A DNA stretch of 64,000 nucleotides, taken from the NCBI GenBank assembly GCA_965215505.1, contig OZ244065.1:3360001-3424000 (forward strand). The letters are read 5' to 3'. The stretch is from Capsulimonadaceae bacterium. Its GTDB lineage: Bacteria; Armatimonadota; Armatimonadia; Armatimonadales; Capsulimonadaceae. The notes below the pieces were generated by a model that searched no databases, was not told the DNA's origin, and saw only the letters and a list, made by a program, of their open reading frames with translations. How positions within the stretch are numbered: position 1 is the first letter of the stretch; every line of letters starts with the position of its first letter. A program made the position numbers and the translations under genes. This document shows, piece after piece, positions 1 to 64,000 of the stretch.

Positions 1-49
1 CGCCCTCTGTCTTGTCCTTTGTCGCCCTTTTCCATCTCACACCTGCCTC

Positions 50-1759
50 TCAGTTCACTCCCGCCGCCGCGCCACCCGCACCCGCCGCCGTCATCTCCAC
101 GGCGAACACCCGCGCCGTCAAGGCGCGTTTGTCCGTGGAAGGCGGCTGCAAGAGTGCAGGGGTCCAGGGCGGGCCGCCGACCGTGACGAGGACGGACGAC
201 CTGCCTGCCGTCAGCCGGGCGGGGAGGGTCAGCGTCACGACCTGCGGGCCGTGGCGCGTCAGGGTGACGTGCGGCCCGCCGTCTATGGCGAACGTCCGGG
301 ACGGGGCACCGGCAGGGGCCGAAACCCAGAGGGTCAGCGTGTAGGCCCGGCCCGGCAGGACCGGGAGGCGCAGGGCGGATTTCGCGCCCGCCCAACGGGC
401 GGTCGTCACGGCAGGCTTCAACGCGGGCGGCACGTCCTGGGCGGCCTCCGGGCCGAACCAGCCCGGCCCGATGTAGTCCTCGTCGCCCGCCGCGCCGATC
501 TTGACGCGGTAGTGCGCGGCCTGCGCGTTAGGCAGGGCGAAGGGCAATTCGTTCAGCCCGATCTGCGCCCGGCCGCCGATGCCGTTCCGCACCAGGACGC
601 CGCCCGGCTGGGTGTTCTCGGCGACCACGGCGGCGCGGACATCCGGCCCAAGCACGACGGCCGGACCCGCAGCGGCGAACTGACAGCCGCGCACGATCAC
701 CCGGCCTTTGCGGGCGACGATAGCCCCCGTTCGGGCCGTGTCCGAGAAGTGGCAGTCGCTGAAGGTGACGGCGGTTTCGCCGTCCAAGAGGGCCACGCCG
801 CCGGGGTTGGCCCAGAAGTTGCAGTTGACGAACTGCGCCGCCCCGCCCGCGCCGGGTGCGGTGACGACGCCCGCGTCCGGCTCGCCGGTGAAGGTCGTGA
901 ACTCGCCGTTCGTCACCTGGATGCCGATGGGCTGGACGGCGTCGATTAAGACGCCGACGTGGCAGCCGTCCGCGCCGATCCCCAAAAACTGGCCGTTGCA
1001 CTCGCCCGCCGGGGTATGGATGAACCGGTAGCCCACCCGCGCGCCGAAGACGAAGGTGTTCAGGACGTATTCCCAGTCGGTGCGCCCGAAGACAAACGCC
1101 TCCAGGTTGGCCTCAGTGTAGGCCGTGACCGGCGCGTCGCTGCCGGTCGTGATGCCGGGGTAGTGGGACCGCGCCCAGTAGTGTTCGTTGAAGTGGACGT
1201 TCTCGATGCGCCCGATGTCCGAGGTGGTGTCGATCAAGATGCCGCGCCGCAGGACGCAGCCGAAGACGTTCCGTATTAGGTGCAGCTCGCTCCACGGGAC
1301 GCCGATCTTGATGCCCTGATAGGCGTTGACGAACGTGACGTTCTCCACGTCGTTGTGCATCCCCTGGCCGTGGATTGCCCACGGGTAGGCCGTGATAGCA
1401 TCCCACTTCTGCTCCGGCCAGACCATCGTGACGCCTTGAAGGGAACTGCTTTCTGATAGCTCCACCGCCGCCGGCCCGTCCTCCCGCCCGCGCCCGCCCG
1501 TGACGGCAAATGTCGTCCCCTTGTCCCAGGCCCCGTGGTGGGGCGCGTCCCAGCTCCCGCGCAGCGTGACGCCGGTCGGCACGCGCAGGCTGCCCGCGAT
1601 GTGGTACACCTGCGGCCCGAGCAGCACCTCGCCGCCGGTCTTGCCCTTGGCATCGAGGGCGGCCTGGAGGGTGGCCGTGTCGTCTGCGGCGCGGGCGGGG
1701 ACGCAGAGGGAGAAGAACAAGAGGGAGAAGAGTAAAAGGAGGGCGAGGAGCGGTTTCAT
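50..1759 (-). CDS. Secreted right-handed beta-helix carbohydrate-active protein (pectate lyase 3 / GH28-related)
   Basis: Signal peptide; N-terminal 'DDTATLQAALD...GGEVLLGPQVYHI.GSLRVPTGVTLRG' pectate_lyase_3-like motif; beta-helix-like Asn/Gly repeats; extra C-terminal beta-rich domain. Confidence 0.7.
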   Translation of the reverse strand: MKPLLALLLLFSLLFFSLCVPARAADDTATLQAALDAKGKTGGEVLLGPQVYHIAGSLRVPTGVTLRGSWDAPHHGAWDKGTTFAVTGGRGREDGPAAVELSESSSLQGVTMVWPEQKWDAITAYPWAIHGQGMHNDVENVTFVNAYQGIKIGVPWSELHLIRNVFGCVLRRGILIDTTSDIGRIENVHFNEHYWARSHYPGITTGSDAPVTAYTEANLEAFVFGRTDWEYVLNTFVFGARVGYRFIHTPAGECNGQFLGIGADGCHVGVLIDAVQPIGIQVTNGEFTTFTGEPDAGVVTAPGAGGAAQFVNCNFWANPGGVALLDGETAVTFSDCHFSDTARTGAIVARKGRVIVRGCQFAAAGPAVVLGPDVRAAVVAENTQPGGVLVRNGIGGRAQIGLNELPFALPNAQAAHYRVKIGAAGDEDYIGPGWFGPEAAQDVPPALKPAVTTARWAGAKSALRLPVLPGRAYTLTLWVSAPAGAPSRTFAIDGGPHVTLTRHGPQVVTLTLPARLTAGRSSVLVTVGGPPWTPALLQPPSTDKRALTARVFAVEMTAAGAGGAAAGVN

Positions 1760-1848
1760 GGCGATGGGCCTTTCAGAAGGGACGTAGGCCGGAAGTGCCG
1801 GTCACATCATGCTAACACCCTCCCCCTCCCATGTCAAGCCCGCGTCCC

Positions 1849-3456
1849 TCACCGCGCCACGCCCGGCCACGGCTTCCCCTGCTGCGCCGCCAGCGCCTGC
1901 GCCTCCCCGTGCAGGGCGCGCTCCAGGCCCGTGTTGACGGCGTTCTCCTGGTGTACCGTCCACAGCGCCAGGCCACCGTACAGCAATGCCAGCGCGCAGG
2001 CGAGCGGCGGCGCGAATGCCCGGAAGCCTTCCACCAGCGCGACTGATTCGGGCAGGTGCTTGACGGCGGCCCGGATGCTCAGGGTCAGCAGAAGCAGCAC
2101 GGGGACGGCCGCCCCCAGCACCAGACCGAGCGCCAGCGGTGCCTGCGTGCCGCTGGTCGCGGCGAGGGTGCTGGTGGCGATCTGGGCGAGTGAGGTCGCC
2201 CCGCGTAATTGCCACGCCCCCAGCCCGACCACCGCCAGCAGGACCGCCAGCGCGACGCCCACCGACACGAGGAGCGGCGGCGCGGCCCGGTCCCGGAGCG
2301 GGGTGAGCCGGCCCAAGCCCAGGGCGACCCCACCGAGCAGCAGGAGCAGGAGCGCGTTGGCGGCCAGGAACCACCCCACACCGAGGGCGACGCCCAGGCG
2401 CATGAGGTCCGCAAGCCGGCTGCCGAAGACCGCATCGTTTACGTTCAGGTGACGCACCTGCGCCCCTGCCGCGTCCTGCGCTCGCGCCTCCCGCGCGGCT
2501 TCGGGGTGTCCGAGCCGCGTCACATAGTCGCAGTAGGCGTCGAGGCGCTCGCTCGCCCACTTTTCGGCGGAGACGCCTTGCGGGCGGGTGGCGACGGGGA
2601 TGCCGCCGGGGCGGCTGCGCGAGATGGAATTAATGGCGACGCCGACGAGGCTGCCGATGAACGAGGTGGACCGCGCCCGCATCAGATCACCGCAGCGGGC
2701 CAGAGCGAGCCGCAGGGCCAGGCCCTCCTCGGGCCGGCCGTCCTGCTCCGCCTGCACCGCTTTGACCGCGACCATCCGGGCGGCAGCCCGGAGCTGCTGG
2801 TACTGCGGGAACAGCAGGGAGGCGGCGACCGCCATGCGGCTGACGCCCTCGCGGCCCCCGAAAACGGCCTCGGAGATGCGCCAGCGCCCCTCCACCTCGT
2901 CATCGCTGTATTCCCGCCACTCGCGCTTTGTGCCGGCCCGCTTGACGGCAGCCAGCGCCTCGTCGTCGCGGTAAGCGGCGAACAGGGCAACCGCGCGCAT
3001 CAGCGGGAAGTAGGCGTTGTCCGGGTCCAGGCGCTCCCCCGCCGCCGCGTCCGCGTCGTAGGCGGCCAGGTGGGCGGGGGTGTCGTGCCCCAGCTCCTCA
3101 GACACGGCGGGAACGGGCTGGCCCGACAGCAGGTTCTCCTCGGGCCGCTTCAGGTAGATTTGCTCCTGCGTCGCGTAGCGCAGGATGTTCGCGCGCAGGG
3201 AAGGGTTGTCGGGGAAGCGCGGCACCAGGGACCGCGCGTAGTGGACCGCCGTCTGCCGCTCGAAGTCCGTCTGCCCGCCGAGATGCACCTGATAGTCGTC
3301 GGGGTGGCTGCGGACGAACCCCGCCCGCCCGTCCCCGCCGCCCACGGAGCCGGGGAACGCCTGCATCCGCACCAGCCAGCGCGTCGGTGGCGCGAGCAGG
3401 AGGAGGGCGAAGACGAGGGCGGTGAGGGCGGCATAAACGAGAGGTCGTTGTTTCAT
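1849..3456 (-). CDS. Uncharacterised multi-pass membrane protein, paralog of 3701-5617
   Basis: ATG at 3456 (MKQRPLV); N-terminal hydrophobic anchor, helical domain with 'GERLDPDNAYFPLMRA', C-terminal hydrophobic helices. Confidence 0.75.
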   Translation of the reverse strand: MKQRPLVYAALTALVFALLLLAPPTRWLVRMQAFPGSVGGGDGRAGFVRSHPDDYQVHLGGQTDFERQTAVHYARSLVPRFPDNPSLRANILRYATQEQIYLKRPEENLLSGQPVPAVSEELGHDTPAHLAAYDADAAAGERLDPDNAYFPLMRAVALFAAYRDDEALAAVKRAGTKREWREYSDDEVEGRWRISEAVFGGREGVSRMAVAASLLFPQYQQLRAAARMVAVKAVQAEQDGRPEEGLALRLALARCGDLMRARSTSFIGSLVGVAINSISRSRPGGIPVATRPQGVSAEKWASERLDAYCDYVTRLGHPEAAREARAQDAAGAQVRHLNVNDAVFGSRLADLMRLGVALGVGWFLAANALLLLLLGGVALGLGRLTPLRDRAAPPLLVSVGVALAVLLAVVGLGAWQLRGATSLAQIATSTLAATSGTQAPLALGLVLGAAVPVLLLLTLSIRAAVKHLPESVALVEGFRAFAPPLACALALLYGGLALWTVHQENAVNTGLERALHGEAQALAAQQGKPWPGVAR

Positions 3457-3542
3457 GCTGACACTAACGGGCGCGGGAGGCAAAAGGGTTCGCGCGCCGT
3501 CTCTTGTCAGATAACGCCGCCGGACACCACCCGCCGGGCCTC

Positions 3543-3646
3543 GTAGGGGCGCCGCTTGCCGCGCCCTCCTTATGGTCCTGTTCTGCGGGCGCGCAAGAGA
3601 AGAGGGCGCGGATTACGAAAGAGGGCGCGGCAAGCGGCGCCCCTAC
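3543..3646. repeat. GTAG-type REP inverted doublet
   Basis: GTAGGGGCGCCGCTTGCCGCGCCCTC at 3543 and its reverse complement ending at 3646. Confidence 0.85.
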
Positions 3647-3700
3647 GATGACATCCGAAGCCGCGAAGCGGGCGGGACAAAGAAACGGGCGGGACGAACC

Positions 3701-5617
3701 CTACCGCACCGGCCCAGGCCAGGACGTGCCGGCCTGGGCGGCGAGATACGGCCCCTCGTCGTGGACCTGATGCCACACTTGCGCGTTCACCACCCCCTCC
3801 TGCCGCACCGTCCCCAGCAGCAGGCCGCCCCAGGCCAGCAGCAGAAAACAGGCGGCGGGCAGGGCGGCGGCGGCGAAACCGCGTACCAGTCCGGCCGAGA
3901 CGGGCACGCGCCGGACGCGGGCGGCGACGCCCGAAACCAGCAGCAGGAGCAGCGGGACGGCGGACACGGCGGCGAGGTACAGCCACCGCACCGACGCCTC
4001 CCTGGCTTCGGCGTCCACCCCCCCGCCCGACAGGCCCAGCAGAGCGTCCCGGCCGTCCACGATGTCCGAGAGGCTGCCCGCCTGCCACAGCAGCAGATGC
4101 CAGAGGCCGGACGATCCTACGCCCGCCACCAGCAGGATGCCCACGGCCCACAGGATGCCCTGCCGACGCCAGGCGGGCAGGCGGAGCAGCGCGCGGAACA
4201 CCGCCCGGACGGTCAGCGCGGTCAGCAGCAGCAGGACAAGCCCAGCGATCCACATCTGCCAGCCGGTCGCTTCAATGGCGAACGGCCAGAGGTTCGCGAA
4301 CAGCACCGCCACGAACGCCGCCAGCAGGATCAGGCCGCAGGCCGCCCCGATCCGCCCCAGCAGGGCCACCCAGTCCCAGGCGGGGCGCTCCCCAGCCTCC
4401 CGCACCCGCACCAGCCGCGCCATGCCCCCCGTCAGGCCGCCGAGCAGGAGCAGCCAGAAGACGTTGGACAGGCTCGCGATGTCCGCCAGCCACCACCGCG
4501 TCAGATCGAGGAACGGCCGCTCATACTGGCTGAGGCGCGCGGGATCGTCGAACCGCCCGATGGCGCTCATCCGCCGTCCCGCCTCCGCCTCGGCCTGCTC
4601 CCGCGCCGCATACTCGGGGTGGCCCAGCCGCGTGGCGTAGGCCCGGTAGGCGTCCAGATGCCGCCACATCTGCCCATCCGAAACGGGACCGGGCGCGGCA
4701 CCCTGATTCATGCTGCCGGTCCGGTCTGTCGCGATGGCGCAGATGGCGCTGCCGACGATCGCCCCGAGGAGATAAGTGGATTGGGCGCGCATCAGGTCCC
4801 CGCAGCAGCGCAACTCCTCGCGCAACCCCAATCCTTCGTTGCGCCGCCCCGCCGCCTCCTGCTGGACGGCTTTGACGAGGATCAGCCGGGCGAGGGCGCG
4901 GAGCTGCTGGTAATGCGGCAGGAACAGGTCGGCGGCGGGGGCGATGCGCCCCAATGCTCCCGGATCGCCGAAAGCCTCTCCGTGCAGACGCCAGCGCGCC
5001 TCGACCTCGTCCGCAGTATACTCCCGCCAGGACGGCTTTCGGGACGCGCGCCGGAAGGCGGCCAGGCCCTCGGCGTCCCGGAAGGCGGCGAACAGGCCGG
5101 CGGCGCGCATCAGGGGGAAGTAGGCGTTGTCCGGGTCCAGGCGCTCCCCTGCCGCCGCGTCGGCGTCGAAGGCGGCAAGGTCTGCGGGCGCGTTATGGTG
5201 GATCCTACTGTTGTTAAGGCGCAGGCCGGGGTTCAGCAGCGCCTCCTCCTCGGGCCGCTCCAGGTGGACCTTGCCGAGCATCTCGTAGCGCAGCAGGTTG
5301 GCGTAGAGCGCGGGGCGGTCCGGGAATCGGGTCGTCAGGGCGTGCAGGCCCGCCAGGGTTTCGTCGTGGCTGCCGTCGCTGACGGCGGCGGCGTACTGGA
5401 CCGCGAAGTCGCCGGGGTGGCGCGTTGCTACCGCCTGATACCGGTCCCCCGCCGACGAGCCGGTGTAGCAAGTCCCGCTCGGCAGGGGGTGGTACAAGCG
5501 CAGGACGGTCAGGGCTTGCAGACGCACCAGCCAGCGCGTTTGCGGGGCGATCAGAAGTGCGAGCAGGACGCCGAGGGCAAGGCCCATCAGGACCAGGCGG
5601 GCTTGTCGGAGTTTCAT
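3701..5617 (-). CDS. Uncharacterised multi-pass membrane protein, paralog of 1849-3456
   Basis: ATG at 5617 (MKLRQARL) with AAGGA upstream; shares 'AAAGERLDPDNAYFPLMRA' and 'CGDLMRA.ST' with the downstream gene; has extra TM helices. Confidence 0.75.
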   Translation of the reverse strand: MKLRQARLVLMGLALGVLLALLIAPQTRWLVRLQALTVLRLYHPLPSGTCYTGSSAGDRYQAVATRHPGDFAVQYAAAVSDGSHDETLAGLHALTTRFPDRPALYANLLRYEMLGKVHLERPEEEALLNPGLRLNNSRIHHNAPADLAAFDADAAAGERLDPDNAYFPLMRAAGLFAAFRDAEGLAAFRRASRKPSWREYTADEVEARWRLHGEAFGDPGALGRIAPAADLFLPHYQQLRALARLILVKAVQQEAAGRRNEGLGLREELRCCGDLMRAQSTYLLGAIVGSAICAIATDRTGSMNQGAAPGPVSDGQMWRHLDAYRAYATRLGHPEYAAREQAEAEAGRRMSAIGRFDDPARLSQYERPFLDLTRWWLADIASLSNVFWLLLLGGLTGGMARLVRVREAGERPAWDWVALLGRIGAACGLILLAAFVAVLFANLWPFAIEATGWQMWIAGLVLLLLTALTVRAVFRALLRLPAWRRQGILWAVGILLVAGVGSSGLWHLLLWQAGSLSDIVDGRDALLGLSGGGVDAEAREASVRWLYLAAVSAVPLLLLLVSGVAARVRRVPVSAGLVRGFAAAALPAACFLLLAWGGLLLGTVRQEGVVNAQVWHQVHDEGPYLAAQAGTSWPGPVR

Positions 5618-5667
5618 TAGGGTCATCCTTGGGAGCGGGAGACAAGACGGGAGTAGGCAAAACGGGA

Positions 5668-5742
5668 GGGTAGGGACAAGCCCTACCCCCACGGTGCGCC
5701 CATATGTGGTGCTTGCGTAGGGGCACCGCTTGCCGCGCCCTC
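5668..5742. repeat. GTAG/GTGG-type REP pair
   Basis: Minus-strand GTGG-GGGTAGGG-CTTGT-CCCTACCC (5668-5692) and plus-strand GTAGGGGCACCGCTTGCCGCGCCCTC (5717-5742). Confidence 0.7.
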
Positions 5743-5776
5743 CTTGTCTTGCCGCGCCTTCCTATTAAATGTCGGT

Positions 5777-6235
5777 TCACACGACCAGTGCGGCCCGTCG
5801 CCCACTCTGCGCGTGGCGCGGCGGCTCCGGGCGGCGTTCGGACGGGGCGGGCGGGGGCATGGCCCACGCGGCGGCCAGCGACCCGGCGCGCAGGTCGGGC
5901 CGGTCGAGCAGGCGGTCGAGTGAGGGCGCGCGAGCCGGCCCCCGCGCCTGTATTCTTTCCTGTTCGCCTACCATTGGGAGATGGGGGGCCGGGGCCGCCG
6001 AAGTCCAGTGCAGCAGCACCAGGGTCACGGAAAGCGAGCAGGACGCGCCCAGCAGCAGGGGGCGGGCGGGTTCCCACAGGCGGTGCCACCAGGGGACCGG
6101 CGCGCGCAGGGCGTCCAGGACGCGGGCGTCCAGGACGCGGGCGTCGAAGTCGGGGGAGACGTCCGGCACGGGCAGGGCGCGCAGGCCGCCGCGCAGGGCC
6201 GCGCCGAGGTCAAAGTCATCGGGGAGGTCACGCAT
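5777..6235 (-). CDS. Putative single-pass anti-sigma factor
   Basis: Overlaps the ECF sigma stop; 'L.ALPVP.VSPDFDARVL' followed by one TM helix, the usual anti-sigma layout. Confidence 0.6.
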   Translation of the reverse strand: MRDLPDDFDLGAALRGGLRALPVPDVSPDFDARVLDARVLDALRAPVPWWHRLWEPARPLLLGASCSLSVTLVLLHWTSAAPAPHLPMVGEQERIQARGPARAPSLDRLLDRPDLRAGSLAAAWAMPPPAPSERRPEPPRHAQSGRRAALVV

Positions 6236-6842
6236 GGTCTTCCTCGTCTTCTTTTAAGGCCGCCGTCCACAGGGCGCGGAACTGGGCGCGGGCGGCGTGA
6301 AGCCGCGACCGGACGGTGCCGACGGGGACGCCCAGGGTGGCGGCGATCTCGTCATACTCCAGGCCCTCCATCTCGCGCAGGACCAGGGCGGCGCGCATCG
6401 GCGGGGAGAGTCGGTCGAGGAGGGTTTCCACCAGTAGCCGCGTGTCGGCGGCCTCGGCGGAGGGTATCGGGGAGGCGGGCGGCGGCGTGGCGTCTTCGGG
6501 GACCTCGCGCGCCCAGCGGGCGGACCGGCGGCGGTCCAGGCACAGGCGGACGGCGATGCCGAAGAGCCAGGCCGAGAAGCGGCCCTCGCCCCGGAAGGAC
6601 GGCAGGCGGCGGAAGGCTTTAAGGAACGTCTCCTGGGCCACGTCCTCCGCCTCCCCTTCGCGCCGCAGGACGTGCGCGGCCAGGCGGACGACGCGCGCCC
6701 GGTAGCGCCCCAGCAACCAGCGGTAGGCGGCCTCATCGCCCGCCCGCGCCCTGGCAAGCCACAGCGCCTCTTCGCGCTCCTCGCGCGGCAGGCAGTCCAT
6801 GACCATCAGCCGCCTCAGTTCACCGATCCTGTCACCGAGCAT
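6228..6842 (-). CDS. ECF (sigma-70 group 4) RNA polymerase sigma factor
   Basis: Region 2 'AEDVAQETFLKAFRRLPSFRGEGRFSAWLFGIA'; region 4 'LVLREMEGLEYDEIAATLGVPVGTVRSRLHAAR'; start chosen at ATG 6842. Confidence 0.93.
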   Translation of the reverse strand: MLGDRIGELRRLMVMDCLPREEREEALWLARARAGDEAAYRWLLGRYRARVVRLAAHVLRREGEAEDVAQETFLKAFRRLPSFRGEGRFSAWLFGIAVRLCLDRRRSARWAREVPEDATPPPASPIPSAEAADTRLLVETLLDRLSPPMRAALVLREMEGLEYDEIAATLGVPVGTVRSRLHAARAQFRALWTAALKEDEEDHA

Positions 6843-6940
6843 GGGTTGTCGTGTCCTCGTAAAGACAAGGACGGGGCGGATGGGGAGAAAGGTTCGGCGG
6901 GGGAAGAGAAAAAGGGCTGAACGGACGGGCGCGGCGGGCC

Positions 6941-9673
6941 TCACCCCTCCACGACGGCGACCAGGACGCAGACGTCGTCGCGGACGCCCTCCTGCGCGTA
7001 CTGGTCCACGCCCGCGATCAAGCACAGCAGGAAGTCTTCGGCCCGGTCCTCGGCACTGACCTCCGGCCCATGGGGACGCGGGGCGGTCAGCAGGGCGGTG
7101 ACGCCCTCGATGCCCAGCATGTCCTTGCGGTCAGGGCCGGCCTCGGTCAGACCGTCGGTGAACAGGACGAGGGCGTCGCCGGGCGCGAGGGTGACGCACC
7201 GCTCGGTGAAGACCGCGCCCGCGAAGGTGCCCAGCACCGGACCGGTGGGCGGCAGCGCCTCCACACGCCCGACATCCCCTGGCCCGCCCCCCGCCCGGCG
7301 AACCAGGCCCGGCTCCTGGCCGCAGTTGACGTAGTTCAGGCTCCCCGAGCCGCTGTCATAGGCACCGACGAACAGGGTGGCGAACCCGGCCAGCAAGTCG
7401 TTCCCGGCAAGGATGTCGTTCAGGTCGGTGAGCGCCTCGGCCAGATTCGCCCGCAGGCAGAGGGAAGCGCGGAGCATGTTGCGGACGGTGGCGACCTGGA
7501 CGGCGGCGGCCAGCCCCTTGCCGGACAGGTCGCCGACGACCAGGGCGGTGCAGCCCTTCTCGATGGGGAAGACGTCGTAGAAGTCGCCGCCGACTTCGGC
7601 CTCCTCCAGCGCCACCTCGTCGTACTTCTTCAGAGCCAGGCCGGGCACCGCGCCGGGCAGACCCGGCTTCAATGCCTCCTGGAGCTGCGTGGCGATGTTG
7701 TGTTCGCGCAGGCGCAGGCGCGCGGCCTCGGCCGCCGTGCGCGTCTGGGCCGCCACCGTTTCGACCAGGGAAATCTCGTCAGCCGTCCAGTCGCGCGGGC
7801 GGCCCGCCTGCGCGACGCCCAGGAGGCCCACCAGCCGGCCGCCGTCGAACAGCGGGACGCGGACGGCGGCGCGCAGGCCCAGCCGCTCCATCGCGCCGGC
7901 GATGCCCGCGAAGCGCGGGTCGGTCCGGACGTCCCGGACGACCAGGGTCCGGCCGGACTGGAGCAGGTCCAGGATGGGCAGGGCGTCGGCGGGCGCGGTG
8001 GCCCCCGCCAGCGGCATCATGCCTTCCCCGCGCCACTCCTGGCTGACGACGCTCAGGCCGCGCGCCTCGTCGCAGGCCGCGAAGAAGCACCGGTCGGTCC
8101 CGAGGGCGGCCCCCAGGGCGGCGGCGGCGGCCTGCTGGATCGCGGCCGGGTCGGTCGAGGCGCGGACGGCCGCGCCGATCCGGTTCAGCAGGGCCTCGCG
8201 CTCGGCGCGGGCCTCCGCCTCGATCAGAAGCCGCTCGCGCTCGTCCTCGGCCCGGCGGCGTTCCTCGATGTCGGTCGCCGTCCCCACCCACTGCGTCACC
8301 CGCCCCGAAACGTCGCGCACCGGCTCGGACCGGCCCAGGTGCCAGCGGTACGACCCGTCCGCCCGCCGCAGGCGGTACTCCACCTCGCTGACGCCCCCCG
8401 AATCCAGGGCGGCCCGCCAGACCGAACCCGCGTGGGCCAGATCGTCCGGATGGATCACGGCCTGCCAGCCCCAGTCGCGCGTCTGGTCGAAGTCCAGCCC
8501 GGAATAGTCGTACCAGCGCTGGTTGTAATAGTCAATCGCCCCGCCCGAGTCGGTCGTCCAGGCGATGTGCGGGATGGCGTCGGCCATCAGCCGGAAGCGG
8601 CCCTCGCTCGCGCGCAGGGCACCCTCGGCCTCCTTGCGGGCACTGATGTCGTGGGAGTAAACCGCCAGCCCGTCCGAAGAGGGGTAGGCGCGCACCTCGA
8701 ACCAGACCCCGAGCGGCGCATAGAACTCTTCGACAGCGACGGGCACCCGCTCGGCGACGGCCCGGCGGTACTCGGCCTCGAGCCGGGTGCCGACGACCTC
8801 GGGGAACTCCTGCCAGATGATCCGCCCCAGCATCTCCTCGCGCGGGCGGCGGAGCAGCCGCTCGGCCTGACGGTTCACATAGGTGAACCGCCACTCCCCG
8901 TCGAAGGCGTAGAAGGCGTCCGTGACGCTCTCCAGGATGCTGGCCGTGCGCCGGTTGGCCGCCCCGAGCGCCTCCTCGGCCCGCCGTCGCTCGTCCGCCC
9001 GCACCGCCTCGGCGCTCCGGCCCTGCCGCCAGCGCGCGATGCGCTCCGGGTAGTGCGCGAGGAAGTCGGCCAGGGCGGGTTCCTCGGCCAGCAGAGGACC
9101 CAGGAAGTCCTGCGCGCGCTTGTCCACGTCGTAGGAGATGTCGGGGTGCGCCTCGATCCAGGTGTGGCAGGTCTTGATGTAAGCGAGGTAGGCGACCAGG
9201 TGCGGGTAGAGGTCCGGCCCGAGCAGGCGACGCAGTTCCCGGCGCGCGGGTTCCGCCCCGCTCTCCTCCAGGAAGGCGAGCGAGGCGCAGGCGAGCAAAG
9301 TCTGCTCCAGGGGCGAGTCGGGGGCCGGGGCGGCGGCTTCCTGCGCCGGTGGGACGGGCAGGCGGTCGAACATCGGGGCGGGCGGGGCGGGGGGCGATTC
9401 CAGCAGGGCCAGGACCGCGCCGGGCGAGACGCCCAGGGGCCGCAGGGCGCACGAGTGGCAGACCAGGCAGTAGGGGACATCGCAGAAGCGGGACAGGAGG
9501 GCGTTCAGCTTCTCCTTGAAGAGCGGCCCGAGCGGGTTGTCCAGGTAGGCGGAGGCCGTCTGCCGCCACAGGTTTTCCAGGACCTGCGGCGAGTCAAGGG
9601 CGGGCGCGAAGAACGGGGGGAAGAACCCGAAGCGCGCCTCGATCTCAGCCCTGATTTGTTCGCCGGTTCGCAA
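6941..9673 (-). CDS. SpoIIE/RsbU-type PP2C phosphatase with AhpD/CMD-like N-terminus, two PAS domains and a GAF domain
   Basis: PP2C motifs 'VGGDFYD', 'GDLSGKGLAAA', 'NCGQEP', 'FTDGLTEA', 'DDVCVL'; PAS-like 'FTYVN..AE' and 'YYNQRWYDYSG...IHPDD'; start uncertain (TTG 9673 preferred, GTG 9757 possible). Confidence 0.88.
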   Translation of the reverse strand: MRTGEQIRAEIEARFGFFPPFFAPALDSPQVLENLWRQTASAYLDNPLGPLFKEKLNALLSRFCDVPYCLVCHSCALRPLGVSPGAVLALLESPPAPPAPMFDRLPVPPAQEAAAPAPDSPLEQTLLACASLAFLEESGAEPARRELRRLLGPDLYPHLVAYLAYIKTCHTWIEAHPDISYDVDKRAQDFLGPLLAEEPALADFLAHYPERIARWRQGRSAEAVRADERRRAEEALGAANRRTASILESVTDAFYAFDGEWRFTYVNRQAERLLRRPREEMLGRIIWQEFPEVVGTRLEAEYRRAVAERVPVAVEEFYAPLGVWFEVRAYPSSDGLAVYSHDISARKEAEGALRASEGRFRLMADAIPHIAWTTDSGGAIDYYNQRWYDYSGLDFDQTRDWGWQAVIHPDDLAHAGSVWRAALDSGGVSEVEYRLRRADGSYRWHLGRSEPVRDVSGRVTQWVGTATDIEERRRAEDERERLLIEAEARAEREALLNRIGAAVRASTDPAAIQQAAAAALGAALGTDRCFFAACDEARGLSVVSQEWRGEGMMPLAGATAPADALPILDLLQSGRTLVVRDVRTDPRFAGIAGAMERLGLRAAVRVPLFDGGRLVGLLGVAQAGRPRDWTADEISLVETVAAQTRTAAEAARLRLREHNIATQLQEALKPGLPGAVPGLALKKYDEVALEEAEVGGDFYDVFPIEKGCTALVVGDLSGKGLAAAVQVATVRNMLRASLCLRANLAEALTDLNDILAGNDLLAGFATLFVGAYDSGSGSLNYVNCGQEPGLVRRAGGGPGDVGRVEALPPTGPVLGTFAGAVFTERCVTLAPGDALVLFTDGLTEAGPDRKDMLGIEGVTALLTAPRPHGPEVSAEDRAEDFLLCLIAGVDQYAQEGVRDDVCVLVAVVEG

Positions 9674-9820
9674 GATGGTAAATCCGTGACCTCTACCCTG
9701 TAACAGTTCTTTTCTAAACGGGGTTCCGTGGGGCGCTTGTATTTTACCATACTTCACTCATTTTTACCGGGACGGTCCTGGCGCACGGGTGGGGCAGTCC
9801 TGGGAGAGAGCAGGTGCGGG

Positions 9821-9840
9821 CGAGTGATTTCGATCACTCG
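9821..9840. repeat. Solo hairpin A of the nested palindromic element, family A
   Basis: CGAGTGATTTCGATCACTCG, one mismatch from the family consensus. Confidence 0.75.
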
Positions 9841-9931
9841 CCTGCGCCCGCCGCTTGCCTCGGTAGGGTGAAGGGAGAAGCCGGGGCCGATCCGGCAGGA
9901 TTCCGCCGGCCGCATCGCGAACCTTAACGAC

Positions 9932-11491
9932 ATGACAGTCGCCGAAAAGATGCCCGCCGCGTCCCTGCCGCCCGCCGATGCCCGCACGACCGACATCAGC
10001 CGGTTCTTCACCAACAGTGACCGCAGCGTGTATGCCCTCAAGAACCTGCCGGAAGAGGTCGTCGCCTACCTCTTCGCCCGCTACTCCCGCTCCCGCCTGT
10101 CGCTGCGCGAGGACCTGCGGAACATGATCGAGGCCGAGGACATGGGCGCGCTCATCGGCGCGGGCGCAGCCGACGACCCCGGCGCGGCGTTCGGACAGAT
10201 CCAGGACCGAGCGCGGGCCTTCGCCGAGCGCTATGTGCTGGGCTACGGGCATGCGAGCGTATCCGAGCATGGATGCGTCCACCTGGCCCTGGAAGACGTC
10301 AGCATCATCGCCTCCAAGCTGATCGAGGACGCCCGGCTGGCCTCCTACACCGAGAAAAGCACCCGCTACGTCGCCTTCGACCCGAGCAAGGTCTACTACC
10401 CGCCCGCCGTCATGGCCGACCCGCGCCTGGCCGACGACTACTCGCAGACGATCCGCGCCCTCCTGGACGCCTACGTCGGCTGGAACGAGGACTTCATCGC
10501 CCGCATCAAGGCGCGGACGCCGCGCGGCGAAAAGCAGACCGAGCGCGCCTATGAGGCCGCGAGCCGCGCCACCGCCTTCGACCTCCTGCGCTACCTGCTC
10601 CCCGCCGCCACCCACACCAATGTCGGCCTGACATTGAACGCGCGCACCTTGCAGCACCTCATCACCAAGCTGCTTTCGCAGCCTTTGGAAGAAGGGCAGG
10701 AATTGGGCCGGCGCATCAAGGAGGAGGCCCGGCACATCGTCCCGACCCTGCTGAAGTACGCCGACCACAACGCCTACCGGGCCGAAACGGGCGCGGCGAT
10801 CGAGGAGTTAGCGCGGGAGGTGCTGGGGGAGGCCCCCCGGAAGCCGGCAGCGAATCCCGTCACCCTCCTGTTTTCCGACCCGGATGCCGATGATAGACTC
10901 GTCGCCGCCATCCTTTACCCCGCCGCGTCCCTGCCGATGGGGGCGCTGCTGGCCCGCGTCAAGGCGATGGACCCGCAAACCAAAGAGCGCATCGTGGACG
11001 AGTACCTGAAGAGGCGCGGCCCGCATGACGCGCCGGGGCGCGCGCTGGAGCGCCTGGCCTGCACGGTGGAAATGACCATGGACTACGGCGCGTATCGCGA
11101 CATCCAGCGGCACCGCATGGCGACGCAGGCGACCCAGCCGCTCGCGCCCGCCCTGGGGCATGAGACGCCGGCCGAGATGGAAACATTCGGCTGCGGCGCG
11201 CAGTATGAAGAACTGATGGCGCGCGCCGCCCGGACCTACCACCGCCTTTGGGACGCCGGGTTCGTCCACGAGGCGGCCTACGCCCTGCCGCTGGCGACCC
11301 GTATCCGCGTCCTGTTCACCTGGAACCTGCGCGAAGTGACCCACTTCGTCGAGCTGCGCTCGGCCCGTCAGGGGCACCCCTCCTACCGCAAGGTGGCGCA
11401 GGAGGTGTACCACGCCGTCGCCGCCGCCCACCCGCTGATCGCGCGCTACATGCGCCCCAACCTGAAGACCTATGCCCTCACACGAGAATAA
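9932..11491 (+). CDS. thyX: FAD-dependent thymidylate synthase, tandem-domain ThyX type
   Basis: 'YGHASVSEH', 'RLASYTEKSTRY', 'FDLLRYLLP' in the first half; 'YRDIQRHR' and 'HFVELRS..QGHPSYR' in the second half. Confidence 0.88.
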   Translation: MTVAEKMPAASLPPADARTTDISRFFTNSDRSVYALKNLPEEVVAYLFARYSRSRLSLREDLRNMIEAEDMGALIGAGAADDPGAAFGQIQDRARAFAERYVLGYGHASVSEHGCVHLALEDVSIIASKLIEDARLASYTEKSTRYVAFDPSKVYYPPAVMADPRLADDYSQTIRALLDAYVGWNEDFIARIKARTPRGEKQTERAYEAASRATAFDLLRYLLPAATHTNVGLTLNARTLQHLITKLLSQPLEEGQELGRRIKEEARHIVPTLLKYADHNAYRAETGAAIEELAREVLGEAPRKPAANPVTLLFSDPDADDRLVAAILYPAASLPMGALLARVKAMDPQTKERIVDEYLKRRGPHDAPGRALERLACTVEMTMDYGAYRDIQRHRMATQATQPLAPALGHETPAEMETFGCGAQYEELMARAARTYHRLWDAGFVHEAAYALPLATRIRVLFTWNLREVTHFVELRSARQGHPSYRKVAQEVYHAVAAAHPLIARYMRPNLKTYALTRE

Positions 11492-13022
11492 TCCAGGCGG
11501 CCCCGACCCGGAGGATAAGCCCCGCCGACGCCGGAAGAGGCCCACGGCTGAGACCCTCACCAAGAGGGGCTTCACCCCGATGCAGTTCGAGCTGCCCGAC
11601 AACGCCCTGGCCGGCTACCCGCCCGCACCTCCGCCGACGCCGCCGCCCGCCCCGGCCCCGCGCCTGCTGGAATCCCCCCCCGTCGCCAAGAGGGTAGGGG
11701 CGCCGCTTGCCGCGCCCTCTCCTCCTGCCGCGCCCTCTCCTCCTGCCGCCGCGCCCTCGGCTGCCGCAGTGCCCCCCCCGGTGGAAGGGGATGCGACGAA
11801 GAGCAAGGCCGCCGCCGCCGAGGCCGCAACAGCCGAAGACGCCGCCGCCGAGGCCGCCAAAGCCGAGGCCGCCGCTGCGGCCTCCACAGACATGGTCATC
11901 CCGGCCCTCCCACTCCCGGTTCGGGGCGGGCCGATCCGCCTGGGCAAGCCCACGCTCGTCTTCCCGCACCCCCGACTCCAGGGCATGGACCCCAAGCGCC
12001 GCGCCCTGCTCTGGGGACTGCTGGCGCTCGCGGCCGGCCTCCCGGCCGGCCTCACCCTGGCCGGACGGCTCACCTCGCCGCCCCACGTCCGGGGCGTCCC
12101 CACCGGCCACCTCGTCTATCTGGAGGCCGAAGCGCCCTCGGAGAAGACGACGACCCTGCGCGGCCTGTATGCCGCCGGGCCGGACGGGGCGACGCGCCTG
12201 CTGACCCACGAGGACGAGCCGCAGGACACCGACGGCGGCGTCCGCGAGTGGATCACGCAGCCCGCACTCTCGCCCGACGGCACACAGGTCGCCTTCGAAA
12301 AGCAGCTCATCATGCTCCAGGAGGAGAAGCAGACCATCCAGAACCAGATCTGGGTGATGCCGCTCGCCCCCGGCAGCGACAACCTGCCGCGCCTGGTCGT
12401 GGACCTGACCCAGCAGAAACTGAAGCAGCCCGTCGGCCTGGCCTGGGACTCGGAAGCGTCGCTGATGTTCCTGGAAGACGGCGCGGAATACAGTGTCCCG
12501 ACCGATGCGCCCGACCAACCCCTCAAGATCCCGCTCGACCTGCACGGCCTGACACTGGCGACGGACCCGGACGTCTCGGCCACCCGCAGCCCCGCGATGG
12601 CCGAGTCCGGCCGGTTCGTCTACGGCGTCCAGACCCCCACCGGCCCGCAGACTCTGGTGCAGAATGCCGGGGCCGTCTCGCCCGGCCCGGACGCTGCCGT
12701 CTTCGCCCTGTCCCCCGCCGGCGACCGCATCGCCTTCGTCCCGCCCGACGGCGGGGCGGGCAGCGGCGGGGCCGTCGTCCGCACCTACGACCTCGCCACG
12801 AATGCCTATGGTGCGGACATCCGCGTCCACTGGGGCTGGTCCGTCTTCGGCCACCGCCGCGTGACGTCCCTGCGCTGGTCCCCCGACGCCACGAAGCTCG
12901 CCTTCACCGTCTCCAAGCCCCCCGTCCCCGAGGACGAGATCTTCCTCGTAGATTTAGGTTCGGGCAAAACCGCCCAGCTCCCCTACCGCGCGGGCCGCGC
13001 CGCCTGGGACTGGTCGAAGTAG
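11472..13022 (+). CDS. Membrane-anchored TolB/PD40-like beta-propeller protein with Pro/Ala-rich N-terminus
   Basis: Repeated 'PALSPDGTQVAF', 'LSPAGDRIAF', 'WSPDATKLAF'; one TM helix; start uncertain. Confidence 0.7.
   Translation: MPSHENNPGGPDPEDKPRRRRKRPTAETLTKRGFTPMQFELPDNALAGYPPAPPPTPPPAPAPRLLESPPVAKRVGAPLAAPSPPAAPSPPAAAPSAAAVPPPVEGDATKSKAAAAEAATAEDAAAEAAKAEAAAAASTDMVIPALPLPVRGGPIRLGKPTLVFPHPRLQGMDPKRRALLWGLLALAAGLPAGLTLAGRLTSPPHVRGVPTGHLVYLEAEAPSEKTTTLRGLYAAGPDGATRLLTHEDEPQDTDGGVREWITQPALSPDGTQVAFEKQLIMLQEEKQTIQNQIWVMPLAPGSDNLPRLVVDLTQQKLKQPVGLAWDSEASLMFLEDGAEYSVPTDAPDQPLKIPLDLHGLTLATDPDVSATRSPAMAESGRFVYGVQTPTGPQTLVQNAGAVSPGPDAAVFALSPAGDRIAFVPPDGGAGSGGAVVRTYDLATNAYGADIRVHWGWSVFGHRRVTSLRWSPDATKLAFTVSKPPVPEDEIFLVDLGSGKTAQLPYRAGRAAWDWSK
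11694..11719 (+). repeat. GTAG-type REP inside a CDS
   Basis: GTAGGGGCGCCGCTTGCCGCGCCCTC identical to the copies at 3543 and 47292; read in frame as VGAPLAAPS. Confidence 0.85.
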
Positions 13023-13106
13023 GGGCGCGATTCATCGCGCCCTCTTCCCCTCCCGCGCCCTTTCCCCCTCCCGTGCCCTTTCCCCCTCCCGTGCCCTTTC
13101 CCCCTC
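13019..13106 (+). repeat. GTAG-type REP followed by an 18-bp tandem repeat
   Basis: GTAG-GGGCGCGA-TTCA-TCGCGCCC at 13019; unit GCCCTTTCCCCCTCCCGT about 3.8 times from 13039. Confidence 0.8.
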
Positions 13107-13147
13107 TGCCGCTTCCCTCCCGCGCCCTCACCGGGTATAATCCCCCC

Positions 13148-13801
13148 ATGAGCTACGCTCTGCTGCATGCCGATGAGGAGACCGAGCCGGGGGTCTACGG
13201 GGCCTACCTGCGGGCGCAGGCCGACGCCGACCTGCTGGACATCCTGCGCCACCTCGACCCCGAGCGCTACCCCGCCCGCCTCGACGCGGCGGGGCGCGAG
13301 CTGCGGCGGCGCGGACTGCTGCAAGCGCCCGCCTACAACCCGGCCGAGGCAACGATGCGCTATCTCGCCCTGGTCGCCCTGGCCCTTGCCGCCGCCCTGC
13401 TCCTGCTGACCGTTTTGCTGACCCCCGCCGACGCCGCCGGCCCTTCCTGGCCGACCGGCGAGATGCTGCCCGACGGGTCGCCGCTCAGTCTGCTCGCCCG
13501 CCTCTTCACCGTCGCCATCCTGCGCGGCGTCGTCTTCTGGAGCGCCCGCTTCGCCGTCTTCGCCTTCTTGATCGCCCCGCTCGGCGGCTGGTTGCTCGGC
13601 CAGCTCGGGACGCGGCGGCAAAGGCGGGCGCGCGCCGATGTCTTGCGGCTGGCCGCCCTCGGCCTCGGCGTCCTTCTCGCCGCGGTCGCCCTGGCGGCCC
13701 TCCCCGGCAGCGCCGTCCCCGCCCTGTTCGACTCGTCGGCGGGTGAGGCATCCGGGTGGCAGCGCGCCCTCCCGCTTTGGGACCCGTTCGCCGCCTACTG
13801 A
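13148..13801 (+). CDS. Hypothetical membrane protein
   Basis: ATG at 13148 (MSYALLH) inside track ORF 12248-13801; several hydrophobic helices; TATAAT at 13135-13141 just upstream. Confidence 0.65.
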   Translation: MSYALLHADEETEPGVYGAYLRAQADADLLDILRHLDPERYPARLDAAGRELRRRGLLQAPAYNPAEATMRYLALVALALAAALLLLTVLLTPADAAGPSWPTGEMLPDGSPLSLLARLFTVAILRGVVFWSARFAVFAFLIAPLGGWLLGQLGTRRQRRARADVLRLAALGLGVLLAAVALAALPGSAVPALFDSSAGEASGWQRALPLWDPFAAY

Positions 13802-13822
13802 GCCGATCACCGAGATGCCGAC

Positions 13823-14341
13823 ATGAAACACAAACATCGCCGCGCCGGCCCCAACCCGCTGGCCGAATACCGCCGCCTCCAGCGCGAGATCCGGACGGTC
13901 TTCGACCCGTTCACCGCCAAGCACTGCCCCACCTGCCTCACCCCCTGCTGCATCAAGCCGACGCGCGTGACGCCCGTGGACGTCGCCCTGGCCGTCGGCC
14001 TGGGCCACGACTTCCCGCACCTGAACGGGGCGGACGCCTACGCGCCCGCCGTCTCCTACGCGGGCAATCGGCTGGCCGCCCCCATCGCCCTGCCGATGCT
14101 CCCCGGCGAGGAACCAGCGCTCCAGCCCTGCGACTACCTCGACAGAGGCCGCTGCACCTTCCCCGACGACCTGCGCCCCTACGGCTGCACGGCCTTCCTC
14201 TGCGGCCCCATGTACGCCCACCTGCCTGATGACACCCTGCGCCGCCTCCGCCGCCTGATCCGCCAGCTCGAGGACGCCCACACCTCCCTCCTGCGCGCCC
14301 TCCGCGACGCGGGCAAAATACCGGCGGACGATGAAGACTAG
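13823..14341 (+). CDS. Cys-cluster protein (YkgJ/UPF0153-like putative Zn or Fe-S binding)
   Basis: CPTCLTPCC ... CDYLDRGRC ... RPYGCTAFLC pattern. Confidence 0.7.
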   Translation: MKHKHRRAGPNPLAEYRRLQREIRTVFDPFTAKHCPTCLTPCCIKPTRVTPVDVALAVGLGHDFPHLNGADAYAPAVSYAGNRLAAPIALPMLPGEEPALQPCDYLDRGRCTFPDDLRPYGCTAFLCGPMYAHLPDDTLRRLRRLIRQLEDAHTSLLRALRDAGKIPADDED

Positions 14342-14344
14342 CGT

Positions 14345-14393
14345 CCCCGGCCATGAATGGCCGGCCTACCCCTGAATGGACACCGCTCTGCGG
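14345..14393. repeat. Solo arm of a TGAA-loop double-hairpin element
   Basis: CCGGCCA-TGAA-TGGCCGG-CCTA then ACCGC-TCT-GCGGT; same layout as the minus-strand arm at 47500-47523. Confidence 0.6.
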
Positions 14394-14420
14394 TTGAAGA
14401 TGTGAGCGCGATGCCAGGCT

Positions 14421-14500
14421 GTAGGGGCGAACCTTGTGTTCGCCCTTCTTGTCCGCGTCCGCCTTCCCTCTCCGTGTAGGGGCGCGATTCATCGCGCCCT
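14421..14500 (+). repeat. Two directly oriented GTAG-type REPs
   Basis: GTAG-GGGCGAAC-CTTGT-GTTCGCCC (14421) and GTAG-GGGCGCGA-TTCA-TCGCGCCC (14476). Confidence 0.85.
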
Positions 14501-14552
14501 CTCCGCCTATCGCGCGGCAGGATTCCCGGCAGCAGGGCGGGAACTTCCCGCC

Positions 14553-16826
14553 ATGAAAGATGCACGACCCGCCGCGCGCCCCCGTCTTGTCCTTGCCCTC
14601 CTCCTTCCCCTCCTCCTCGCCACCCTGAGCAGCGGCCTGAACGCCGCGCCCGCCGGGGACACGCCCCCCGCCACACCCCCGGCTGCCGCTCCGCCCCCCG
14701 CCGCCGCTGCCCCGGCACCGCCCCCCACTCTGATCGGCAAGATCGCCCACATCCGCATCTTCGGCGATAAGAACATCCGTGCCGACGCCATCCAGGCCGT
14801 CCTCACCCAGAAGGTCGGCGACCTCTACAGCCCCGCCGCCGCCGCGAAGGACCAGGCCACCATCAAGGACATGGGCGTCTTCAACGGCCCCGTCGCCCTG
14901 ACCGCCGCCCCCAACCCGGCCGGCGGAGTGGACCTGAATTACACCGTCGCCGAGAACCCCATCGTCACGGCTATACGCTTCACCGCCGACACGCCCTCCA
15001 AAGAGCCGACCATCCCGGCGCTGGTGCTGGTGGCGCAGATGAAGACCTGCGTCGGCCAGGTACTCAACACGAAGGTTTTGGTCAGTGACCTGGACGCGCT
15101 CGTCAACCACGACACCGGCTACGTCAGCAAGCAGGGCTACATCTTCGATATCAGCACGGACATCAACATTGACCCCGCGACAGGAGTTTTGACCATCCCG
15201 CTCGTGGAAGCCCACGTCCAGTCCATCCAGATCACCGGCAACAGCCGCATCAGAACGGCGGACATCCTGGCCCACATGCACACCAAGCCGGGCGACGTTT
15301 ACAACGCCAATGCCGTTCAGAAGGACCTCGGTGCGATCTATGAGATGGGCGACTTCAAGCAAGTCGGCGGGACGAAACTGGACGCGACCGGGCCAGGTCA
15401 GATCACGGTCACACTCCCCGTGGTGGAGCGGGAGGCAGCCACTGTGGACAAGCTTGATGAGAAACAAGGTAAAGTGATCCCGTTCCTCTATGACCCGATT
15501 ACAATCCCGACACCCGTCATCCGTGTCAGCGTCAACGGCAAGCCACCGCTTGCGTTCATCGTGGATACCGGCACAACCGCTCCGCTCACTCTCGATACCA
15601 TGACCGTCGCTCGGCTTGGGCTAAAGAAGCAGGAACTGACGCAGGAGGGACAGGGCTACCGCTATGCGGTCGTTCCAGTCCAAAAGGCCGTTTTGCAGGG
15701 GGTAAATCGCGCTAACGATGTTCCCTACGACATAAACCAGGCGGTGGTCCTTGATCTAGGCATCCTGCGTGGATACTTCCCAGGCCGGGATGTGGCCGGG
15801 ATTATCGGACTGGGACTGTTCCGCCTTTTCACCACCCGTTTCGACTTCGCGGCCGAGACGCTCACCATGTTCGCCTATTCTCACCCTTCCTTGCGCCTCC
15901 CCGGTGCAACGCTCTTGCCCCTGCGTTCGACTTCGGACGAGCTTTATACCGTCCATGCTGCGCTGACACCTGACGCGGCTGCCGACCTGATCCTGGATAC
16001 CGGCAGCGACTCCACCCAGGTGCCGCTTGAAACCGTGGGTACTCTGCACCCGGCAGGGATCGCCTACAACGGTGTAGCAGAGCAGATCACCGGGTTGTAT
16101 ATATGTCCAGATCTGCGACTGCCGGGCCTGAACCTCGGGACGCTGCGGGTGCCGAATGTCGTGGTGGGTACTTTGCCTCTGGCACGGACATCACTCGGCA
16201 TGGACATCCTAGGCGGCTACCGTCTGACGCTGGACGGGCCGAACGCCCAGTTCGCGCTGGAACCGTCGGCCACGAGCAGGCGGTACGTTCTGGGATGGTC
16301 CGGCCTTGAACTCACGCAGGCAGGATCGGAATGGAAGGTGAAAAGCCTCAGAGGCGGGTCGCCCGCCCGGCAGGCTGGGGTGCAGACGGGAGACGAGATC
16401 GCGACAGTCAACGGGCAGGGCGTCCAGGGTTTGTCACGGACGCAGGCGATGAGGCTCATTGACGGCCTCTCAGGAAGGCCGCAGCGTCTAGGCCTGCGCC
16501 GAGGCCGTAACAAGAGCTTGGAGGTTTCATGGACCCCGCTTGATGAGTTCAGCGCGCCCCGCAACGGCGTTTATGGTTTGACGCTTCGGAAGCCGAATGG
16601 TGGCCCCTGGATCATCGTAAGCGTACTATCGGGCTGCCCCGGAGACCGGGCAGGACTGCAAGCGAGCGACGAGATCACGCAGATGGACGGGGTGCCCACG
16701 GCGAACATGCCTCCGGACCGACTTGCGGAGATCATGAGTGGAGCGTCAAAATCTATGACCTTCACGGTGCAGCGTACCGGGAAAGCCGCGCCGTTTTCGG
16801 TCAAGCTGTCCCCGCCGGCTCCTTAA
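14553..16826 (+). CDS. Secreted POTRA-domain / tandem retropepsin-like aspartyl protease / tandem PDZ protein
   Basis: ATG 14553 with signal peptide; POTRA-like 'IAHIRIFGDKNI...KVGDLYS' and 'VQSIQITGNSRI...TKPGDVYN...DL.AIYEMG.F'; 'FIVDTG' and 'LILDTG' with 'GIIGL'/'LGMDIL'; PDZ 'GSPARQAGVQTGDEI.TVNG' and 'PGDRAGLQASDEI..MDG'. Confidence 0.82.
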   Translation: MKDARPAARPRLVLALLLPLLLATLSSGLNAAPAGDTPPATPPAAAPPPAAAAPAPPPTLIGKIAHIRIFGDKNIRADAIQAVLTQKVGDLYSPAAAAKDQATIKDMGVFNGPVALTAAPNPAGGVDLNYTVAENPIVTAIRFTADTPSKEPTIPALVLVAQMKTCVGQVLNTKVLVSDLDALVNHDTGYVSKQGYIFDISTDINIDPATGVLTIPLVEAHVQSIQITGNSRIRTADILAHMHTKPGDVYNANAVQKDLGAIYEMGDFKQVGGTKLDATGPGQITVTLPVVEREAATVDKLDEKQGKVIPFLYDPITIPTPVIRVSVNGKPPLAFIVDTGTTAPLTLDTMTVARLGLKKQELTQEGQGYRYAVVPVQKAVLQGVNRANDVPYDINQAVVLDLGILRGYFPGRDVAGIIGLGLFRLFTTRFDFAAETLTMFAYSHPSLRLPGATLLPLRSTSDELYTVHAALTPDAAADLILDTGSDSTQVPLETVGTLHPAGIAYNGVAEQITGLYICPDLRLPGLNLGTLRVPNVVVGTLPLARTSLGMDILGGYRLTLDGPNAQFALEPSATSRRYVLGWSGLELTQAGSEWKVKSLRGGSPARQAGVQTGDEIATVNGQGVQGLSRTQAMRLIDGLSGRPQRLGLRRGRNKSLEVSWTPLDEFSAPRNGVYGLTLRKPNGGPWIIVSVLSGCPGDRAGLQASDEITQMDGVPTANMPPDRLAEIMSGASKSMTFTVQRTGKAAPFSVKLSPPAP

Positions 16827-16989
16827 AACCATGCGTTGAAACGCACGGCTAGACGGCCTTCGGCCAGAAAGCGCCGCTTCGCGGGGCTAAGGGGCGTCCT
16901 TCCGAGTGCCGCGCCCTCCGGGTCTGCCAATGCAGAAGCGGTACTTCGTGGCGTCTTCGCCGTTTAGCCGTGCGTTTCAACGCATGGTT
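16827..16989. repeat. Nested palindromic doublet, family C
   Basis: Terminal inverted repeats AACCATGCGTTGAAACGCACGGCTA / TAGCCGTGCGTTTCAACGCATGGTT; inner CCGCTTCGCGG hairpin. Confidence 0.85.
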
Positions 16990-17078
16990 CCCTTCATCGC
17001 ACGGACCACGCCCTCTTCATCCGCCCTTTCCGCCTGCGCCTTAACCCATTCTTAACATTTTGCGGTTATAATAGACGC

Positions 17079-19634
17079 ATGAACGCTTTCCCCACACGCC
17101 GCGCCGCCCGCCCCATCGCCGCCGCGCTCACCGTCGCGCTGACGGCGGGCCTGGCCGGGTTCAGCCTGACGCACAGCGCCCGCAAAGGCATCGCCGAGAA
17201 GAACGTCGCCCTGCCGGACCTGCCCGACGGCAACGGCACGGGGACGCGGCTGCCCAACGGCTGGCACGTCACCCCGGCGGGGACGCCCATCGCGCTGCCG
17301 GGCGATCTGCCGCTGAAGATGCTGTTCAGCCCCGACGGGAAGACCCTGCTGACACTCACCGGCGGCTACCACGACCACGGCGTCAGCCTCATCGACCCGG
17401 CCACCAATAAGGTCACGCAGAGCGTCAACCTGGGCAAAGTCTGGGCGGGCATGTGCTTCGACCCCGAGGGCGACGACCTGTACGTCTCGGGCGGCGGGCC
17501 TCCCTCCAAGGAGTTCCTCGCGAACGCCGCCAAGCAGGGCGCGGACGACGCTTTGACCGAGTCCTTCCACCACCCCATCCTGCACCTGAAGTTCGCGGGC
17601 GGCGCACTGACATCAGGCAAACCGATTGACGTCCCCGGCCTGACCGACGCCGTCGCCGACATTCCGGGTGACTACCACTTGAAGTTCGACCGGTTCATGG
17701 CGGGCCTGGTTTCGGGGCCGGACGGGGCCTTGTACGCGGTCAACATCCAGAACGACACCGTCTACAAGCTGGCGGGGACGCCCCGCGCCCTGGCCGCCTC
17801 CATTAAGGTCGGGTCGCGGCCCTACGCCGCCGCCCTGTCGCCGGACGGGGCGACGCTCGCCGTCTCCAACATGGGCGACGGCACGGTCAGCCTGCTGGAC
17901 GCATCGAATCTGCAAGAACGAACCCGCGTCACGGCCGGCAGCCAGCCCAACGAGCTGGCCTGGGCCAACGATGGACGCCTGTTCGTCGCAAACGCAGGCA
18001 GCAACAGCGTCAGCGTCATCACGGGCGGCAAGGTGACGGAAACGGTCAAGACCTCGCTGTCTCCCACCGACCCTGTCGGGTCCACGCCGGACGCCCTGGC
18101 CGTTTCGTCCGATGGGCAGCGGCTCTACGTCGCAAACGCCGACAACAACGACGTGGCCGTCATAGACACCTCCCGCCCCCGCGCCTCCCGCGTCCTCGGC
18201 TTTATTCCGACCGGCTGGTATCCCAGCGCCCTGGCCCTCGCCCCCGACGGCCGGACGCTCTACGTCGGGACCGGCAAGGGCCTGAGCTTCCGCGCCAACG
18301 ACAAGGCGACGACGCCCTGGACGCGGAACCAGCCCGTCTCGGGCCAGGCCTACGACTACATCGGCGGCGCCCTCAGCGGCGCGGTCTGCGCCGTGCGCCT
18401 GCCGGGCGCTGCGGGCCTGGCCGCCTACACCCGGCAGGTCTACGCCAACACGCCCGGCCTGAACGCGAGGACCGCACAGGCCGGGCCGGACATGAAGGCG
18501 ACCCTGGGCAAGATCAAGCACGTCCTGTACATCATCCGGGAGAACCGTACTTATGACCAGGTGTTCGGGGACCTCACGGCGGGCAACGGCGACCCGAGCC
18601 TGACCATCTTCGGCGCGAGCGTCACGCCGAACGCGCACGCTTTGGCCTCGCACTACGTCCTGCTGGACAACCTGTACTGCAACGGCGAAGTCTCGGAGGA
18701 CGGCCACAAGTGGTGCGACGCCGCCTACGCCACCGACTTCATCGAGCGCGCCTGGCCCTCCAGCTACAGCAGCCGGGGCGAGCCGAGCGGCGACGCGGAT
18801 GTCGCCGACTCCCCGAACGGCGAGATCTGGGACGATTGCGCGCGGCACGGCGTCTCCTACCGCTCCTACGGCGAGGAGGCCGACTTCACCTCCACGCCCA
18901 ACACCGCCCCTGTCTTCGCCGGCAGCAAGGGCCTGGCCGGGCACGCCAACGTCGAGTGGTCTCAGTTCCCCTTCGGCAAGGGCCGGGACACCCAGCGGGC
19001 CGCCATCTTCCTCAAAGAACTGGCCGCCGCCGAGAAGACCGGCGTCTGGCCGCAGTTCATGGTGGCCTGGCTGCCCGAGGACCATACCTCGGGCCTGAAG
19101 GCCGGGGCCTACACGCCCGTCGCCGCCGTCGCCTCCAACGACCAGGCGCTGGGGCAGATCGTGGAGGGCATCTCCAAGTCCCGCTTCTGGAAAGAGACCG
19201 CCATCTTCGTCATCGAGGACGACGCCCAGAACGGACCCGACCACATAGACGCCCACCGCACCGAGGGCCTCGTCATCTCCCCCTACGTCAAGCGAAACGC
19301 CGTGGACAGCACGCAGTACACGACGGCCTCCATGGTCCGCACGATGGAGATGATCCTCCACCTGCCCCCCATGACCCAGTACGACCGGGCGGCCACGCCG
19401 ATGCTCTCCTGCTTCACGGCCACGCCCGACCTGACCGCCTGGGCGAACATCGGCCCGCGCGTGGACCTGGAAGCCAAGAACCCCGGCAAGGGCGCGGGGG
19501 CGGTCGCCTCGGCGCGGCTGGACTTCTCGGCCCCCGACCGGGCGGACCCGGACGCCTTGAACGCGATCCTGTGGCACGCCTTGAAGCCCGGCGTCCCCGT
19601 GCCCGCGCCGGTCCGAAGCGCCCGGCGGGAGTAG
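17079..19634 (+). CDS. Secreted YncE/YVTN beta-propeller fused to an alkaline-phosphatase-superfamily phosphoesterase
   Basis: Repeats 'LFVANAGSNSVSVI' and 'LYVANADNNDVAVID'; 'IKHVLYIIRENRTYDQVFGD'; 'EDDAQNGPDHIDAHR'. Confidence 0.88.
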   Translation: MNAFPTRRAARPIAAALTVALTAGLAGFSLTHSARKGIAEKNVALPDLPDGNGTGTRLPNGWHVTPAGTPIALPGDLPLKMLFSPDGKTLLTLTGGYHDHGVSLIDPATNKVTQSVNLGKVWAGMCFDPEGDDLYVSGGGPPSKEFLANAAKQGADDALTESFHHPILHLKFAGGALTSGKPIDVPGLTDAVADIPGDYHLKFDRFMAGLVSGPDGALYAVNIQNDTVYKLAGTPRALAASIKVGSRPYAAALSPDGATLAVSNMGDGTVSLLDASNLQERTRVTAGSQPNELAWANDGRLFVANAGSNSVSVITGGKVTETVKTSLSPTDPVGSTPDALAVSSDGQRLYVANADNNDVAVIDTSRPRASRVLGFIPTGWYPSALALAPDGRTLYVGTGKGLSFRANDKATTPWTRNQPVSGQAYDYIGGALSGAVCAVRLPGAAGLAAYTRQVYANTPGLNARTAQAGPDMKATLGKIKHVLYIIRENRTYDQVFGDLTAGNGDPSLTIFGASVTPNAHALASHYVLLDNLYCNGEVSEDGHKWCDAAYATDFIERAWPSSYSSRGEPSGDADVADSPNGEIWDDCARHGVSYRSYGEEADFTSTPNTAPVFAGSKGLAGHANVEWSQFPFGKGRDTQRAAIFLKELAAAEKTGVWPQFMVAWLPEDHTSGLKAGAYTPVAAVASNDQALGQIVEGISKSRFWKETAIFVIEDDAQNGPDHIDAHRTEGLVISPYVKRNAVDSTQYTTASMVRTMEMILHLPPMTQYDRAATPMLSCFTATPDLTAWANIGPRVDLEAKNPGKGAGAVASARLDFSAPDRADPDALNAILWHALKPGVPVPAPVRSARRE

Positions 19635-19644
19635 AGGGAAGTTT

Positions 19645-19941
19645 ATGAAAAGCGGGCAGTGCCCCAAGTGCGGGTCAACTGACATCCGTTCCGGGGAGTT
19701 CCTGGAGGAGAAGGAATGGAACTACATGGGCAACCGCATCCCCGTGACCATCGCCCTCCGCAACACCGCCGCCTGGCTGGACAACTACGTCTGCGTCCGC
19801 TGCGGCTACGTCGAGAGCTACATCGCCAATCCCGACCGTCTACGGGAGATTTCCGAGCGCTGGCCCGCCGCCGTGTCGACGACGCAGCACGAACCGCCGG
19901 AGGGGGTGTGGCCCCCGCCGCCCGCCGTGCCAGAGGCTTGA
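19645..19941 (+). CDS. Small zinc-ribbon protein
   Basis: CPKCGS ... CVRCGYVESY; GAGGG ribosome-binding site; directly follows the upstream gene. Confidence 0.75.
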   Translation: MKSGQCPKCGSTDIRSGEFLEEKEWNYMGNRIPVTIALRNTAAWLDNYVCVRCGYVESYIANPDRLREISERWPAAVSTTQHEPPEGVWPPPPAVPEA

Positions 19942-19957
19942 CGTCCGGCTGCTGCGG

Positions 19958-20136
19958 GCCATGCCAGCCCGACCATGCCATGAATGGCACGGCTAGACGG
20001 CCTTCGGCCAGGAAGTACCGCTTCGCGGCACTCGGAAGGAAATCCTAGGAAGGAAGTCCTAGTGCCGCGAAGCGGTACTTCCTGGCGTCCGCGCCGCGTA
20101 GCCGTGCCATTCATGGCATGGTCGGGCTGGCATGGC
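19958..20136. repeat. Nested palindromic doublet, family C
   Basis: Perfect 38-bp outer inverted repeat (19958-19995 / 20099-20136) and perfect 26-bp inner inverted repeat (20007-20032 / 20061-20086); each arm is itself a hairpin. Confidence 0.9.
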
Positions 20137-20284
20137 ATGGCCCCCGCACCCGCCGCTCCCCACCCGCCGCCTCGCTCCCCCGCGCCCGCCCTCAACGCAC
20201 CCCTTAACGTCCTAGCCAAACTCGGGAACAAAGCGGGCGGTTTTTCCGACCAAGTAGGGTACTTCACTCGCGAAAGGCCTTTCA

Positions 20285-20941
20285 ATGAACAAGCTATTAA
20301 TAAACCAGCTATTCACACGGTCCGCATTCGGGGTCGGTCTGCTGCTGGGGGTCGCCCTCCTGGGAGGGGCCGCGCGGGCGCAGGGGGAGACGCCGGTGGA
20401 CGCTGCCCCGCCCGCCCATTTGGAGGCCGGGACGACGCTGAAGATCAAGCTGCTCAAAGACTTCAGTTCTGCCACCGCCCACGTCGGCGACCGCGTGCGG
20501 GCGGAGGTGGCGGGCGACGACACGAACGATCTGCCCGCCGGCACCCTGCTCTTCGGGCATGTGACCTGGATCAAGCCCTCCGGCGGTTCGGCCCCCGCCC
20601 AGGTGGATGCCAAGTTCGACCTCCAGCGCGGCGACGGCCCCGAGGCCGTCCGTGACGCCGCCTCGGCCCACCTGACCGGCAAAGAGGACAGCAAGGCCGT
20701 GGAGGAGCGCGCCAAAAAGGGCGCGAGCGCGGGGGCCGGGCTGGGTGCGCTGCTCGGGGTCGTCCTGGGCCGCAAGCACAAGCTCGGCGACGCCGTGGGC
20801 GGCGCGATTCTGGGCGCACTCGGCGGGGGCGTGGCGGGGGCCGTGACGAACAAGCACGGCGGCGAGGTCAGCCTCAAGTCCGGCGACGAGATCACCGTCC
20901 ATCTCGACCGGGCCGTGACCCTAGGCGACGGGGCGTACTGA
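20285..20941 (+). CDS. Secreted glycine-zipper protein with VirB10/TrbI-like beta-rich fold
   Basis: Signal peptide; 'AGTTLKIKL...SSATAHVGD...LPAGT...G.V'; GAGAGLGALLG...GAILGALGGG zipper. Confidence 0.6.
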   Translation: MNKLLINQLFTRSAFGVGLLLGVALLGGAARAQGETPVDAAPPAHLEAGTTLKIKLLKDFSSATAHVGDRVRAEVAGDDTNDLPAGTLLFGHVTWIKPSGGSAPAQVDAKFDLQRGDGPEAVRDAASAHLTGKEDSKAVEERAKKGASAGAGLGALLGVVLGRKHKLGDAVGGAILGALGGGVAGAVTNKHGGEVSLKSGDEITVHLDRAVTLGDGAY

Positions 20942-20973
20942 GCCGCCCCGCCAGGGTGAATGGCAGAGCGCAC

Positions 20974-21006
20974 AAAAAGGCAGCCCCGCCGGGGCTGCCT
21001 TTTCTT
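20974..21006. terminator. Bidirectional rho-independent terminator
   Basis: AAAAGGCAGCCCC-GCC-GGGGCTGCCTTTT between convergent genes. Confidence 0.88.
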
Positions 21007-21056
21007 GCGTCCCCTGGACGCCGGGCACTTCGGAGCCTCGCACTTCAGTGCGTGGC

Positions 21057-21962
21057 TTAAAACACCTCGTCCTCGCTCACCACCGGGTTCGTCAGCGTCC
21101 CGATCTCGGCGATCCGCACCTCCACCACGTCCCCCGCGTTCAGCGGGCCGACGCCGGGCGGGGTGCCGGTCGCGATCACGTCGCCGGGGTGCAGGGCGAA
21201 GCGGTGCGAGAGGTAGGAGATCAGGAACGGGATCGAGAAGATCATCTCCGACGTGTTCGCCTGCTGACGCACCTCGCCGTTGACGCTCAGGGTGAGCTGC
21301 ACGTTCATCGGGTCGGGGACCTCGTCGGGCGTCACGATGTACGGCCCCAAAGGGCCGAAGGTGTCGTAGCTCTTGGACAGGAACCACGGGAGACTCTTGC
21401 CGATGGCCCGCTTCTGCTCGTCGCGGGCCGTCACGTCATTGATCAGCGTGTACCCCGCCACCAGCGACAGCGCCTCGACCTCGGAGACGTTCCGGCCCGC
21501 CGTGCCGATGACGACGGCAAGCTCCCCCTCGAAATCCACGCGCCCGACATCTGCCGGCAGCACGATGGGCCGGCCGTCGGCGATTACACTTGTGGAAGCC
21601 TTCTGGAAGACGATCGGCTCGTCGGGCACCTCGTTGTCCATCTCGCGCGCGTGTTCGCCGTAGTTGCGCCCGATGGCGAGGATGCGGTGCGGCGAGGGCA
21701 GCGGCGCGGCGGGCGTCACCCCCGCCTCCTGCCACAGCTTGTCTAGGACGCGCGCCCGCTCCAGATCGCGCACGGCCACCGCGTAGCCCGGAAGCCGCCC
21801 GATCACCTGGTTGATGTCGCCGGGCACGGTCAAGCCCTTGGGGGCCAGCGCCTCGGCGACGGCGACGACGCGCGCCAGCGGCAGGGTCTTCCCATTGCGG
21901 AAGACGCCCGGCAGGAACGGCTCCTGCGGGTCATCGAACTCTTTGTAGCAGACGAATTTCAC
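21057..21962 (-). CDS. Fumarylacetoacetate hydrolase family protein
   Basis: 'IGRNYGEH', 'VDFEGELAVVIG', 'NDVTARD', 'SKSYDTFGPLGP', 'GDVIATGTPPGVG'. Confidence 0.93.
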   Translation of the reverse strand: MKFVCYKEFDDPQEPFLPGVFRNGKTLPLARVVAVAEALAPKGLTVPGDINQVIGRLPGYAVAVRDLERARVLDKLWQEAGVTPAAPLPSPHRILAIGRNYGEHAREMDNEVPDEPIVFQKASTSVIADGRPIVLPADVGRVDFEGELAVVIGTAGRNVSEVEALSLVAGYTLINDVTARDEQKRAIGKSLPWFLSKSYDTFGPLGPYIVTPDEVPDPMNVQLTLSVNGEVRQQANTSEMIFSIPFLISYLSHRFALHPGDVIATGTPPGVGPLNAGDVVEVRIAEIGTLTNPVVSEDEVF

Positions 21963-21977
21963 TTGTGTTCTCCTGTA

Positions 21978-22577
21978 TCAGAAACCCGGCTCCCAGACAT
22001 AAGCCAAATCCAGAGTGAAGCCGGGCAGTTCAGGGTCCGCCGACACGGACATGGGCGCATCCTGGATGTCCGGCTGGGCACCGGGCCTGTAGACATGTAC
22101 CCGCCGCTCGGCGGCGTCAATGAGCCAGCCCAGGCGGGCATCGTTGTCCCGGTACTCGGCCATCTTCTCCTGCGTGTCGGCCAGTGAGTCCGAGGGCGAG
22201 CGCAGCTCGACCACGAAGTCCGGGCAGAGCGGCAGGAACTTCCTCTTCTGCTCCACTGTCAGCGCGGCCAGCCGTGACCGGAGCACCCAGGAGGCGTCCG
22301 GTGACCGCGTCGCGCCGTTGGGCAGGACATAGTCCGTGGACGAGTCCAGCGCGATTCCCATGCCATCCTGCCGCGCCCAGTTCCCGAGCTGCCGGCTGAC
22401 CTCGCTGTTACGGCTGCCGGTTTCAAAACCCGTTGGCGACATGATGATCCATTCTCCTGCCGCCGTCTGCTCGATCCGCAGGTCGCGATTCTGTCGGCAG
22501 AACTCGAAAAACTCATCGTCGCTGAAGTGCAGCGCGGGCCGCGCCCGCAGGACGAGCGGCTCCATCAGTGTCGTCAT
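21978..22577 (-). CDS. Uma2 (DUF820) family endonuclease
   Basis: 'LPNGATRSPDASWV', 'PLCPDFVVELRSPSD', 'KMAEY..N.ARLGWLID'. Confidence 0.92.
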   Translation of the reverse strand: MTTLMEPLVLRARPALHFSDDEFFEFCRQNRDLRIEQTAAGEWIIMSPTGFETGSRNSEVSRQLGNWARQDGMGIALDSSTDYVLPNGATRSPDASWVLRSRLAALTVEQKRKFLPLCPDFVVELRSPSDSLADTQEKMAEYRDNDARLGWLIDAAERRVHVYRPGAQPDIQDAPMSVSADPELPGFTLDLAYVWEPGF

Positions 22578-24394
22578 CGCGGTGTTCCCTCCCCGACGTG
22601 CAGCGTCCGCCGTGGGTTGATTAGCAGGATCGTCCTGCCGCCCGTCGTCTTGCGGTCGGCACCGCCGAGGATGGCCGCCTTGACCTGGGCGACCGTCAGG
22701 GCGGGGCGGGCGGCGAGGAGCTTGGCCGCGAGGTTCGTCACCTGCGGCGCGGCCATGCTGGTGCCGCTGAGTTCCAGGGTCGCCCCGCCGGGGACGAGGC
22801 TGGGGACGTCCACACCGTCGGCGTACACGTCCACGCTGCCGAACGAGGTGAAGGAGGTTTCCTCGCCGCCCTTGTCCACCGCGCCGACGACCAGCAGGTT
22901 CGGTGCCTTGACCGAGGCGGGGTAGCTGCCGTTGAACAGGACGTCCTCATCGTCGTTGCCCGCCGCCGCGACGAACAGGATGCCGGGCGCGCTGCGGATG
23001 GCCTCCAAAATGCCCTGAAAGCCGATGTCGTAGGTCTTCCGCGCCAGCGCCCGGCGCTCGGCGGGCGTGCCGCCGTCCATGTCCAAATCCGTCTCAATGT
23101 CGCTGATGCGGACGTTCCAGCTCATGTTGACGACCCGCACGCCCCTCTCTTTGAAGTAGGCGACCCCCTGGCGGAACATGGCTGCGGCCCGCCCCGCCTG
23201 CGCGACCGAGGGTGCCCCGTCAAAGGTCATGCGGCAGACCAGCAACCGCGCGGCGGGGTTGCCGCGCAGGGCGACGCCGGCGACATGGGTGCCGTGGGCG
23301 TAGCTCTCGTACCCACTGAGGCCCTCGTCGAAGTCGTGCATCTGCTCCGAGGTCATGCCCGCGATTCTGGCCTTGAGGGCGGCAGCCTCGGGGCTGTCTC
23401 TTCCGGCGGCTAGGTCAGAAGTGCCCTTCATCTGGGCCTGACCGGTGGTGGCCGCCGCCGCGCCGCCGGGGAGCGGGTAGAGCAGGTCGTTCGTCGGCTG
23501 TTCCTGTGCGTCGTAGGCGATGCCGGGCGATCCGGAAACAAGCTGGGGCCGATACAGGCTGACGTCAACGCCCGAGTCCCAGACGGCGACGGTCACGGGC
23601 GTGAGCTTCGCTGACGGGGCAAGTGTCACGTCGCGCGCCGCCCAGATGTCCGGTTGCGGGACGTCCCGCCCTGCGTCCAGGGCCGCAGAGAAGGCGGCGG
23701 CAAGGTCGGCCTTGTTGGGGACGATGTACTGGAGAACGAAAGCCTCATGGAGCAGACCATCCGCCTGCTCCTGGCTGATGGAGCCTGTTGTGGCGGCGGT
23801 GTCGGCATCGTCGGCATAAGACGCAACAAGCACGTCGCGTGAGAGGACCTCCAGCACCTGACTTTGCTGCTTCAGGCTGTCCCGCGCCAGACCGTAGGGC
23901 ACGGCCCTGTAGGCGCGCTTGATGTCGGCCCGCAAGGCCTGGTGGAAGTCCGTGCCGGGGCTTTGCAAAGCATCGAGCAGCGCCCCACCCAACAGCCCCG
24001 ATGTGGCCTTGTCGATGGGCTTGTCTTCCAGACCCTGGACCATCTTGATGTCCCTACGGGCGGCGGCGAAGTCTTTCCGCAGGAATGCTGCGTTCCCCAG
24101 CGTGCGGTACAGCCCGCGCAGGGTGGCCCGGTCTGTGATGTCATACCTAGCGAGGTCGGCGGTGATGTCGGCGCTGACGGCGGCGGCCAGGACCGAGACG
24201 ACCTCGGGGTCTTCCGCCAGCGGGCGGACTTTGCTGGTGACGGCGTAGGCGTGAATCGGCAGGTCGGCAGCGCTGCTGACCTTGACGCGGCCATCCGCCT
24301 GGGCGCTCGCCGGCACCCCAAGCAGGGCGAGGGCGAGCAGCAGCGAACACGCCGCGCCCTCCCCTCCTACTCTGACTCCTAGCCTCGTCTTCAC
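22574..24394 (-). CDS. Secreted S8 (subtilisin-like) serine peptidase
   Basis: Catalytic motifs 'VAVWDSGVD', 'HGTHVAG', 'AAAGND', 'SGTSMAAPQV'; signal peptide; 4-bp overlaps with both neighbours. Confidence 0.9.
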   Translation of the reverse strand: MKTRLGVRVGGEGAACSLLLALALLGVPASAQADGRVKVSSAADLPIHAYAVTSKVRPLAEDPEVVSVLAAAVSADITADLARYDITDRATLRGLYRTLGNAAFLRKDFAAARRDIKMVQGLEDKPIDKATSGLLGGALLDALQSPGTDFHQALRADIKRAYRAVPYGLARDSLKQQSQVLEVLSRDVLVASYADDADTAATTGSISQEQADGLLHEAFVLQYIVPNKADLAAAFSAALDAGRDVPQPDIWAARDVTLAPSAKLTPVTVAVWDSGVDVSLYRPQLVSGSPGIAYDAQEQPTNDLLYPLPGGAAAATTGQAQMKGTSDLAAGRDSPEAAALKARIAGMTSEQMHDFDEGLSGYESYAHGTHVAGVALRGNPAARLLVCRMTFDGAPSVAQAGRAAAMFRQGVAYFKERGVRVVNMSWNVRISDIETDLDMDGGTPAERRALARKTYDIGFQGILEAIRSAPGILFVAAAGNDDEDVLFNGSYPASVKAPNLLVVGAVDKGGEETSFTSFGSVDVYADGVDVPSLVPGGATLELSGTSMAAPQVTNLAAKLLAARPALTVAQVKAAILGGADRKTTGGRTILLINPRRTLHVGEGTPR

Positions 24395-24954
24395 TGCTTC
24401 CCCTCGTCCCCGGCCCGAAAGCCCATCCGCCGCTCCGGGGCGGGCGGCGCTTCGATCAGCAGGCGGATCGCCTCAAAGACGACAGCGAACTGCTCGTCAT
24501 ACTTCTGTTCCAGGGTCAGGATGCGCCGTGCCAGGTCGCCGTCCTGCGTCAAAGCCCCGCGCAGGCCGACGAAGGCCCGCATGATGGCGATGTTGACCTG
24601 CACGGCGCGCTCGCTCCGCAGGACGCTCGACAGCATGGCGACGCCCTGCTCGGTAAAGGCGTAGGTTGGCTTGCGGCGTCCACCACGCCCAGCGTTTGAT
24701 ATCACAGTTTGTGATATCAAAACCGTTGCCTCCTCGTCTGTCAACTGGAACATGAAATCATTCGGGAAGCGGGTGCCATTCCGTTTCACCGCCTGATTGA
24801 GTGTGCGTGTATCGACACCATACAGTTCCGCCAAATCGCTGTCCAGCAGCACATTCTGGCCGCGCACGGTGTAGATTCGCCGCCCAACTTGCTCCGGCGC
24901 GATGACCGCCAATTCGGCCCCTTCTGTCCGGTCGTTCTCATCCTCGTTCGCCAT
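24391..24954 (-). CDS. ORF6N domain-containing DNA-binding protein
   Basis: 'IYTVRGQNVLLDSDLAELYGVDTR.LNQAVKRN..RFP.DFMFQLT', 'YAFTEQGVAMLSSVLRSERAVQVNIAIMRAFV'; ATG 24954 with GGAGG site. Confidence 0.93.
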   Translation of the reverse strand: MANEDENDRTEGAELAVIAPEQVGRRIYTVRGQNVLLDSDLAELYGVDTRTLNQAVKRNGTRFPNDFMFQLTDEEATVLISQTVISNAGRGGRRKPTYAFTEQGVAMLSSVLRSERAVQVNIAIMRAFVGLRGALTQDGDLARRILTLEQKYDEQFAVVFEAIRLLIEAPPAPERRMGFRAGDEGKQ

Positions 24955-24982
24955 GATTGCCCTCCCTGGTCTTCGCTTTGAT

Positions 24983-25037
24983 CTTGAAGTCACAATCTGT
25001 GACTTCAAGTTTGAGATCCCAAATTGGGATCTCAAAC
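24983..25037. repeat. Two tandem 27-bp perfect palindromes matching a palindrome inside the ORF6N gene
   Basis: CTTGAAGTCACA-ATC-TGTGACTTCAAG (24983-25009) and GTTTGAGATCCCA-AAT-TGGGATCTCAAAC (25009-25037); third copy TTTGATATCACA-GTT-TGTGATATCAAA at 24695-24721. Confidence 0.9.
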
Positions 25038-25038
25038 G

Positions 25039-25668
25039 CTAGTCCTTATCATACCAGATAAGGTAGCGCTGCGTCAGGTCTTTGATGATGCTGTACGGGG
25101 CCTCGGCGCAGCGCTCGCCCCGGAAGAGGAACGTCGGGACGTGCGTCACGTCGGCGGCGTAGGCGTCATCGTCGAAGCGCACGATCTCGTCATAGTACGC
25201 CTTGGACGAGACGGCCGCGTGGAATGCCTCCCGGTCTAGGCCCGCCCCTTCCGCCAGACCGCCCAGCACTCCGAGGTCGCTGATGTCCTCGGACCGCTCC
25301 CAGAAGGCGCGGTAGACGGCCTCATTATAAGCATCGAACCGCTCCGGCTCTTTGTCCTGCGCGTAGGCCGCCCCTTCCAGGGCGTAGTGCGTGCGGATGA
25401 CGGCGATGGTCCGCCCCTCTGGCACGGGGGCACCCTCCGCCCGCGAGAATAGCTCGAAGCGCGACGGCGGCGCGTCGGGGTCTTTGGGCTGCGGCTTGAA
25501 GTCCGGCAGCGGACCCAGTTCCTCGGGCAGCAGCTCGAACCCGCGCCAGACCTGCCTGATCTGCGGGAACTCTTCGCGCAGGCGCTTGGCCTGGATGAAG
25601 CCGACCCAGCACCAGGGGCAGAGATAGTCATGGCCGATGGTCACGGTCAGGTTTTTGTCTTGAGGCAT
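25039..25668 (-). CDS. DsbA family (FrnE-like) thioredoxin-fold oxidoreductase
   Basis: 'HDYLCPWCWVG' CXXC; 'FELLPE'; 'VTHVPTF' cis-Pro motif; ATG 25668. Confidence 0.88.
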   Translation of the reverse strand: MPQDKNLTVTIGHDYLCPWCWVGFIQAKRLREEFPQIRQVWRGFELLPEELGPLPDFKPQPKDPDAPPSRFELFSRAEGAPVPEGRTIAVIRTHYALEGAAYAQDKEPERFDAYNEAVYRAFWERSEDISDLGVLGGLAEGAGLDREAFHAAVSSKAYYDEIVRFDDDAYAADVTHVPTFLFRGERCAEAPYSIIKDLTQRYLIWYDKD

Positions 25669-25748
25669 GGTAGGTTTCCTTGAAAGCAGAGGTAATCGTC
25701 TAATACCCGCTTTGCCCCGGCTGTTCCTCCACTCCGGGCCGGTTCGAC

Positions 25749-25790
25749 GTTTGATAGGCTTTAATCCATGTTTGATAGGCTCTAATCCAT
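25749..25790. repeat. 21-bp direct repeat x2, possible regulatory site upstream of the dsbA-like gene
   Basis: GTTTGATAGGCT(T/C)TAATCCAT twice, one mismatch; AT-rich. Confidence 0.6.
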
Positions 25791-25838
25791 TGACCGGCAC
25801 CGATGCGATAGGCTTCGACCTATCTTAAGGCGACACGC

Positions 25839-26750
25839 TTACGCTGCCTCCCCGTCTTCTCCTTCCGCCCTCCCCGTATGCAGCCCGACGCCGCCCGCGC
25901 GGACGGACGACGGCGCGCTGCCCGTGACGGCCTTGAAGACGCGCGAAAAGTGGTAGGGATTGGCATAGCCCAGCCGCTCGGATGTCTGCGTCACCGACAG
26001 GCCCTGACTGAGCAGGCGGCGGGCGGCGGCGACCCGGTGCCGCCGCGCCCACGAGGCCAGCGGCTCCCCCGCCGCTTTCGTGAACTGGTAGACGAGCTGC
26101 CGGGGCGTCAGATGGAGCCGGGCGGCGAGATGCGCCACTGTGGGCCGCTCGGCGGGCGCGTCGTCCAGCAGCCGCGCGACCTGGGCCACCAGGGCCTCGC
26201 CGGGCGTGCCTGCCCGCGCGTCGGCGTACAAGCCCCCCAGAAGCTCCGCACCCCGGCTCAGGAGCAGCCAAGGCCAGCCGGACGGCTGACACAGCGCCGC
26301 TTCGGCCATCTCCACGAAGGCCTGACGGCGGAGGAGGGAAACATCGGGGAAGACGGCGACGGGCGGGTCGTGTCCGCGCAGCCAGTCGTCCATCTGGTCC
26401 GCCCACGACCCGGCGAGCTGGAGGTAGTACAGGTGCCAGGGCTGACCCGGCGCGACCCGCTCACTGATCCGGCACCCCCGCGCGGCGGCGATGATCGCGC
26501 CGGGCTGGTGGCCGAAGACGCCCGCCCCGACCCGCACCTCGGCCCGCCCGTGCAGGGTCAGGAACAGAGTCAGGCGGTCCAGCGGGTCGGGCGCATAGCA
26601 GGCTCCCGGAGGGCAGACCTCGTGGACGGCGAGGATGCGTGCGAGCGTGTCCCCCGTCGGGGCGGGGGAGTCGCCCGGCGCGTCGGCCAGGCCGACATCC
26701 ACGCGCCGGCTCTGGCCGGGCTGTAGTAGGAAGTCAGCGGGGTTTGTCAA
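25839..26750 (-). CDS. AraC family transcriptional regulator
   Basis: C-terminal double HTH 'ARRLLSQGLSVTQTSERLGYANPYHFSRVFKAVTGSAPS'; N-terminal cupin-like domain. Confidence 0.9.
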   Translation of the reverse strand: MTNPADFLLQPGQSRRVDVGLADAPGDSPAPTGDTLARILAVHEVCPPGACYAPDPLDRLTLFLTLHGRAEVRVGAGVFGHQPGAIIAAARGCRISERVAPGQPWHLYYLQLAGSWADQMDDWLRGHDPPVAVFPDVSLLRRQAFVEMAEAALCQPSGWPWLLLSRGAELLGGLYADARAGTPGEALVAQVARLLDDAPAERPTVAHLAARLHLTPRQLVYQFTKAAGEPLASWARRHRVAAARRLLSQGLSVTQTSERLGYANPYHFSRVFKAVTGSAPSSVRAGGVGLHTGRAEGEDGEAA

Positions 26751-26843
26751 ATCGGATATGCCGCCTTGCGTGTTCGGGAATGGCTATCGGCCTGGGGAGA
26801 GTGTACCATGGGGAACAGGAAACTTGAAGGGGGACCCAAAGGG

Positions 26844-26975
26844 GCGAGTGATTAAAATCACTCGCTGACGCAAGACCTGTCCAGGGGACAGAAGAGGGGA
26901 GTGGACCGGGCATATCATTCTGCTCCTTTGTCCCTTGGACAAATCCGGCCGTAGCGAGTGATTTCAATCACTCGC
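26844..26975. repeat. Nested palindromic doublet, family A
   Basis: CGAGTGATTAAAATCACTCG-CT-N7-GACCTGTCCAGGGGACAG ... TTGTCCCTTGGACAAATC-N7-AG-CGAGTGATTTCAATCACTCG. Confidence 0.92.
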
Positions 26976-27002
26976 CCTCTCTCACGCGATGGAGGACCGA
27001 AA

Positions 27003-27785
27003 ATGCTCGCCCAAGAACAGCCCGCCGCGATAGCATTTCAAAACGATCTGGCCGCACAAGCCGCCTTTTTCCAGGCCAACAGCTACGTCACGCTGCCGGA
27101 CCTGCTGCCGCCCGCCCTCGTGGCCGAGATGAACGCCGCCATTGACCGCGACCACGCCGAACACGGCTACTTCTGGGACAGCGAGGTCAGCCGCAACGGC
27201 ACCTCCAACCTGCTCCTGACCGAGCCGGTGTTTGAGAAGGCCGTCCGCCACCCCGCCGTGCTGGCCCTGGTGGAAACTTTGATGGGCGGCCCGGTCTGCT
27301 TCGAAGAGCTGTCGGTGCAGATCACCAAGCCCAGCGACCAAGCCCGCCCGACCGGCTGGCACCGGGACTGCGGCCACTGGCTGGAACACCCCCTGCACCT
27401 GGACTACCCGCAGATCATCTACTATCTGTCCGATGTCGGCGCGGGCGACCACCACTTCACGGTCAGCCCCGAGCCGGCGGGGGGCGAGGTGCTGGACACG
27501 CCCGCCCAGCTCACGCGGGGCGGCAGCGTCCCCTTCCGGGGCCGGGCCGGGTCCGGCATCCTCTTCAACGCCGCCGTCCTGCACGGCGCGACTCTGGCCG
27601 CGACGCCCAACGAGCGCCGCATCCTCCAGGTCTATTATGGCCACGCCGCCCGCCCGTCACTCTCGCAGGTGACTCTGATGCCGCCGCGCCTGTGGCGCGA
27701 CGACCCCGACCCCGAAGTCCGCCGCTTCTACGGCAAGCTGAACCGCGTCACGACCGACATGCGCCGCTGGCTCGGCGCGGAGTAG
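27003..27785 (+). CDS. Phytanoyl-CoA dioxygenase (PhyH) family Fe(II)/2OG dioxygenase
   Basis: 'WHRD' ... 'LHG' ... 'RR' facial-triad pattern; ATG 27003 with GGAGG site. Confidence 0.8.
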   Translation: MLAQEQPAAIAFQNDLAAQAAFFQANSYVTLPDLLPPALVAEMNAAIDRDHAEHGYFWDSEVSRNGTSNLLLTEPVFEKAVRHPAVLALVETLMGGPVCFEELSVQITKPSDQARPTGWHRDCGHWLEHPLHLDYPQIIYYLSDVGAGDHHFTVSPEPAGGEVLDTPAQLTRGGSVPFRGRAGSGILFNAAVLHGATLAATPNERRILQVYYGHAARPSLSQVTLMPPRLWRDDPDPEVRRFYGKLNRVTTDMRRWLGAE

Positions 27786-27796
27786 ACGGGGGAAGA

Positions 27797-28504
27797 ATGA
27801 TCACACCGGAAGAGAAGAAGCAGTTCCTAGACGTGGGCTACCTGCACGTCCCCGGCGCGGTCGCCGGCCGGCACCTGGCCCGCCTCCAGGCCGAATTCGA
27901 CCGAGTCTGGGACCTGCCGGGCCGCTGCAACCAGCACAAGCTGCTCCAGCACCGGATGTTCCTGGACCTGATCGTTCACCCGCCCATCCTGGACCGGCAC
28001 CGCGCCCTGTTCGGGGCGCAGACCCAGCTCCTCCAGTATGACCTGCTGCGGCAGGGGCCGCGCAACGACACCTTCCCGCTGCGGTCCTGGCACCGCGACT
28101 TCGTGTTCCCCGGCGACACGCCCCTGTCGGTCAACACACTGCTGTTCCTGGACCCCATCGGCGAGTCGGCGGGGCCGACGCGCGTCGTCCCGCACAGCCA
28201 CCGGGGGGGCGCGAGTCCCAGCGCAGGTCAGTCGGGGCAGCCCCACCCGAAGGAGGTGGCGGTGTACGCCGCGCCGGGCGACGCCATCTTCATCAACAGC
28301 GCCGTCTGGCACACCGGCGGGCGCAACGAGGGGGAAGGGCTGCGCCGGGGCATTTATCTTTATTACGGCTACTGGTGGCTCAAACGCTACGAGTCCGACC
28401 ACGCTCTCCCCTGGCGGGCATTGGAGGGCGCGGACGAGGAGCGCCTGACTCTGCTGGGCGTCAAGAACCCCGGCGGCGCGGACCTGCACCAGTATTCGCC
28501 GTGA
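27797..28504 (+). CDS. Phytanoyl-CoA dioxygenase (PhyH) family dioxygenase
   Basis: 'WHRD', 'GPTRVVPHSH', 'PGDAIFINSAVWHTGGRN'; ATG 27797. Confidence 0.88.
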   Translation: MITPEEKKQFLDVGYLHVPGAVAGRHLARLQAEFDRVWDLPGRCNQHKLLQHRMFLDLIVHPPILDRHRALFGAQTQLLQYDLLRQGPRNDTFPLRSWHRDFVFPGDTPLSVNTLLFLDPIGESAGPTRVVPHSHRGGASPSAGQSGQPHPKEVAVYAAPGDAIFINSAVWHTGGRNEGEGLRRGIYLYYGYWWLKRYESDHALPWRALEGADEERLTLLGVKNPGGADLHQYSP

Positions 28505-28651
28505 TGCAGGAGGGAGGGGGTGAAGAGGGAGGGGGGACCCCGCCCTCCCTCTTCTGCCTGCATTCCCCCGTTGCCCCCGCCCGCACGCAGGGATTCACGC
28601 CCCTAGCGTCGAACAGACGTAACCAAACGGACTCAGAAGGGCGGAGACAAC

Positions 28652-31021
28652 GTGCGTCACACAAGCCTGTTCAACGGCGGCTGGAAATTCCATCTCGGGG
28701 ACGCGCCGGGCGCGGAAGCGCCCGCGTTCGATGACGGCGCGTGGCGGCCCCTCAGCCTGCCGCACGACTGGAGCATCGAAGGCGAGTTTGATGCTAAGTG
28801 GGCCAGCGCGACCGGGTATCTGCCCGGCGGCATCGGCTGGTATCGGAAATCGTTCGCCGCCCCGGACGGCCCCGCCGGCAAACAAGTCTCCCTGCACTTC
28901 GACGGCGTCTACTGTAACGCCGAAGTCTGGGTCAACGGCCACTTCTTGGGCAAACGGCCCAACGGCTTCGCCTCGTTCCAGCATGACCTGACGCCTCACC
29001 TGCGGGCCGACGCCGAAAACGCCGTCGCCGTCCGCGTGGATCACACCCAGTTCGGTGATGCCCGCTGGTACACCGGCTCGGGCATCTACCGCGATGTCCG
29101 GCTCGTCGTGACTGGCCCCGTCTACATCAAGACCTGGGGCGTCTGCGTCACCACGCCCCTCGTCTCGCCCAACATGGCCCAGATGCAGGCCGAAGTGACG
29201 GTGCAGAACCACGCCGACGCGCCCGCCTCGGTGGAGATCCGTCTGACCCTGCTCGACCCGTCAGGCGGAGTCGTGACGGAAGGCCATGCATCCGCCCTCA
29301 TCCCGCCCGGCGGAGGGGCGGCGATGGGGGACGTACTTTCGGTCCCCGGCCCGCGCCTCTGGTCCCCGGAAACTCCCGCGCTTTACACCCTGCGGGCAGA
29401 GGTCATTCACGGCGGCGCGGTCGTGGACGCCGAAGACACCCCCGTCGGCATCCGCTCCATTCGGTTTGACCCCGACGAAGGCTTTTTCCTCAACGATCAA
29501 AACATAAAGCTGAAGGGCGTCTGCCTGCACGATGACGCCGGGGCTTTAGGAGTGGCCGTGCCGCCGAAGGTCTGGGAGCGGCGGTTGAAGACGCTCAAAG
29601 CGGGCGGCGTGAATGCCGTCCGCATGGCGCATAACCCGCACCTGCCCGCCCTCTATGACCTCTGCGACCGGCTGGGCCTGATGGTCCAGGACGAGGCGTT
29701 TGACGAGTGGGAACGCGGCAAGAACAAATGGATCGAGGGCTGGAACGTCGGCACACCGGGGCAGGACGGGCCGCACGAGCATTTTGAGGAGTGGGGCGAG
29801 GCGGACTTGCGCGCCATGGTCCTGCGCGACCGGAACCACCCGAGCGTCATCATGTGGAGCATCGGCAACGAGATAGACTACCCGAACGACCCCTACACGC
29901 ACGAGGCCCTGGACCGGGGGGCCAGCCCGCAGTCCTATGGCCTGGGCCAGAGGGCGGGGCAGCCGCACGGCGACCGCCTGGACGAGATCGCCCGGCGTCT
30001 GGCCGCCGTCGTCCGCGAACTCGACCCGACGCGCCCCGTCACGGCGGGCCTGGCCTCCGCCCTGATGTCAAACGAGGTCGGGTTCGCCGACGCGCTGGAC
30101 GTGGCCGGCTACAACTACCAGGAGGACCGCTACCCCGCCGACCACGCCCGCTACCCGTCGCGCGTCCTGTACGGCAGCGAGAACGGGATGCGCTGGGACT
30201 TCTGGGCGGCAGTCGCCGATAACCCCTACGTCTGCGGGCAGTTCCTCTGGACCGGCATTGACTACCTCGGCGAAGCGGGGAAGTGGCCCGCCCGCAGCAA
30301 CGGCGCGGGGCTGCTGGATCTCGCGGGCCTGCCGAAGCCCGAGTACTTCTACCGTCAAAGCCTCTGGGCCGAGGCCCCCATGGTCTATCTCGGCACCCGC
30401 ACCGTCCCCGAGGGCGCGGAAGCCGGCTCGCTGTGGAGCCACAAGGAGGCCGCGCCCGTCTGGGCCGGTGTGGAAGGCGTCCCCGTCCGCGTGGTCTGCT
30501 TCACGAACTGCGAAGCCGCCGAACTCTTCTTGAACAGTCGTTCCCTCGGCGTCAAGCGGCTCGCCGACGCTCCCGACCGCGTACTGTGGTGGGACGTCCC
30601 CTACGCCCCCGGAACGCTGACGGCTGAGGGCCTGAACGACGGCAGAACGGCCTGCACGTCCGCGCTTCAGACGAGCGGCCCGGCGCGGAAGCTCCTCGCC
30701 GAAGCCGACACGCTCACCCTCGCCGCCGACGGCATCGATCTGGCCCACATCACCGTCACCATTGCCGACGCAGACGGCCTCCCCGTCTACGCCGCCGACC
30801 ACGAAGTCACCTGGACCGTCGAAGGGCCTGCCCGCCTGCTCGGCCTGGAGAGCGGCGACCACGCCAGCCACGAGGACTACCAATCCCCCGCGCGCCGGGC
30901 ATATCATGGGCGGCTGCTGGGCTATGTGCAGGCAGGGGAAGAGAGTGGGGAGATCATAGTGCGTGTCACCGCGCCCGGCCTGGAGGAAGCCGCCGTGACG
31001 CTGCGAATTGGCGCGGCGTGA
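28652..31021 (+). CDS. GH2 beta-galactosidase-like glycoside hydrolase, no signal peptide
   Basis: 'LPHDWSIE', 'FDGVY', 'RWYTGSGIYRDV', 'KLKGVCLH.D.GALG', 'RDRNHPSVIMWSIGNE', 'WTGIDYLGE'. Confidence 0.93.
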   Translation: MRHTSLFNGGWKFHLGDAPGAEAPAFDDGAWRPLSLPHDWSIEGEFDAKWASATGYLPGGIGWYRKSFAAPDGPAGKQVSLHFDGVYCNAEVWVNGHFLGKRPNGFASFQHDLTPHLRADAENAVAVRVDHTQFGDARWYTGSGIYRDVRLVVTGPVYIKTWGVCVTTPLVSPNMAQMQAEVTVQNHADAPASVEIRLTLLDPSGGVVTEGHASALIPPGGGAAMGDVLSVPGPRLWSPETPALYTLRAEVIHGGAVVDAEDTPVGIRSIRFDPDEGFFLNDQNIKLKGVCLHDDAGALGVAVPPKVWERRLKTLKAGGVNAVRMAHNPHLPALYDLCDRLGLMVQDEAFDEWERGKNKWIEGWNVGTPGQDGPHEHFEEWGEADLRAMVLRDRNHPSVIMWSIGNEIDYPNDPYTHEALDRGASPQSYGLGQRAGQPHGDRLDEIARRLAAVVRELDPTRPVTAGLASALMSNEVGFADALDVAGYNYQEDRYPADHARYPSRVLYGSENGMRWDFWAAVADNPYVCGQFLWTGIDYLGEAGKWPARSNGAGLLDLAGLPKPEYFYRQSLWAEAPMVYLGTRTVPEGAEAGSLWSHKEAAPVWAGVEGVPVRVVCFTNCEAAELFLNSRSLGVKRLADAPDRVLWWDVPYAPGTLTAEGLNDGRTACTSALQTSGPARKLLAEADTLTLAADGIDLAHITVTIADADGLPVYAADHEVTWTVEGPARLLGLESGDHASHEDYQSPARRAYHGRLLGYVQAGEESGEIIVRVTAPGLEEAAVTLRIGAA

Positions 31022-31068
31022 TGCGGCGCGCGGGGTGGCGCGGCGTGATGCGGGGAACACAATAAAGA

Positions 31069-31145
31069 AGGGCGGACACGAGGTTCGCCCCTACGTCCAT
31101 ACATTCGCCTCTCTGCCCCGTAGGGGCGAACCTTGTGTTCGCCCT
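31069..31145. repeat. GTAG-type REP inverted doublet
   Basis: Minus-strand copy ending CTAC at 31094 and plus-strand GTAGGGGCGAACCTTGTGTTCGCCCT at 31120, between convergent genes. Confidence 0.85.
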
Positions 31146-31216
31146 TCTCGTGTCCGCCCTTCCCCTCTGCTCTCCCATCCGCCTTCCCAATCCAGCGTCA
31201 TCCCTCAGCCCGTGCC

Positions 31217-32224
31217 TCACCCCACGTCCTCCACCCGCACCTCACGCCCCAGCCGCGCCGACTCATAGCCTGCCAGGACCACGCGCAGGTTCTCCCGCCC
31301 GGCCTCGCCGGGCGCGGGGTTCGGCGCACCGTCCAGCACCACGTCCAGGTAGTTGCCGATCATGGCGGCGAAGTCGTCCCCGCGCTCCGCAATCAGCACC
31401 TCGCGCCGGTCCGGCAGGTCGGGCCGGTGCAGGACCAGAGCGCCGAGCGGCCCGCCCAATGTTAATGCCCCGTCCGTCCCGTAGGCGATGAAGTTCGGCT
31501 GGGGGACCCAGGTGCCCGCCGCCTGTGAGGAAAAGAGCGTCCCCAGGTGCCCGCCTTCATAGCGGGCGCTCAGAGCCGAAGTGTCTTCGCCGCCCAACTC
31601 CTCCCGGAACCGGGTGGTCAGGCAGGAAACGGACTCAATCGGCCCGGCGATCTTCAGCATCAGGGCGAGGGCGTGGATGCCGCTGTCCAGGAGCTGCCCG
31701 CCGCCCGTGACGGCCGGGTCGTAGCGCCAGGCCGTCCCAAGGATCTTGCCGCCCTGCCAGTACGCAAAGGTGGCCTGCGTCCCGACCAGACGCCCGATGC
31801 GGCCCGCCGCGACGGCGCGTTCGGCCTGCACGGCGGCCGGCAAAGTCAGGTTCGTCTCGCCGTAGTAGAGGGTGACGCCTGACTCTTGGGCCGCCGCGAT
31901 CATGGCGTCGCACTCGGCCAGCGTTTTCGCCAGCGGCTTCTGGCACAGGACGTGCTTGCCGGCCCGCGCGGCGGCGACGGCGGCCTCGGCGTGGAGGTGG
32001 TGCGGCGTGCAGATCTCCACCGCGTCTACCGTCGGGTCAGCCAGGACCTCCTCGAACGTGGCGACGCGGGCGTCCCCGGCCAACGCGGCGCGCGCGGCAG
32101 CCGCCTCGGGGTCAATGTCGCAGCAGGCCGTGATCCGCGCCCGGTCCGCGTGTTTCTGGTAGGCCTTGATGTGGTTCTCGCTGATGAGGCCGCACCCGAG
32201 CAGGGCGACGTTCAGGACTTTCAT
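31217..32224 (-). CDS. Gfo/Idh/MocA family NAD(P)-dependent oxidoreductase
   Basis: 'VALLGCGLIS', 'DAVEICTPHHLH', 'AGKHVLCQKP', 'GGGQLLDSGIH'. Confidence 0.92.
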   Translation of the reverse strand: MKVLNVALLGCGLISENHIKAYQKHADRARITACCDIDPEAAAARAALAGDARVATFEEVLADPTVDAVEICTPHHLHAEAAVAAARAGKHVLCQKPLAKTLAECDAMIAAAQESGVTLYYGETNLTLPAAVQAERAVAAGRIGRLVGTQATFAYWQGGKILGTAWRYDPAVTGGGQLLDSGIHALALMLKIAGPIESVSCLTTRFREELGGEDTSALSARYEGGHLGTLFSSQAAGTWVPQPNFIAYGTDGALTLGGPLGALVLHRPDLPDRREVLIAERGDDFAAMIGNYLDVVLDGAPNPAPGEAGRENLRVVLAGYESARLGREVRVEDVG

Positions 32225-32245
32225 GGCAGGACTTTCCGCGTTTTT

Positions 32246-34375
32246 TCATGCCTCGACTCGAAGCGTCATCTCCTGCCGGATGTCGGCGGAGGACGCGCCG
32301 ACCAGGAGCTGGACCGCGCCGTCCTCCACGACGAACCCGTGCCGGGCCGCATCCCAATACGAAAGCAGCGAAGCCGGCAGCGGCAGCGTGACCGTCTTCA
32401 TCTCCCCCGGCGCGAGCGTGACGCGGGCGAAGCCCTTTAGCGCCTTGGGCGGTCGTTCCACCGCCGAATCCAGGTGCTTCACATAAAGCTGGACCACCTC
32501 GTCGCCCGCGCGTTCCCCCGTGTTCGTCACGTCCACGCTGACCTCGACCGCGCCGCCCGCCGTCACCGCGTCCGCACTCGTCCGCAGGTTCGCATAGCCG
32601 AAGGTCGTGTAGCTGAGGCCGTACCCGAAGGGGTACAGCGGCTTGCCCTGGAAATACTGGTAGGTGCGGCCGTTTCGGATGTCGTAGTCCATCATTGGCG
32701 GGAGCTGTTCCAGCGAGGCGGGCCAGGTCTGCACCAGCCGACCGCCGGGATTGTAGTCGCCGAACAGAACGTCCGCCAGGGCGTTCCCCTGCTCCTGGCT
32801 GTTCTGCGTCAGGTGCAGGATAGCCGGGACGTTCTCCTGCGCCCAATTGATCGCATAGGGGAACGAGGACAGCAGCACGACGACCGTGCGCGGGTTCGCC
32901 GCGTACACTTGTTTGATCAGCTCCTCCTGGCCCGGCTCAAGCGAAATGCTCTGGCGGTCTACGGCTTCGCGGCCCTCGTCCGGCGAGTTGACCTTGGCCC
33001 AGCCGCCCGCGCCGACCGGGTTGTTGCCGACGACGACGATGGCGACGTCGGACGACGCGGCTAGCGCCACGGCTGCTGCGGCATCGCCCCCGTCGGCATA
33101 CTGCACCGACGCGCCCGCCCCGACCGCCTCCCGGATGCCCGCCAATGGCGTGACCGCGTAGGGCGGCGAGCCGCTGTACCAGTCCAGCAGGACCGTGTCG
33201 GCGCGCGGGCCGAGGACGGCGAGCGACCTCCCCGCGCCCCGGTCCAGAGGCAGCAGGCCACCGCTGTTTTTCAGCAGCACGGCCGACTTCCGCGTCACCG
33301 AGCGGACGGCGGTCCGGCTCGTCTCGGACAGCCAGGGTTCCGCCTCGCCGTCCGCCCCGATCTTGCTGTAGGGGACACGGCCCGGCGGGTCCAGCAGGCC
33401 CAGCCGGAGCATAACCCGGAAGTCGCCGCGCAGGGCGGCATCCACTTCCGCCTCGGTCAGCAGGCCGGTTTCCAAAGCCTCGGTCGTCGGCGCGCTGTGG
33501 TCATCGAGGAACTGGCCGATGCCGGCCTTGACGATGGCGGCGCAGGCCTGCGCCTGGTCGGGGAAGGCTTTGTGGTCGGTGACCAATAGCTTCATCGCCC
33601 CGCCGTCGGTGCAGATGATGCCGTCGTTGCCCCACTCGGCGACCGTGATCTCTTTGAGCATCGGGTGGACGGCACAGGGGATGCCGTTGTACGAGTTATA
33701 CGCGGCCATGTAGGCACGCGACCCGGCCTCGATCCCCATGCGGAACGGGACCGAATAATACTCGCGGAACAGCCTCTCGTCGAAGTCAGACGACGAACTC
33801 TCGCGCCCGTCCTCGTTGGAGTTGGCTAGAAAGTGCTTCATCAGCGACGCGGATTGCCAGTAGACCGGGTGGTCGCCCTGAAGACCGCGCACGAAGGCCT
33901 GGGTCAAGGTGCCGTTGAGGAACGGGTCTTCGCCGTAGCACTCCTCCGTCCGCCCCCAGCGCGGGTCGCGGCCCAGGTCCGCGTTCGGGGCGCGGACGAC
34001 CAGCCCGCCCCGCTTGTAGCGGTCGCTCTGCGCCATGTAGCGGACCTCGTAGCCCTCAATGGCGGCGGCCTCCTGAACGGCGATCGGGTCCCAGGTCTGG
34101 CCCAGCCCGATCTCCTGCGGGAACGTCGTGGTGGCGACCGGCTGCTTGTCGCCGTCGAACTTGCCCCATCCGCCCGGCTCGCCCATCGCCAGCCCGTGCA
34201 GGCCCTCCACATGGCCGCTCCCCTTGATGCCCAGGCGCGGGATGCTGGGGTCGGTGCCCAGGCAGAACACTTTTTCTTCCAGTGTCAGGAGGCCGAGGAT
34301 GCTGTCAATGCGCTCCTCGGCGGGCAGATCCGGGTTCTGGAAGGGGTAATCGAAGGCTGTCGTCTCTGGTTCCAT
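32246..34375 (-). CDS. GH3 beta-glucosidase/xylosidase, no signal peptide
   Basis: 'RDPRWGRTEECYGED', 'KHF', 'CTDGG', 'EAVDR', 'LYPFGYGLSY', Fn3-like C-terminus; ATG 34375. Confidence 0.93.
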   Translation of the reverse strand: MEPETTAFDYPFQNPDLPAEERIDSILGLLTLEEKVFCLGTDPSIPRLGIKGSGHVEGLHGLAMGEPGGWGKFDGDKQPVATTTFPQEIGLGQTWDPIAVQEAAAIEGYEVRYMAQSDRYKRGGLVVRAPNADLGRDPRWGRTEECYGEDPFLNGTLTQAFVRGLQGDHPVYWQSASLMKHFLANSNEDGRESSSSDFDERLFREYYSVPFRMGIEAGSRAYMAAYNSYNGIPCAVHPMLKEITVAEWGNDGIICTDGGAMKLLVTDHKAFPDQAQACAAIVKAGIGQFLDDHSAPTTEALETGLLTEAEVDAALRGDFRVMLRLGLLDPPGRVPYSKIGADGEAEPWLSETSRTAVRSVTRKSAVLLKNSGGLLPLDRGAGRSLAVLGPRADTVLLDWYSGSPPYAVTPLAGIREAVGAGASVQYADGGDAAAAVALAASSDVAIVVVGNNPVGAGGWAKVNSPDEGREAVDRQSISLEPGQEELIKQVYAANPRTVVVLLSSFPYAINWAQENVPAILHLTQNSQEQGNALADVLFGDYNPGGRLVQTWPASLEQLPPMMDYDIRNGRTYQYFQGKPLYPFGYGLSYTTFGYANLRTSADAVTAGGAVEVSVDVTNTGERAGDEVVQLYVKHLDSAVERPPKALKGFARVTLAPGEMKTVTLPLPASLLSYWDAARHGFVVEDGAVQLLVGASSADIRQEMTLRVEA

Positions 34376-34420
34376 AGGTTCTTTCTGGTGACTGGTGCAG
34401 CGAAGACGCGAGAGAGTGGC

Positions 34421-34537
34421 CGAGTGGTTGAAAACCACTCGCTAGGAGAAGCGTCCTGCGGACGGGCAGAGGCGGCGCGCGGACTCCGTCTTGTGTCCGC
34501 AGGACACCTGGCCTAGCGAGTGGTTTTCAACCACTCG
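34421..34537. repeat. Nested palindromic doublet, family B
   Basis: CGAGTGGTTGAAAACCACTCG-CTAGG..GTCCTGCGGAC ... GTCCGCAGGAC..CCTAG-CGAGTGGTTTTCAACCACTCG. Confidence 0.92.
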
Positions 34538-34741
34538 GCGCGGCTTCTGGCGCGGCCACCCGGCGCGGCTTCTGGCGCGGCCACCCGGCGCGGCTTCTGG
34601 CGCGGCCACCCGGCGCGGCTTCTGGCGCGGCCACCCGGCGCGGCTTCTGGCGCGGCCACCCGGCGCGGCTTCTGGCGCGGCCACCCGGCGCGGCTTCTGG
34701 CGCGGCCACCCGGCGCGGCTTCTGGCGCGGCCACCCGGCGC
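34536..34741. repeat. 25-bp perfect tandem repeat x8 (VNTR)
   Basis: CGGCGCGGCTTCTGGCGCGGCCACC at 34536, 34561 ... 34711 plus a partial unit; no spacers. Confidence 0.95.
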
Positions 34742-34760
34742 TTGCGGTTCGGCAGGAGAA

Positions 34761-34785
34761 GAGGGCGCGATAAATCGCGCCCCGC
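34761..34785 (-). repeat. REP variant with degenerate head tetranucleotide
   Basis: Minus strand GCGGGGCGCGATTTATCGCGCCCTC, same stem as the REPs at 13019 and 14476. Confidence 0.7.
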
Positions 34786-34808
34786 ATCCGGCCTTACGCT
34801 CTGGGAGG

Positions 34809-37064
34809 CTACCGCGCCGCCGCCCGTGCCGGGGCGGGGTCGGCGTAGAAGATGCCCCGGCCGTTACTGCCCATGTAGACACGGCCGTAGACGCGCGGGT
34901 CGCCCGTCACCGCCTGGCCGCTGTAGCCGTACTGGTGGGCGTCGTCGTTGATCCGGAGCCACGTCTGCCCGGCGTCGTCCGAGCGGAAGCAGCCCGAGGC
35001 ACCGCCGCGCGTGTCGCCGGTCAGGTAGAGGGCCGGGTAGTCATGGCCCGGCGCGGCCTTGCCGAAGCCCAGCCGCTGCGCGTCGGCGGCGTCCCCGACA
35101 TGAGAAAAGGTCGCCCCGCCGTCCGTCGAGTGGAAGACGCCGCGACCGCCCGCCGTCACCCACAGGTCGCCCGCGTGGCCCGGCGTCGCCCCAACCTCGC
35201 GCGCCCCGTTCGGCAGTGTCCCCCGAGCGGTGAAGGTCGCGCCGCCGTCCGTGCTGGCCAGCAGGCTGCCGCCCGATCTCAGGTAGAACGTCCCCGCCGT
35301 CACGCGGTCTGAAACCACCGAGGCCCTGCCGCCGGTCACCCCGGCGCAGGGCTGCCAGGTCGCGCCCTTGTCGCGCGAGAAGGCCGGGGCCGCCCCCTGT
35401 GCTGCCCACACGAAGGATGCCCCGTCGGCGGAAACGGCGATGCTGCCCGAGCCGCGCCCGCCCGCCGGGGCGCTCACGAACGGCGTCCAGGTGACGCCGT
35501 TGTCGGTGGAGTACGCACCGCCCGTCCCGCGCCCGCCCCGGCCCACCCGGACCACGAGCATCGGGTCATTCTCGGCGAAGTCGATGCTGTCGGTGTTGTT
35601 GAAGGTCGGGTTGGTGAACATGCCGCCGGACGGCGAAGCGGCGAACGACTCATGCCGGAACCCGCCGATGTCGCCCAGGCCGCTGATCAGGTGCGCGCCC
35701 GCCGGGGGGCTGACCAGGGTGATCACCGCCGTCTCTTCCAGGCCCGCCGCCCCCACCTTCCAGTGCGTCGGCAGGCCGGCGTCGAGGGCCGTCATGTCCT
35801 CGGTGGCGAAGATCGTCGCGCCGGTCCCGTATAGGACGTGGCCGGGGTGGAACGGGTCCAGAGCCAGCGACCCCATCCACCAGCCCAGACGCGGCGCTTT
35901 GTCGCCGAAGGTCAGGTACGGGGTCAAGGACCAGTCGCGGACGGACTTTGCGGCGATGTCCCCCCAGGTCTTGCCGCCGTCGAGGCTGCGGAACAGGGTG
36001 TCGCCGGGGTTCCAGCGGTCCATCGTCGTCACCATCACCGTCTGCGGGTGCAGGAGGTCAATGGTCAGCCCGGCATAGCCGAAGCCGCCCTTTTGGGGCG
36101 AGATGTCGGTCCAGGCGGCCGTCTTGGTGTCGTACTTCCAGACCGCCCCGCCGCTCATCCCGTTCGGGCCGGGCGCGTTGCCATACGTCACATACAAGGT
36201 CCCGTCGCGGCCCAAAACTCCCTGGTGCGGCAGCAGGCCCGTCGGCTGGCCCGCGACGGGTGCCCAGGTCGCCCCGGCGTCGTCACTGCGGTACAGGCCC
36301 GGCCCGTCCTGCGAGACGGCGGCGTAGATGACGCGGCTGGCCATCCCGCGCGTGCTTGAAGTGCGGTCGAACAGCTCGAAGATGACTCCGATGCCATTAG
36401 TGCGGCCCGTCACGGGGAAGGAGTCCACCTTGGCCCAGGTCGCCCCGGTGTCCACGCTCCGCCACAGGCCGTCGTTGCGCGACCCCATATAGAGGACGCT
36501 GTTCTTGTTCGGGTCTACCGCCAGTCGCTCGCCCGCCGAGCGGCCGTCCTCGTTGCCGCCCATCTTGAACGGGACATCGGTGCGCTTGAAGGTGCGCCCG
36601 CCGTCCGATGTCCGCACGATGGCCCCGTTGCTGCTGCCGCCGTTGGTGTAGGTGCCGAGGGCGAGGTAGAAACGGTTCGCATCAACCGGGTCCACGCCGA
36701 TGCTCTCGCAGCCGAGCAGGTTGCCGTCGCGGCCCCCCGCCCAGTCGTTGAGCGGGACCCAGTGTGCGGCAGCCTTGTCCCAGCGGTAGGCCCCGCCGAT
36801 GTCGGTCCGGGCGAAGTACAGCCCCTCACGGACGGGGCTGAAGATCAGCCCGTCCACGAACCCGCCCGCGATGACGGGGACGTTGCGCCAGACGTAAGGC
36901 CGGCTGGCCTCGGTCGGGGTCGCTTTGGTTACGCCTGCCGGTGCCGTGGTCGGCACCGCCTGGGCCGTGGCCGTCTTCGGCAGGCCGCTCAGGAGGAACG
37001 CCGCGCCGCCGCCTAGCAGGCAGGCCGCGAGGCCCGCGCCCAATTTCGCTTCGATGGATTTCAT
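34809..37064 (-). CDS. Secreted GH74 xyloglucanase
   Basis: 'W.NV...GGFVDG', 'ARTDIGGAYRW', 'GGNEDGRSAGERLAVDPN', 'GLEETAV', 'GDIGGFRH', SxDxGxTW repeats, 'GDPRVYGRVY.G.NGRGI'; ATG 37064 with AAGGA site. Confidence 0.93.
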   Translation of the reverse strand: MKSIEAKLGAGLAACLLGGGAAFLLSGLPKTATAQAVPTTAPAGVTKATPTEASRPYVWRNVPVIAGGFVDGLIFSPVREGLYFARTDIGGAYRWDKAAAHWVPLNDWAGGRDGNLLGCESIGVDPVDANRFYLALGTYTNGGSSNGAIVRTSDGGRTFKRTDVPFKMGGNEDGRSAGERLAVDPNKNSVLYMGSRNDGLWRSVDTGATWAKVDSFPVTGRTNGIGVIFELFDRTSSTRGMASRVIYAAVSQDGPGLYRSDDAGATWAPVAGQPTGLLPHQGVLGRDGTLYVTYGNAPGPNGMSGGAVWKYDTKTAAWTDISPQKGGFGYAGLTIDLLHPQTVMVTTMDRWNPGDTLFRSLDGGKTWGDIAAKSVRDWSLTPYLTFGDKAPRLGWWMGSLALDPFHPGHVLYGTGATIFATEDMTALDAGLPTHWKVGAAGLEETAVITLVSPPAGAHLISGLGDIGGFRHESFAASPSGGMFTNPTFNNTDSIDFAENDPMLVVRVGRGGRGTGGAYSTDNGVTWTPFVSAPAGGRGSGSIAVSADGASFVWAAQGAAPAFSRDKGATWQPCAGVTGGRASVVSDRVTAGTFYLRSGGSLLASTDGGATFTARGTLPNGAREVGATPGHAGDLWVTAGGRGVFHSTDGGATFSHVGDAADAQRLGFGKAAPGHDYPALYLTGDTRGGASGCFRSDDAGQTWLRINDDAHQYGYSGQAVTGDPRVYGRVYMGSNGRGIFYADPAPARAAAR

Positions 37065-37102
37065 GTATCTATTTCCTTTCAGAAAGGGTGTCGTGTCTCT
37101 GA

Positions 37103-37220
37103 CGAGTGGTTGAAAACCACTCGCTAGGCCAGGTGTCCTGCGGACATGAGATTCGCCCACGCGCCGGCCGTATTCCCGTCCGCAGGACGCTTTTCCTAGC
37201 GAGTGGTTTTCAACCACTCG
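37103..37220. repeat. Nested palindromic doublet, family B (inverted relative to the 34421 copy)
   Basis: Same terminal hairpins and GTCCTGCGGAC inner hairpins; different core. Confidence 0.92.
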
Positions 37221-37245
37221 ATTTGGCCCGGCAGAGGCTATTGTG

Positions 37246-39630
37246 CTATGGCGTCTCTGGCCCAGAGGATGACGGCGTCGGAGCCTCCGGCAGCCTCTCC
37301 AGCGTCGTCTTCGCCAGCCGGAACGGCCCTTGCAGCCGGATATCGCGCGAGGAGCTGCCGACGAGGACCGTGAAGCTCCCCTTCTCCGACAGCCACCCCT
37401 GCTTGGCCGGGTCGAAGAAAGCGAAGGCGCTCCGGTCAAGCGGGATGGAAACCGTCTGCGTCTTGCCCGGCTCCAGGAAGACCTTGCGGAAGCCCTTCAG
37501 CTCCTGGAAAGGCCGGGGCAGGCTCGGTTTCGCCTGATGCACATAAAGCTGGGCCACCTCGCCGCCCGCCCGCGCTCCGACATTCGTGACTTCGAACCGG
37601 GCGGTGACGACCGGCCCCTTGGCGTCCGCTCCCGGCACAAGCCGCAGCCCGGAATAGGCAAAGCGCGTGTAAGACAGGCCGTGCCCGAAGGGGAACAGCG
37701 GGGCGATCTGCTTGGTGTCGAACCAGCGGTAGCCGACCAGCAGCCCCTCCGTGTACGGCTCGACGCCGTTCACGCCTGGATAGGCGTTCAAAGCGTGGGC
37801 GGGCGAGTCCGCGAGCTGGCGAGGGAAGGTGCAGGGCAGCTTGCCGGACGGATTCACGTCGCCGAAGAGGATGCCCGCCAGGGCGTTGCCGCCCTCCATG
37901 CCCGGATACCAGGCCTGGACGACGGCGGGGACCTGGGCCAGCCACGAGTCCATCTCGACGGGACCGCCCGACATCAGGACGACGACCGTGCGCGGGTTTG
38001 CCTCCACAACGCGCCGGATCAGCTCATCCTGCCCGTAGGGCAGTTTCATATCCGGCCGGTCGCTCCCCTCCGAGTCGAACGAGTGGTTCAGCCCGGCGAT
38101 GATGACGGCGACGTCCGACGACCGCGCGGCCTGCACCGCCCGTTCCAGCAGGGTCGGGTCCGGCCCGGCGTCGGGCGGGACGTCCACGCGCCGCACCCCC
38201 GCCGCATCGGCGGCCGGGGCGGGTGTGGCAGCGCCGGGAGCAGGCGCGGCACCGGGGACAGGAGGAGCGGCGGGACGGCCCCCCGGCCCGTATCCGGGCC
38301 GACGCGGGCGGCGCGGCGGCTGATGGTAGCCCATGGAGAATGTCACATCCACCGACGGCCCGACGCGCTTCAGCAGCCCCGCCAGCGGCGTGACCTCGTA
38401 GAACGCCTTGACGCCCGCGCTCTGGCCGCCACTCGCAAACTGCTGCACGGCGTCCTCGCCAATCACGGCGATTGACTTGATCTTAGTTGCGTCCAGCGGC
38501 AGCGCATCCCCCTGGTTTTTCAGCAGCACGATCCCCGCCTCGGCGATGCGGCGGGCGGCGGCCTGATGGTCGGCGGTGTTCAGCGACCCCACCCCGCGCC
38601 CGTCAAAAGCGCCGACCGCAAACATTTCGCGCAGATTGCGGCGCACCTTGTCATCCAGCAGCGCGACCGGGTAGTACCCCTGCTGAATGCCCTCGCGGAA
38701 GGGGCGGGCGAGGTAGAAGTCGTCATACGGCCGCCCCGTCCCCATCTCCAGATCCATGCCGCCCAGGACCGCCCCGCGCGTGTCGTGGACGCCGCTCCAG
38801 TCGGACATGACCAGGCCCTGGAAGCCCCACTCGCCTTTCAAAATGGTATTCAGCAGCAGGTCGTTCTGGGAGCAGTACTGGCCCCGGAACTTGTTGTAGG
38901 CGGTCATCACCGCCAGCGCCCCGCCCTCCTGGACGGCGGCTTTGAAGGCGGGCAGGTAGATCTCGCGCATCGTCCGGTCGTCCATCTCAACGTCAATGGA
39001 GCCGCGCTGCCGCTCCTGGTTGTTGCCCGCGAAATGCTTCACGCAGGAGGCCACCCCCTGCGCCTGGACGCCCTGGACATAGCCGACCGCGATGCGCCCG
39101 GCGAGGTACGGGTCTTCGCTGAAATACTCATAGTTGCGGCCATTCAGGGGCGTCCGCATGATGTTGACGCCCGGCCCGAGCATGATCTGCTTGCCCCGCT
39201 CCAGGGCTTCCTGGCCGATGACGGTGCCGTAGGCCCACGCCATGTCCGGGTCCCAGGTGGCGGCCAGGTTGACCCCGACGGGCATCCAGGTGGCGAAGTC
39301 GTCGGTCCGCCCCGCCGCATCCCAGGTGTCCGGCCCAATGTCCTCGCGGACGCCGTGCGGCCCGTCGGACATCCAGCGCCTAGGGACGCCCAGCCGGGGG
39401 ATGGCGGCCGTGGTGAACTTCGAGTCGCCATGCACCAGGACGATCTTCTCGTCCAGCGTCATGCGCCCCAGCAGGTCCGTGACGCGCGCCTCGACGGGCC
39501 GGGTGCGGTCGAGGTAGAGGGGAGTGCCTATAGTGCGCGGCGTCAGGGGCGTGTCGGCGCGCAGCGGCCCGGCGGCCAGCAGGAGGACGGTGAGGGCGGC
39601 GAGTTTTCGGAAGGGGCGGGGGATGTTCAT
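37246..39630 (-). CDS. Secreted GH3 beta-glucosidase
   Basis: 'SDGPHGVR', 'LGPGVNIMRTPLNGRNYEYFSEDP', 'KHFAGNNQE', 'VMSDW', 'SEGSDR', 'FPFGHGLSY'; ATG 39630 with signal peptide. Confidence 0.93.
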   Translation of the reverse strand: MNIPRPFRKLAALTVLLLAAGPLRADTPLTPRTIGTPLYLDRTRPVEARVTDLLGRMTLDEKIVLVHGDSKFTTAAIPRLGVPRRWMSDGPHGVREDIGPDTWDAAGRTDDFATWMPVGVNLAATWDPDMAWAYGTVIGQEALERGKQIMLGPGVNIMRTPLNGRNYEYFSEDPYLAGRIAVGYVQGVQAQGVASCVKHFAGNNQERQRGSIDVEMDDRTMREIYLPAFKAAVQEGGALAVMTAYNKFRGQYCSQNDLLLNTILKGEWGFQGLVMSDWSGVHDTRGAVLGGMDLEMGTGRPYDDFYLARPFREGIQQGYYPVALLDDKVRRNLREMFAVGAFDGRGVGSLNTADHQAAARRIAEAGIVLLKNQGDALPLDATKIKSIAVIGEDAVQQFASGGQSAGVKAFYEVTPLAGLLKRVGPSVDVTFSMGYHQPPRRPRRPGYGPGGRPAAPPVPGAAPAPGAATPAPAADAAGVRRVDVPPDAGPDPTLLERAVQAARSSDVAVIIAGLNHSFDSEGSDRPDMKLPYGQDELIRRVVEANPRTVVVLMSGGPVEMDSWLAQVPAVVQAWYPGMEGGNALAGILFGDVNPSGKLPCTFPRQLADSPAHALNAYPGVNGVEPYTEGLLVGYRWFDTKQIAPLFPFGHGLSYTRFAYSGLRLVPGADAKGPVVTARFEVTNVGARAGGEVAQLYVHQAKPSLPRPFQELKGFRKVFLEPGKTQTVSIPLDRSAFAFFDPAKQGWLSEKGSFTVLVGSSSRDIRLQGPFRLAKTTLERLPEAPTPSSSGPETP

Positions 39631-39691
39631 AATTGGGTCTTGCGAAAGGCTTTCCGGTGTGGCGGGATGCCGGGCCGGACGAGAATCAGGC

Positions 39692-39842
39692 CGAGTGATT
39701 GAAATCACTCGCTCCTATCAGACCTGTCCAGGGGACAGAAGAAGGGAACGTTCCTGCCCCCGCCGCGTCCCGTCTTACCGTACTCCTCTGTTATACTGTC
39801 CCCTGGACAGGTCCGGGGGCAGCGAGTGATTTCAATCACTCG
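39692..39842. repeat. Nested palindromic doublet, family A
   Basis: Consensus A-N7-B-core-B'-N7-A'; flanks extend the inverted repeat (AGAATCAGGC / GCCTGATTCT). Confidence 0.92.
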
Positions 39843-39875
39843 GCCTGATTCTATCTCGTCCTGTTCGCCTGCCCC

Positions 39876-42851
39876 TCACAGCCGCACCGTCTCCGCCGCC
39901 CCCCGGTAAACCACGGTCCGGTCGGCGCGCGGCGCGAACGAGAACCCGGCGGGCCGGTCTTTGGACACCAGCACGATTTTGAACGTGCGCGTGGTCAGCA
40001 TTCCGGGGAATGCCCCCAGCCGCTTGCCCAGCGAGAGCGTTCTCGTGGCATCGTTCCACCGGATGGGAATGCGCGTGGACGCCCCCTTCTCATAGTCGTA
40101 AGTCAGGCCGTCGTCTTCATAGAGCGCGAACACGCCGTTTGCGCCCGCATAAACGGTCAGGGTGATCGGGTCGGCCTTCTTCTCGCCGACGTACTGCTGC
40201 TCCGGCCCGAAGGGGAGGATCGCCCCGGCGCGGACATGCAGCGGCAGCGAGTCGAAGGCGGCGGGGGCATTAACCGTCCGGCCGCCCATCATTGAAGCAC
40301 CCGTCCAGAAGTCGTACCAGCCGCCAACCGTCGGCGGCAGGTAGACGGGCCGGGAGCGGGCGCGGTAGGCCGTGATCGGGCTGACTAGCAGGGCTGGGCC
40401 GAACATGTACTGGTCCGCGACAGCCCGCGCCTTCGGGTCAGCCTGGAAGTCCATGACGAGGGGGCGCATCAGAGTCCCGCCCGCCCGCGTCACCGTGCCT
40501 GCCGCCGAATAGAGGTAGGGCAGCATTTGGTAGCGCAGGCGGTCGAACTTGAGTTCCGCCTTGTAGGCGGGCGAGTTGTCGCCGCCGAACTGCCACATCT
40601 CGCGGTACGGGGCCTCACCGTGGACGCGCAGCAGGGGGACGAACGTCCCGAACTCGAACCAGCGCGTGTTCATCTCCCGCCACTCTTCCACGTCTGCGGG
40701 CGTCGCGTTCCGGCCCGCGAACCGTGCCGGGACCGAGAAGCCGCCCGTGTCCATGGTCCAGTAGGGGACGCCCGACACGCTGAAGCCCAGCCCCGCCGCG
40801 ATCTGCTTTTGCAAAGCCGTCCAGGTGGAAGTGATGTCGCCCGACCAGGTCGCCGTGGCGTACCTCTGCTGCCCGGCGTAGCCCGAGCGGGTCAGGATGA
40901 AGACGCGCTGCCTGGGGGCGGCGGCGCGCTGGCCTTCGTAAATGCCCCGGCTGTTTTCTAACGCCCAGCCGTTCAGCACCCGTGCGGGCGTACCCCCCGC
41001 CGTCGGCGTCATGTGCGTCAGTGTCCCGGCAAGCTCCGGCGTCGCCAGCAGGTCCGGCTCGGAAGCGTCCATCCACCAGGCATCCACATGCTTCTGGAAC
41101 AGGGCGTCGTTGATCTGCGACCAGAAGAGCTGCCGCGCCGAGGGGTTAAAGGCGTCATAGAAGGTGAACGGGAAGCCCACCCAATCTTTCGCGCCTTCCG
41201 TTAGGTCCGGCTCATACAGGAAGCCGCGCGAGTGCATGGCCTCAAAGTTCTTGGTGCCGGGGTAGAACTTGCCCCAGACCGAGATCATCAGGTGGGAATG
41301 CTTGGCATGGGCGGCTGCCACCCAGCCTGCCGGGTCGGGGAAGCGCGCCGGGTCGAATTGGTGCGACCCCCAGGCGTCGCGCGGCCAGTAGAACCAGTCC
41401 TGGACGATGTTGTCAAAAGGGATGCCGCGCGACCGGAAGCCGTCTACAACGTCCAGGCTCTGCTGCTGCGTCTCGTACCGCTGCCGGGACTGCCACAGCC
41501 CGTAAGCCCAGCGCGGCATCAGGCGGGCCGGGCCGGTCAGCAGGCGGTAGCCCGCCACGACCGTGTCAAGCTTCGGGCCGTAGACGAAGTAGTAGTCGGT
41601 GCCGTCCCCCACCTGCGACCACAAGGACGTGGCGGGGTCCGAGGAGGGCGTCTTCCAAAACAGGCGCATCGTGTTCGCGCCCTGGTCTTTGGTCCAGTCT
41701 AAACGGAGGTGATAGCGATGCCCTGCCATTAGGCGGACGCGGGCCACGTCGTCATTCGGCAGCCAGCTCTGACGCCAGTGGTTCATCAGCATCTTGCCGT
41801 CCACCCAGAACTTGATGCCGCCGTTGGAGTAGGCTTGGAACGTGTACACCCCCGTCTGCGTCGGCGCGACATCGCCCTCCCAGCGGACGCCCGAGTCGCC
41901 GCGCCCCAGGCCCGGCAGCCGCGAGCCGTCCGGGAACAACCCGGCGCTGGACTCGCCCGGCTGCGTGAACGCCGCGTCAGTAAAGCGGGTGACGGTCAGC
42001 CCGCCAGGCTTGCCGTCCGCCCCGGACAGCAGGGCGGCCGGGACCGGCGCGAGCAGGCGCAGGTCGCCGAAGCGCGTGAACGAGTCGTTGTCCCACAAAA
42101 TGCCGTAGCCCCGGCTGGACACCAGGAACGGCACGATGACATTCGTGTTGTGCTGCCAGAGGTCCAGGTCGTAGCCCTTGATGTCCATCAATCCGAGCTG
42201 ATGCTGCCCCAGGCCGTAGAGCGATTCGTCTGCGTTCGGCTGCCATTCCTGACGCACATGGAAAGCGTTCTCGCCCTGCACTTGGGCTGGTTCCAGGCGG
42301 CGACCGGGCTTCTCGGCGGCGATGGGTTTCCCGGCGCTGTCCAGGAACGAGACGGCCCCCGTCTGGAGGTCCACGCGGGCCTGGAGGCTTTTGGTCACGA
42401 GTGTCGCCTGATGCGGTGCCTGCTCCAAGTGCCACGCGACCGGCGCGGGGGTGCCCGCCGTCACCATCAGGCTCGGGTGGCGGAAGAACGCGCGCTTCTT
42501 GGCATAGGCGACGCGGACGATGTTGTCCGCGCGCACTTGCAGGCTGAGGAAGCCGCCGCCCTGGGCGACGACGATCCCGTCCGCCTGCATCTCCACAGCG
42601 TCCGTCTTCGCCTGGGCAGGGCAAGCCGGCAGGAGGGCGACGGTCATCGCCGCCGCTAGGATGAGTTTAGACAGCGAAATCCTGGCGCTGCGTGTCCCCG
42701 GATTGAAATCCGGGTCTTTAGCCTTGCCAATGTCCGCCTGCGCGGACAGCCCACTTCGTGGGTTTCTTATGTCCACGCAGGTGGACAATCGCTCTACCAA
42801 AGACCCGGATTTCAATCCGGGTGACTCACGCGATGGATTAAGTAGGTTCAA
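39876..42851 (-). CDS. Secreted GH31 alpha-xylosidase with PA14 insertion
   Basis: 'YGLGQHQ', 'P.LVSSRGYGILWDN', 'WQSRQRY', 'IVQDW', 'WWMDASEP' nucleophile, 'WSGD', 'WTMDTGGF'; TTG start overlaps the upstream TGA. Confidence 0.92.
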   Translation of the reverse strand: MNLLNPSRESPGLKSGSLVERLSTCVDIRNPRSGLSAQADIGKAKDPDFNPGTRSARISLSKLILAAAMTVALLPACPAQAKTDAVEMQADGIVVAQGGGFLSLQVRADNIVRVAYAKKRAFFRHPSLMVTAGTPAPVAWHLEQAPHQATLVTKSLQARVDLQTGAVSFLDSAGKPIAAEKPGRRLEPAQVQGENAFHVRQEWQPNADESLYGLGQHQLGLMDIKGYDLDLWQHNTNVIVPFLVSSRGYGILWDNDSFTRFGDLRLLAPVPAALLSGADGKPGGLTVTRFTDAAFTQPGESSAGLFPDGSRLPGLGRGDSGVRWEGDVAPTQTGVYTFQAYSNGGIKFWVDGKMLMNHWRQSWLPNDDVARVRLMAGHRYHLRLDWTKDQGANTMRLFWKTPSSDPATSLWSQVGDGTDYYFVYGPKLDTVVAGYRLLTGPARLMPRWAYGLWQSRQRYETQQQSLDVVDGFRSRGIPFDNIVQDWFYWPRDAWGSHQFDPARFPDPAGWVAAAHAKHSHLMISVWGKFYPGTKNFEAMHSRGFLYEPDLTEGAKDWVGFPFTFYDAFNPSARQLFWSQINDALFQKHVDAWWMDASEPDLLATPELAGTLTHMTPTAGGTPARVLNGWALENSRGIYEGQRAAAPRQRVFILTRSGYAGQQRYATATWSGDITSTWTALQKQIAAGLGFSVSGVPYWTMDTGGFSVPARFAGRNATPADVEEWREMNTRWFEFGTFVPLLRVHGEAPYREMWQFGGDNSPAYKAELKFDRLRYQMLPYLYSAAGTVTRAGGTLMRPLVMDFQADPKARAVADQYMFGPALLVSPITAYRARSRPVYLPPTVGGWYDFWTGASMMGGRTVNAPAAFDSLPLHVRAGAILPFGPEQQYVGEKKADPITLTVYAGANGVFALYEDDGLTYDYEKGASTRIPIRWNDATRTLSLGKRLGAFPGMLTTRTFKIVLVSKDRPAGFSFAPRADRTVVYRGAAETVRL
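42697..42821. repeat. Nested palindromic doublet, family D, within the 5' end of the GH31 ORF
   Basis: Perfect 23-bp inverted repeat CCCGGATTGAAATCCGGGTCTTT / AAAGACCCGGATTTCAATCCGGG; inner hairpins TGTCCGCCTGCGCGGACA and TGTCCACGCAGGTGGACA. Confidence 0.9.
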
Positions 42852-45148
42852 AGTGTCACCGGCACAGTCTTTCGCAGTCTGATGTCTTCCGCAGAGCGCC
42901 CGACCCGGATCTGCATCCAGTCGTTCTCCACATCGAACCGGTGCGCCTTGACGTCCCAGTACGCCGTCTGGTCCGCCCGCAGGGGGAGGGTGACGGTGCG
43001 CGTCTCGCCCGGCTTCAGAGTGACCCGCCGGAAGCCCGCGAGCTGTTCCAGGGGCCGCGCGACCGAGGAGCCGAGGTGGGTGACGTACATCTGCACGACC
43101 TCATCGCCGGCCCGTTGCCCCGTGTTCTTGACGTCCACGCTGACCTGCATCGGCCCGCTCGCGGACAGCGCGGGCGCGCTCGTCTTCAGATGGGAATAGG
43201 CGAACGTCGTGTAGCTGAGGCCGTACCCGAACGGGTACAGCGGCTTGCCGTTAAAGTATTGGTAGGTGCGCCCGTGCCGGATGTCGTAGTCCATCATCGG
43301 CGGCAGTTGGTCCAGCGAGGCGGGCCAGGTCTGCACCAGCCGACCGCCGGGGTTGTAGTCGCCGAACAGCACGTCGGCCAAGGCGTTCCCCGCCTCCTGG
43401 CTGCACTGCGTCATGTGGACGATGGCCGGGACATGCGCCTGCGTCCAGTTGATCGCATAGGGGAAGCTCGAAATCAAGGCCACGACCGTGCGCGGGTTGG
43501 CCGCGTAGACCTGCTTGATCAGCTCCTCCTGGCCCGACTCCAGCGAGATGCTCTGGCGGTCCACGGCCTCGCGGCCCTCGTCCGGCGAGTTGACCTTGGC
43601 CCAGCCCTGGTTGTCGCCGCCGGTCGGGTGGTTGCCGACGCACACGAGGGCGACATCGGACGACTTGGCGAGCCGGGCGGCTTCCGCCGGGTCACTGCCG
43701 TCGGAATAGCGGACGGTCACGCCCGGCCCGACTTTGGCCCGGATGCCCGCAAGCGGCGTGACGACATAGGGGGGCGCACCGCCGTACCAGTCCAGCAGCA
43801 CCCGGTCCGCGCGCGGCCCGAGGACGGCGATGGACTTCACTGTGCTCCTATTCAGTGGCAGCAGGCCGCCGTTCTTAAGAAGCACGATGGACTCGCGCGT
43901 CACCGCGCGGGCAAGTGCCTGGTGCGCGGGAGACAGCCACGGCTCCGGGCCGCCGTCCGTGCCGACACTGGCATAGGGGACGCGGGCGGGCGGGTCCAGC
44001 AGGCCCAGATGCAGGAGGATGCGGAAGTTTGGCCGGATGGCGCGGTCGATGTCCGCCTCGGTGATTAGATGCTGGTCCAGGGCCAGCGTCACCGACGGCC
44101 CCGCCCGTTCCAGATACTTGGTGATCCCGGCGTGCAGCGTCCCCGCCACGGCGTGGGGCAGGTCGGCGTAGTAGTGGTGCGACGTGACGAGCTGCCCCAT
44201 CGCGCCGCCGTCGGTGCAGATGATGCCGTCGTTGCCCCACTCCTTGACCGTGATGTCCTCTAAAATCGGGCTGACCCCCATCGGGATGCCGTTGTGGGAG
44301 TTGTAAGCGGCCATGTAGCCGCGCGCCCCGGCCTCGATGCCCATGCGGAACGGCACTGAGTAATACTCCCGCAGCAGCCGGTCGTCGAAGTCCGACGAGG
44401 TCTTGTCCCGGTCGTTCTCGTTGGAATTGGCTAAAAAGTGCTTGAGCAGGGCGGACGTCTGCCAGTAGTGCGGGTCGTCACCCTGAAGCCCATGTACCAT
44501 GGCAGAAACCAGAGTACCGTTGAAATAGGCGTCTTCCCCGTAGCACTCCTCCGTCCGACCCCAGCGCGGGTCGCGGCCCAGGTCCGAGTTCGGGGCCATG
44601 ACGATCAGGTCGGGCCGGCCGTACTTGGCGCTCTGGGAGATGTAGCGGGCCTCGTTCCCCTCCGCCGCGCCCATTTTACGGACCGCCTCGGGGTCCCACG
44701 TCTCCGCCATGCCGATGGCCTGCGGGAACGTCGTGGTCAGGAGCGGGGCCGGGCGCGGGCGGTTCGCGCCCGCTCCGCCCCCTGCTGCTCCGGCGGCGGG
44801 CGGCGGGGTGGGGCGTGGCACGACCGGCGGGCCGCCCGGCTGGGCCTGGCCGACGCGCGGCCCGGCCAGCGACAGCCCGTGCAGGCCCTCCGCGTGGTTG
44901 GTCCCGGCGATCCCCAGGCGCGGGACGCTGGTGCGCGTCGCGAGGCAGGCGATCTTCTCGTCCAGCGTCAGGAGCGAGATCAGGTTGGTGATCCGCTCCT
45001 CGGCGGGCTTGTCCGGGTCCTGGAAGGGGTACTGGTATGGGGCGGCGGGGGCCTGGGCGTGACCCGCCCGCGCGCCGAAGCCGAGGAGCGTGCCGAGGAG
45101 CAGCAGCGCCAAAATCCGCGTCCGTGTCGTCATTGACGTTGTCCTCAT
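42848..45148 (-). CDS. Secreted GH3 beta-glucosidase/xylosidase, close paralog of 32246-34375
   Basis: Same GH3 motifs; signal peptide 'RTRILALLLLGTLLGFGARAGHA'; start could be 45169, 45148 or 45133. Confidence 0.92.
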   Translation of the reverse strand: MRTTSMTTRTRILALLLLGTLLGFGARAGHAQAPAAPYQYPFQDPDKPAEERITNLISLLTLDEKIACLATRTSVPRLGIAGTNHAEGLHGLSLAGPRVGQAQPGGPPVVPRPTPPPAAGAAGGGAGANRPRPAPLLTTTFPQAIGMAETWDPEAVRKMGAAEGNEARYISQSAKYGRPDLIVMAPNSDLGRDPRWGRTEECYGEDAYFNGTLVSAMVHGLQGDDPHYWQTSALLKHFLANSNENDRDKTSSDFDDRLLREYYSVPFRMGIEAGARGYMAAYNSHNGIPMGVSPILEDITVKEWGNDGIICTDGGAMGQLVTSHHYYADLPHAVAGTLHAGITKYLERAGPSVTLALDQHLITEADIDRAIRPNFRILLHLGLLDPPARVPYASVGTDGGPEPWLSPAHQALARAVTRESIVLLKNGGLLPLNRSTVKSIAVLGPRADRVLLDWYGGAPPYVVTPLAGIRAKVGPGVTVRYSDGSDPAEAARLAKSSDVALVCVGNHPTGGDNQGWAKVNSPDEGREAVDRQSISLESGQEELIKQVYAANPRTVVALISSFPYAINWTQAHVPAIVHMTQCSQEAGNALADVLFGDYNPGGRLVQTWPASLDQLPPMMDYDIRHGRTYQYFNGKPLYPFGYGLSYTTFAYSHLKTSAPALSASGPMQVSVDVKNTGQRAGDEVVQMYVTHLGSSVARPLEQLAGFRRVTLKPGETRTVTLPLRADQTAYWDVKAHRFDVENDWMQIRVGRSAEDIRLRKTVPVTL

Positions 45149-45339
45149 GGGATGCACTATGGATTGCAATGGGAGCGATAATCTTGTATACTAGGCCGGG
45201 CCGGTCCCCCTTGTGGGGATTTGATTGACCGGGTTCACCAAAGACAAGGTATTATATCAGGATGAGGGCGGTACGTCAAGCCACAGACGCTTTTCGGCTG
45301 CCCTTTTTTGCACGGCGGGCGTATGAAGACGGGATAAGA

Positions 45340-45484
45340 CGAGTGATTGAAATCACTCGCTGCGCGCGGACCTGTCCAGGGGACAGAAGACGAGGATGAA
45401 GAATAAGAGGCAGATGCCCGGTCTTAATGCTGTTCCCTTGTCCCCTGGACAAATCCTGCGTCAGCGAGTGATTTCAATCACTCG
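45340..45484. repeat. Nested palindromic doublet, family A
   Basis: Consensus A-N7-B-core-B'-N7-A' in the divergent intergenic region. Confidence 0.92.
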
Positions 45485-45606
45485 TCCTCATGTGTCCGCC
45501 AAAGACCCCGCGCCCGCGTGTAATCTCCTGGATACGCCCGCTGATAGAATGATGACCGCCGGGATACAACATCACCGGGATCGCACAGATCGAACAGGAT
45601 CATATC

Positions 45607-47295
45607 ATGCCATCTCTACAGACATCCCTCGCCCGCCGACGCCCCCGCGCCGCAACAAGTCGGTGGCTGGCGGCGGCCTGCCTCGCCGCCCTGCCTATTC
45701 TGCCCGCTGCCGCCGCCGCGCCCCCGAGCCACCCGCTGCCGCGACTCGTCGAAAAGGCCGGCCGCCACGCCCTGCTCGTGGACGGTGCCCCGTACCTCAT
45801 GCTCGGCGCGCAGGTCAACAACTCCAGCGCCTGGCCCGGCGAGCTGCCCAAGGTCTGGCCCGCCATGAGGACGCTCCACGTCAACACCGTCGAGATCCCC
45901 GTCTACTGGGAACAGATGGAACCCGAGCCGGGACGCTTCGACTTCTCGCTCGTGGACACCCTGCTGGTCCAGGCCCGGCAGCACCACGTCCACCTCGTCC
46001 TGCTCTGGTTCGGCACCTGGAAGAACGGCAGCGCCCACTATCTGCCCGAGTGGATGAAGCGGCAGCCCGCCCTCTACCCCAACATCGTCAACGCCCAGGG
46101 CAAGCCGGTGGACTCGCCCTCCCCGCACGCCCCCGCCACCCTGGCCGCCGACATCAGGGCGTTCAGCGCCCTGATGGGGCACCTCAAAGGCGCGGACCCG
46201 CAGCGGACGGTCCTCATGGTCCAGGTGGAGAACGAGCCGGGGACCTGGGGCGGCGTCCGGGACTTTTCGCCGGCCGCCCAAAAGCTGTTTAACGCCCCCG
46301 TCCCCGCCGCGCTGCTGACAGCCCTGGGCAAGACGGCCGCGCCCGGCGCGGACTGGAGCGCGGTCTTCGGGGAGGACGCCGACGAGTACTTCCACGCCTG
46401 GTCCATCGCCCGCTACATCGGCCAGGTCGCGGCGGCGGGCAAGGCGGTCTACCCAATTCCGCTCTATGTGAACGCCGCCCTGCGCGACCCTCTGGCCGCG
46501 CCCCAGCACCCGCCGCAGTATGAGAGCGGGGGGGCGACCGACAACGTCCTGAGCATCTGGAAGGCCGCCGCCCCCGCCGTGGACTTGCTGGCCCCCGACA
46601 TCTACCAGAATGATGAGGCTCGCTACCGCAAGGTCCTGGACCTGTACGCCCGGCCCGACAACGCCCTGCTCGTCCCCGAGACCGGCAGCAGGGCCGAGAA
46701 CGCCCGGTACTTCTACGCCGCCCTGGGCCACCAGGCCATCGGCTTCGCGCCGTTCGGGCTGGACTTCACTAACTACAGCAGCAGCGCCACGGCCACGCTC
46801 GGCTCCGCCGCACTGTCCCCCGACGTCCTGGCCGCCTTCGCCCTGGACTACGAGGCGGTCGGCCCGATGGCGCGCGAGGTGGCCCGGCTGAACTTTGAAG
46901 GCAAGCTACAGGCCGTCGCCGAGCAGGCCGGCACGCCCACCCCGCCCCTGGAATTCGGCAACTGGGAGGCCACGGTCACTTACGGCGGCGGGCGTCGCGG
47001 CAGCCCCCCGCCCGCCGCCGACCCGGCCCTCCCTCCCCCGCCGCCGCTTGGCCGCGCCCTGATCGGGCAGCTCGGCCCGGACGAGTTCCTGGTGACGGGG
47101 GCATTCTGCCACGTCCGGTTTGCTCCCGCCGGGGCGAACGCGGGCAAGACCTGGCAGTACATCCGCGTCGAGGAGGGCCAGTACCGGAACGGCGTGTTCC
47201 ACCCGCTCCGCATCTGGAACGGCGACCAGACCGATTACGGGCTGAACTTCTCCTCCGCCCCCCAGGTGCTGCGCGTCTCGCTGTACACGCGGTAG
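45607..47295 (+). CDS. Secreted GH35-type beta-galactosidase (DUF5597 C-terminus)
   Basis: 'LGAQVNNSSAW', 'PVYWEQMEPEPGRFDFS', 'LWFGTWKNG', 'VQVENE', 'APDIY', 'VPE', 'RIWNGDQTD.GL'. Confidence 0.88.
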   Translation: MPSLQTSLARRRPRAATSRWLAAACLAALPILPAAAAAPPSHPLPRLVEKAGRHALLVDGAPYLMLGAQVNNSSAWPGELPKVWPAMRTLHVNTVEIPVYWEQMEPEPGRFDFSLVDTLLVQARQHHVHLVLLWFGTWKNGSAHYLPEWMKRQPALYPNIVNAQGKPVDSPSPHAPATLAADIRAFSALMGHLKGADPQRTVLMVQVENEPGTWGGVRDFSPAAQKLFNAPVPAALLTALGKTAAPGADWSAVFGEDADEYFHAWSIARYIGQVAAAGKAVYPIPLYVNAALRDPLAAPQHPPQYESGGATDNVLSIWKAAAPAVDLLAPDIYQNDEARYRKVLDLYARPDNALLVPETGSRAENARYFYAALGHQAIGFAPFGLDFTNYSSSATATLGSAALSPDVLAAFALDYEAVGPMAREVARLNFEGKLQAVAEQAGTPTPPLEFGNWEATVTYGGGRRGSPPPAADPALPPPPPLGRALIGQLGPDEFLVTGAFCHVRFAPAGANAGKTWQYIRVEEGQYRNGVFHPLRIWNGDQTDYGLNFSSAPQVLRVSLYTR

Positions 47296-47420
47296 GGGCG
47301 CCGCTTGCCGCGCCCTCCTGTCCTGCCGCGCCTTTACGAAAGAGGGCACAGATTCAGGAGGGCACAGATTCAGGAGGGCACAGATTCAGGAGAAGAGGGC
47401 GCGGCAAGCGGCGCCCCTAC
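47292..47420. repeat. GTAG-type REP inverted doublet with an internal 16-bp tandem repeat x3
   Basis: REP at 47292, reverse complement ending 47420; GAGGGCACAGATTCAG x3 at 47342-47389. Confidence 0.88.
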
Positions 47421-47446
47421 AATACGGTCCGAAGCAAATTGTCCGA

Positions 47447-47526
47447 AGCCCCGAAGGGGCGGCCCACCGGCGAAGCCGGGAATACCCCAATAAAACCTTA
47501 GACCGGCCCTTCAGGGCCGGGGATTC
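47447..47526. repeat. Solo arm of a TGAA-loop element with additional short hairpins
   Basis: Minus strand CCCCGGCCC-TGAA-GGGCCGG-TCTA; short hairpins GCCCCGAAGGGGC and CCGGCGAAGCCGG. Confidence 0.55.
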
Positions 47527-47839
47527 CTCCTCCGGGAACCTCGGACACCCACACACTTTGCGGGCCAGCACCCCTCCCCAGCCCATCCTTATGCCGCCCA
47601 GCCTGCCGATTACCGGCTCTGCGGCACCATTTTCGCTTTTCTTCGCCGAAACCGCGCAGGAAAGGCCGTTCATGCTGTAGAATAGAGTGACTCTATTGCG
47701 CCAGTGACTTGACGGAGAACGTAGCACGAGACAGTATCGTCTGTTATCAAGATTTATCATTCAGATTTATTTGTCTTAGAGAACGAAGACCCGTCCGCTC
47801 AACCTCAAAGCAGAATACAATTTTGGGGGTGAGGGAACG

Positions 47840-49381
47840 ATGACCATGACCGCCTGGGCGCTCCTCGCCGTCGCGGCCCTGCTCGGGGCCGCACTGGGGG
47901 GGACGCTGCTCTTTTACTTAAAGCCGCAGCGCGAAGTTCTGCGCGAGAAAGCCGCCGTCTTGGACGGCGAGCGGGAACGACTGAAGGCGTCGGACGAGAC
48001 GCGCCGCAAGGAACTGCTGATCGAGGCCCGCGAGGAGGCACTGCGCTTCCGGGGCGAGGTCGAACAGGAACACAAAGACAAGCGCAACGAACTGCAACGG
48101 GTCGAGCGAAAACTGGCACAAAAAGAGGAAGCGCTGGACGAGAAACTCTCCAGCCTGGACGATCAGCGCGAGGCCCTGGCCCTCCAGGAGCGCGCCGCCC
48201 AAAAGCACTTGCAGGAGGCCTGGGACACCAAAGAAGAACAGAAAGCGGAACTCCGGCGCGTCGCCGGCCTGAGCGCGGACGACGCCCGCGCCCTGGTGAT
48301 GAAGGACGCCGAGGACCAGGCCCGCCATGACGTCGCCCGGCTCGTCATGCAGATCGAGGCCGAGGCGCGCGCCGAGGGCGAGAAGCGCGCCCGCGCCATC
48401 GTCACGACCGCCATCCAGCGCATCGCCGCCGACCACGTCTCCGAGACGACCGTGTCGGTCGTCCCGCTGCCGTCCGACGACGTCAAGGGCCGCATCATCG
48501 GCCGCGAGGGCCGCAACATCCGCGCCTTCGAGACCCTGACCGGCGTGGACGTCATCATTGACGATACGCCCGAGGCCGTCGTCCTGTCCTCGTTCGACCC
48601 CGTGCGGCGCGAGGTGGCGCGGCTCGCCCTGACCGCGCTCATCATGGACGGCCGCATCCATCCGGGCCGGATCGAGGAGATCGTCGCCAAGGCCCAGGAC
48701 GAGGTCGAGCAGTCGCTCAGGCTGGCCGGCGAGCGGGCCGTCATGGAGTCCGGCGTCACCGGCCTGCACCCGGAGATCGTCAAGCTGCTGGGCCGGATGC
48801 GCTACCGGACCTCCTACGGCCAGAACCTCCTGGACCACTCCATCGAGGTCTGCCACATCGGGTCGAGCATCGCCGCCGAACTCGGCGCGAACGTCACCGT
48901 CGCCAAGCGCGCCTCGCTGCTGCACGACCTGGGCAAAGTGGTCCCGGACTCCGACATGCCGCACGCCCTGCTCTCGCAGGAGCTGATGCTGCGCTGGGGG
49001 GAGAGTCCCGCCGCCGCCCACGCCGCCGGGTCCCATCACGAGGAGATCCCGATGGAGACGGTCGAGGACGTCATCGTCCAGCTCGCCGACGCCATCTCGG
49101 CGGCCCGGCCCGGCGCGCGCCGCGAGATGCTGGAAAGCTACATCAAGCGCCTCCAGAAGCTCGAAGCCCTGGCCGACTCGTTCCCCGGCGTCGAGAAGAC
49201 CTACGCCGTCCAGGCCGGCCGCGAGATCCGCCTGATGGTGCGCCCCGAGGTCGTGGACGACGCCGCCGCCCACAAGCTGGCGCACGACGCCGCAAAAAAG
49301 ATCGAAGAGGAGATGGACTATCCGGGTCAGATCAAGGTGACGGTCATCCGCGAGACGCGCGCGATAAATTACGCGAAATAG
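47840..49381 (+). CDS. rny: Ribonuclease Y
   Basis: N-terminal TM, coiled coil, KH 'KGRIIGREGRNIRAFE', HD domain 'RTSYGQN.L.HS.EV...LLHDLGK', 'ADAISAARPGAR'. Confidence 0.97.
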   Translation: MTMTAWALLAVAALLGAALGGTLLFYLKPQREVLREKAAVLDGERERLKASDETRRKELLIEAREEALRFRGEVEQEHKDKRNELQRVERKLAQKEEALDEKLSSLDDQREALALQERAAQKHLQEAWDTKEEQKAELRRVAGLSADDARALVMKDAEDQARHDVARLVMQIEAEARAEGEKRARAIVTTAIQRIAADHVSETTVSVVPLPSDDVKGRIIGREGRNIRAFETLTGVDVIIDDTPEAVVLSSFDPVRREVARLALTALIMDGRIHPGRIEEIVAKAQDEVEQSLRLAGERAVMESGVTGLHPEIVKLLGRMRYRTSYGQNLLDHSIEVCHIGSSIAAELGANVTVAKRASLLHDLGKVVPDSDMPHALLSQELMLRWGESPAAAHAAGSHHEEIPMETVEDVIVQLADAISAARPGARREMLESYIKRLQKLEALADSFPGVEKTYAVQAGREIRLMVRPEVVDDAAAHKLAHDAAKKIEEEMDYPGQIKVTVIRETRAINYAK

Positions 49382-49402
49382 ACGTATAAGCTAGGACGAG
49401 CT

Positions 49403-49430
49403 AGGATGAGTGATTGAAATCACTCGTCCT
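49403..49430. repeat. Solo hairpin A, family A
   Basis: AGGATGAGTGATTGAAATCACTCGTCCT just after the rny stop. Confidence 0.8.
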
Positions 49431-49591
49431 GACCCGCCCTCGGTCGTCTTTGCCGGCCGCGACCGGCACGTCCGTGGGCGACCGGCGCATCCCGTCGGCG
49501 GGCAAGGAACGGCAGTAATCAACAGGGGGTGGGGGCCTCCCCTCTCAGCCGATACGAATCAGACGGCACTAGAAATGAGCGGCTAAACACC

Positions 49592-50380
49592 GTGCGAATA
49601 CTGATGCTCGGCGACCTCGTCGGGAAAAGCGGCCGGGACGCCGTCCACACGATGCTGCCGACGCTGCACGACCTGTACTCGCCGCACTTCATCATCGTCA
49701 ACGGTGAGAACGCGGCGGCGGGCCACGGGATCACCCCCGACATCGCCCGCCGCCTGCTGGAAGCGGGCGTGGACGTCATCACGCTGGGCAACCACACCTG
49801 GAGCAAGCGTGAGGTCGTGGACTACCTGGACCGGGAGCCGCGCCTGCTGCGCCCCGCCAACTACCCGGCGGGGACGCCCGGCAAGGGCTACGGCGTCTTC
49901 GCCTGCCGGGGCAGCATGAGCCGGGTGGGCGTCGTGAACCTCATGGGCCGCGCCTTCATGGACCCGCTCGACGACCCGTTCCGGTCCGCCGACACCATCC
50001 TGGAATCGTTCCGGGGCCAGACGCCGATCTCGTTCTTCGACTTCCACGCCGAGGCGACGTCCGAGAAGAACGCCATGGGCGTCTACCTCGACGGCCGGGC
50101 CAGCGTCGTGGTCGGCACGCACACCCATGTGCAGACCGCCGACGAGCGCCTGCTGCCGCGCGGCACCGCTTACATCACGGACGTCGGCATGGTCGGGCCG
50201 CAGGTCTCGATCCTTGGGATGAACTCGCACGAGAGCGTCCAGAAGTTCCTGACGCAGCTCCCGCACCGCTTCGAGGTGGCCCCCGGCCCCGTCATGCTGT
50301 GCGGCATCGTCGCCGACGTGGACGCGAAGACCGGACGCGCCACCCACATCGAGCGCGTCCAGATCCGGGACATCCATTAG
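49592..50380 (+). CDS. ymdB: YmdB-like (TIGR00282) metallophosphoesterase
   Basis: 'GDLVGKSGR', 'NGENAAAG.GI', 'TLGNH', 'DFHAEATSEK', 'GTHTHVQTAD'; conserved rny-ymdB order; GTG start 49592. Confidence 0.93.
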   Translation: MRILMLGDLVGKSGRDAVHTMLPTLHDLYSPHFIIVNGENAAAGHGITPDIARRLLEAGVDVITLGNHTWSKREVVDYLDREPRLLRPANYPAGTPGKGYGVFACRGSMSRVGVVNLMGRAFMDPLDDPFRSADTILESFRGQTPISFFDFHAEATSEKNAMGVYLDGRASVVVGTHTHVQTADERLLPRGTAYITDVGMVGPQVSILGMNSHESVQKFLTQLPHRFEVAPGPVMLCGIVADVDAKTGRATHIERVQIRDIH

Positions 50381-50506
50381 GCCCGGGACATCCATTAGGC
50401 CCGCGACATCCATTAGGCCCGCGACATCCATTAGGCCCGCGACATCCATTAGGCCCGCGACATCCATTAGGCCCGCGACATCCATTAGGTCCGGGACACT
50501 CATTGA
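50365..50506. repeat. 18-bp tandem repeat x7 plus one degenerate unit, spanning the ymdB stop codon
   Basis: CCG(G/C)GACATCCATTAGGC units from 50365 to 50490, then CCGGGACACTCATTGA. Confidence 0.95.
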
Positions 50507-50529
50507 CACAAGACCCAAGGGGTAACACG

Positions 50530-51816
50530 ATGACAAAAACAGTATCCACTCTGCTCCTCCTGGCGCTGGCCGGGACGGCGGCCCATGCGGCCCCGGCCGT
50601 CCTGGTGGCGACCGCGACCGCGCCCCCCGAGATCACGCTGTATGACGGCAAGGCCGCCGGCCCCGCCACGCCCAGCGTCTCCGACTGGGGCGGCGGCACC
50701 GGCGTGGACAGCACCGAGACCTACCTGTTCGGCGGCCACTCCCTGAAAGTGACCATGCTGGACATGTACCAGGGCGCGCGGATCACCTTCCCCGCCCCCG
50801 TCCCGCTGGCCGGCGACGCCCGCGTCTTCCAGATCACCCTGCGGCGCGGCGGGGCCACCCTGCACTATGATCCCCGGACGACCAGCCCCCTGCCGCCCGG
50901 CGACACCCCGGCCGACCCCACAGGCGGCTTTGGCGGCCGAGGCGGCGGCTTCGGCGGCCGAGGCGGCGGCGGGGGCGGCGGCTTCGGCGGCGGCGGCGGC
51001 GGCGGCGGCTTTGGCGGAGGCGGCGGCTTTGGCGGAGGCGGCTTCGGCGGCGGACGCGCGACGCGCGGCGGCGGACGCCGGGGCGGGCGGCAGGGCCGGG
51101 GCGGGGGCGGGCAGGATGCCCCGCTGATCCCGCCGATCACCGCGCTGCGGCTGCACTTCACTTTCGCCGACGGACGCCAGGCGGACATCCTGCGGCCCGT
51201 CCCCACCGAGTCCGACTCGGTGGCCGGACAGGGCTGGTACAGCATCAACATCCCCGTGACCGCCCTCAAGCTCGGGCCGGGCACGGCCCCGGCCCTGAAG
51301 AGCGTCACGCTCGGCAGCGACCACTACGGCGTCTTCTTCGTCGGGCGCATCAAGGTAGGCACCGACACCGCCGCCGGGGCGGTCACCATCACCGGCCTGG
51401 ACTCGGTCCTCCCCGGCCAGGCCGTCACCCTGACCGCGTCGGGCGGCAGCCCGTTCAGCGCCAACAAGTATGAGTGGGACCTGGACGAAGGCGGCGCCTC
51501 CGACCAGACCGGCGAAACCGTCACCGCCCGCTACTATGAGGGCGGCCAGGACCACACCGTCACCGTCACCGTCACCGACCTGGACGGCGTCCGGGCGCCC
51601 GTGACCGTCACCAAGGTCATCCACGTCAAAGAAGGCGCCGTACCCGGCTTCCCCGGTCCTGGCGGGCCAGGCGGATTCCCCGGCGGGCCGGGCGGCCCCG
51701 GCGGCTTCCCTGGTGGATTCCCCGGCGGCGGGCCGGGCGGATTCCCCGGCGGGCCTGGTGGGCGACAGCCCGCCCCGCCCCCGCCTGGAGTGCCCGGCGG
51801 GACGACCGCCGAGTAA
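50530..51816 (+). CDS. Secreted protein with Gly-rich tracts and a PKD-like domain
   Basis: ATG 50530, signal peptide; GGFGG tract; 'GQAVTLTAS...YEWDLD...G.TVTARY...HTVTVTVTD' PKD-like; GGPGGFP tail. Confidence 0.7.
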   Translation: MTKTVSTLLLLALAGTAAHAAPAVLVATATAPPEITLYDGKAAGPATPSVSDWGGGTGVDSTETYLFGGHSLKVTMLDMYQGARITFPAPVPLAGDARVFQITLRRGGATLHYDPRTTSPLPPGDTPADPTGGFGGRGGGFGGRGGGGGGGFGGGGGGGGFGGGGGFGGGGFGGGRATRGGGRRGGRQGRGGGGQDAPLIPPITALRLHFTFADGRQADILRPVPTESDSVAGQGWYSINIPVTALKLGPGTAPALKSVTLGSDHYGVFFVGRIKVGTDTAAGAVTITGLDSVLPGQAVTLTASGGSPFSANKYEWDLDEGGASDQTGETVTARYYEGGQDHTVTVTVTDLDGVRAPVTVTKVIHVKEGAVPGFPGPGGPGGFPGGPGGPGGFPGGFPGGGPGGFPGGPGGRQPAPPPPGVPGGTTAE

Positions 51817-51834
51817 GCTGGAGAAAGAGTAAAT

Positions 51835-52809
51835 ATGGCAATCTCGGCATTGCCGCCCGCGAGTGAGGCCCCCGCCGGCGCACCAGGGCCGCGCCGGCGG
51901 GGGCCGGTCCTGGCGCTCCTCGTCTCGTTGCGCCCCAAGCAGTGGACCAAGAACGTGCTGCTGTTCGCGGGCCTGCTGTTCACCCTGGACCAGCACCACA
52001 GCGCCCGGCAGTTCCAGCACGCCGCGCTGGGCTTCGTGTTCTTCGCGCTGCTGTCCAGCGTCGTCTACCTGGTCAACGACCTGGCCGACCGCGAGGGCGA
52101 CCGCCGGCACCCCAAGAAGTGCCGGCGGCCCATCGCGGCGGGCGAGCTGTCCCCAGCCCTAGCTCTAACCGCCGCCGCCGTGCTGGCGGTCGTCGGGCTT
52201 GCCGGCGCGTTCGCCCTCGGGCCGCGCTTCGGCGCGGTCGCGCTGGCTTACCTCCTGCTCACCTTCGCCTACTCGTTCCGGCTCAAGCACGTCGTCCTGG
52301 TGGATGTCCTCGTGCTGGCGGCCGGCTTCGTGTTCCGGGCCGTCGCGGGCGCGTTCGCCGTCGGCGTCAGCATCTCCAGTTGGCTGGTCCTGTGTACGCT
52401 CCTGCTGGCCCTGTTCCTCGGCCTGTCCAAGCGCCGGGCGGAGCTGCTCTCGGTCCGGCAGTCCGGCACGACCGGGACGCGGCGCATCCTGGAGGAGTAT
52501 TCGCCCGCCCTGCTGGACCAGATGATCGGCATCGTCACGTCGGCCTGCCTGATGTCGTATGCCCTGTACACCATCACTTCGCCCGCCGCCCAGGCCCATC
52601 ATTACCTGATGGCGACCATCCCGTTCGTCATCTATGGCATCTTCCGCTACCTCTACCTGATGCACCGGCACTCCCTGGGCGAGTCGCCCGACGCCGTGCT
52701 GCTGGAAGACCGGCCCATGCTGATCAACATCCTCCTGTGGGGGCTGACCACCGCCCTGATCGTCACCAATGTCGCCGGGAAACTGGTCGCCCTGCTGGAA
52801 CGCTTATGA
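51835..52809 (+). CDS. UbiA family prenyltransferase (decaprenyl-phosphate phosphoribosyltransferase-like)
   Basis: 'LRPKQWTKN', 'YLVNDLADREGDRRHPKKCRRPIAAG', 'LFLGLSKRRAEL', 'YGIFRYLYL'. Confidence 0.92.
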   Translation: MAISALPPASEAPAGAPGPRRRGPVLALLVSLRPKQWTKNVLLFAGLLFTLDQHHSARQFQHAALGFVFFALLSSVVYLVNDLADREGDRRHPKKCRRPIAAGELSPALALTAAAVLAVVGLAGAFALGPRFGAVALAYLLLTFAYSFRLKHVVLVDVLVLAAGFVFRAVAGAFAVGVSISSWLVLCTLLLALFLGLSKRRAELLSVRQSGTTGTRRILEEYSPALLDQMIGIVTSACLMSYALYTITSPAAQAHHYLMATIPFVIYGIFRYLYLMHRHSLGESPDAVLLEDRPMLINILLWGLTTALIVTNVAGKLVALLERL

Positions 52810-52840
52810 GGCCGGACACGGGCCGCCGGAAGGAACGCCG

Positions 52841-53455
52841 ATGACGGAAAGAACGGCCGACGGATCGAAAGAAAACGGGCCGGAAAGCCTGGAACGACTG
52901 CAATGGGAGGACGAGGCGCGGACCAGCCGGACCGCCCTCCTCGTCCTGCTCGCCGTGGCCCTGCTGTCGCTCGCCGTGGTCGCCGCCGTCACCCTGGGCC
53001 GGCCCGGTCCCACCCCGACCGCCGCCGCCATGCCCTCGGACGTGCCCGCGCCCGCCACCTATTCCGCCCCTTCCTATGCCCCCGCCGAACGGCAATCCGC
53101 GCCGACATATTCGCCCGCCCCCACCCAGGCCGCGCCCGTAGCCACCCCGCCGCCGGAGACTCAGGCCCCGGCGGAGAACTCGGCCCCGGTCGTCGTCCCA
53201 CCCACGCAGGCCGCCCCGCTCGTCCCGCACGCGCCCGTCGCCCCGTCCGACGCCGCCCAGGCCCCTGCCGCCCAGGCCCCCGCCGGGGACAATGCCGCCG
53301 GCAGTCCCGCCCCCGGCGACACCTCCGCCGGCACACCTGCCCCGGCTCCCGGCAGTCCCGACGCGGCGGTCCGGGACAGCGGCGGGGCCGAAACGCCCAC
53401 CCCCCTCGTCCCGCGCGCCCCGGCCGCACCGCCCGCCGCGCCGGCCAGCCCATGA
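52841..53455 (+). CDS. Hypothetical single-pass Pro/Ala-rich membrane protein
   Basis: ATG 52841 with AAGGA site; one TM helix then a low-complexity tail. Confidence 0.65.
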   Translation: MTERTADGSKENGPESLERLQWEDEARTSRTALLVLLAVALLSLAVVAAVTLGRPGPTPTAAAMPSDVPAPATYSAPSYAPAERQSAPTYSPAPTQAAPVATPPPETQAPAENSAPVVVPPTQAAPLVPHAPVAPSDAAQAPAAQAPAGDNAAGSPAPGDTSAGTPAPAPGSPDAAVRDSGGAETPTPLVPRAPAAPPAAPASP

Positions 53456-53481
53456 TCTCAGGCCGGATCTCAGGCCGAGTT

Positions 53482-54279
53482 TCAGGCCAGCCGGGCCACT
53501 TCCGCTTCCCACGTCCCCGCGACTCGCACCCCGTATTCCCGGAGGCCCCCGGTCGCCTCCGGGCCGGAAAGGTACGGGTGCGTCCCGCCCTCCATCCCGT
53601 GCGCCGCATCGGCCGCTGACTCGGTGAGGAAGTGGAGGGCCATCCCCGCGCGCTCCCGGTCGGTTTCATTTGCCCCCGTCGCGTGGGCGACCCCGTAGGC
53701 GAAGAACAGCGCGCCGCCTGCGGGAAGCTCCACCAGGACCGCCTCCTCCTCGGGCGGGTAGCAGCGGATGTGGTGGTCGCTGTCCCCGTCGCGCGCGTGC
53801 TCATAGGGCGTGCGGAAGGAGCCGGGGATGACCCGCATCGTGCCGTTCGCCGCCGTCGCCTCGTGGACCGCCGTCCAGAGCGCGACGCCCTGCATGGGGT
53901 CGGGGATCTGGAAGTAGGCGTTGTCCTGATGCCAGTTCGTCCCCGCGCCGTGCCGGGCGGGCTTCAGGAAGATCTGGTCCAGGCGCAGCAGGACGGGGTC
54001 GCCGATGAGCCGGCCGACCGCCTCGACCACCTTGGGCGCGAACGGCATGGCCCGGAAGAACTCGCTCTTCGGAGAGACCGGGCAGATCTGGAGGTTCGCC
54101 CTCGACCGCGCCTGCGTCCTCCCGTCCCCCTCCGTCGCGACGTTCCGCAGCAGGCCCTCCCGCTTCAGCCGCTCCGTCTCCGCCTGCATCGCCGCCGCCT
54201 CGCGCGCCGTCCAGAAGTCCGGCACGGCGACGTACCCCTGTTCCTGGAAGTGCGCGACCTGTGCCCCGGTAAAGACCAT
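53482..54279 (-). CDS. Phytanoyl-CoA dioxygenase (PhyH) family dioxygenase
   Basis: 'QIFLKP..HG.GT.WHQDNAYF', 'NGTMRVIPGS', 'H.TGAN.TD..R'; ATG 54279. Confidence 0.9.
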   Translation of the reverse strand: MVFTGAQVAHFQEQGYVAVPDFWTAREAAAMQAETERLKREGLLRNVATEGDGRTQARSRANLQICPVSPKSEFFRAMPFAPKVVEAVGRLIGDPVLLRLDQIFLKPARHGAGTNWHQDNAYFQIPDPMQGVALWTAVHEATAANGTMRVIPGSFRTPYEHARDGDSDHHIRCYPPEEEAVLVELPAGGALFFAYGVAHATGANETDRERAGMALHFLTESAADAAHGMEGGTHPYLSGPEATGGLREYGVRVAGTWEAEVARLA

Positions 54280-54423
54280 CTGCGTGTTCCCCCTTCGCTG
54301 CCAAGGACATACCAAACTCCCCCAAGTATACGCCGGACTCGCGCGGGCGTCAACCGCGCGCCGACGCGCGATGCCTCAAAACAAGGTACAATGACTCCCA
54401 AACGACCGCCGAGGAGCGAACCC

Positions 54424-54696
54424 ATGGCCCTGCTGCTGAACCTGTCGCCGGAGGCGGAAGCCCGCCTGAACGAGATGGCCACCCTGCACGGGCAGGAGCC
54501 GGAAGAATACGCCACGCGCATGATAGATAAAATGTCACTCGCCGACAAGAATGAGTTCGACGCCGCCGTGGCGGGCATACGGCGCGGAATGGCGGACGCC
54601 GCCGGGCGAGAGATCAGCATGGAAGATTACCGTGCCCAGCTTGCATCGGAGTACCACTGGGAAGACGCCGCACGCTCTTCACCGGCAGCCGCGTGA
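54424..54696 (+). CDS. Small antitoxin-like protein (ribbon-helix-helix-like)
   Basis: 'MALLLNLSPEAEARL...A...G..PEEYA' and 'AVAGIRRGMAD.AGR.IS.ED' resemble type II antitoxins; GAGGAG site. Confidence 0.6.
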   Translation: MALLLNLSPEAEARLNEMATLHGQEPEEYATRMIDKMSLADKNEFDAAVAGIRRGMADAAGREISMEDYRAQLASEYHWEDAARSSPAAA

Positions 54697-54716
54697 GACG
54701 CGCAGGAACACAGGAG

Positions 54717-54873
54717 CGAGTGATTGAAATCACTCGCTCCGTTCGGATTTGTCCAGGGGACAAGGGAACAGGACAAAGCCGCTCTGACCGTCTTCTGTCC
54801 TTCCCCTCTTCTGTCCTTCCCCTCTCCTGTCCCCTGGACAGGTCCAGAGTCAGCGAGTGATTTCAATCACTCG
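54717..54873. repeat. Nested palindromic doublet, family A, with an internal 16-bp duplication
   Basis: Consensus architecture; TCTTCTGTCCTTCCCC x2 at 54791-54822. Confidence 0.92.
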
Positions 54874-55013
54874 TCCTAATTCTCACCCCGGCTTGTCCAG
54901 CGTTGCCGCAGAGGACCCAGCCGGAAAGTGGCCGGGAGTGGCCGGAAGATGGCCGGAATAGAGGCGATCGCTCTTCTCAGATCATCGCAAAGCACACATA
55001 GGGAGTATTTTAG

Positions 55014-56117
55014 TTGAAAGTCGGCCTCATCGGCTTGCCCAAATCCGGCAAGACCACCCTGTTTAACGCCCTCACGCGCGGCGATTCCAGCCCCGCAGGC
55101 GGCGGCTCGTCCGCCCTCGTCAGCGTAGTGCCCGTTCCGGACACACGCTATGACTTCGCCGTCGCCCTGTTCCACCCGAAGAAGCGCACCCAGGCGACCA
55201 TCGAATTCACCGACGGCGCGGCCCAGCTCTCCGGCGAAGGGGGGAAGTCCACGCAGAAGTTCGGCGCGGACTTCTTCGTCGGCATCCGCTCCGTGGACGC
55301 CCTCGTCCTGGTCGTCCGCGCCTTCGAGACGCCCTCCCTCCCCCCGCCGCCGGGGGGATTGGACCCGCTGAAGGAGTACCAGGCGATCACCGAGGAGTTG
55401 CTGCTGGGTGACCTGTCCGTCATCGAGACCCGGCTGGAGCGCATCGAGAAGCAGCTCAAGACCCGCAAGCAGGGCGTCCCCAGCCCCGAGGTCGCCGAGC
55501 GCGAGACGCTGCTCAAAATCAAAGCCGTCCTGGACGACTTCAAACCCGTCTCCAGCGTGGACCTCGACGACGACGAGCGCAAGATGGTCCGGAACTTCGA
55601 CTTCCTGACCGGCAAGCCGCTGATCGCCGTGGCGAACCTGGGGGAAGGCGACATCGCGCAGGCCGACACTTTGGCCCTGCTTCAGCCGCTGCGCGAGCAG
55701 TGCGGGCACGAGGGCGTCGCGCTCATCCCCCTGTGCGCCGCCGCCGAGGAGGAGGTCGCCATGCTCGACGAGGCCGACCAGCGCGAGTTCCTGGACGACC
55801 TGGGCATCCAGGAACCCGCCCGCGACCGGCTGATCCGGGCGGCCTACGAGGCTCTGGGCGTCCAGTCCTTCTTCACGGTTGGCGAGGACGAGGTGCGCGC
55901 CTGGACCGTACCCGTTGGGGCCTCCGCGCTGACGGCAGCGGGCCGCATCCACTCGGACCTCGCCCGCGGCTTCATCCGGGCCGAGGTGCTCGCCTTCGCC
56001 GACCTGATCGCGGCGGGGACCTGGGAGGCGGCCAAGGCCGCCGGCAAGCCGCGCCTGGAAGGCAAGGACTACCCCGTCAAGGACGGCGACATCCTGAACA
56101 TCCGGTTCAAGGTGTAG
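55014..56117 (+). CDS. ychF: YchF/Obg-family ribosome-binding ATPase with atypical G motifs
   Basis: 'GLIGLPKSGKTTLFNALT', 'VPVPD.R', 'FFTVGEDEVRAWT', TGS/DUF933 'AG.IHSDLARGFIRAEV...RLEGKDY.VKDGD'. Confidence 0.85.
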   Translation: MKVGLIGLPKSGKTTLFNALTRGDSSPAGGGSSALVSVVPVPDTRYDFAVALFHPKKRTQATIEFTDGAAQLSGEGGKSTQKFGADFFVGIRSVDALVLVVRAFETPSLPPPPGGLDPLKEYQAITEELLLGDLSVIETRLERIEKQLKTRKQGVPSPEVAERETLLKIKAVLDDFKPVSSVDLDDDERKMVRNFDFLTGKPLIAVANLGEGDIAQADTLALLQPLREQCGHEGVALIPLCAAAEEEVAMLDEADQREFLDDLGIQEPARDRLIRAAYEALGVQSFFTVGEDEVRAWTVPVGASALTAAGRIHSDLARGFIRAEVLAFADLIAAGTWEAAKAAGKPRLEGKDYPVKDGDILNIRFKV

Positions 56118-56143
56118 GCCCACGCGCCCTCTGATTGACACCC

Positions 56144-56167
56144 GTAGGGGCGGGGTCCCCCCGCCCT
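56144..56167 (+). repeat. GTAG-type REP
   Basis: GTAGGGGCGGGGTCCCCCCGCCCT between ychF and the mcrB-like gene. Confidence 0.75.
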
Positions 56168-56221
56168 CATGCCCGATCTCATTTCTCCCGCCCCTTTCCT
56201 GACCTTCCCGAAGGCTCACAC

Positions 56222-58750
56222 ATGAACAAATCCGAGTATTACGCCGTTGCCTATAAATCCGGCTCCAAGCCGAACAGCCCCTACGCCGGGACCGTCCGGC
56301 CCGTGATCGTTGAGTCGGTAGAGCGCGTCGAGGAGGCGAACCCCGAAGACTTCCCCAACAGCGGCGATATCTTTGTGATCGGCGGTTACGACACCTCCCT
56401 CAAGCGCTTCTCCGAGAGTGACCTGTTCCGCATCCCCTACCGCGTCAACACGCAGATGGGCCAGGACACCGGCCACCGGTACTACTGCGGGTGGGTCGCC
56501 CACGCCGACGACGCCGAAGGGTTGGAGCGGTACGAGTACCTGCACGTCGTGGACGCCGAGTTTGACGTGAACGACCGCCTGTTGAGCCTCCCCTACAAGC
56601 CCGAGCGATTGATCCTCCTCCGGTCCCACGCCGACGGCGCGCTGTACGGGCCGTTCGACTATGACACGCCGCTGCTCTCGGAGAGCGAGGCGTATGACGT
56701 CTTCCTGAAGCCCTACGGCGGCCTGGCCCGCTCGGGAGTGCCCGATTACCACGTCCTCCGCTTCCCCGCCTCCGAGTTCAACACCATCGAGTTCGGTCAG
56801 CAGGTCCTTCTGCTGGGGGAAGTCAAAGACATTTTAGAGTGCGACTACCAGGCGGTTGACTACATCCCCGAAGAGCAATTGCTGAAGATCGGGAACACAC
56901 TGCTCCAGGAAGACAAAAAGCTGAACAAGCAGCAGGTCCTCGCCTTCCGCACCGCCCTCGCCGAGTTCACCGAGACCAACAGCCAGTTCGACGGCCACCG
57001 CCGCGACCGCCTGCTCGGGCTGGTGGATCGGCTGGACTACTGGACCTCGCAAAGCTCCGGCCTGATCAACGACTTCCTCAAAACCGCCGAAGGGCAGGCC
57101 AAGGTCCAGCAGCACATCATGGACAACGAGGCCGACTTCCTGGGCATGGCCGAGCGGATTGCCCAGAAGGAGCTGAAGGAGCCGCGCCAGCGGCTGGAAG
57201 CCGACATCGCCCGGCTGGGCGAGCAGCGACTCCACCTTGAAGCCAGCGTCCGGGACCTCGAAGTCGAGGCCAAGAAGACCCGCGAGGAGCTTCGGAAGAA
57301 GCAGGAGGCCGAGCTGACCGAGGCCATTTCGGGCCTGCAAGCCGAACTGGCGGCCCAGCAGGCCCTGCTGGCGGCCAAGAAGGGCGAGGTCGCCGCCGTC
57401 CTGGCCTCGCTGGGCATCGCCACCGAGATCCAGGACTTGAAAGAAGAAAAGGAGCGCTGGGCCTCAGCCAACGAGCGCCAGCGCGAGGACAGCCGCCGGC
57501 TCGGCGCAGTCCGCGAGAAGCTGATTGAGGAGATCAAAGCCGGTGACGAGGCCCACCGCGAGACACTCCTGCGAGTCGCTTTAGAGAACAAGCCCTATCT
57601 TGACCTCCTGAACGGCATCGCCCCGGTCTTTGAAGAGAGCGCGCCGCCCGCACTCAGGGCCGTCCGAAAGCGCGAGGACCTGCCCACGGCGGTCGGGCTG
57701 GTCGAGGAGGTCCGCTGCAAGCTCCTGGCCCGCTACGGCCGCTCCTGCCGCTTTGAGGACATCGCGAACTTCCTGGTCTGCGTGGACCAGAACTTCCTCG
57801 TCGTCCTGGCCGGCCTGCCCGGCGTCGGCAAGACTTCCCTCGTCACCAGCCTCGCGTCCGTCCTGGGCCTGGGCGCGCAGGACCGGTTTTTGCTCATCCC
57901 GACCGCCCGAGGCTTCACCTCCCAGCGGGACGTGGTCGGCTTTTACAACCCCCTGTCGCAGAAGTTCCAGCCCGCCGCGACCGGCTTGTATGAGGTTTTA
58001 CGGGAGAATCAGGACGCGGGCCACGCCGCCTTTCCCTATTGGGTGTTGCTGGACGAGGCCAACCTCAGCCCGATGGAACACTACTTCTCGTCGTTCCTGG
58101 GCATGTGCGACCCCGAGGTGCCGCGCGAGATCAAGACCGGCGAGCCGGGCCACGCGGGGGTCCTGGCCGTTCCGGACTCGATGCGCTTCCTCGCCACGAT
58201 CAACTACGACAACACGACCGAGCCGCTTTCCCCGCGCATGATCGACCGCGTCCCGATCATCGGCATCCAGCCGCCCGACGAGATGGAGGCGATGCCCGCG
58301 CCCGCCCCGGCCGCCCCCGAGCCGCTGCTGTCCTACCGCGACCTGCGCGCCGCCCTGCTGCCCGCCGAGGGCGGCGACGTGACCGGCGACTTGTCGGACG
58401 AGGAGCATCGCATCCTGGCGAAGATCAAAGAGGCCCTGGGCGGACCCGACCCGGCCAAGGGCATCCCGACCCTCGTCAGCCCCCGCAAGACCAAAGCCAT
58501 CCGGTCATACTGCGCCGCCGCCCGCCGCCTGATGCGCGGCGCGGACGGGTCCGGCTTCGCGCTCACCGCCCTGGACTACGCCGTCTGCCAGAACATCCTG
58601 CCGCTCATCAACGGCTACGGCGAGAAGTACCGCCGCCGCCTGGAGGACCTCGCCGCCGCCGTCCGGCCCCTGGACCGCTCGCGCTCCCTGCTCGACTACA
58701 TCCTGCGGGCCGGCGACGACGAGCAGAAGTTCTACCGGTACTTCAGCTAG
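56222..58750 (+). CDS. McrB-like AAA+ GTPase (NxD variant) with long coiled coil and unassigned N-terminal domain
   Basis: Walker A 'GLPGVGKT', Walker B 'LLDEANLS.MEHYFS', 'ATINYD.TT..LSPR.IDR'; heptad-rich stretch at about 57150-57560; ATG 56222. Confidence 0.88.
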   Translation: MNKSEYYAVAYKSGSKPNSPYAGTVRPVIVESVERVEEANPEDFPNSGDIFVIGGYDTSLKRFSESDLFRIPYRVNTQMGQDTGHRYYCGWVAHADDAEGLERYEYLHVVDAEFDVNDRLLSLPYKPERLILLRSHADGALYGPFDYDTPLLSESEAYDVFLKPYGGLARSGVPDYHVLRFPASEFNTIEFGQQVLLLGEVKDILECDYQAVDYIPEEQLLKIGNTLLQEDKKLNKQQVLAFRTALAEFTETNSQFDGHRRDRLLGLVDRLDYWTSQSSGLINDFLKTAEGQAKVQQHIMDNEADFLGMAERIAQKELKEPRQRLEADIARLGEQRLHLEASVRDLEVEAKKTREELRKKQEAELTEAISGLQAELAAQQALLAAKKGEVAAVLASLGIATEIQDLKEEKERWASANERQREDSRRLGAVREKLIEEIKAGDEAHRETLLRVALENKPYLDLLNGIAPVFEESAPPALRAVRKREDLPTAVGLVEEVRCKLLARYGRSCRFEDIANFLVCVDQNFLVVLAGLPGVGKTSLVTSLASVLGLGAQDRFLLIPTARGFTSQRDVVGFYNPLSQKFQPAATGLYEVLRENQDAGHAAFPYWVLLDEANLSPMEHYFSSFLGMCDPEVPREIKTGEPGHAGVLAVPDSMRFLATINYDNTTEPLSPRMIDRVPIIGIQPPDEMEAMPAPAPAAPEPLLSYRDLRAALLPAEGGDVTGDLSDEEHRILAKIKEALGGPDPAKGIPTLVSPRKTKAIRSYCAAARRLMRGADGSGFALTALDYAVCQNILPLINGYGEKYRRRLEDLAAAVRPLDRSRSLLDYILRAGDDEQKFYRYFS

Positions 58751-58771
58751 AAGGGGAAGAGTAGAGGCGGA

Positions 58772-58905
58772 CGAGTGATTGAAATCACTCGCTTCGGCAA
58801 GATTTGTCCAAGGGACAAGCGGAGGGGACGGGTCGCTGCGGGCTATTCCTGTCCTTCTTCTGTCCCCTGGACAGGTCTTACTCAGCGAGTGATTTCAATC
58901 ACTCG
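58772..58905. repeat. Nested palindromic doublet, family A
   Basis: Consensus architecture, located between the mcrB-like and mcrC-like genes. Confidence 0.92.
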
Positions 58906-58965
58906 TCCGAACGCACGGCCACCCGCGCGACAGGCAACAGCGACCGACCCGCACACCAGACCACA

Positions 58966-60912
58966 ATGACCGAGTCACTAACATTATCGCTCGTCCGCCG
59001 CGCCCGCTCCGCCGACGGCCGTGACCCCGCCGAGCCGCTGGACCTCGCCGACGTGCCGGACACCGACCCGCCCGCCGTCCGCGTCACCGAGGACGAACCC
59101 GTCGAGTTCGTCCTGCGCTGCGCGGGGGACGTCCGGCCGCGCCTGTACGTCCAGGACGTGGAGCTTGACCCGCCCTTCCGGCAGATGCGCGGCGACACCT
59201 ACGAGTACTGGTGGGAGCCGCACCCCGGCGGGCCGGGCTGGTTCCTCAACCATTTCGGCTACTGCATCCTGACCGTCGAGTTCCAGGCCGGCCCCGACCG
59301 GGCCGAGTCCCTCTGCTATGCCGCCGTGGAGGTCTTCGCCCGCAAGCCCAACGCCGAGCGGGCCGAACGGATTCTGGACTACCTCGAAAGCCGCATGGAG
59401 GACGTCAGCCGCTCCTGCTTTGCTACCACTCATCCCGGTGCCGCCCACCCGGTCGCGGGCCAGGACGGCGAAGCCTTGCGGAGCGGCGACATCCCCGCCT
59501 CCGCCTTGCTCCAGGCCATCGCCGGCCACCTCGAAACCTTCGCCGCCCAGGCACCCCGGTTCCGCTACCGCAAGCGCTGCCGGCTCGCCCCGACCCCGAC
59601 GCGCATCAAGGCGTCGTCGGCCGCGAACCTCACCGAACACTCGGTCCACTGGGCTTTGACGCACCTGGACGCCCTGATGCCGGTCGGTGCCCCGACGCCG
59701 CACAGCATCGCCGTCGGGGGCCGGTTCTACGAGTTGGACGAGATCGAAACCTATGCGCTCTCCGAGGTGACGGACGTCTACGAGAACCAGGTCATCGCGG
59801 GCTACCTGGAGGGCATCGCCGCCCGCCTGTCCGACATCGAGACGTTCTGCCTCCGCCAGCTCCAGGCCCTGGAGAGCGAGGGCTTCATCGCCCAGGTCCC
59901 GCCCGGCTACGGCAGCATCTTCGACATCAAGCGCAAGGTGGGCCGTAGGCGCTTCGGCAAGCTGCTGGCCGAGTGCTACGCCTTGCAGCGCGAGGCCGCC
60001 GACCAGGCCGCCTTCTGGCGCAAGCACCTCCCGGTCACGCGGACGGTCCGGGAAATGCCCACCGTCACCCCCGGCTTCCTGGCCTCCCCCCACTACCACC
60101 AGGCCTTCCGCCGGGTCGTGGACTGGCACGGGCTGGGCCGGCTGAACCTCTCGGGCGAGCGGTTCCTGTACGGCCTGCGGACGATAGACCGGCTGTACGA
60201 GTTCTACTGCCTGTTCCGGCTGGTCGAAACCCTGCGCGAGTCCGGCTGGGAGCCGGCGGGCCAGCAGAGGCGGCCCCCCGCCGCCCACGCGCGCCCCGGC
60301 CTGGATTGGGACGCGCGCCCCGACGACATCTACGTCTTCTCCAACCGCGCGGGCGAGCGCATCACGCTCTTCTATGAGCCGCAGATCGAAAGGACTCTGA
60401 ACGGTGCGCTGGGCCTGGTCCGGACGATGGTGGGCGGGCCGGGCTTCCTGCCCGACTTCGTCCTCAAGTTCGAGCCGTCCGGGTCCGAGCCGTCCGGGCC
60501 TGGGTCGCCCTCGTACCTGATCTTGGACGCCAAATACGTCTCGCCCTACCTCGCCCTGAACTTCGAAGGGTCGCGCTCCGAGCTGTCCAAGATCACGATG
60601 AAGTACCTGCACGGCGTCGGTGCGGCCGGCGGCGGCCGGTCCCCCGTCCAGGGCATCTTCGTCCTGCACCCGCAGGACTTCCGCGCCGCCGCGCCCGGCT
60701 CCTCGTACCGCCCCTACCACGCACCCGGCTTCGGCCTCTTCTCCAAAACCCCCGCCCTCCCGATGCTGGCCGCCCTGGAGCTGACGCCGGGCGAGGGGGA
60801 ACAGGACGGGTACGGACCGGAGGGGGAGGGGCCGGAGGGGGAAGGGCCGGAGTCGGGCGACGCCGACCTGCGCCGCGTGCTGGGCCGCGCGTTGGAGTTG
60901 CTGCGTGGGTGA
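58966..60912 (+). CDS. McrC-like DUF2357 / PD-(D/E)xK nuclease
   Basis: Beta-rich N-terminus ending 'F.NHFG...L.V...VEV.ARK'; 'DVYENQVI..YL'; 'F..SPHY'; 'LYEFYCL'; 'LPDFVL...ILDAKY'; ATG 58966. Confidence 0.85.
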   Translation: MTESLTLSLVRRARSADGRDPAEPLDLADVPDTDPPAVRVTEDEPVEFVLRCAGDVRPRLYVQDVELDPPFRQMRGDTYEYWWEPHPGGPGWFLNHFGYCILTVEFQAGPDRAESLCYAAVEVFARKPNAERAERILDYLESRMEDVSRSCFATTHPGAAHPVAGQDGEALRSGDIPASALLQAIAGHLETFAAQAPRFRYRKRCRLAPTPTRIKASSAANLTEHSVHWALTHLDALMPVGAPTPHSIAVGGRFYELDEIETYALSEVTDVYENQVIAGYLEGIAARLSDIETFCLRQLQALESEGFIAQVPPGYGSIFDIKRKVGRRRFGKLLAECYALQREAADQAAFWRKHLPVTRTVREMPTVTPGFLASPHYHQAFRRVVDWHGLGRLNLSGERFLYGLRTIDRLYEFYCLFRLVETLRESGWEPAGQQRRPPAAHARPGLDWDARPDDIYVFSNRAGERITLFYEPQIERTLNGALGLVRTMVGGPGFLPDFVLKFEPSGSEPSGPGSPSYLILDAKYVSPYLALNFEGSRSELSKITMKYLHGVGAAGGGRSPVQGIFVLHPQDFRAAAPGSSYRPYHAPGFGLFSKTPALPMLAALELTPGEGEQDGYGPEGEGPEGEGPESGDADLRRVLGRALELLRG

Positions 60913-60933
60913 GGGCGGCTGGGACAAGTAGGA

Positions 60934-61082
60934 CGAGTCATTGGAAATCACTCGCTGAGGGGGACCTGTCCAGGGGACAGTAAACAGGCTTGCGCCACAG
61001 CAAACGGCAAACACGGCCGGGCCGTTCCCCTCTTCTGTCCCCTGGACAGGTCCGGCGGGAGCGAGTGATTTCCAATCACTCG
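60934..61082. repeat. Nested palindromic doublet, family A (both arms carry a +1 loop variant)
   Basis: CGAGTCATTGGAAATCACTCG ... CGAGTGATTTCCAATCACTCG with both inner hairpins. Confidence 0.9.
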
Positions 61083-61171
61083 TCTTAATCCCGCTTTGTC
61101 CCCGCCCGCACATCTGTCACCCTCCCCCCATCCCGGCAGGACTCTCTCCATCCCGCGCCGAACAGTCCCCC

Positions 61172-63283
61172 ATGAGCCTCCCCGCACTCAACCCGTTCAC
61201 GGCGAGCCGGACCGCCGGCCCGGCCCTCCTGCCCGCCCTCATCGGCATCCTGCTGTTCTCACTCGTCAGCCTGCTGCTCACCGTCGTCCTGCCCACCCGC
61301 TCCACCCGCGCCGCCGTCATCCTGGACGTCTGCGCCACGATCATCGCCATCGTCATCGCCCCCTTCGTCATGCGGACCGTGGACCAGATGCAGCAGCGCG
61401 TCACGCGCCAGAACAACGAGCTGCGGTCACTCCACGCCATCGACCGCGCCATCAGCGGGACCCTGGAGCTTCAGACCATCCTCAGCGTCGCCGTCAAGGA
61501 GGTCACGCTGTCCGTGGACGGCGAGTTCGGCGCGCTCTGGCTGCTCGACGAGAATGGCGGCTGGGCCAAACCCGCCGCCTCCGCCTTCTACAACCTGACG
61601 CCCGGCATGCAGATCGCCCTCACCCAGCGGCTCGGCACCGGCATCCCCGACCTCACCCGACGCACCGGAGTCGTCCAGCGGCGGCACGGGCTGGACGAGA
61701 CCTGGAAGACCGACCGCGCCGCCGCCGCCCTCAAGATGCGGAGCGAGATCGTCGTCCCGATCACCCAGGGCGAGACCGTGCTGGGCTTGGTCCAGGTCGG
61801 CAACCGGGGCGGGTCCCTTTCGCCCCTGTCCGGCTTCACCGAGGACGACGAGAACCTGCTCGGCGACATCGGCGCGACCATCTCCGTCGCCGTCCAGCAC
61901 GCCCAGCTTTATCAGAAGACCCTCCAGCGCGACGCGGTCCTGCGCGGCCTCATCGCCCGGACGGGGGACGCCATCTCGGCCTCCTCCGACGCCCCCCTGC
62001 TCATGCAGATCCTGGCCGACGACGCCGCCCGCATCCTCGGCTGCCGCCGCGTTGCCGTTTACGCCTACGCCGAGGAACACGCGCGGTTTGACCCCCTTGC
62101 CGCGCACGAGGACGGGGCCGGGCACGACGAAACCGGCAAAAGCCGCGCCCTGCTCCAGTCCTTCCACGACCACCCCCTGCCCCTCGCCCTCGCCGCCCTG
62201 CCCGATGCGCTCACCGCCCCGCCCGCCGCCCCGGCGGGCGCCGCCGCAGGCCCCAATGCCGGCTCCAACACCGGCGACCTGCCTTCGCGCTACGTCCAGA
62301 ACGCCCCGACGGCCCTGGGCCTGGACGTAAAAGACGCGCCTTTCCTCAACAGCCCCGGCTACGTCTTCGTCCTGCGCGCGCGCGACCGGCGCGGCATCGG
62401 CCTGCTCTGCCTCCTGGATGCCGCCCCGCACCTGCGCCAGCCGGACGCCGCCGGGTTCGCCCGCGCCCTCGCCGCCCAGGCCGCCGTCACCCTGGAGAAC
62501 GCCCGCCTGTTCCGCGAACTGGAGGCTGCTTACCACCGTGAGCGGCTGATCGCCGGGCAGTTCCAGGAGAGCCTGCTCCCACTCGTCCCCGCCGGGGCCG
62601 AGGACTCCGTCGAGTTCGCCTGGAAGTACCAGGCCGCGCTCGACGAGTCGTTCATCGGGGGCGACTTCTACGACCTGTTCCCGCTGGGCGAACACCGGCG
62701 CGGCGTGGTCATGGCCGACGTGTCCGGCAAGGGCCTGAAAGCCGCCGTCCAGACCGCTATGCTCAAGTACACCCTGCGCGGCTTCGCCCTCGAGACCCCC
62801 GACGACCCCGCCCGCGTCCTCGCCCGCGTCAACGACGTTCTGTGCAGCCCCATGAGCAGCCACGACGGCTTCGTCACCCTCTTCTACGGCGTCCTGGACA
62901 CGCAGACCGGCGCACTGACCTACGCGAACGCCGGCCACGAGCCGCCCCTGCTGCGCGAAGCCGCCACGGGCACCGTCCGCCCGCTTCCCTCCTGCGATGG
63001 GCTGGCCTTCGGTGCCCTGGGCGGCGTCACCTACGAGGAGTGCCGCGCCGCCCTCGCGCCGGGCGATCTGCTGCTCCTGTACACCGACGGCCTGACCGAA
63101 GCCCGCGCCGAGGACGGCTCCTTCCTCGAACTCGAAGGCCTGGCCGCCCTCCTGCCCCGCGCCGATGTCTCCGCCGCCGAATGCATCCGCGCCGTCTATG
63201 CCGGCGTCTCCGCCTTCGCCGGCGACGTCCGCCGCGACGACGTCGCCATGCTCGCCCTGCACCGCCTGCCGACGCCTGCCTGA
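61172..63283 (+). CDS. Membrane-anchored GAF-GAF SpoIIE/RsbU-type PP2C phosphatase
   Basis: Two TM helices, two GAF-like segments, 'IGGDFYD', 'ADVSGKGL.AA', 'NAGHEPP', 'YTDGLTEAR', 'DDVAML'. Confidence 0.92.
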   Translation: MSLPALNPFTASRTAGPALLPALIGILLFSLVSLLLTVVLPTRSTRAAVILDVCATIIAIVIAPFVMRTVDQMQQRVTRQNNELRSLHAIDRAISGTLELQTILSVAVKEVTLSVDGEFGALWLLDENGGWAKPAASAFYNLTPGMQIALTQRLGTGIPDLTRRTGVVQRRHGLDETWKTDRAAAALKMRSEIVVPITQGETVLGLVQVGNRGGSLSPLSGFTEDDENLLGDIGATISVAVQHAQLYQKTLQRDAVLRGLIARTGDAISASSDAPLLMQILADDAARILGCRRVAVYAYAEEHARFDPLAAHEDGAGHDETGKSRALLQSFHDHPLPLALAALPDALTAPPAAPAGAAAGPNAGSNTGDLPSRYVQNAPTALGLDVKDAPFLNSPGYVFVLRARDRRGIGLLCLLDAAPHLRQPDAAGFARALAAQAAVTLENARLFRELEAAYHRERLIAGQFQESLLPLVPAGAEDSVEFAWKYQAALDESFIGGDFYDLFPLGEHRRGVVMADVSGKGLKAAVQTAMLKYTLRGFALETPDDPARVLARVNDVLCSPMSSHDGFVTLFYGVLDTQTGALTYANAGHEPPLLREAATGTVRPLPSCDGLAFGALGGVTYEECRAALAPGDLLLLYTDGLTEARAEDGSFLELEGLAALLPRADVSAAECIRAVYAGVSAFAGDVRRDDVAMLALHRLPTPA

Positions 63284-63297
63284 CGCCGAGGAAAACT

Positions 63298-64000
63298 ATG
63301 TCTCTTTCTCGCAGCCCCTTTCCGCTCCTCCTGCTCGCCCTCGCCTTCGCGGCCCTCCTGCCCAACACCGCCCCCTGCCGCGCCGTCCCCCTCACCGTCC
63401 TGCACACGTTCGGCGACGGTGGGCCCATCCGGCCCAGGCGCGGCGATCACACAGCCCTGAACGGCGCGCGGCCGGTGGCCGCCCTCCTCCAGGGGGTGGA
63501 CGGCGCGCTCTACGGCACTTCCGTGAACGGGGGCGCGCACGGGCAGGGGGCGGTCTTCCGGATCAACACGGACGGGACCGGGTTCGCCGTCCTGCACTCG
63601 TTCGACTCGCTGGTCTTCAGCCTGTCCGGCCTGACCAACGAAGCCGGCCTGACCAACGAAGGCGGGGCCGCCGTCAGCGGCGCGCTCGTGCAGGCGGCGG
63701 GCGGGACGCTGTACGGGGTGGCGGGCCTCGGCGGGTCGGCGGGCGGCGGCGTCGTCTTCAAGCTCAGCCCCAACGGGGCAGGGTTCCGGGTCATCCACAA
63801 CTTCGGACACCTGGGCGAGAACTTCGGACGCCTGGGGGAGCCGGTGACGGGCCGCAACGGCGGCGGGGCCGGGCCGGCCGCCCTGACACTCGGGATGGAC
63901 GGCCTGCTGTACGGGGTCGCGCTCCTCGGGGGCGCGGACGGCGGGGGCGTGGTCTTCCGGCTGGGCCAGGACGGCAAGGACTTCAAGGTCCTGCACGCCT
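63298..64000 (+). CDS. Secreted GloVer-type tandem-repeat protein, truncated by the window end
   Basis: Not in the ORF track; manual translation from ATG 63298 (GAGG site): MSLSRSPFPLLLLALAFAALL...LLQGVDGALYGTSVNGGAHGQGAVFRINTDGTGFAVLHSF, with the repeat recurring to the end. Confidence 0.85.
   Translation, partial: MSLSRSPFPLLLLALAFAALLPNTAPCRAVPLTVLHTFGDGGPIRPRRGDHTALNGARPVAALLQGVDGALYGTSVNGGAHGQGAVFRINTDGTGFAVLHSFDSLVFSLSGLTNEAGLTNEGGAAVSGALVQAAGGTLYGVAGLGGSAGGGVVFKLSPNGAGFRVIHNFGHLGENFGRLGEPVTGRNGGGAGPAALTLGMDGLLYGVALLGGADGGGVVFRLGQDGKDFKVLHA

Follow-up and report, generated by a model that had tools for sequence, protein, structure and literature searches.

An in-frame palindrome in ORF6N genes covaries with a residue in the predicted recognition helix of the encoded protein

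The window analyzed here, a 64,000-nucleotide stretch of the chromosome of a Capsulimonadaceae bacterium, carries a gene for a 187-residue ORF6N protein, flanked by genes for a DsbA-like protein and an S8 peptidase (Pfam assignments). The product matches the Pfam ORF6N profile (PF10543) at E 7.6e-34, scoring 116.3 bits against a cut-off of 27.8, with residues 26-111 aligned to positions 2-86 of the 86 in the profile; Pfam adds a weak match to Phage_pRha and none to KilA-N. The PADLOC models matched by the protein are exclusively those of the candidate anti-phage family PDC-S05 (PDLC04869, E 1.2e-55; PDLC04856, E 1.5e-50; PDLC04849, E 3.7e-35). No other ORF6N match is found in this genome of 6,177,771 bases, and the family as a whole comprises 32,726 cluster representatives at E <= 0.001. 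ORF6N proteins occur in bacteria of many phyla and in phages. The start codon was assigned from a Shine-Dalgarno (SD) sequence and ATG that are kept in same-genus loci. The features of the locus are as follows.

24391..24954, minus strand: ORF6N gene (from the ORF list), 187 aa, stop codon at 24391-24393, candidate anti-phage family PDC-S05
24695..24721, no strand: palindrome in the coding sequence (CDS), codons L79-N87, 12/12 arm pairs, class A, core TCACA...TGTGA
24707..24709, no strand: central triplet of the CDS palindrome, GTT on the plus strand, AAC in a near-identical strain
24781..24810, minus strand: predicted recognition helix TRTLNQAVKR, codons 49-58, with Q54 at 24793-24795 and R50 at 24805-24807
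24960..24968, minus strand: SD sequence CAGGGAGGG, conserved in same-genus loci
24983..25009, no strand: proximal upstream palindrome, 12/12 pairs, 29 nt 5' of the ATG
25010..25036, no strand: distal upstream palindrome, perfect arms, 14 nt long when extended (25009-25022/25024-25037)
25048..25077, minus strand: promoter-like site (consensus scan), -35 CTGACG (25077-25072), 18-nt spacer, extended -10 TATGAT (25053-25048)

The initial annotation had described three perfect palindromes at this locus, and an arm check recovered all three at those positions, each with 12/12 pairs. In the CDS copy the arms (24695-24706 and 24710-24721) are 12 nt long, 100% complementary and separated by 3 nt, and the proximal upstream copy (24983-24994 and 24998-25009) likewise has 12-nt, 100% complementary arms with 3 nt between them. 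Start-to-start spacings are 288 bp and then 27 bp. The 27-bp tandem period, and the 84-bp gap between the ORF6N CDS and the stop codon of the DsbA-like gene, are as originally reported. The consensus pattern occurs three times in the window, where 0.02 matches are expected, and three or more matches arose in 0/100 shuffles. A scan of the whole genome for the consensus, which had been proposed as a check, returned these three copies and one non-symmetric hit with two mismatches; the backwards control gave 0. Symmetric copies are thus found at the ORF6N locus only, and three copies at one locus in 6.18 Mb do not make a dispersed repeat of the REP/MITE-like kind. The upstream copies do read in frame with the CDS in this window, as had been claimed (translations LRSQFGISN and LKSQIVTSR), but their counterparts in relatives lie in frame 0, 1 or 2 while the SD and ATG are conserved, so the in-frame arrangement is real here and not conserved.

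A conserved -10-like box on one side and the SD sequence on the other bracket the upstream copies, here and in same-genus loci, and the array begins 11 nt after the box, as defined by consensus match. The box TGGTATGAT is kept in same-genus loci, three of which have a different upstream gene; in the window the promoter-like site falls within the last codons of the DsbA-like gene. Counting consensus matches only, the scan gave 3 promoter-like sites against 0.1 expected. In other phyla, upstream copies are located 216-311 bp 5' of the CDS copy. An extra copy at any position is present in 14/68 ORF6N loci, as compared to 0.4 copies expected by chance. With DNA looping in mind, we compared the upstream-to-CDS spacings (250-331 bp) and found no common helical phase. 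A terminator role for the upstream hairpins was considered and rejected, the region having 0 terminator-like sites and no T-run.

The CDS palindrome is a feature of the family. Relatives were taken as the best 80 out of some 600 or more matches in each collection, and comprised 116 distinct ORF6N genes, drawn from >20 phyla and from viral contigs, together with 77 fresh non-redundant metagenome genes. Among the matches listed, a palindrome is present at the same codons in 113/116 and 77/77 genes, respectively. Its arms pair in 95.0% of 1176 cells, as against 76.4% in shuffled data (0/500) and 22-43% once the partners are slid, and 9 of the 12 arm pairs vary on both sides. Mean pairing is 11.28 of 12, whereas synonymous resampling yields 5.2 and arm swapping 8.3, in agreement with the earlier contention that mirrored arms go beyond what protein-level selection can produce. 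Perfect Watson-Crick arms were found in 31/67 and 39/77 genes in two samples. The first base of the third palindrome codon is T in 110/111 genes, though that codon encodes S, F, C or Y. The 27-mer has a GC content of 0.38 where the locus is GC-rich and 0.35 where it is GC-poor, and its AT-rich core is unchanged across hosts of 35-70% GC. All 122 of 122 family-type copies have a 3-bp center, whose triplets are restricted family-wide to four reverse-complement pairs; the center is AAT or ATT in 75/111, and its outer pair is complementary in 43/67. The core next to the apex is conserved, and the outer stem is variable yet paired. The CDS copy is even identical in three loci despite proteins that are only 71-78% identical. 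Overall, selection acts at the nucleotide level on the palindrome. Outer arm positions 1-5 also vary in a mirrored way, and their associations with residues 90-95 may reflect linkage. Our literature searches found no description of a palindrome inside ORF6N genes, in line with the statement in the initial annotation that no account of such a system was known.

We observed that one base of this palindrome is predicted by one residue of the protein. Among the matches listed, the residue aligned with Q54, in the predicted recognition helix, predicts site base 10 in 187/188 genes overall, at a distance of 75 nt from codon 54 to the site. In the first set the rule holds for 110/111 genes (Gln with A, 80/80; Arg or Lys with C, 19/19; Glu with G, 11/11), and in the fresh non-redundant metagenome genes it holds for 77/77. 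These pairs correspond to classical direct readout, in which Gln contacts adenine, Arg or Lys contacts guanine (here on the other strand) and Glu contacts cytosine (also on the other strand). Switches were counted on a tree from which column 54 and the palindrome-encoded columns had been left out. Residue class and base 10 each change at least 22 times, and the independent contrasts all run one way: 6/6 for Q/A on supported branches (21 on all branches), 5/5 for R-K/C and 2/2 for E/G. The same switch is visible at an orthologous locus within the genus, where TCACA accompanies Q54 in 11 loci, T-N-CCA accompanies R54 in 6 and TTTCA accompanies L54 in 1. A second pair behaves similarly: K50 is accompanied by G at position 7 in 33/33 and 39/40 genes in two samples, with about 6.2 independent contrasts the same way and 0 opposite, of 7. 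As controls, Q54 showed no association with positions 6 and 7. One helical turn separates residue 50 from residue 54, and three bp separate position 7 from position 10. Thus, residue and base co-evolve. Recombination could inflate the switch count, as codon 54 and the site may travel jointly within one N-terminal module. For the closest Q/R trio, no alignment of the array region could be made. The covariation as such fits both a dimer on linear duplex DNA and a monomer on the stem of an extruded hairpin.

The predicted fold is compatible with a DNA-binding role for this helix. In an AlphaFold2 model (mean pLDDT 79.7), helices at residues 38-45 and 49-58 form an HTH-like pair that is followed by a wing. 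A wide search with VIA-align returned weak matches to winged-HTH DNA binders (best Z 6.7, below the tool's trustworthy level), and MerR-type and Par DNA-binding domains matched weakly at Z 3.3-4.8. Foldseek against the PDB gave no match at E <= 0.001, the best being a Ski/Dachshund domain at E 0.065, and a sequence search of solved structures produced no homologue, its matches being chance hits to coiled coils at E >= 0.07. A homodimer prediction scored 0.25, against a mark of 0.42, and counts neither way.

The three copies at this locus do not all belong to one class. In the CDS palindrome, positions 7, 10 and 6 have the bases expected from R50, Q54 and K95, respectively, and the proximal upstream copy is near-cognate to the Q54 protein, with A at position 10, A at position 6 and a mismatching G at position 7. 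In contrast, the core of the distal copy reads TCCCA...TGGGA, a signature found with R/K54 proteins rather than with the resident Q54, and this genome encodes no ORF6N protein of the R/K54 class. In the relatives G015 and G006, too, a C-type copy is distal and an A-type copy proximal. The initial annotation had proposed operators bound by ORF6N; this idea is favored for the CDS copy by the covariation described above and fares less well for upstream copies, which follow the residue-54 rule in 16/34 and 7/9 cases, near the expectation from class frequencies alone. Upstream copies also resemble their own CDS copy (16.9/24) about as closely as those of other genes (16.5/24), no position being enriched, and in the same genus they are less perfect than CDS copies. 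Because of this class mismatch with the own protein, autoregulation through the upstream copies is a weaker case than recognition of the CDS copy. The distal copy may be a relic, or a foreign ORF6N protein may dock there.

A near-identical strain provides a view of how the element changes. A contig of run X4 differs from the window at 4/634 bases, three of which (G>A, T>A and T>C) occupy 24707-24709; the CDS 27-mer is thereby exactly inverted, and T83 becomes F. An uncompensated C>A change is present at 25031, in the distal copy, in a near-identical strain. In 36 relatives, truly symmetric hits are confined to ORF6N loci, with the exception of one orphan pair in G049, which flanks a 258-bp inverted-repeat element, and two same-genus genomes without an ORF6N match had no symmetric hit. 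Some relatives have three in-frame units within the CDS at a 51-nt period, and copies are also found after the stop codon and as orphans.

Viral matches to the core pattern were sorted by an ORF6N profile search. Among the matches listed, at least 92 are distinct, with 34 inside an ORF6N-profile match, 6 beside one and 52 near none. Nine of the 21 longest open frames among those 52 have Pfam matches to ordinary phage genes, for example those for UvsW helicase, baseplate, portal and ribonucleotide reductase proteins. The flanking pair is complementary in 27/52 of these non-ORF6N matches versus 40/40 of the ORF6N-associated ones, again among the matches listed. Most of the 52 look like chance occurrences in AT-rich DNA.

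Taken together, these data suggest that ORF6N-type winged-helix proteins bind the 27-bp palindromes and that the CDS copy is cognate to its own product, a reading to which we assign a probability of about 0.7. Because one recognition-helix residue predicts one site base, the CDS palindrome appears to be a docking site of its own protein, most likely its cognate double-stranded DNA site. Physical binding, by a dimer on linear duplex DNA, is what we infer from the sequences, as are repression and a biological purpose. The recognition helix (residues 49-58) would lie in the major groove of each half-site, with residue 54 reading the N of TC-N-CA, which is position 10, and residue 50 reading position 7. 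A symmetric protein would force any change of specificity onto both arms, and template switching from arm to arm, a well-established source of mutation at inverted repeats, probably speeds this mirroring; it would also explain inversion of the center triplet. Embedding the site in the CDS would keep protein and site inseparable. The purpose is most likely self-recognition, that is, autoregulation and/or an identity tag like the aba element of BstA. As the upstream copies directly follow the conserved -10-like box, their occupancy would be expected to repress the gene.

The main competing view is that the DNA is recognized as an extruded hairpin or cruciform, or as a single-stranded hairpin, with the protein, or some other factor, contacting the apex and reading one stem duplex, so that pairing itself is selected. 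We consider this unlikely, even though much of the family-wide pattern would suit it: arms are perfectly Watson-Crick paired in many genes, the apex-proximal core is conserved above a variable but paired stem, and the center pair is less constrained. Mismatches show no strand bias, so that the two strands would fold in the same way, the residue-base covariation would arise equally from a monomer on the stem, and the inversion in the near-identical strain indicates that the arms interact during replication. However, most centers are symmetric to the middle base (the AAT and ATT triplets), for which a hairpin has no need, and the fixed center length of the 122 copies is what a dimer requires, though a strict hairpin fits it as well. 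Arms of 12 bp around a 3-nt center are also at the short end for cruciform extrusion, and nothing at this chromosomal locus points to a life stage as single-stranded DNA. Control of stability or translation by RNA hairpins, a pair of them in the 5' untranslated region and a third in the coding mRNA, is much less probable. Being downstream of the -10-like box, the upstream copies would be transcribed, and the 131-nt leader does fold into two hairpins (z -4.65, with 0/200 shuffles as stable). Nevertheless, the mismatches show no excess of sense G-U pairs (9 sense, 17 antisense and 22 other in CDS copies; 22 sense, 28 antisense and 35 other in upstream copies), and G-U accounts for ~15 of the 1176 cells versus 59 other non-pairs. 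The element inverts without loss and recurs after stop codons and as orphans, and a base pair that tracks a helix residue suggests readout in a B-form major groove. Rfam 15 has no match in the palindromes, its sole hit being a chance-level miRNA (E 0.9) outside them.

We regard as similarly improbable the view that the palindrome is a functionless by-product, in which a conserved peptide happens to be encoded near-palindromically, template switching perfects the symmetry and upstream copies are duplications. Quasipalindrome template switching, in which one arm of an inverted repeat is copied from the other, is described by Klaric, Perr, and Lovett (2020, PMC7202029), and as described there it renders imperfect inverted repeats fully or more nearly perfect. 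It fits both the mirrored changes and the three-base inversion in run X4; such an exact inversion with one other change in 634 bases shows these events to be frequent, and the lesser perfection of same-genus upstream copies would suit this view. Template switching is a mutational mechanism, though, and leaves the conserved core and the residue-base code unexplained. Homogenization cannot hold an AT-rich core in hosts of such different GC content, keep the T of codon 3 through Ser, Phe, Cys and Tyr, or tie base 10 to a residue encoded 75 nt away, and non-coding copies recur at the same place. Least probable of all, in our estimation, are two proposals of the initial annotation: that upstream donor cassettes swap or invert into the CDS to diversify nine residues, or that a tiny hairpin is mobilized by ORF6N. 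Of the rearrangements anticipated there, the in-place inversion was found in one near-identical strain, where it alters one residue (T83F), but no swapped form was seen in contigs of four runs, in which rare variants would be hidden. The relatives with three in-frame units, and the G049 orphan pair beside its inverted-repeat element, are what such systems might leave behind. The arbitrary frames of upstream copies in relatives speak against the donor-cassette idea, as do CDS copies that stay identical as the proteins around them diverge; the neighboring genes encode neither a recombinase nor a reverse transcriptase. Mobility, for its part, finds no dispersed copies in this genome, and in the 36 relatives the symmetric hits keep to ORF6N loci save for the G049 pair.

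The preferred reading, in which the palindromes are sites for ORF6N-type proteins, has parallels in known systems. Sites inside the gene of their own binder include parS in parB and the lambda origin in gene O. As a rule, natural operators lie outside coding sequence and are imperfect palindromes. The ORF6N element resembles the repressor-operator pairs of winged-helix or HTH dimers (e.g., the MerR type) in having a palindromic site, a helix residue that sets a base, a promoter-side site and gene linkage. Unlike classical operators, the ORF6N palindrome is (near-)perfect at one codon position in >20 phyla and overrides amino-acid identity. A close analogy is BstA (Owen et al., 2021, PMC8585504), a phage-defense protein whose N-terminal part is predicted to be a DNA-binding domain of KilA-N type. 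Its aba element, as described there, is 63 bp long, spans the start codon, needs terminal direct repeats (CCCGCC) and acts as DNA; it was shown experimentally to provide self-immunity to the induced prophage, and BstA variants each have a cognate element. Both systems place a short DNA element within or across the own gene of a defense or candidate defense protein, and both have variant proteins with distinct elements, the classes here (Q54 with A, R/K54 with C and E54 with G) being assigned by covariation only. In contrast to aba, the ORF6N element is a 27-bp palindrome at a fixed codon position in mid-gene, built of inverted 12-bp arms instead of terminal direct repeats, and this ORF6N gene is chromosomal, between DsbA-like and peptidase genes. 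A tested PDC-S05 representative lowered plating of T7 and T5 ~1000-fold and is described as having a RhuM domain (bioRxiv 10.1101/2024.09.26.614923); the passages of that preprint dealing with PDC-S05 describe neither a mechanism nor a cis site. The protein studied here matches the family models, and the phage-tested representative is another gene, the RhuM-bearing one.

More speculatively, ORF6N genes may form a self-addressed system in which every gene bears an in-frame operator for its own product, and extra copies with the signatures of other classes, such as the distal copy in this window, dock foreign ORF6N proteins from phages or plasmids, allowing mutual sensing, silencing or exemption between host and mobile-element members within a network of identity tags. 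We hold this broader picture only tentatively. Were it true, the code would be programmable, with residue 54 setting base 10 and residue 50 setting base 7, and the network would be akin to BstA-aba but family-wide and palindromic.

The element is an unusually clear case of selection at the DNA level over the encoded protein: Ser, Phe, Cys and Tyr alternate while symmetry is kept, and near-identical strains differ by a three-base inversion that alters a residue. ORF6N is a very large candidate anti-phage family without a known mechanism, and an in-frame binding site with a one-residue, one-base code would give a testable handle on its recognition. If correct, our interpretation would provide a compact natural example of switchable DNA-binding specificity and would suggest that self-recognition is central to ORF6N function.

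The window holds three perfect palindromes, all at its ORF6N gene, and the following features were located at this locus.

Features of the ORF6N locus (window coordinates)
24391-24954, minus strand: ORF6N gene (PF10543, E 7.6e-34)
24695-24721: palindrome inside the ORF6N CDS (CDS copy), codons L79-N87; perfect 12-bp arms, 3-bp centre
24983-25009: proximal upstream copy of the palindrome; perfect 12-bp arms, 3-bp centre
25010-25036: distal upstream copy of the palindrome; perfect 12-bp arms, 3-bp centre
25053-25048: extended -10 (box TGGTATGAT) from the promoter scan; consensus match only
25077-25072: -35-like hexamer from the promoter scan; consensus match only

The initial annotation had reported these palindromes, and their arms and spacing were confirmed (start-to-start distances of 288 and 27 bp). 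Their consensus pattern has three matches in the window against 0.02 expected, a number reached in none of 100 shuffles. Over the 6.18-Mb genome, it recovers the same three copies and one non-symmetric match with two mismatches, and nothing else. The ORF6N match is also unique in a whole-genome search. Most of the 84-bp gap between the ORF6N CDS and the stop codon of a DsbA-like gene is occupied by the two upstream copies. The GC content is 0.50–0.58 at 24600-25200, which covers the leader and the gene's 5' half, compared with about 0.68–0.70 in the flanks, partly because of the three AT-rich palindromes. A 7-bp inverted repeat at 25043-25062 (CCTTATC, 6 nt, GATAAGG) lies over the -10-like box and the last DsbA-like codons and shows no conservation among the inspected relatives. 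At the other end, the ORF6N stop codon directly adjoins the GTG start of a 606-aa S8 peptidase ORF (24391-24394), which suggests co-transcription or translational coupling of the two.

The gene set comprised 116 distinct genes, drawn from same-genus loci, 80 genome loci (more than 20 phyla) and 80 viral loci; each collection scan supplied its 80 best relatives out of about 600 or more, with 45–73% identity to the query alignment. The palindrome lies at the same codons in 113 of the 116; one gene has a decayed version and two have none. It is also present in 77/77 further genes from metagenome contigs, 39 of them with perfect arms, among the matches listed. In one subfamily of alignment A2 (e.g. 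L039, L043, L046, L086 and L089) the arms reach 16 bp (CCAACTTGAA...TTCAAGTTGG), so that the flanking Asn and Trp codons also belong to the palindrome. Several metagenome genes (loci L313-L392) carry an extra copy just 3' of the stop codon, +321 to +340 from the CDS copy, making this a second recurrent place for extra copies beside the upstream one.

Protein-level selection had been said to be unable to explain the mirrored arms, and synonymous resampling bears this out: the first 67 genes show 11.28 paired arm positions out of 12, compared with 5.2 after resampling. In the same genes, swapping arms between genes gave 8.3 pairs (maximum 8.9 in 2000 permutations) and control ranges gave up to 6.6. 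The pairing rate across 98 distinct rows (1176 cells) is 95.0%, compared with 76.4% in shuffles (0/500 as high) and only 22–43% with slid partners, and change on both sides is seen at 9 of the 12 arm pairs. The first base of codon 3 is T in 110/111 genes, though the codon specifies S, F, C or Y, and complementarity dictates the residue pairs of codons 3 and 6 (S-V, S-A, F-G, C-G and Y-G). The GC content of the 27-mer is about 36% in hosts above 60% GC and in hosts below 45% GC alike. These alignments indicate that the palindrome is a family property that is selected as DNA.

Contig data from run X4, a sequencing run with a near-identical strain, provide a view of how the element changes. Over 634 bases the contig has four differences from the window. 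Three of them turn the centre from GTT to AAC, so that the 27-mer is exactly inverted and T83 becomes F. Among 111 genes only eight centre triplets occur, forming four reverse-complement pairs, and a conserved Gln becomes His solely with a TTT centre, the flip of AAA. Template switching at inverted repeats is described as rendering them more perfect (PMC7202029). The centre inversion and the triplet pairs are consistent with such switching, and with arms that interact during replication. Template switching would probably speed the mirroring of arm changes. Mirroring is not instantaneous, given that in the run X4 strain a base change at 25031, within the distal copy, has no counterpart on the other arm.

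The AlphaFold2 model of the ORF6N protein (mean pLDDT 79.7) contains an HTH-like pair of helices, 38-45 and 49-58. The palindrome-encoded peptide forms the end of helix 73-82 and continues into a low-confidence loop, a modelled position that agrees with its tolerance of odd residues and inserted units. Strikingly, the residue aligned with Q54, in the predicted recognition helix, predicts arm base 10 (the N of TC-N-CA): A with Q in 80/80 genes, C with R or K in 19/19 and G with E in 11/11. The rule holds in 110/111 genes overall and, in the independent metagenome set, in 77/77. A tree was built with column 54 and the palindrome-encoded columns excluded. On it, residue class and base each change at least 22 times, a count of independent switches that recombination of an N-terminal module could have inflated; independent contrasts on supported branches were all concordant (6/6, 5/5 and 2/2). 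Within the genus, 11 orthologous loci combine Q54 and TCACA and 6 combine R54 and T-N-CCA. K50 accompanies G at position 7 in 33/33 and 39/40 genes; the control pairings of Q54 with positions 6 and 7 gave no association. Residues 50 and 54 are one helical turn apart, the bases they track are three pairs apart, and both pairings agree with classical direct-readout pairs. This chemistry and the out-of-sample result argue that the residue-base link is real. Mainly because residues 50 and 54 track bases 7 and 10, we infer that the CDS palindrome is the putative cognate site of the gene's own product.

The ORF6N gene was found in 25/61 related genomes, including 21 of the 23 others of the genus. 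At the genus loci, the distance between the CDS copy and an FTEQG motif is constant, one or two extra copies lie about 250–330 bp upstream, and the upstream order is conserved: the box, then zero, one or two palindromes, then SD and ATG. Both upstream copies in the window do share the reading frame of the CDS, as the initial annotation noted, but this is not conserved in the genus, where they occur in frame 0, 1 or 2. Three close relatives have no upstream copy and carry three in-frame units at a 51-nt period inside the CDS. Given these two patterns, the in-frame reading in the window appears to be incidental; what recurs among relatives is the presence of multiple copies. In the three-unit loci (L023, L024 and L025; genomes G013, G017 and G016), unalignable 8-residue linkers separate the units. 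The residue-54 class of the protein is matched by the last unit alone, both extra units being A-type in all three. Since an in-frame TAG stands at codon 4, directly after the start codon, the L025 copy may be a pseudogene or use another start. In L015 (G006), a tandem pair (27-bp period, C-type then A-type) lies about 1.07 kb upstream of the gene, and the roughly 0.8 kb of extra DNA separating the operator pair from the gene seems to have been inserted there. L007 (G005) has a third, decayed palindrome (3 mismatches) about 420–490 nt upstream of the FTEQG anchor; it adjoins a short stretch similar to the 5' coding part of ORF6N, apparently a duplicated fragment of the front of the gene.

Other explanations of the symmetry fare differently. 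Covariation is equally expected for a dimer on linear duplex DNA and for a DNA hairpin or cruciform read by the same ORF6N protein, and the fixed 3-bp centre of all 122 copies fits either; we consider the hairpin or cruciform unlikely. An mRNA hairpin is disfavoured by the 27-mer inversion in the run X4 strain and by the mismatch spectrum: arm mismatches of CDS copies, of upstream copies and in the 98-row alignment have no sense-strand G-U excess, so the symmetry is not specific to mRNA. A by-product without function would account for neither the conserved core nor the residue-base code. The proposals that donor cassettes swap into the CDS or that a mobile hairpin is propagated both lack support, since symmetric copies in the genome are confined to the ORF6N locus and relatives carry upstream copies in any frame; the read data, contigs of four runs in which rare variants would not show, contain the in-place inversion of the CDS 27-mer in one strain and no swapped form. 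Elsewhere, locus L196 (G049:C281) has an orphan pair of perfect ORF6N-type palindromes (1468-1492 and 1751-1775) with no ORF6N gene nearby. The pair flanks a roughly 258-bp element, itself a long inverted repeat, beside a 451-aa McrC-like ORF, and may be a site pair split by a small insertion.

The ORF6N protein matches PADLOC candidate PDC-S05, one representative of which, described with a RhuM domain, is reported in a preprint to lower T7 and T5 plating about 1000-fold (bioRxiv 10.1101/2024.09.26.614923). ORF6N has been counted among the domains that make up the Bro network (PMC10111431). Literature on ORF6N, and on ORF6N with palindromes, yielded no description of the palindrome feature, 'palindrom' occurring only in the CRISPR name. 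By analogy, the logic comes nearest to that of BstA and its aba element, where a defence protein carrying a DNA-binding domain has a DNA element within the gene that encodes it, and variant proteins and elements form cognate pairs (PMC8585504). As described there, aba depends on direct repeats and extends across the start codon, whereas the ORF6N element is a mid-CDS palindrome; the resemblance is thus one of logic, not membership.

For the window's protein (R50, Q54, K95), the predicted site has A7, A10 and T or A at position 6. The CDS copy agrees at all three positions. The proximal copy agrees at positions 6 and 10 and has G at position 7, while the distal copy has G at position 6 and C at position 10, the R/K54 signature; the same order, C-type distal and A-type proximal, occurs in G015 and G006. 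The operator role proposed by the initial annotation is favoured for the CDS copy by the residue-54 rule, and less so for the upstream copies. Family-wide, upstream copies belong to the class of their own protein in only 16/34 and 7/9 cases (two sets) and are no more like their own CDS copy than like other genes' copies, so autoregulation through them is less well supported than the proposed role of the CDS copy. Upstream copies may have been left behind by class switches, or may serve ORF6N proteins belonging to other classes.
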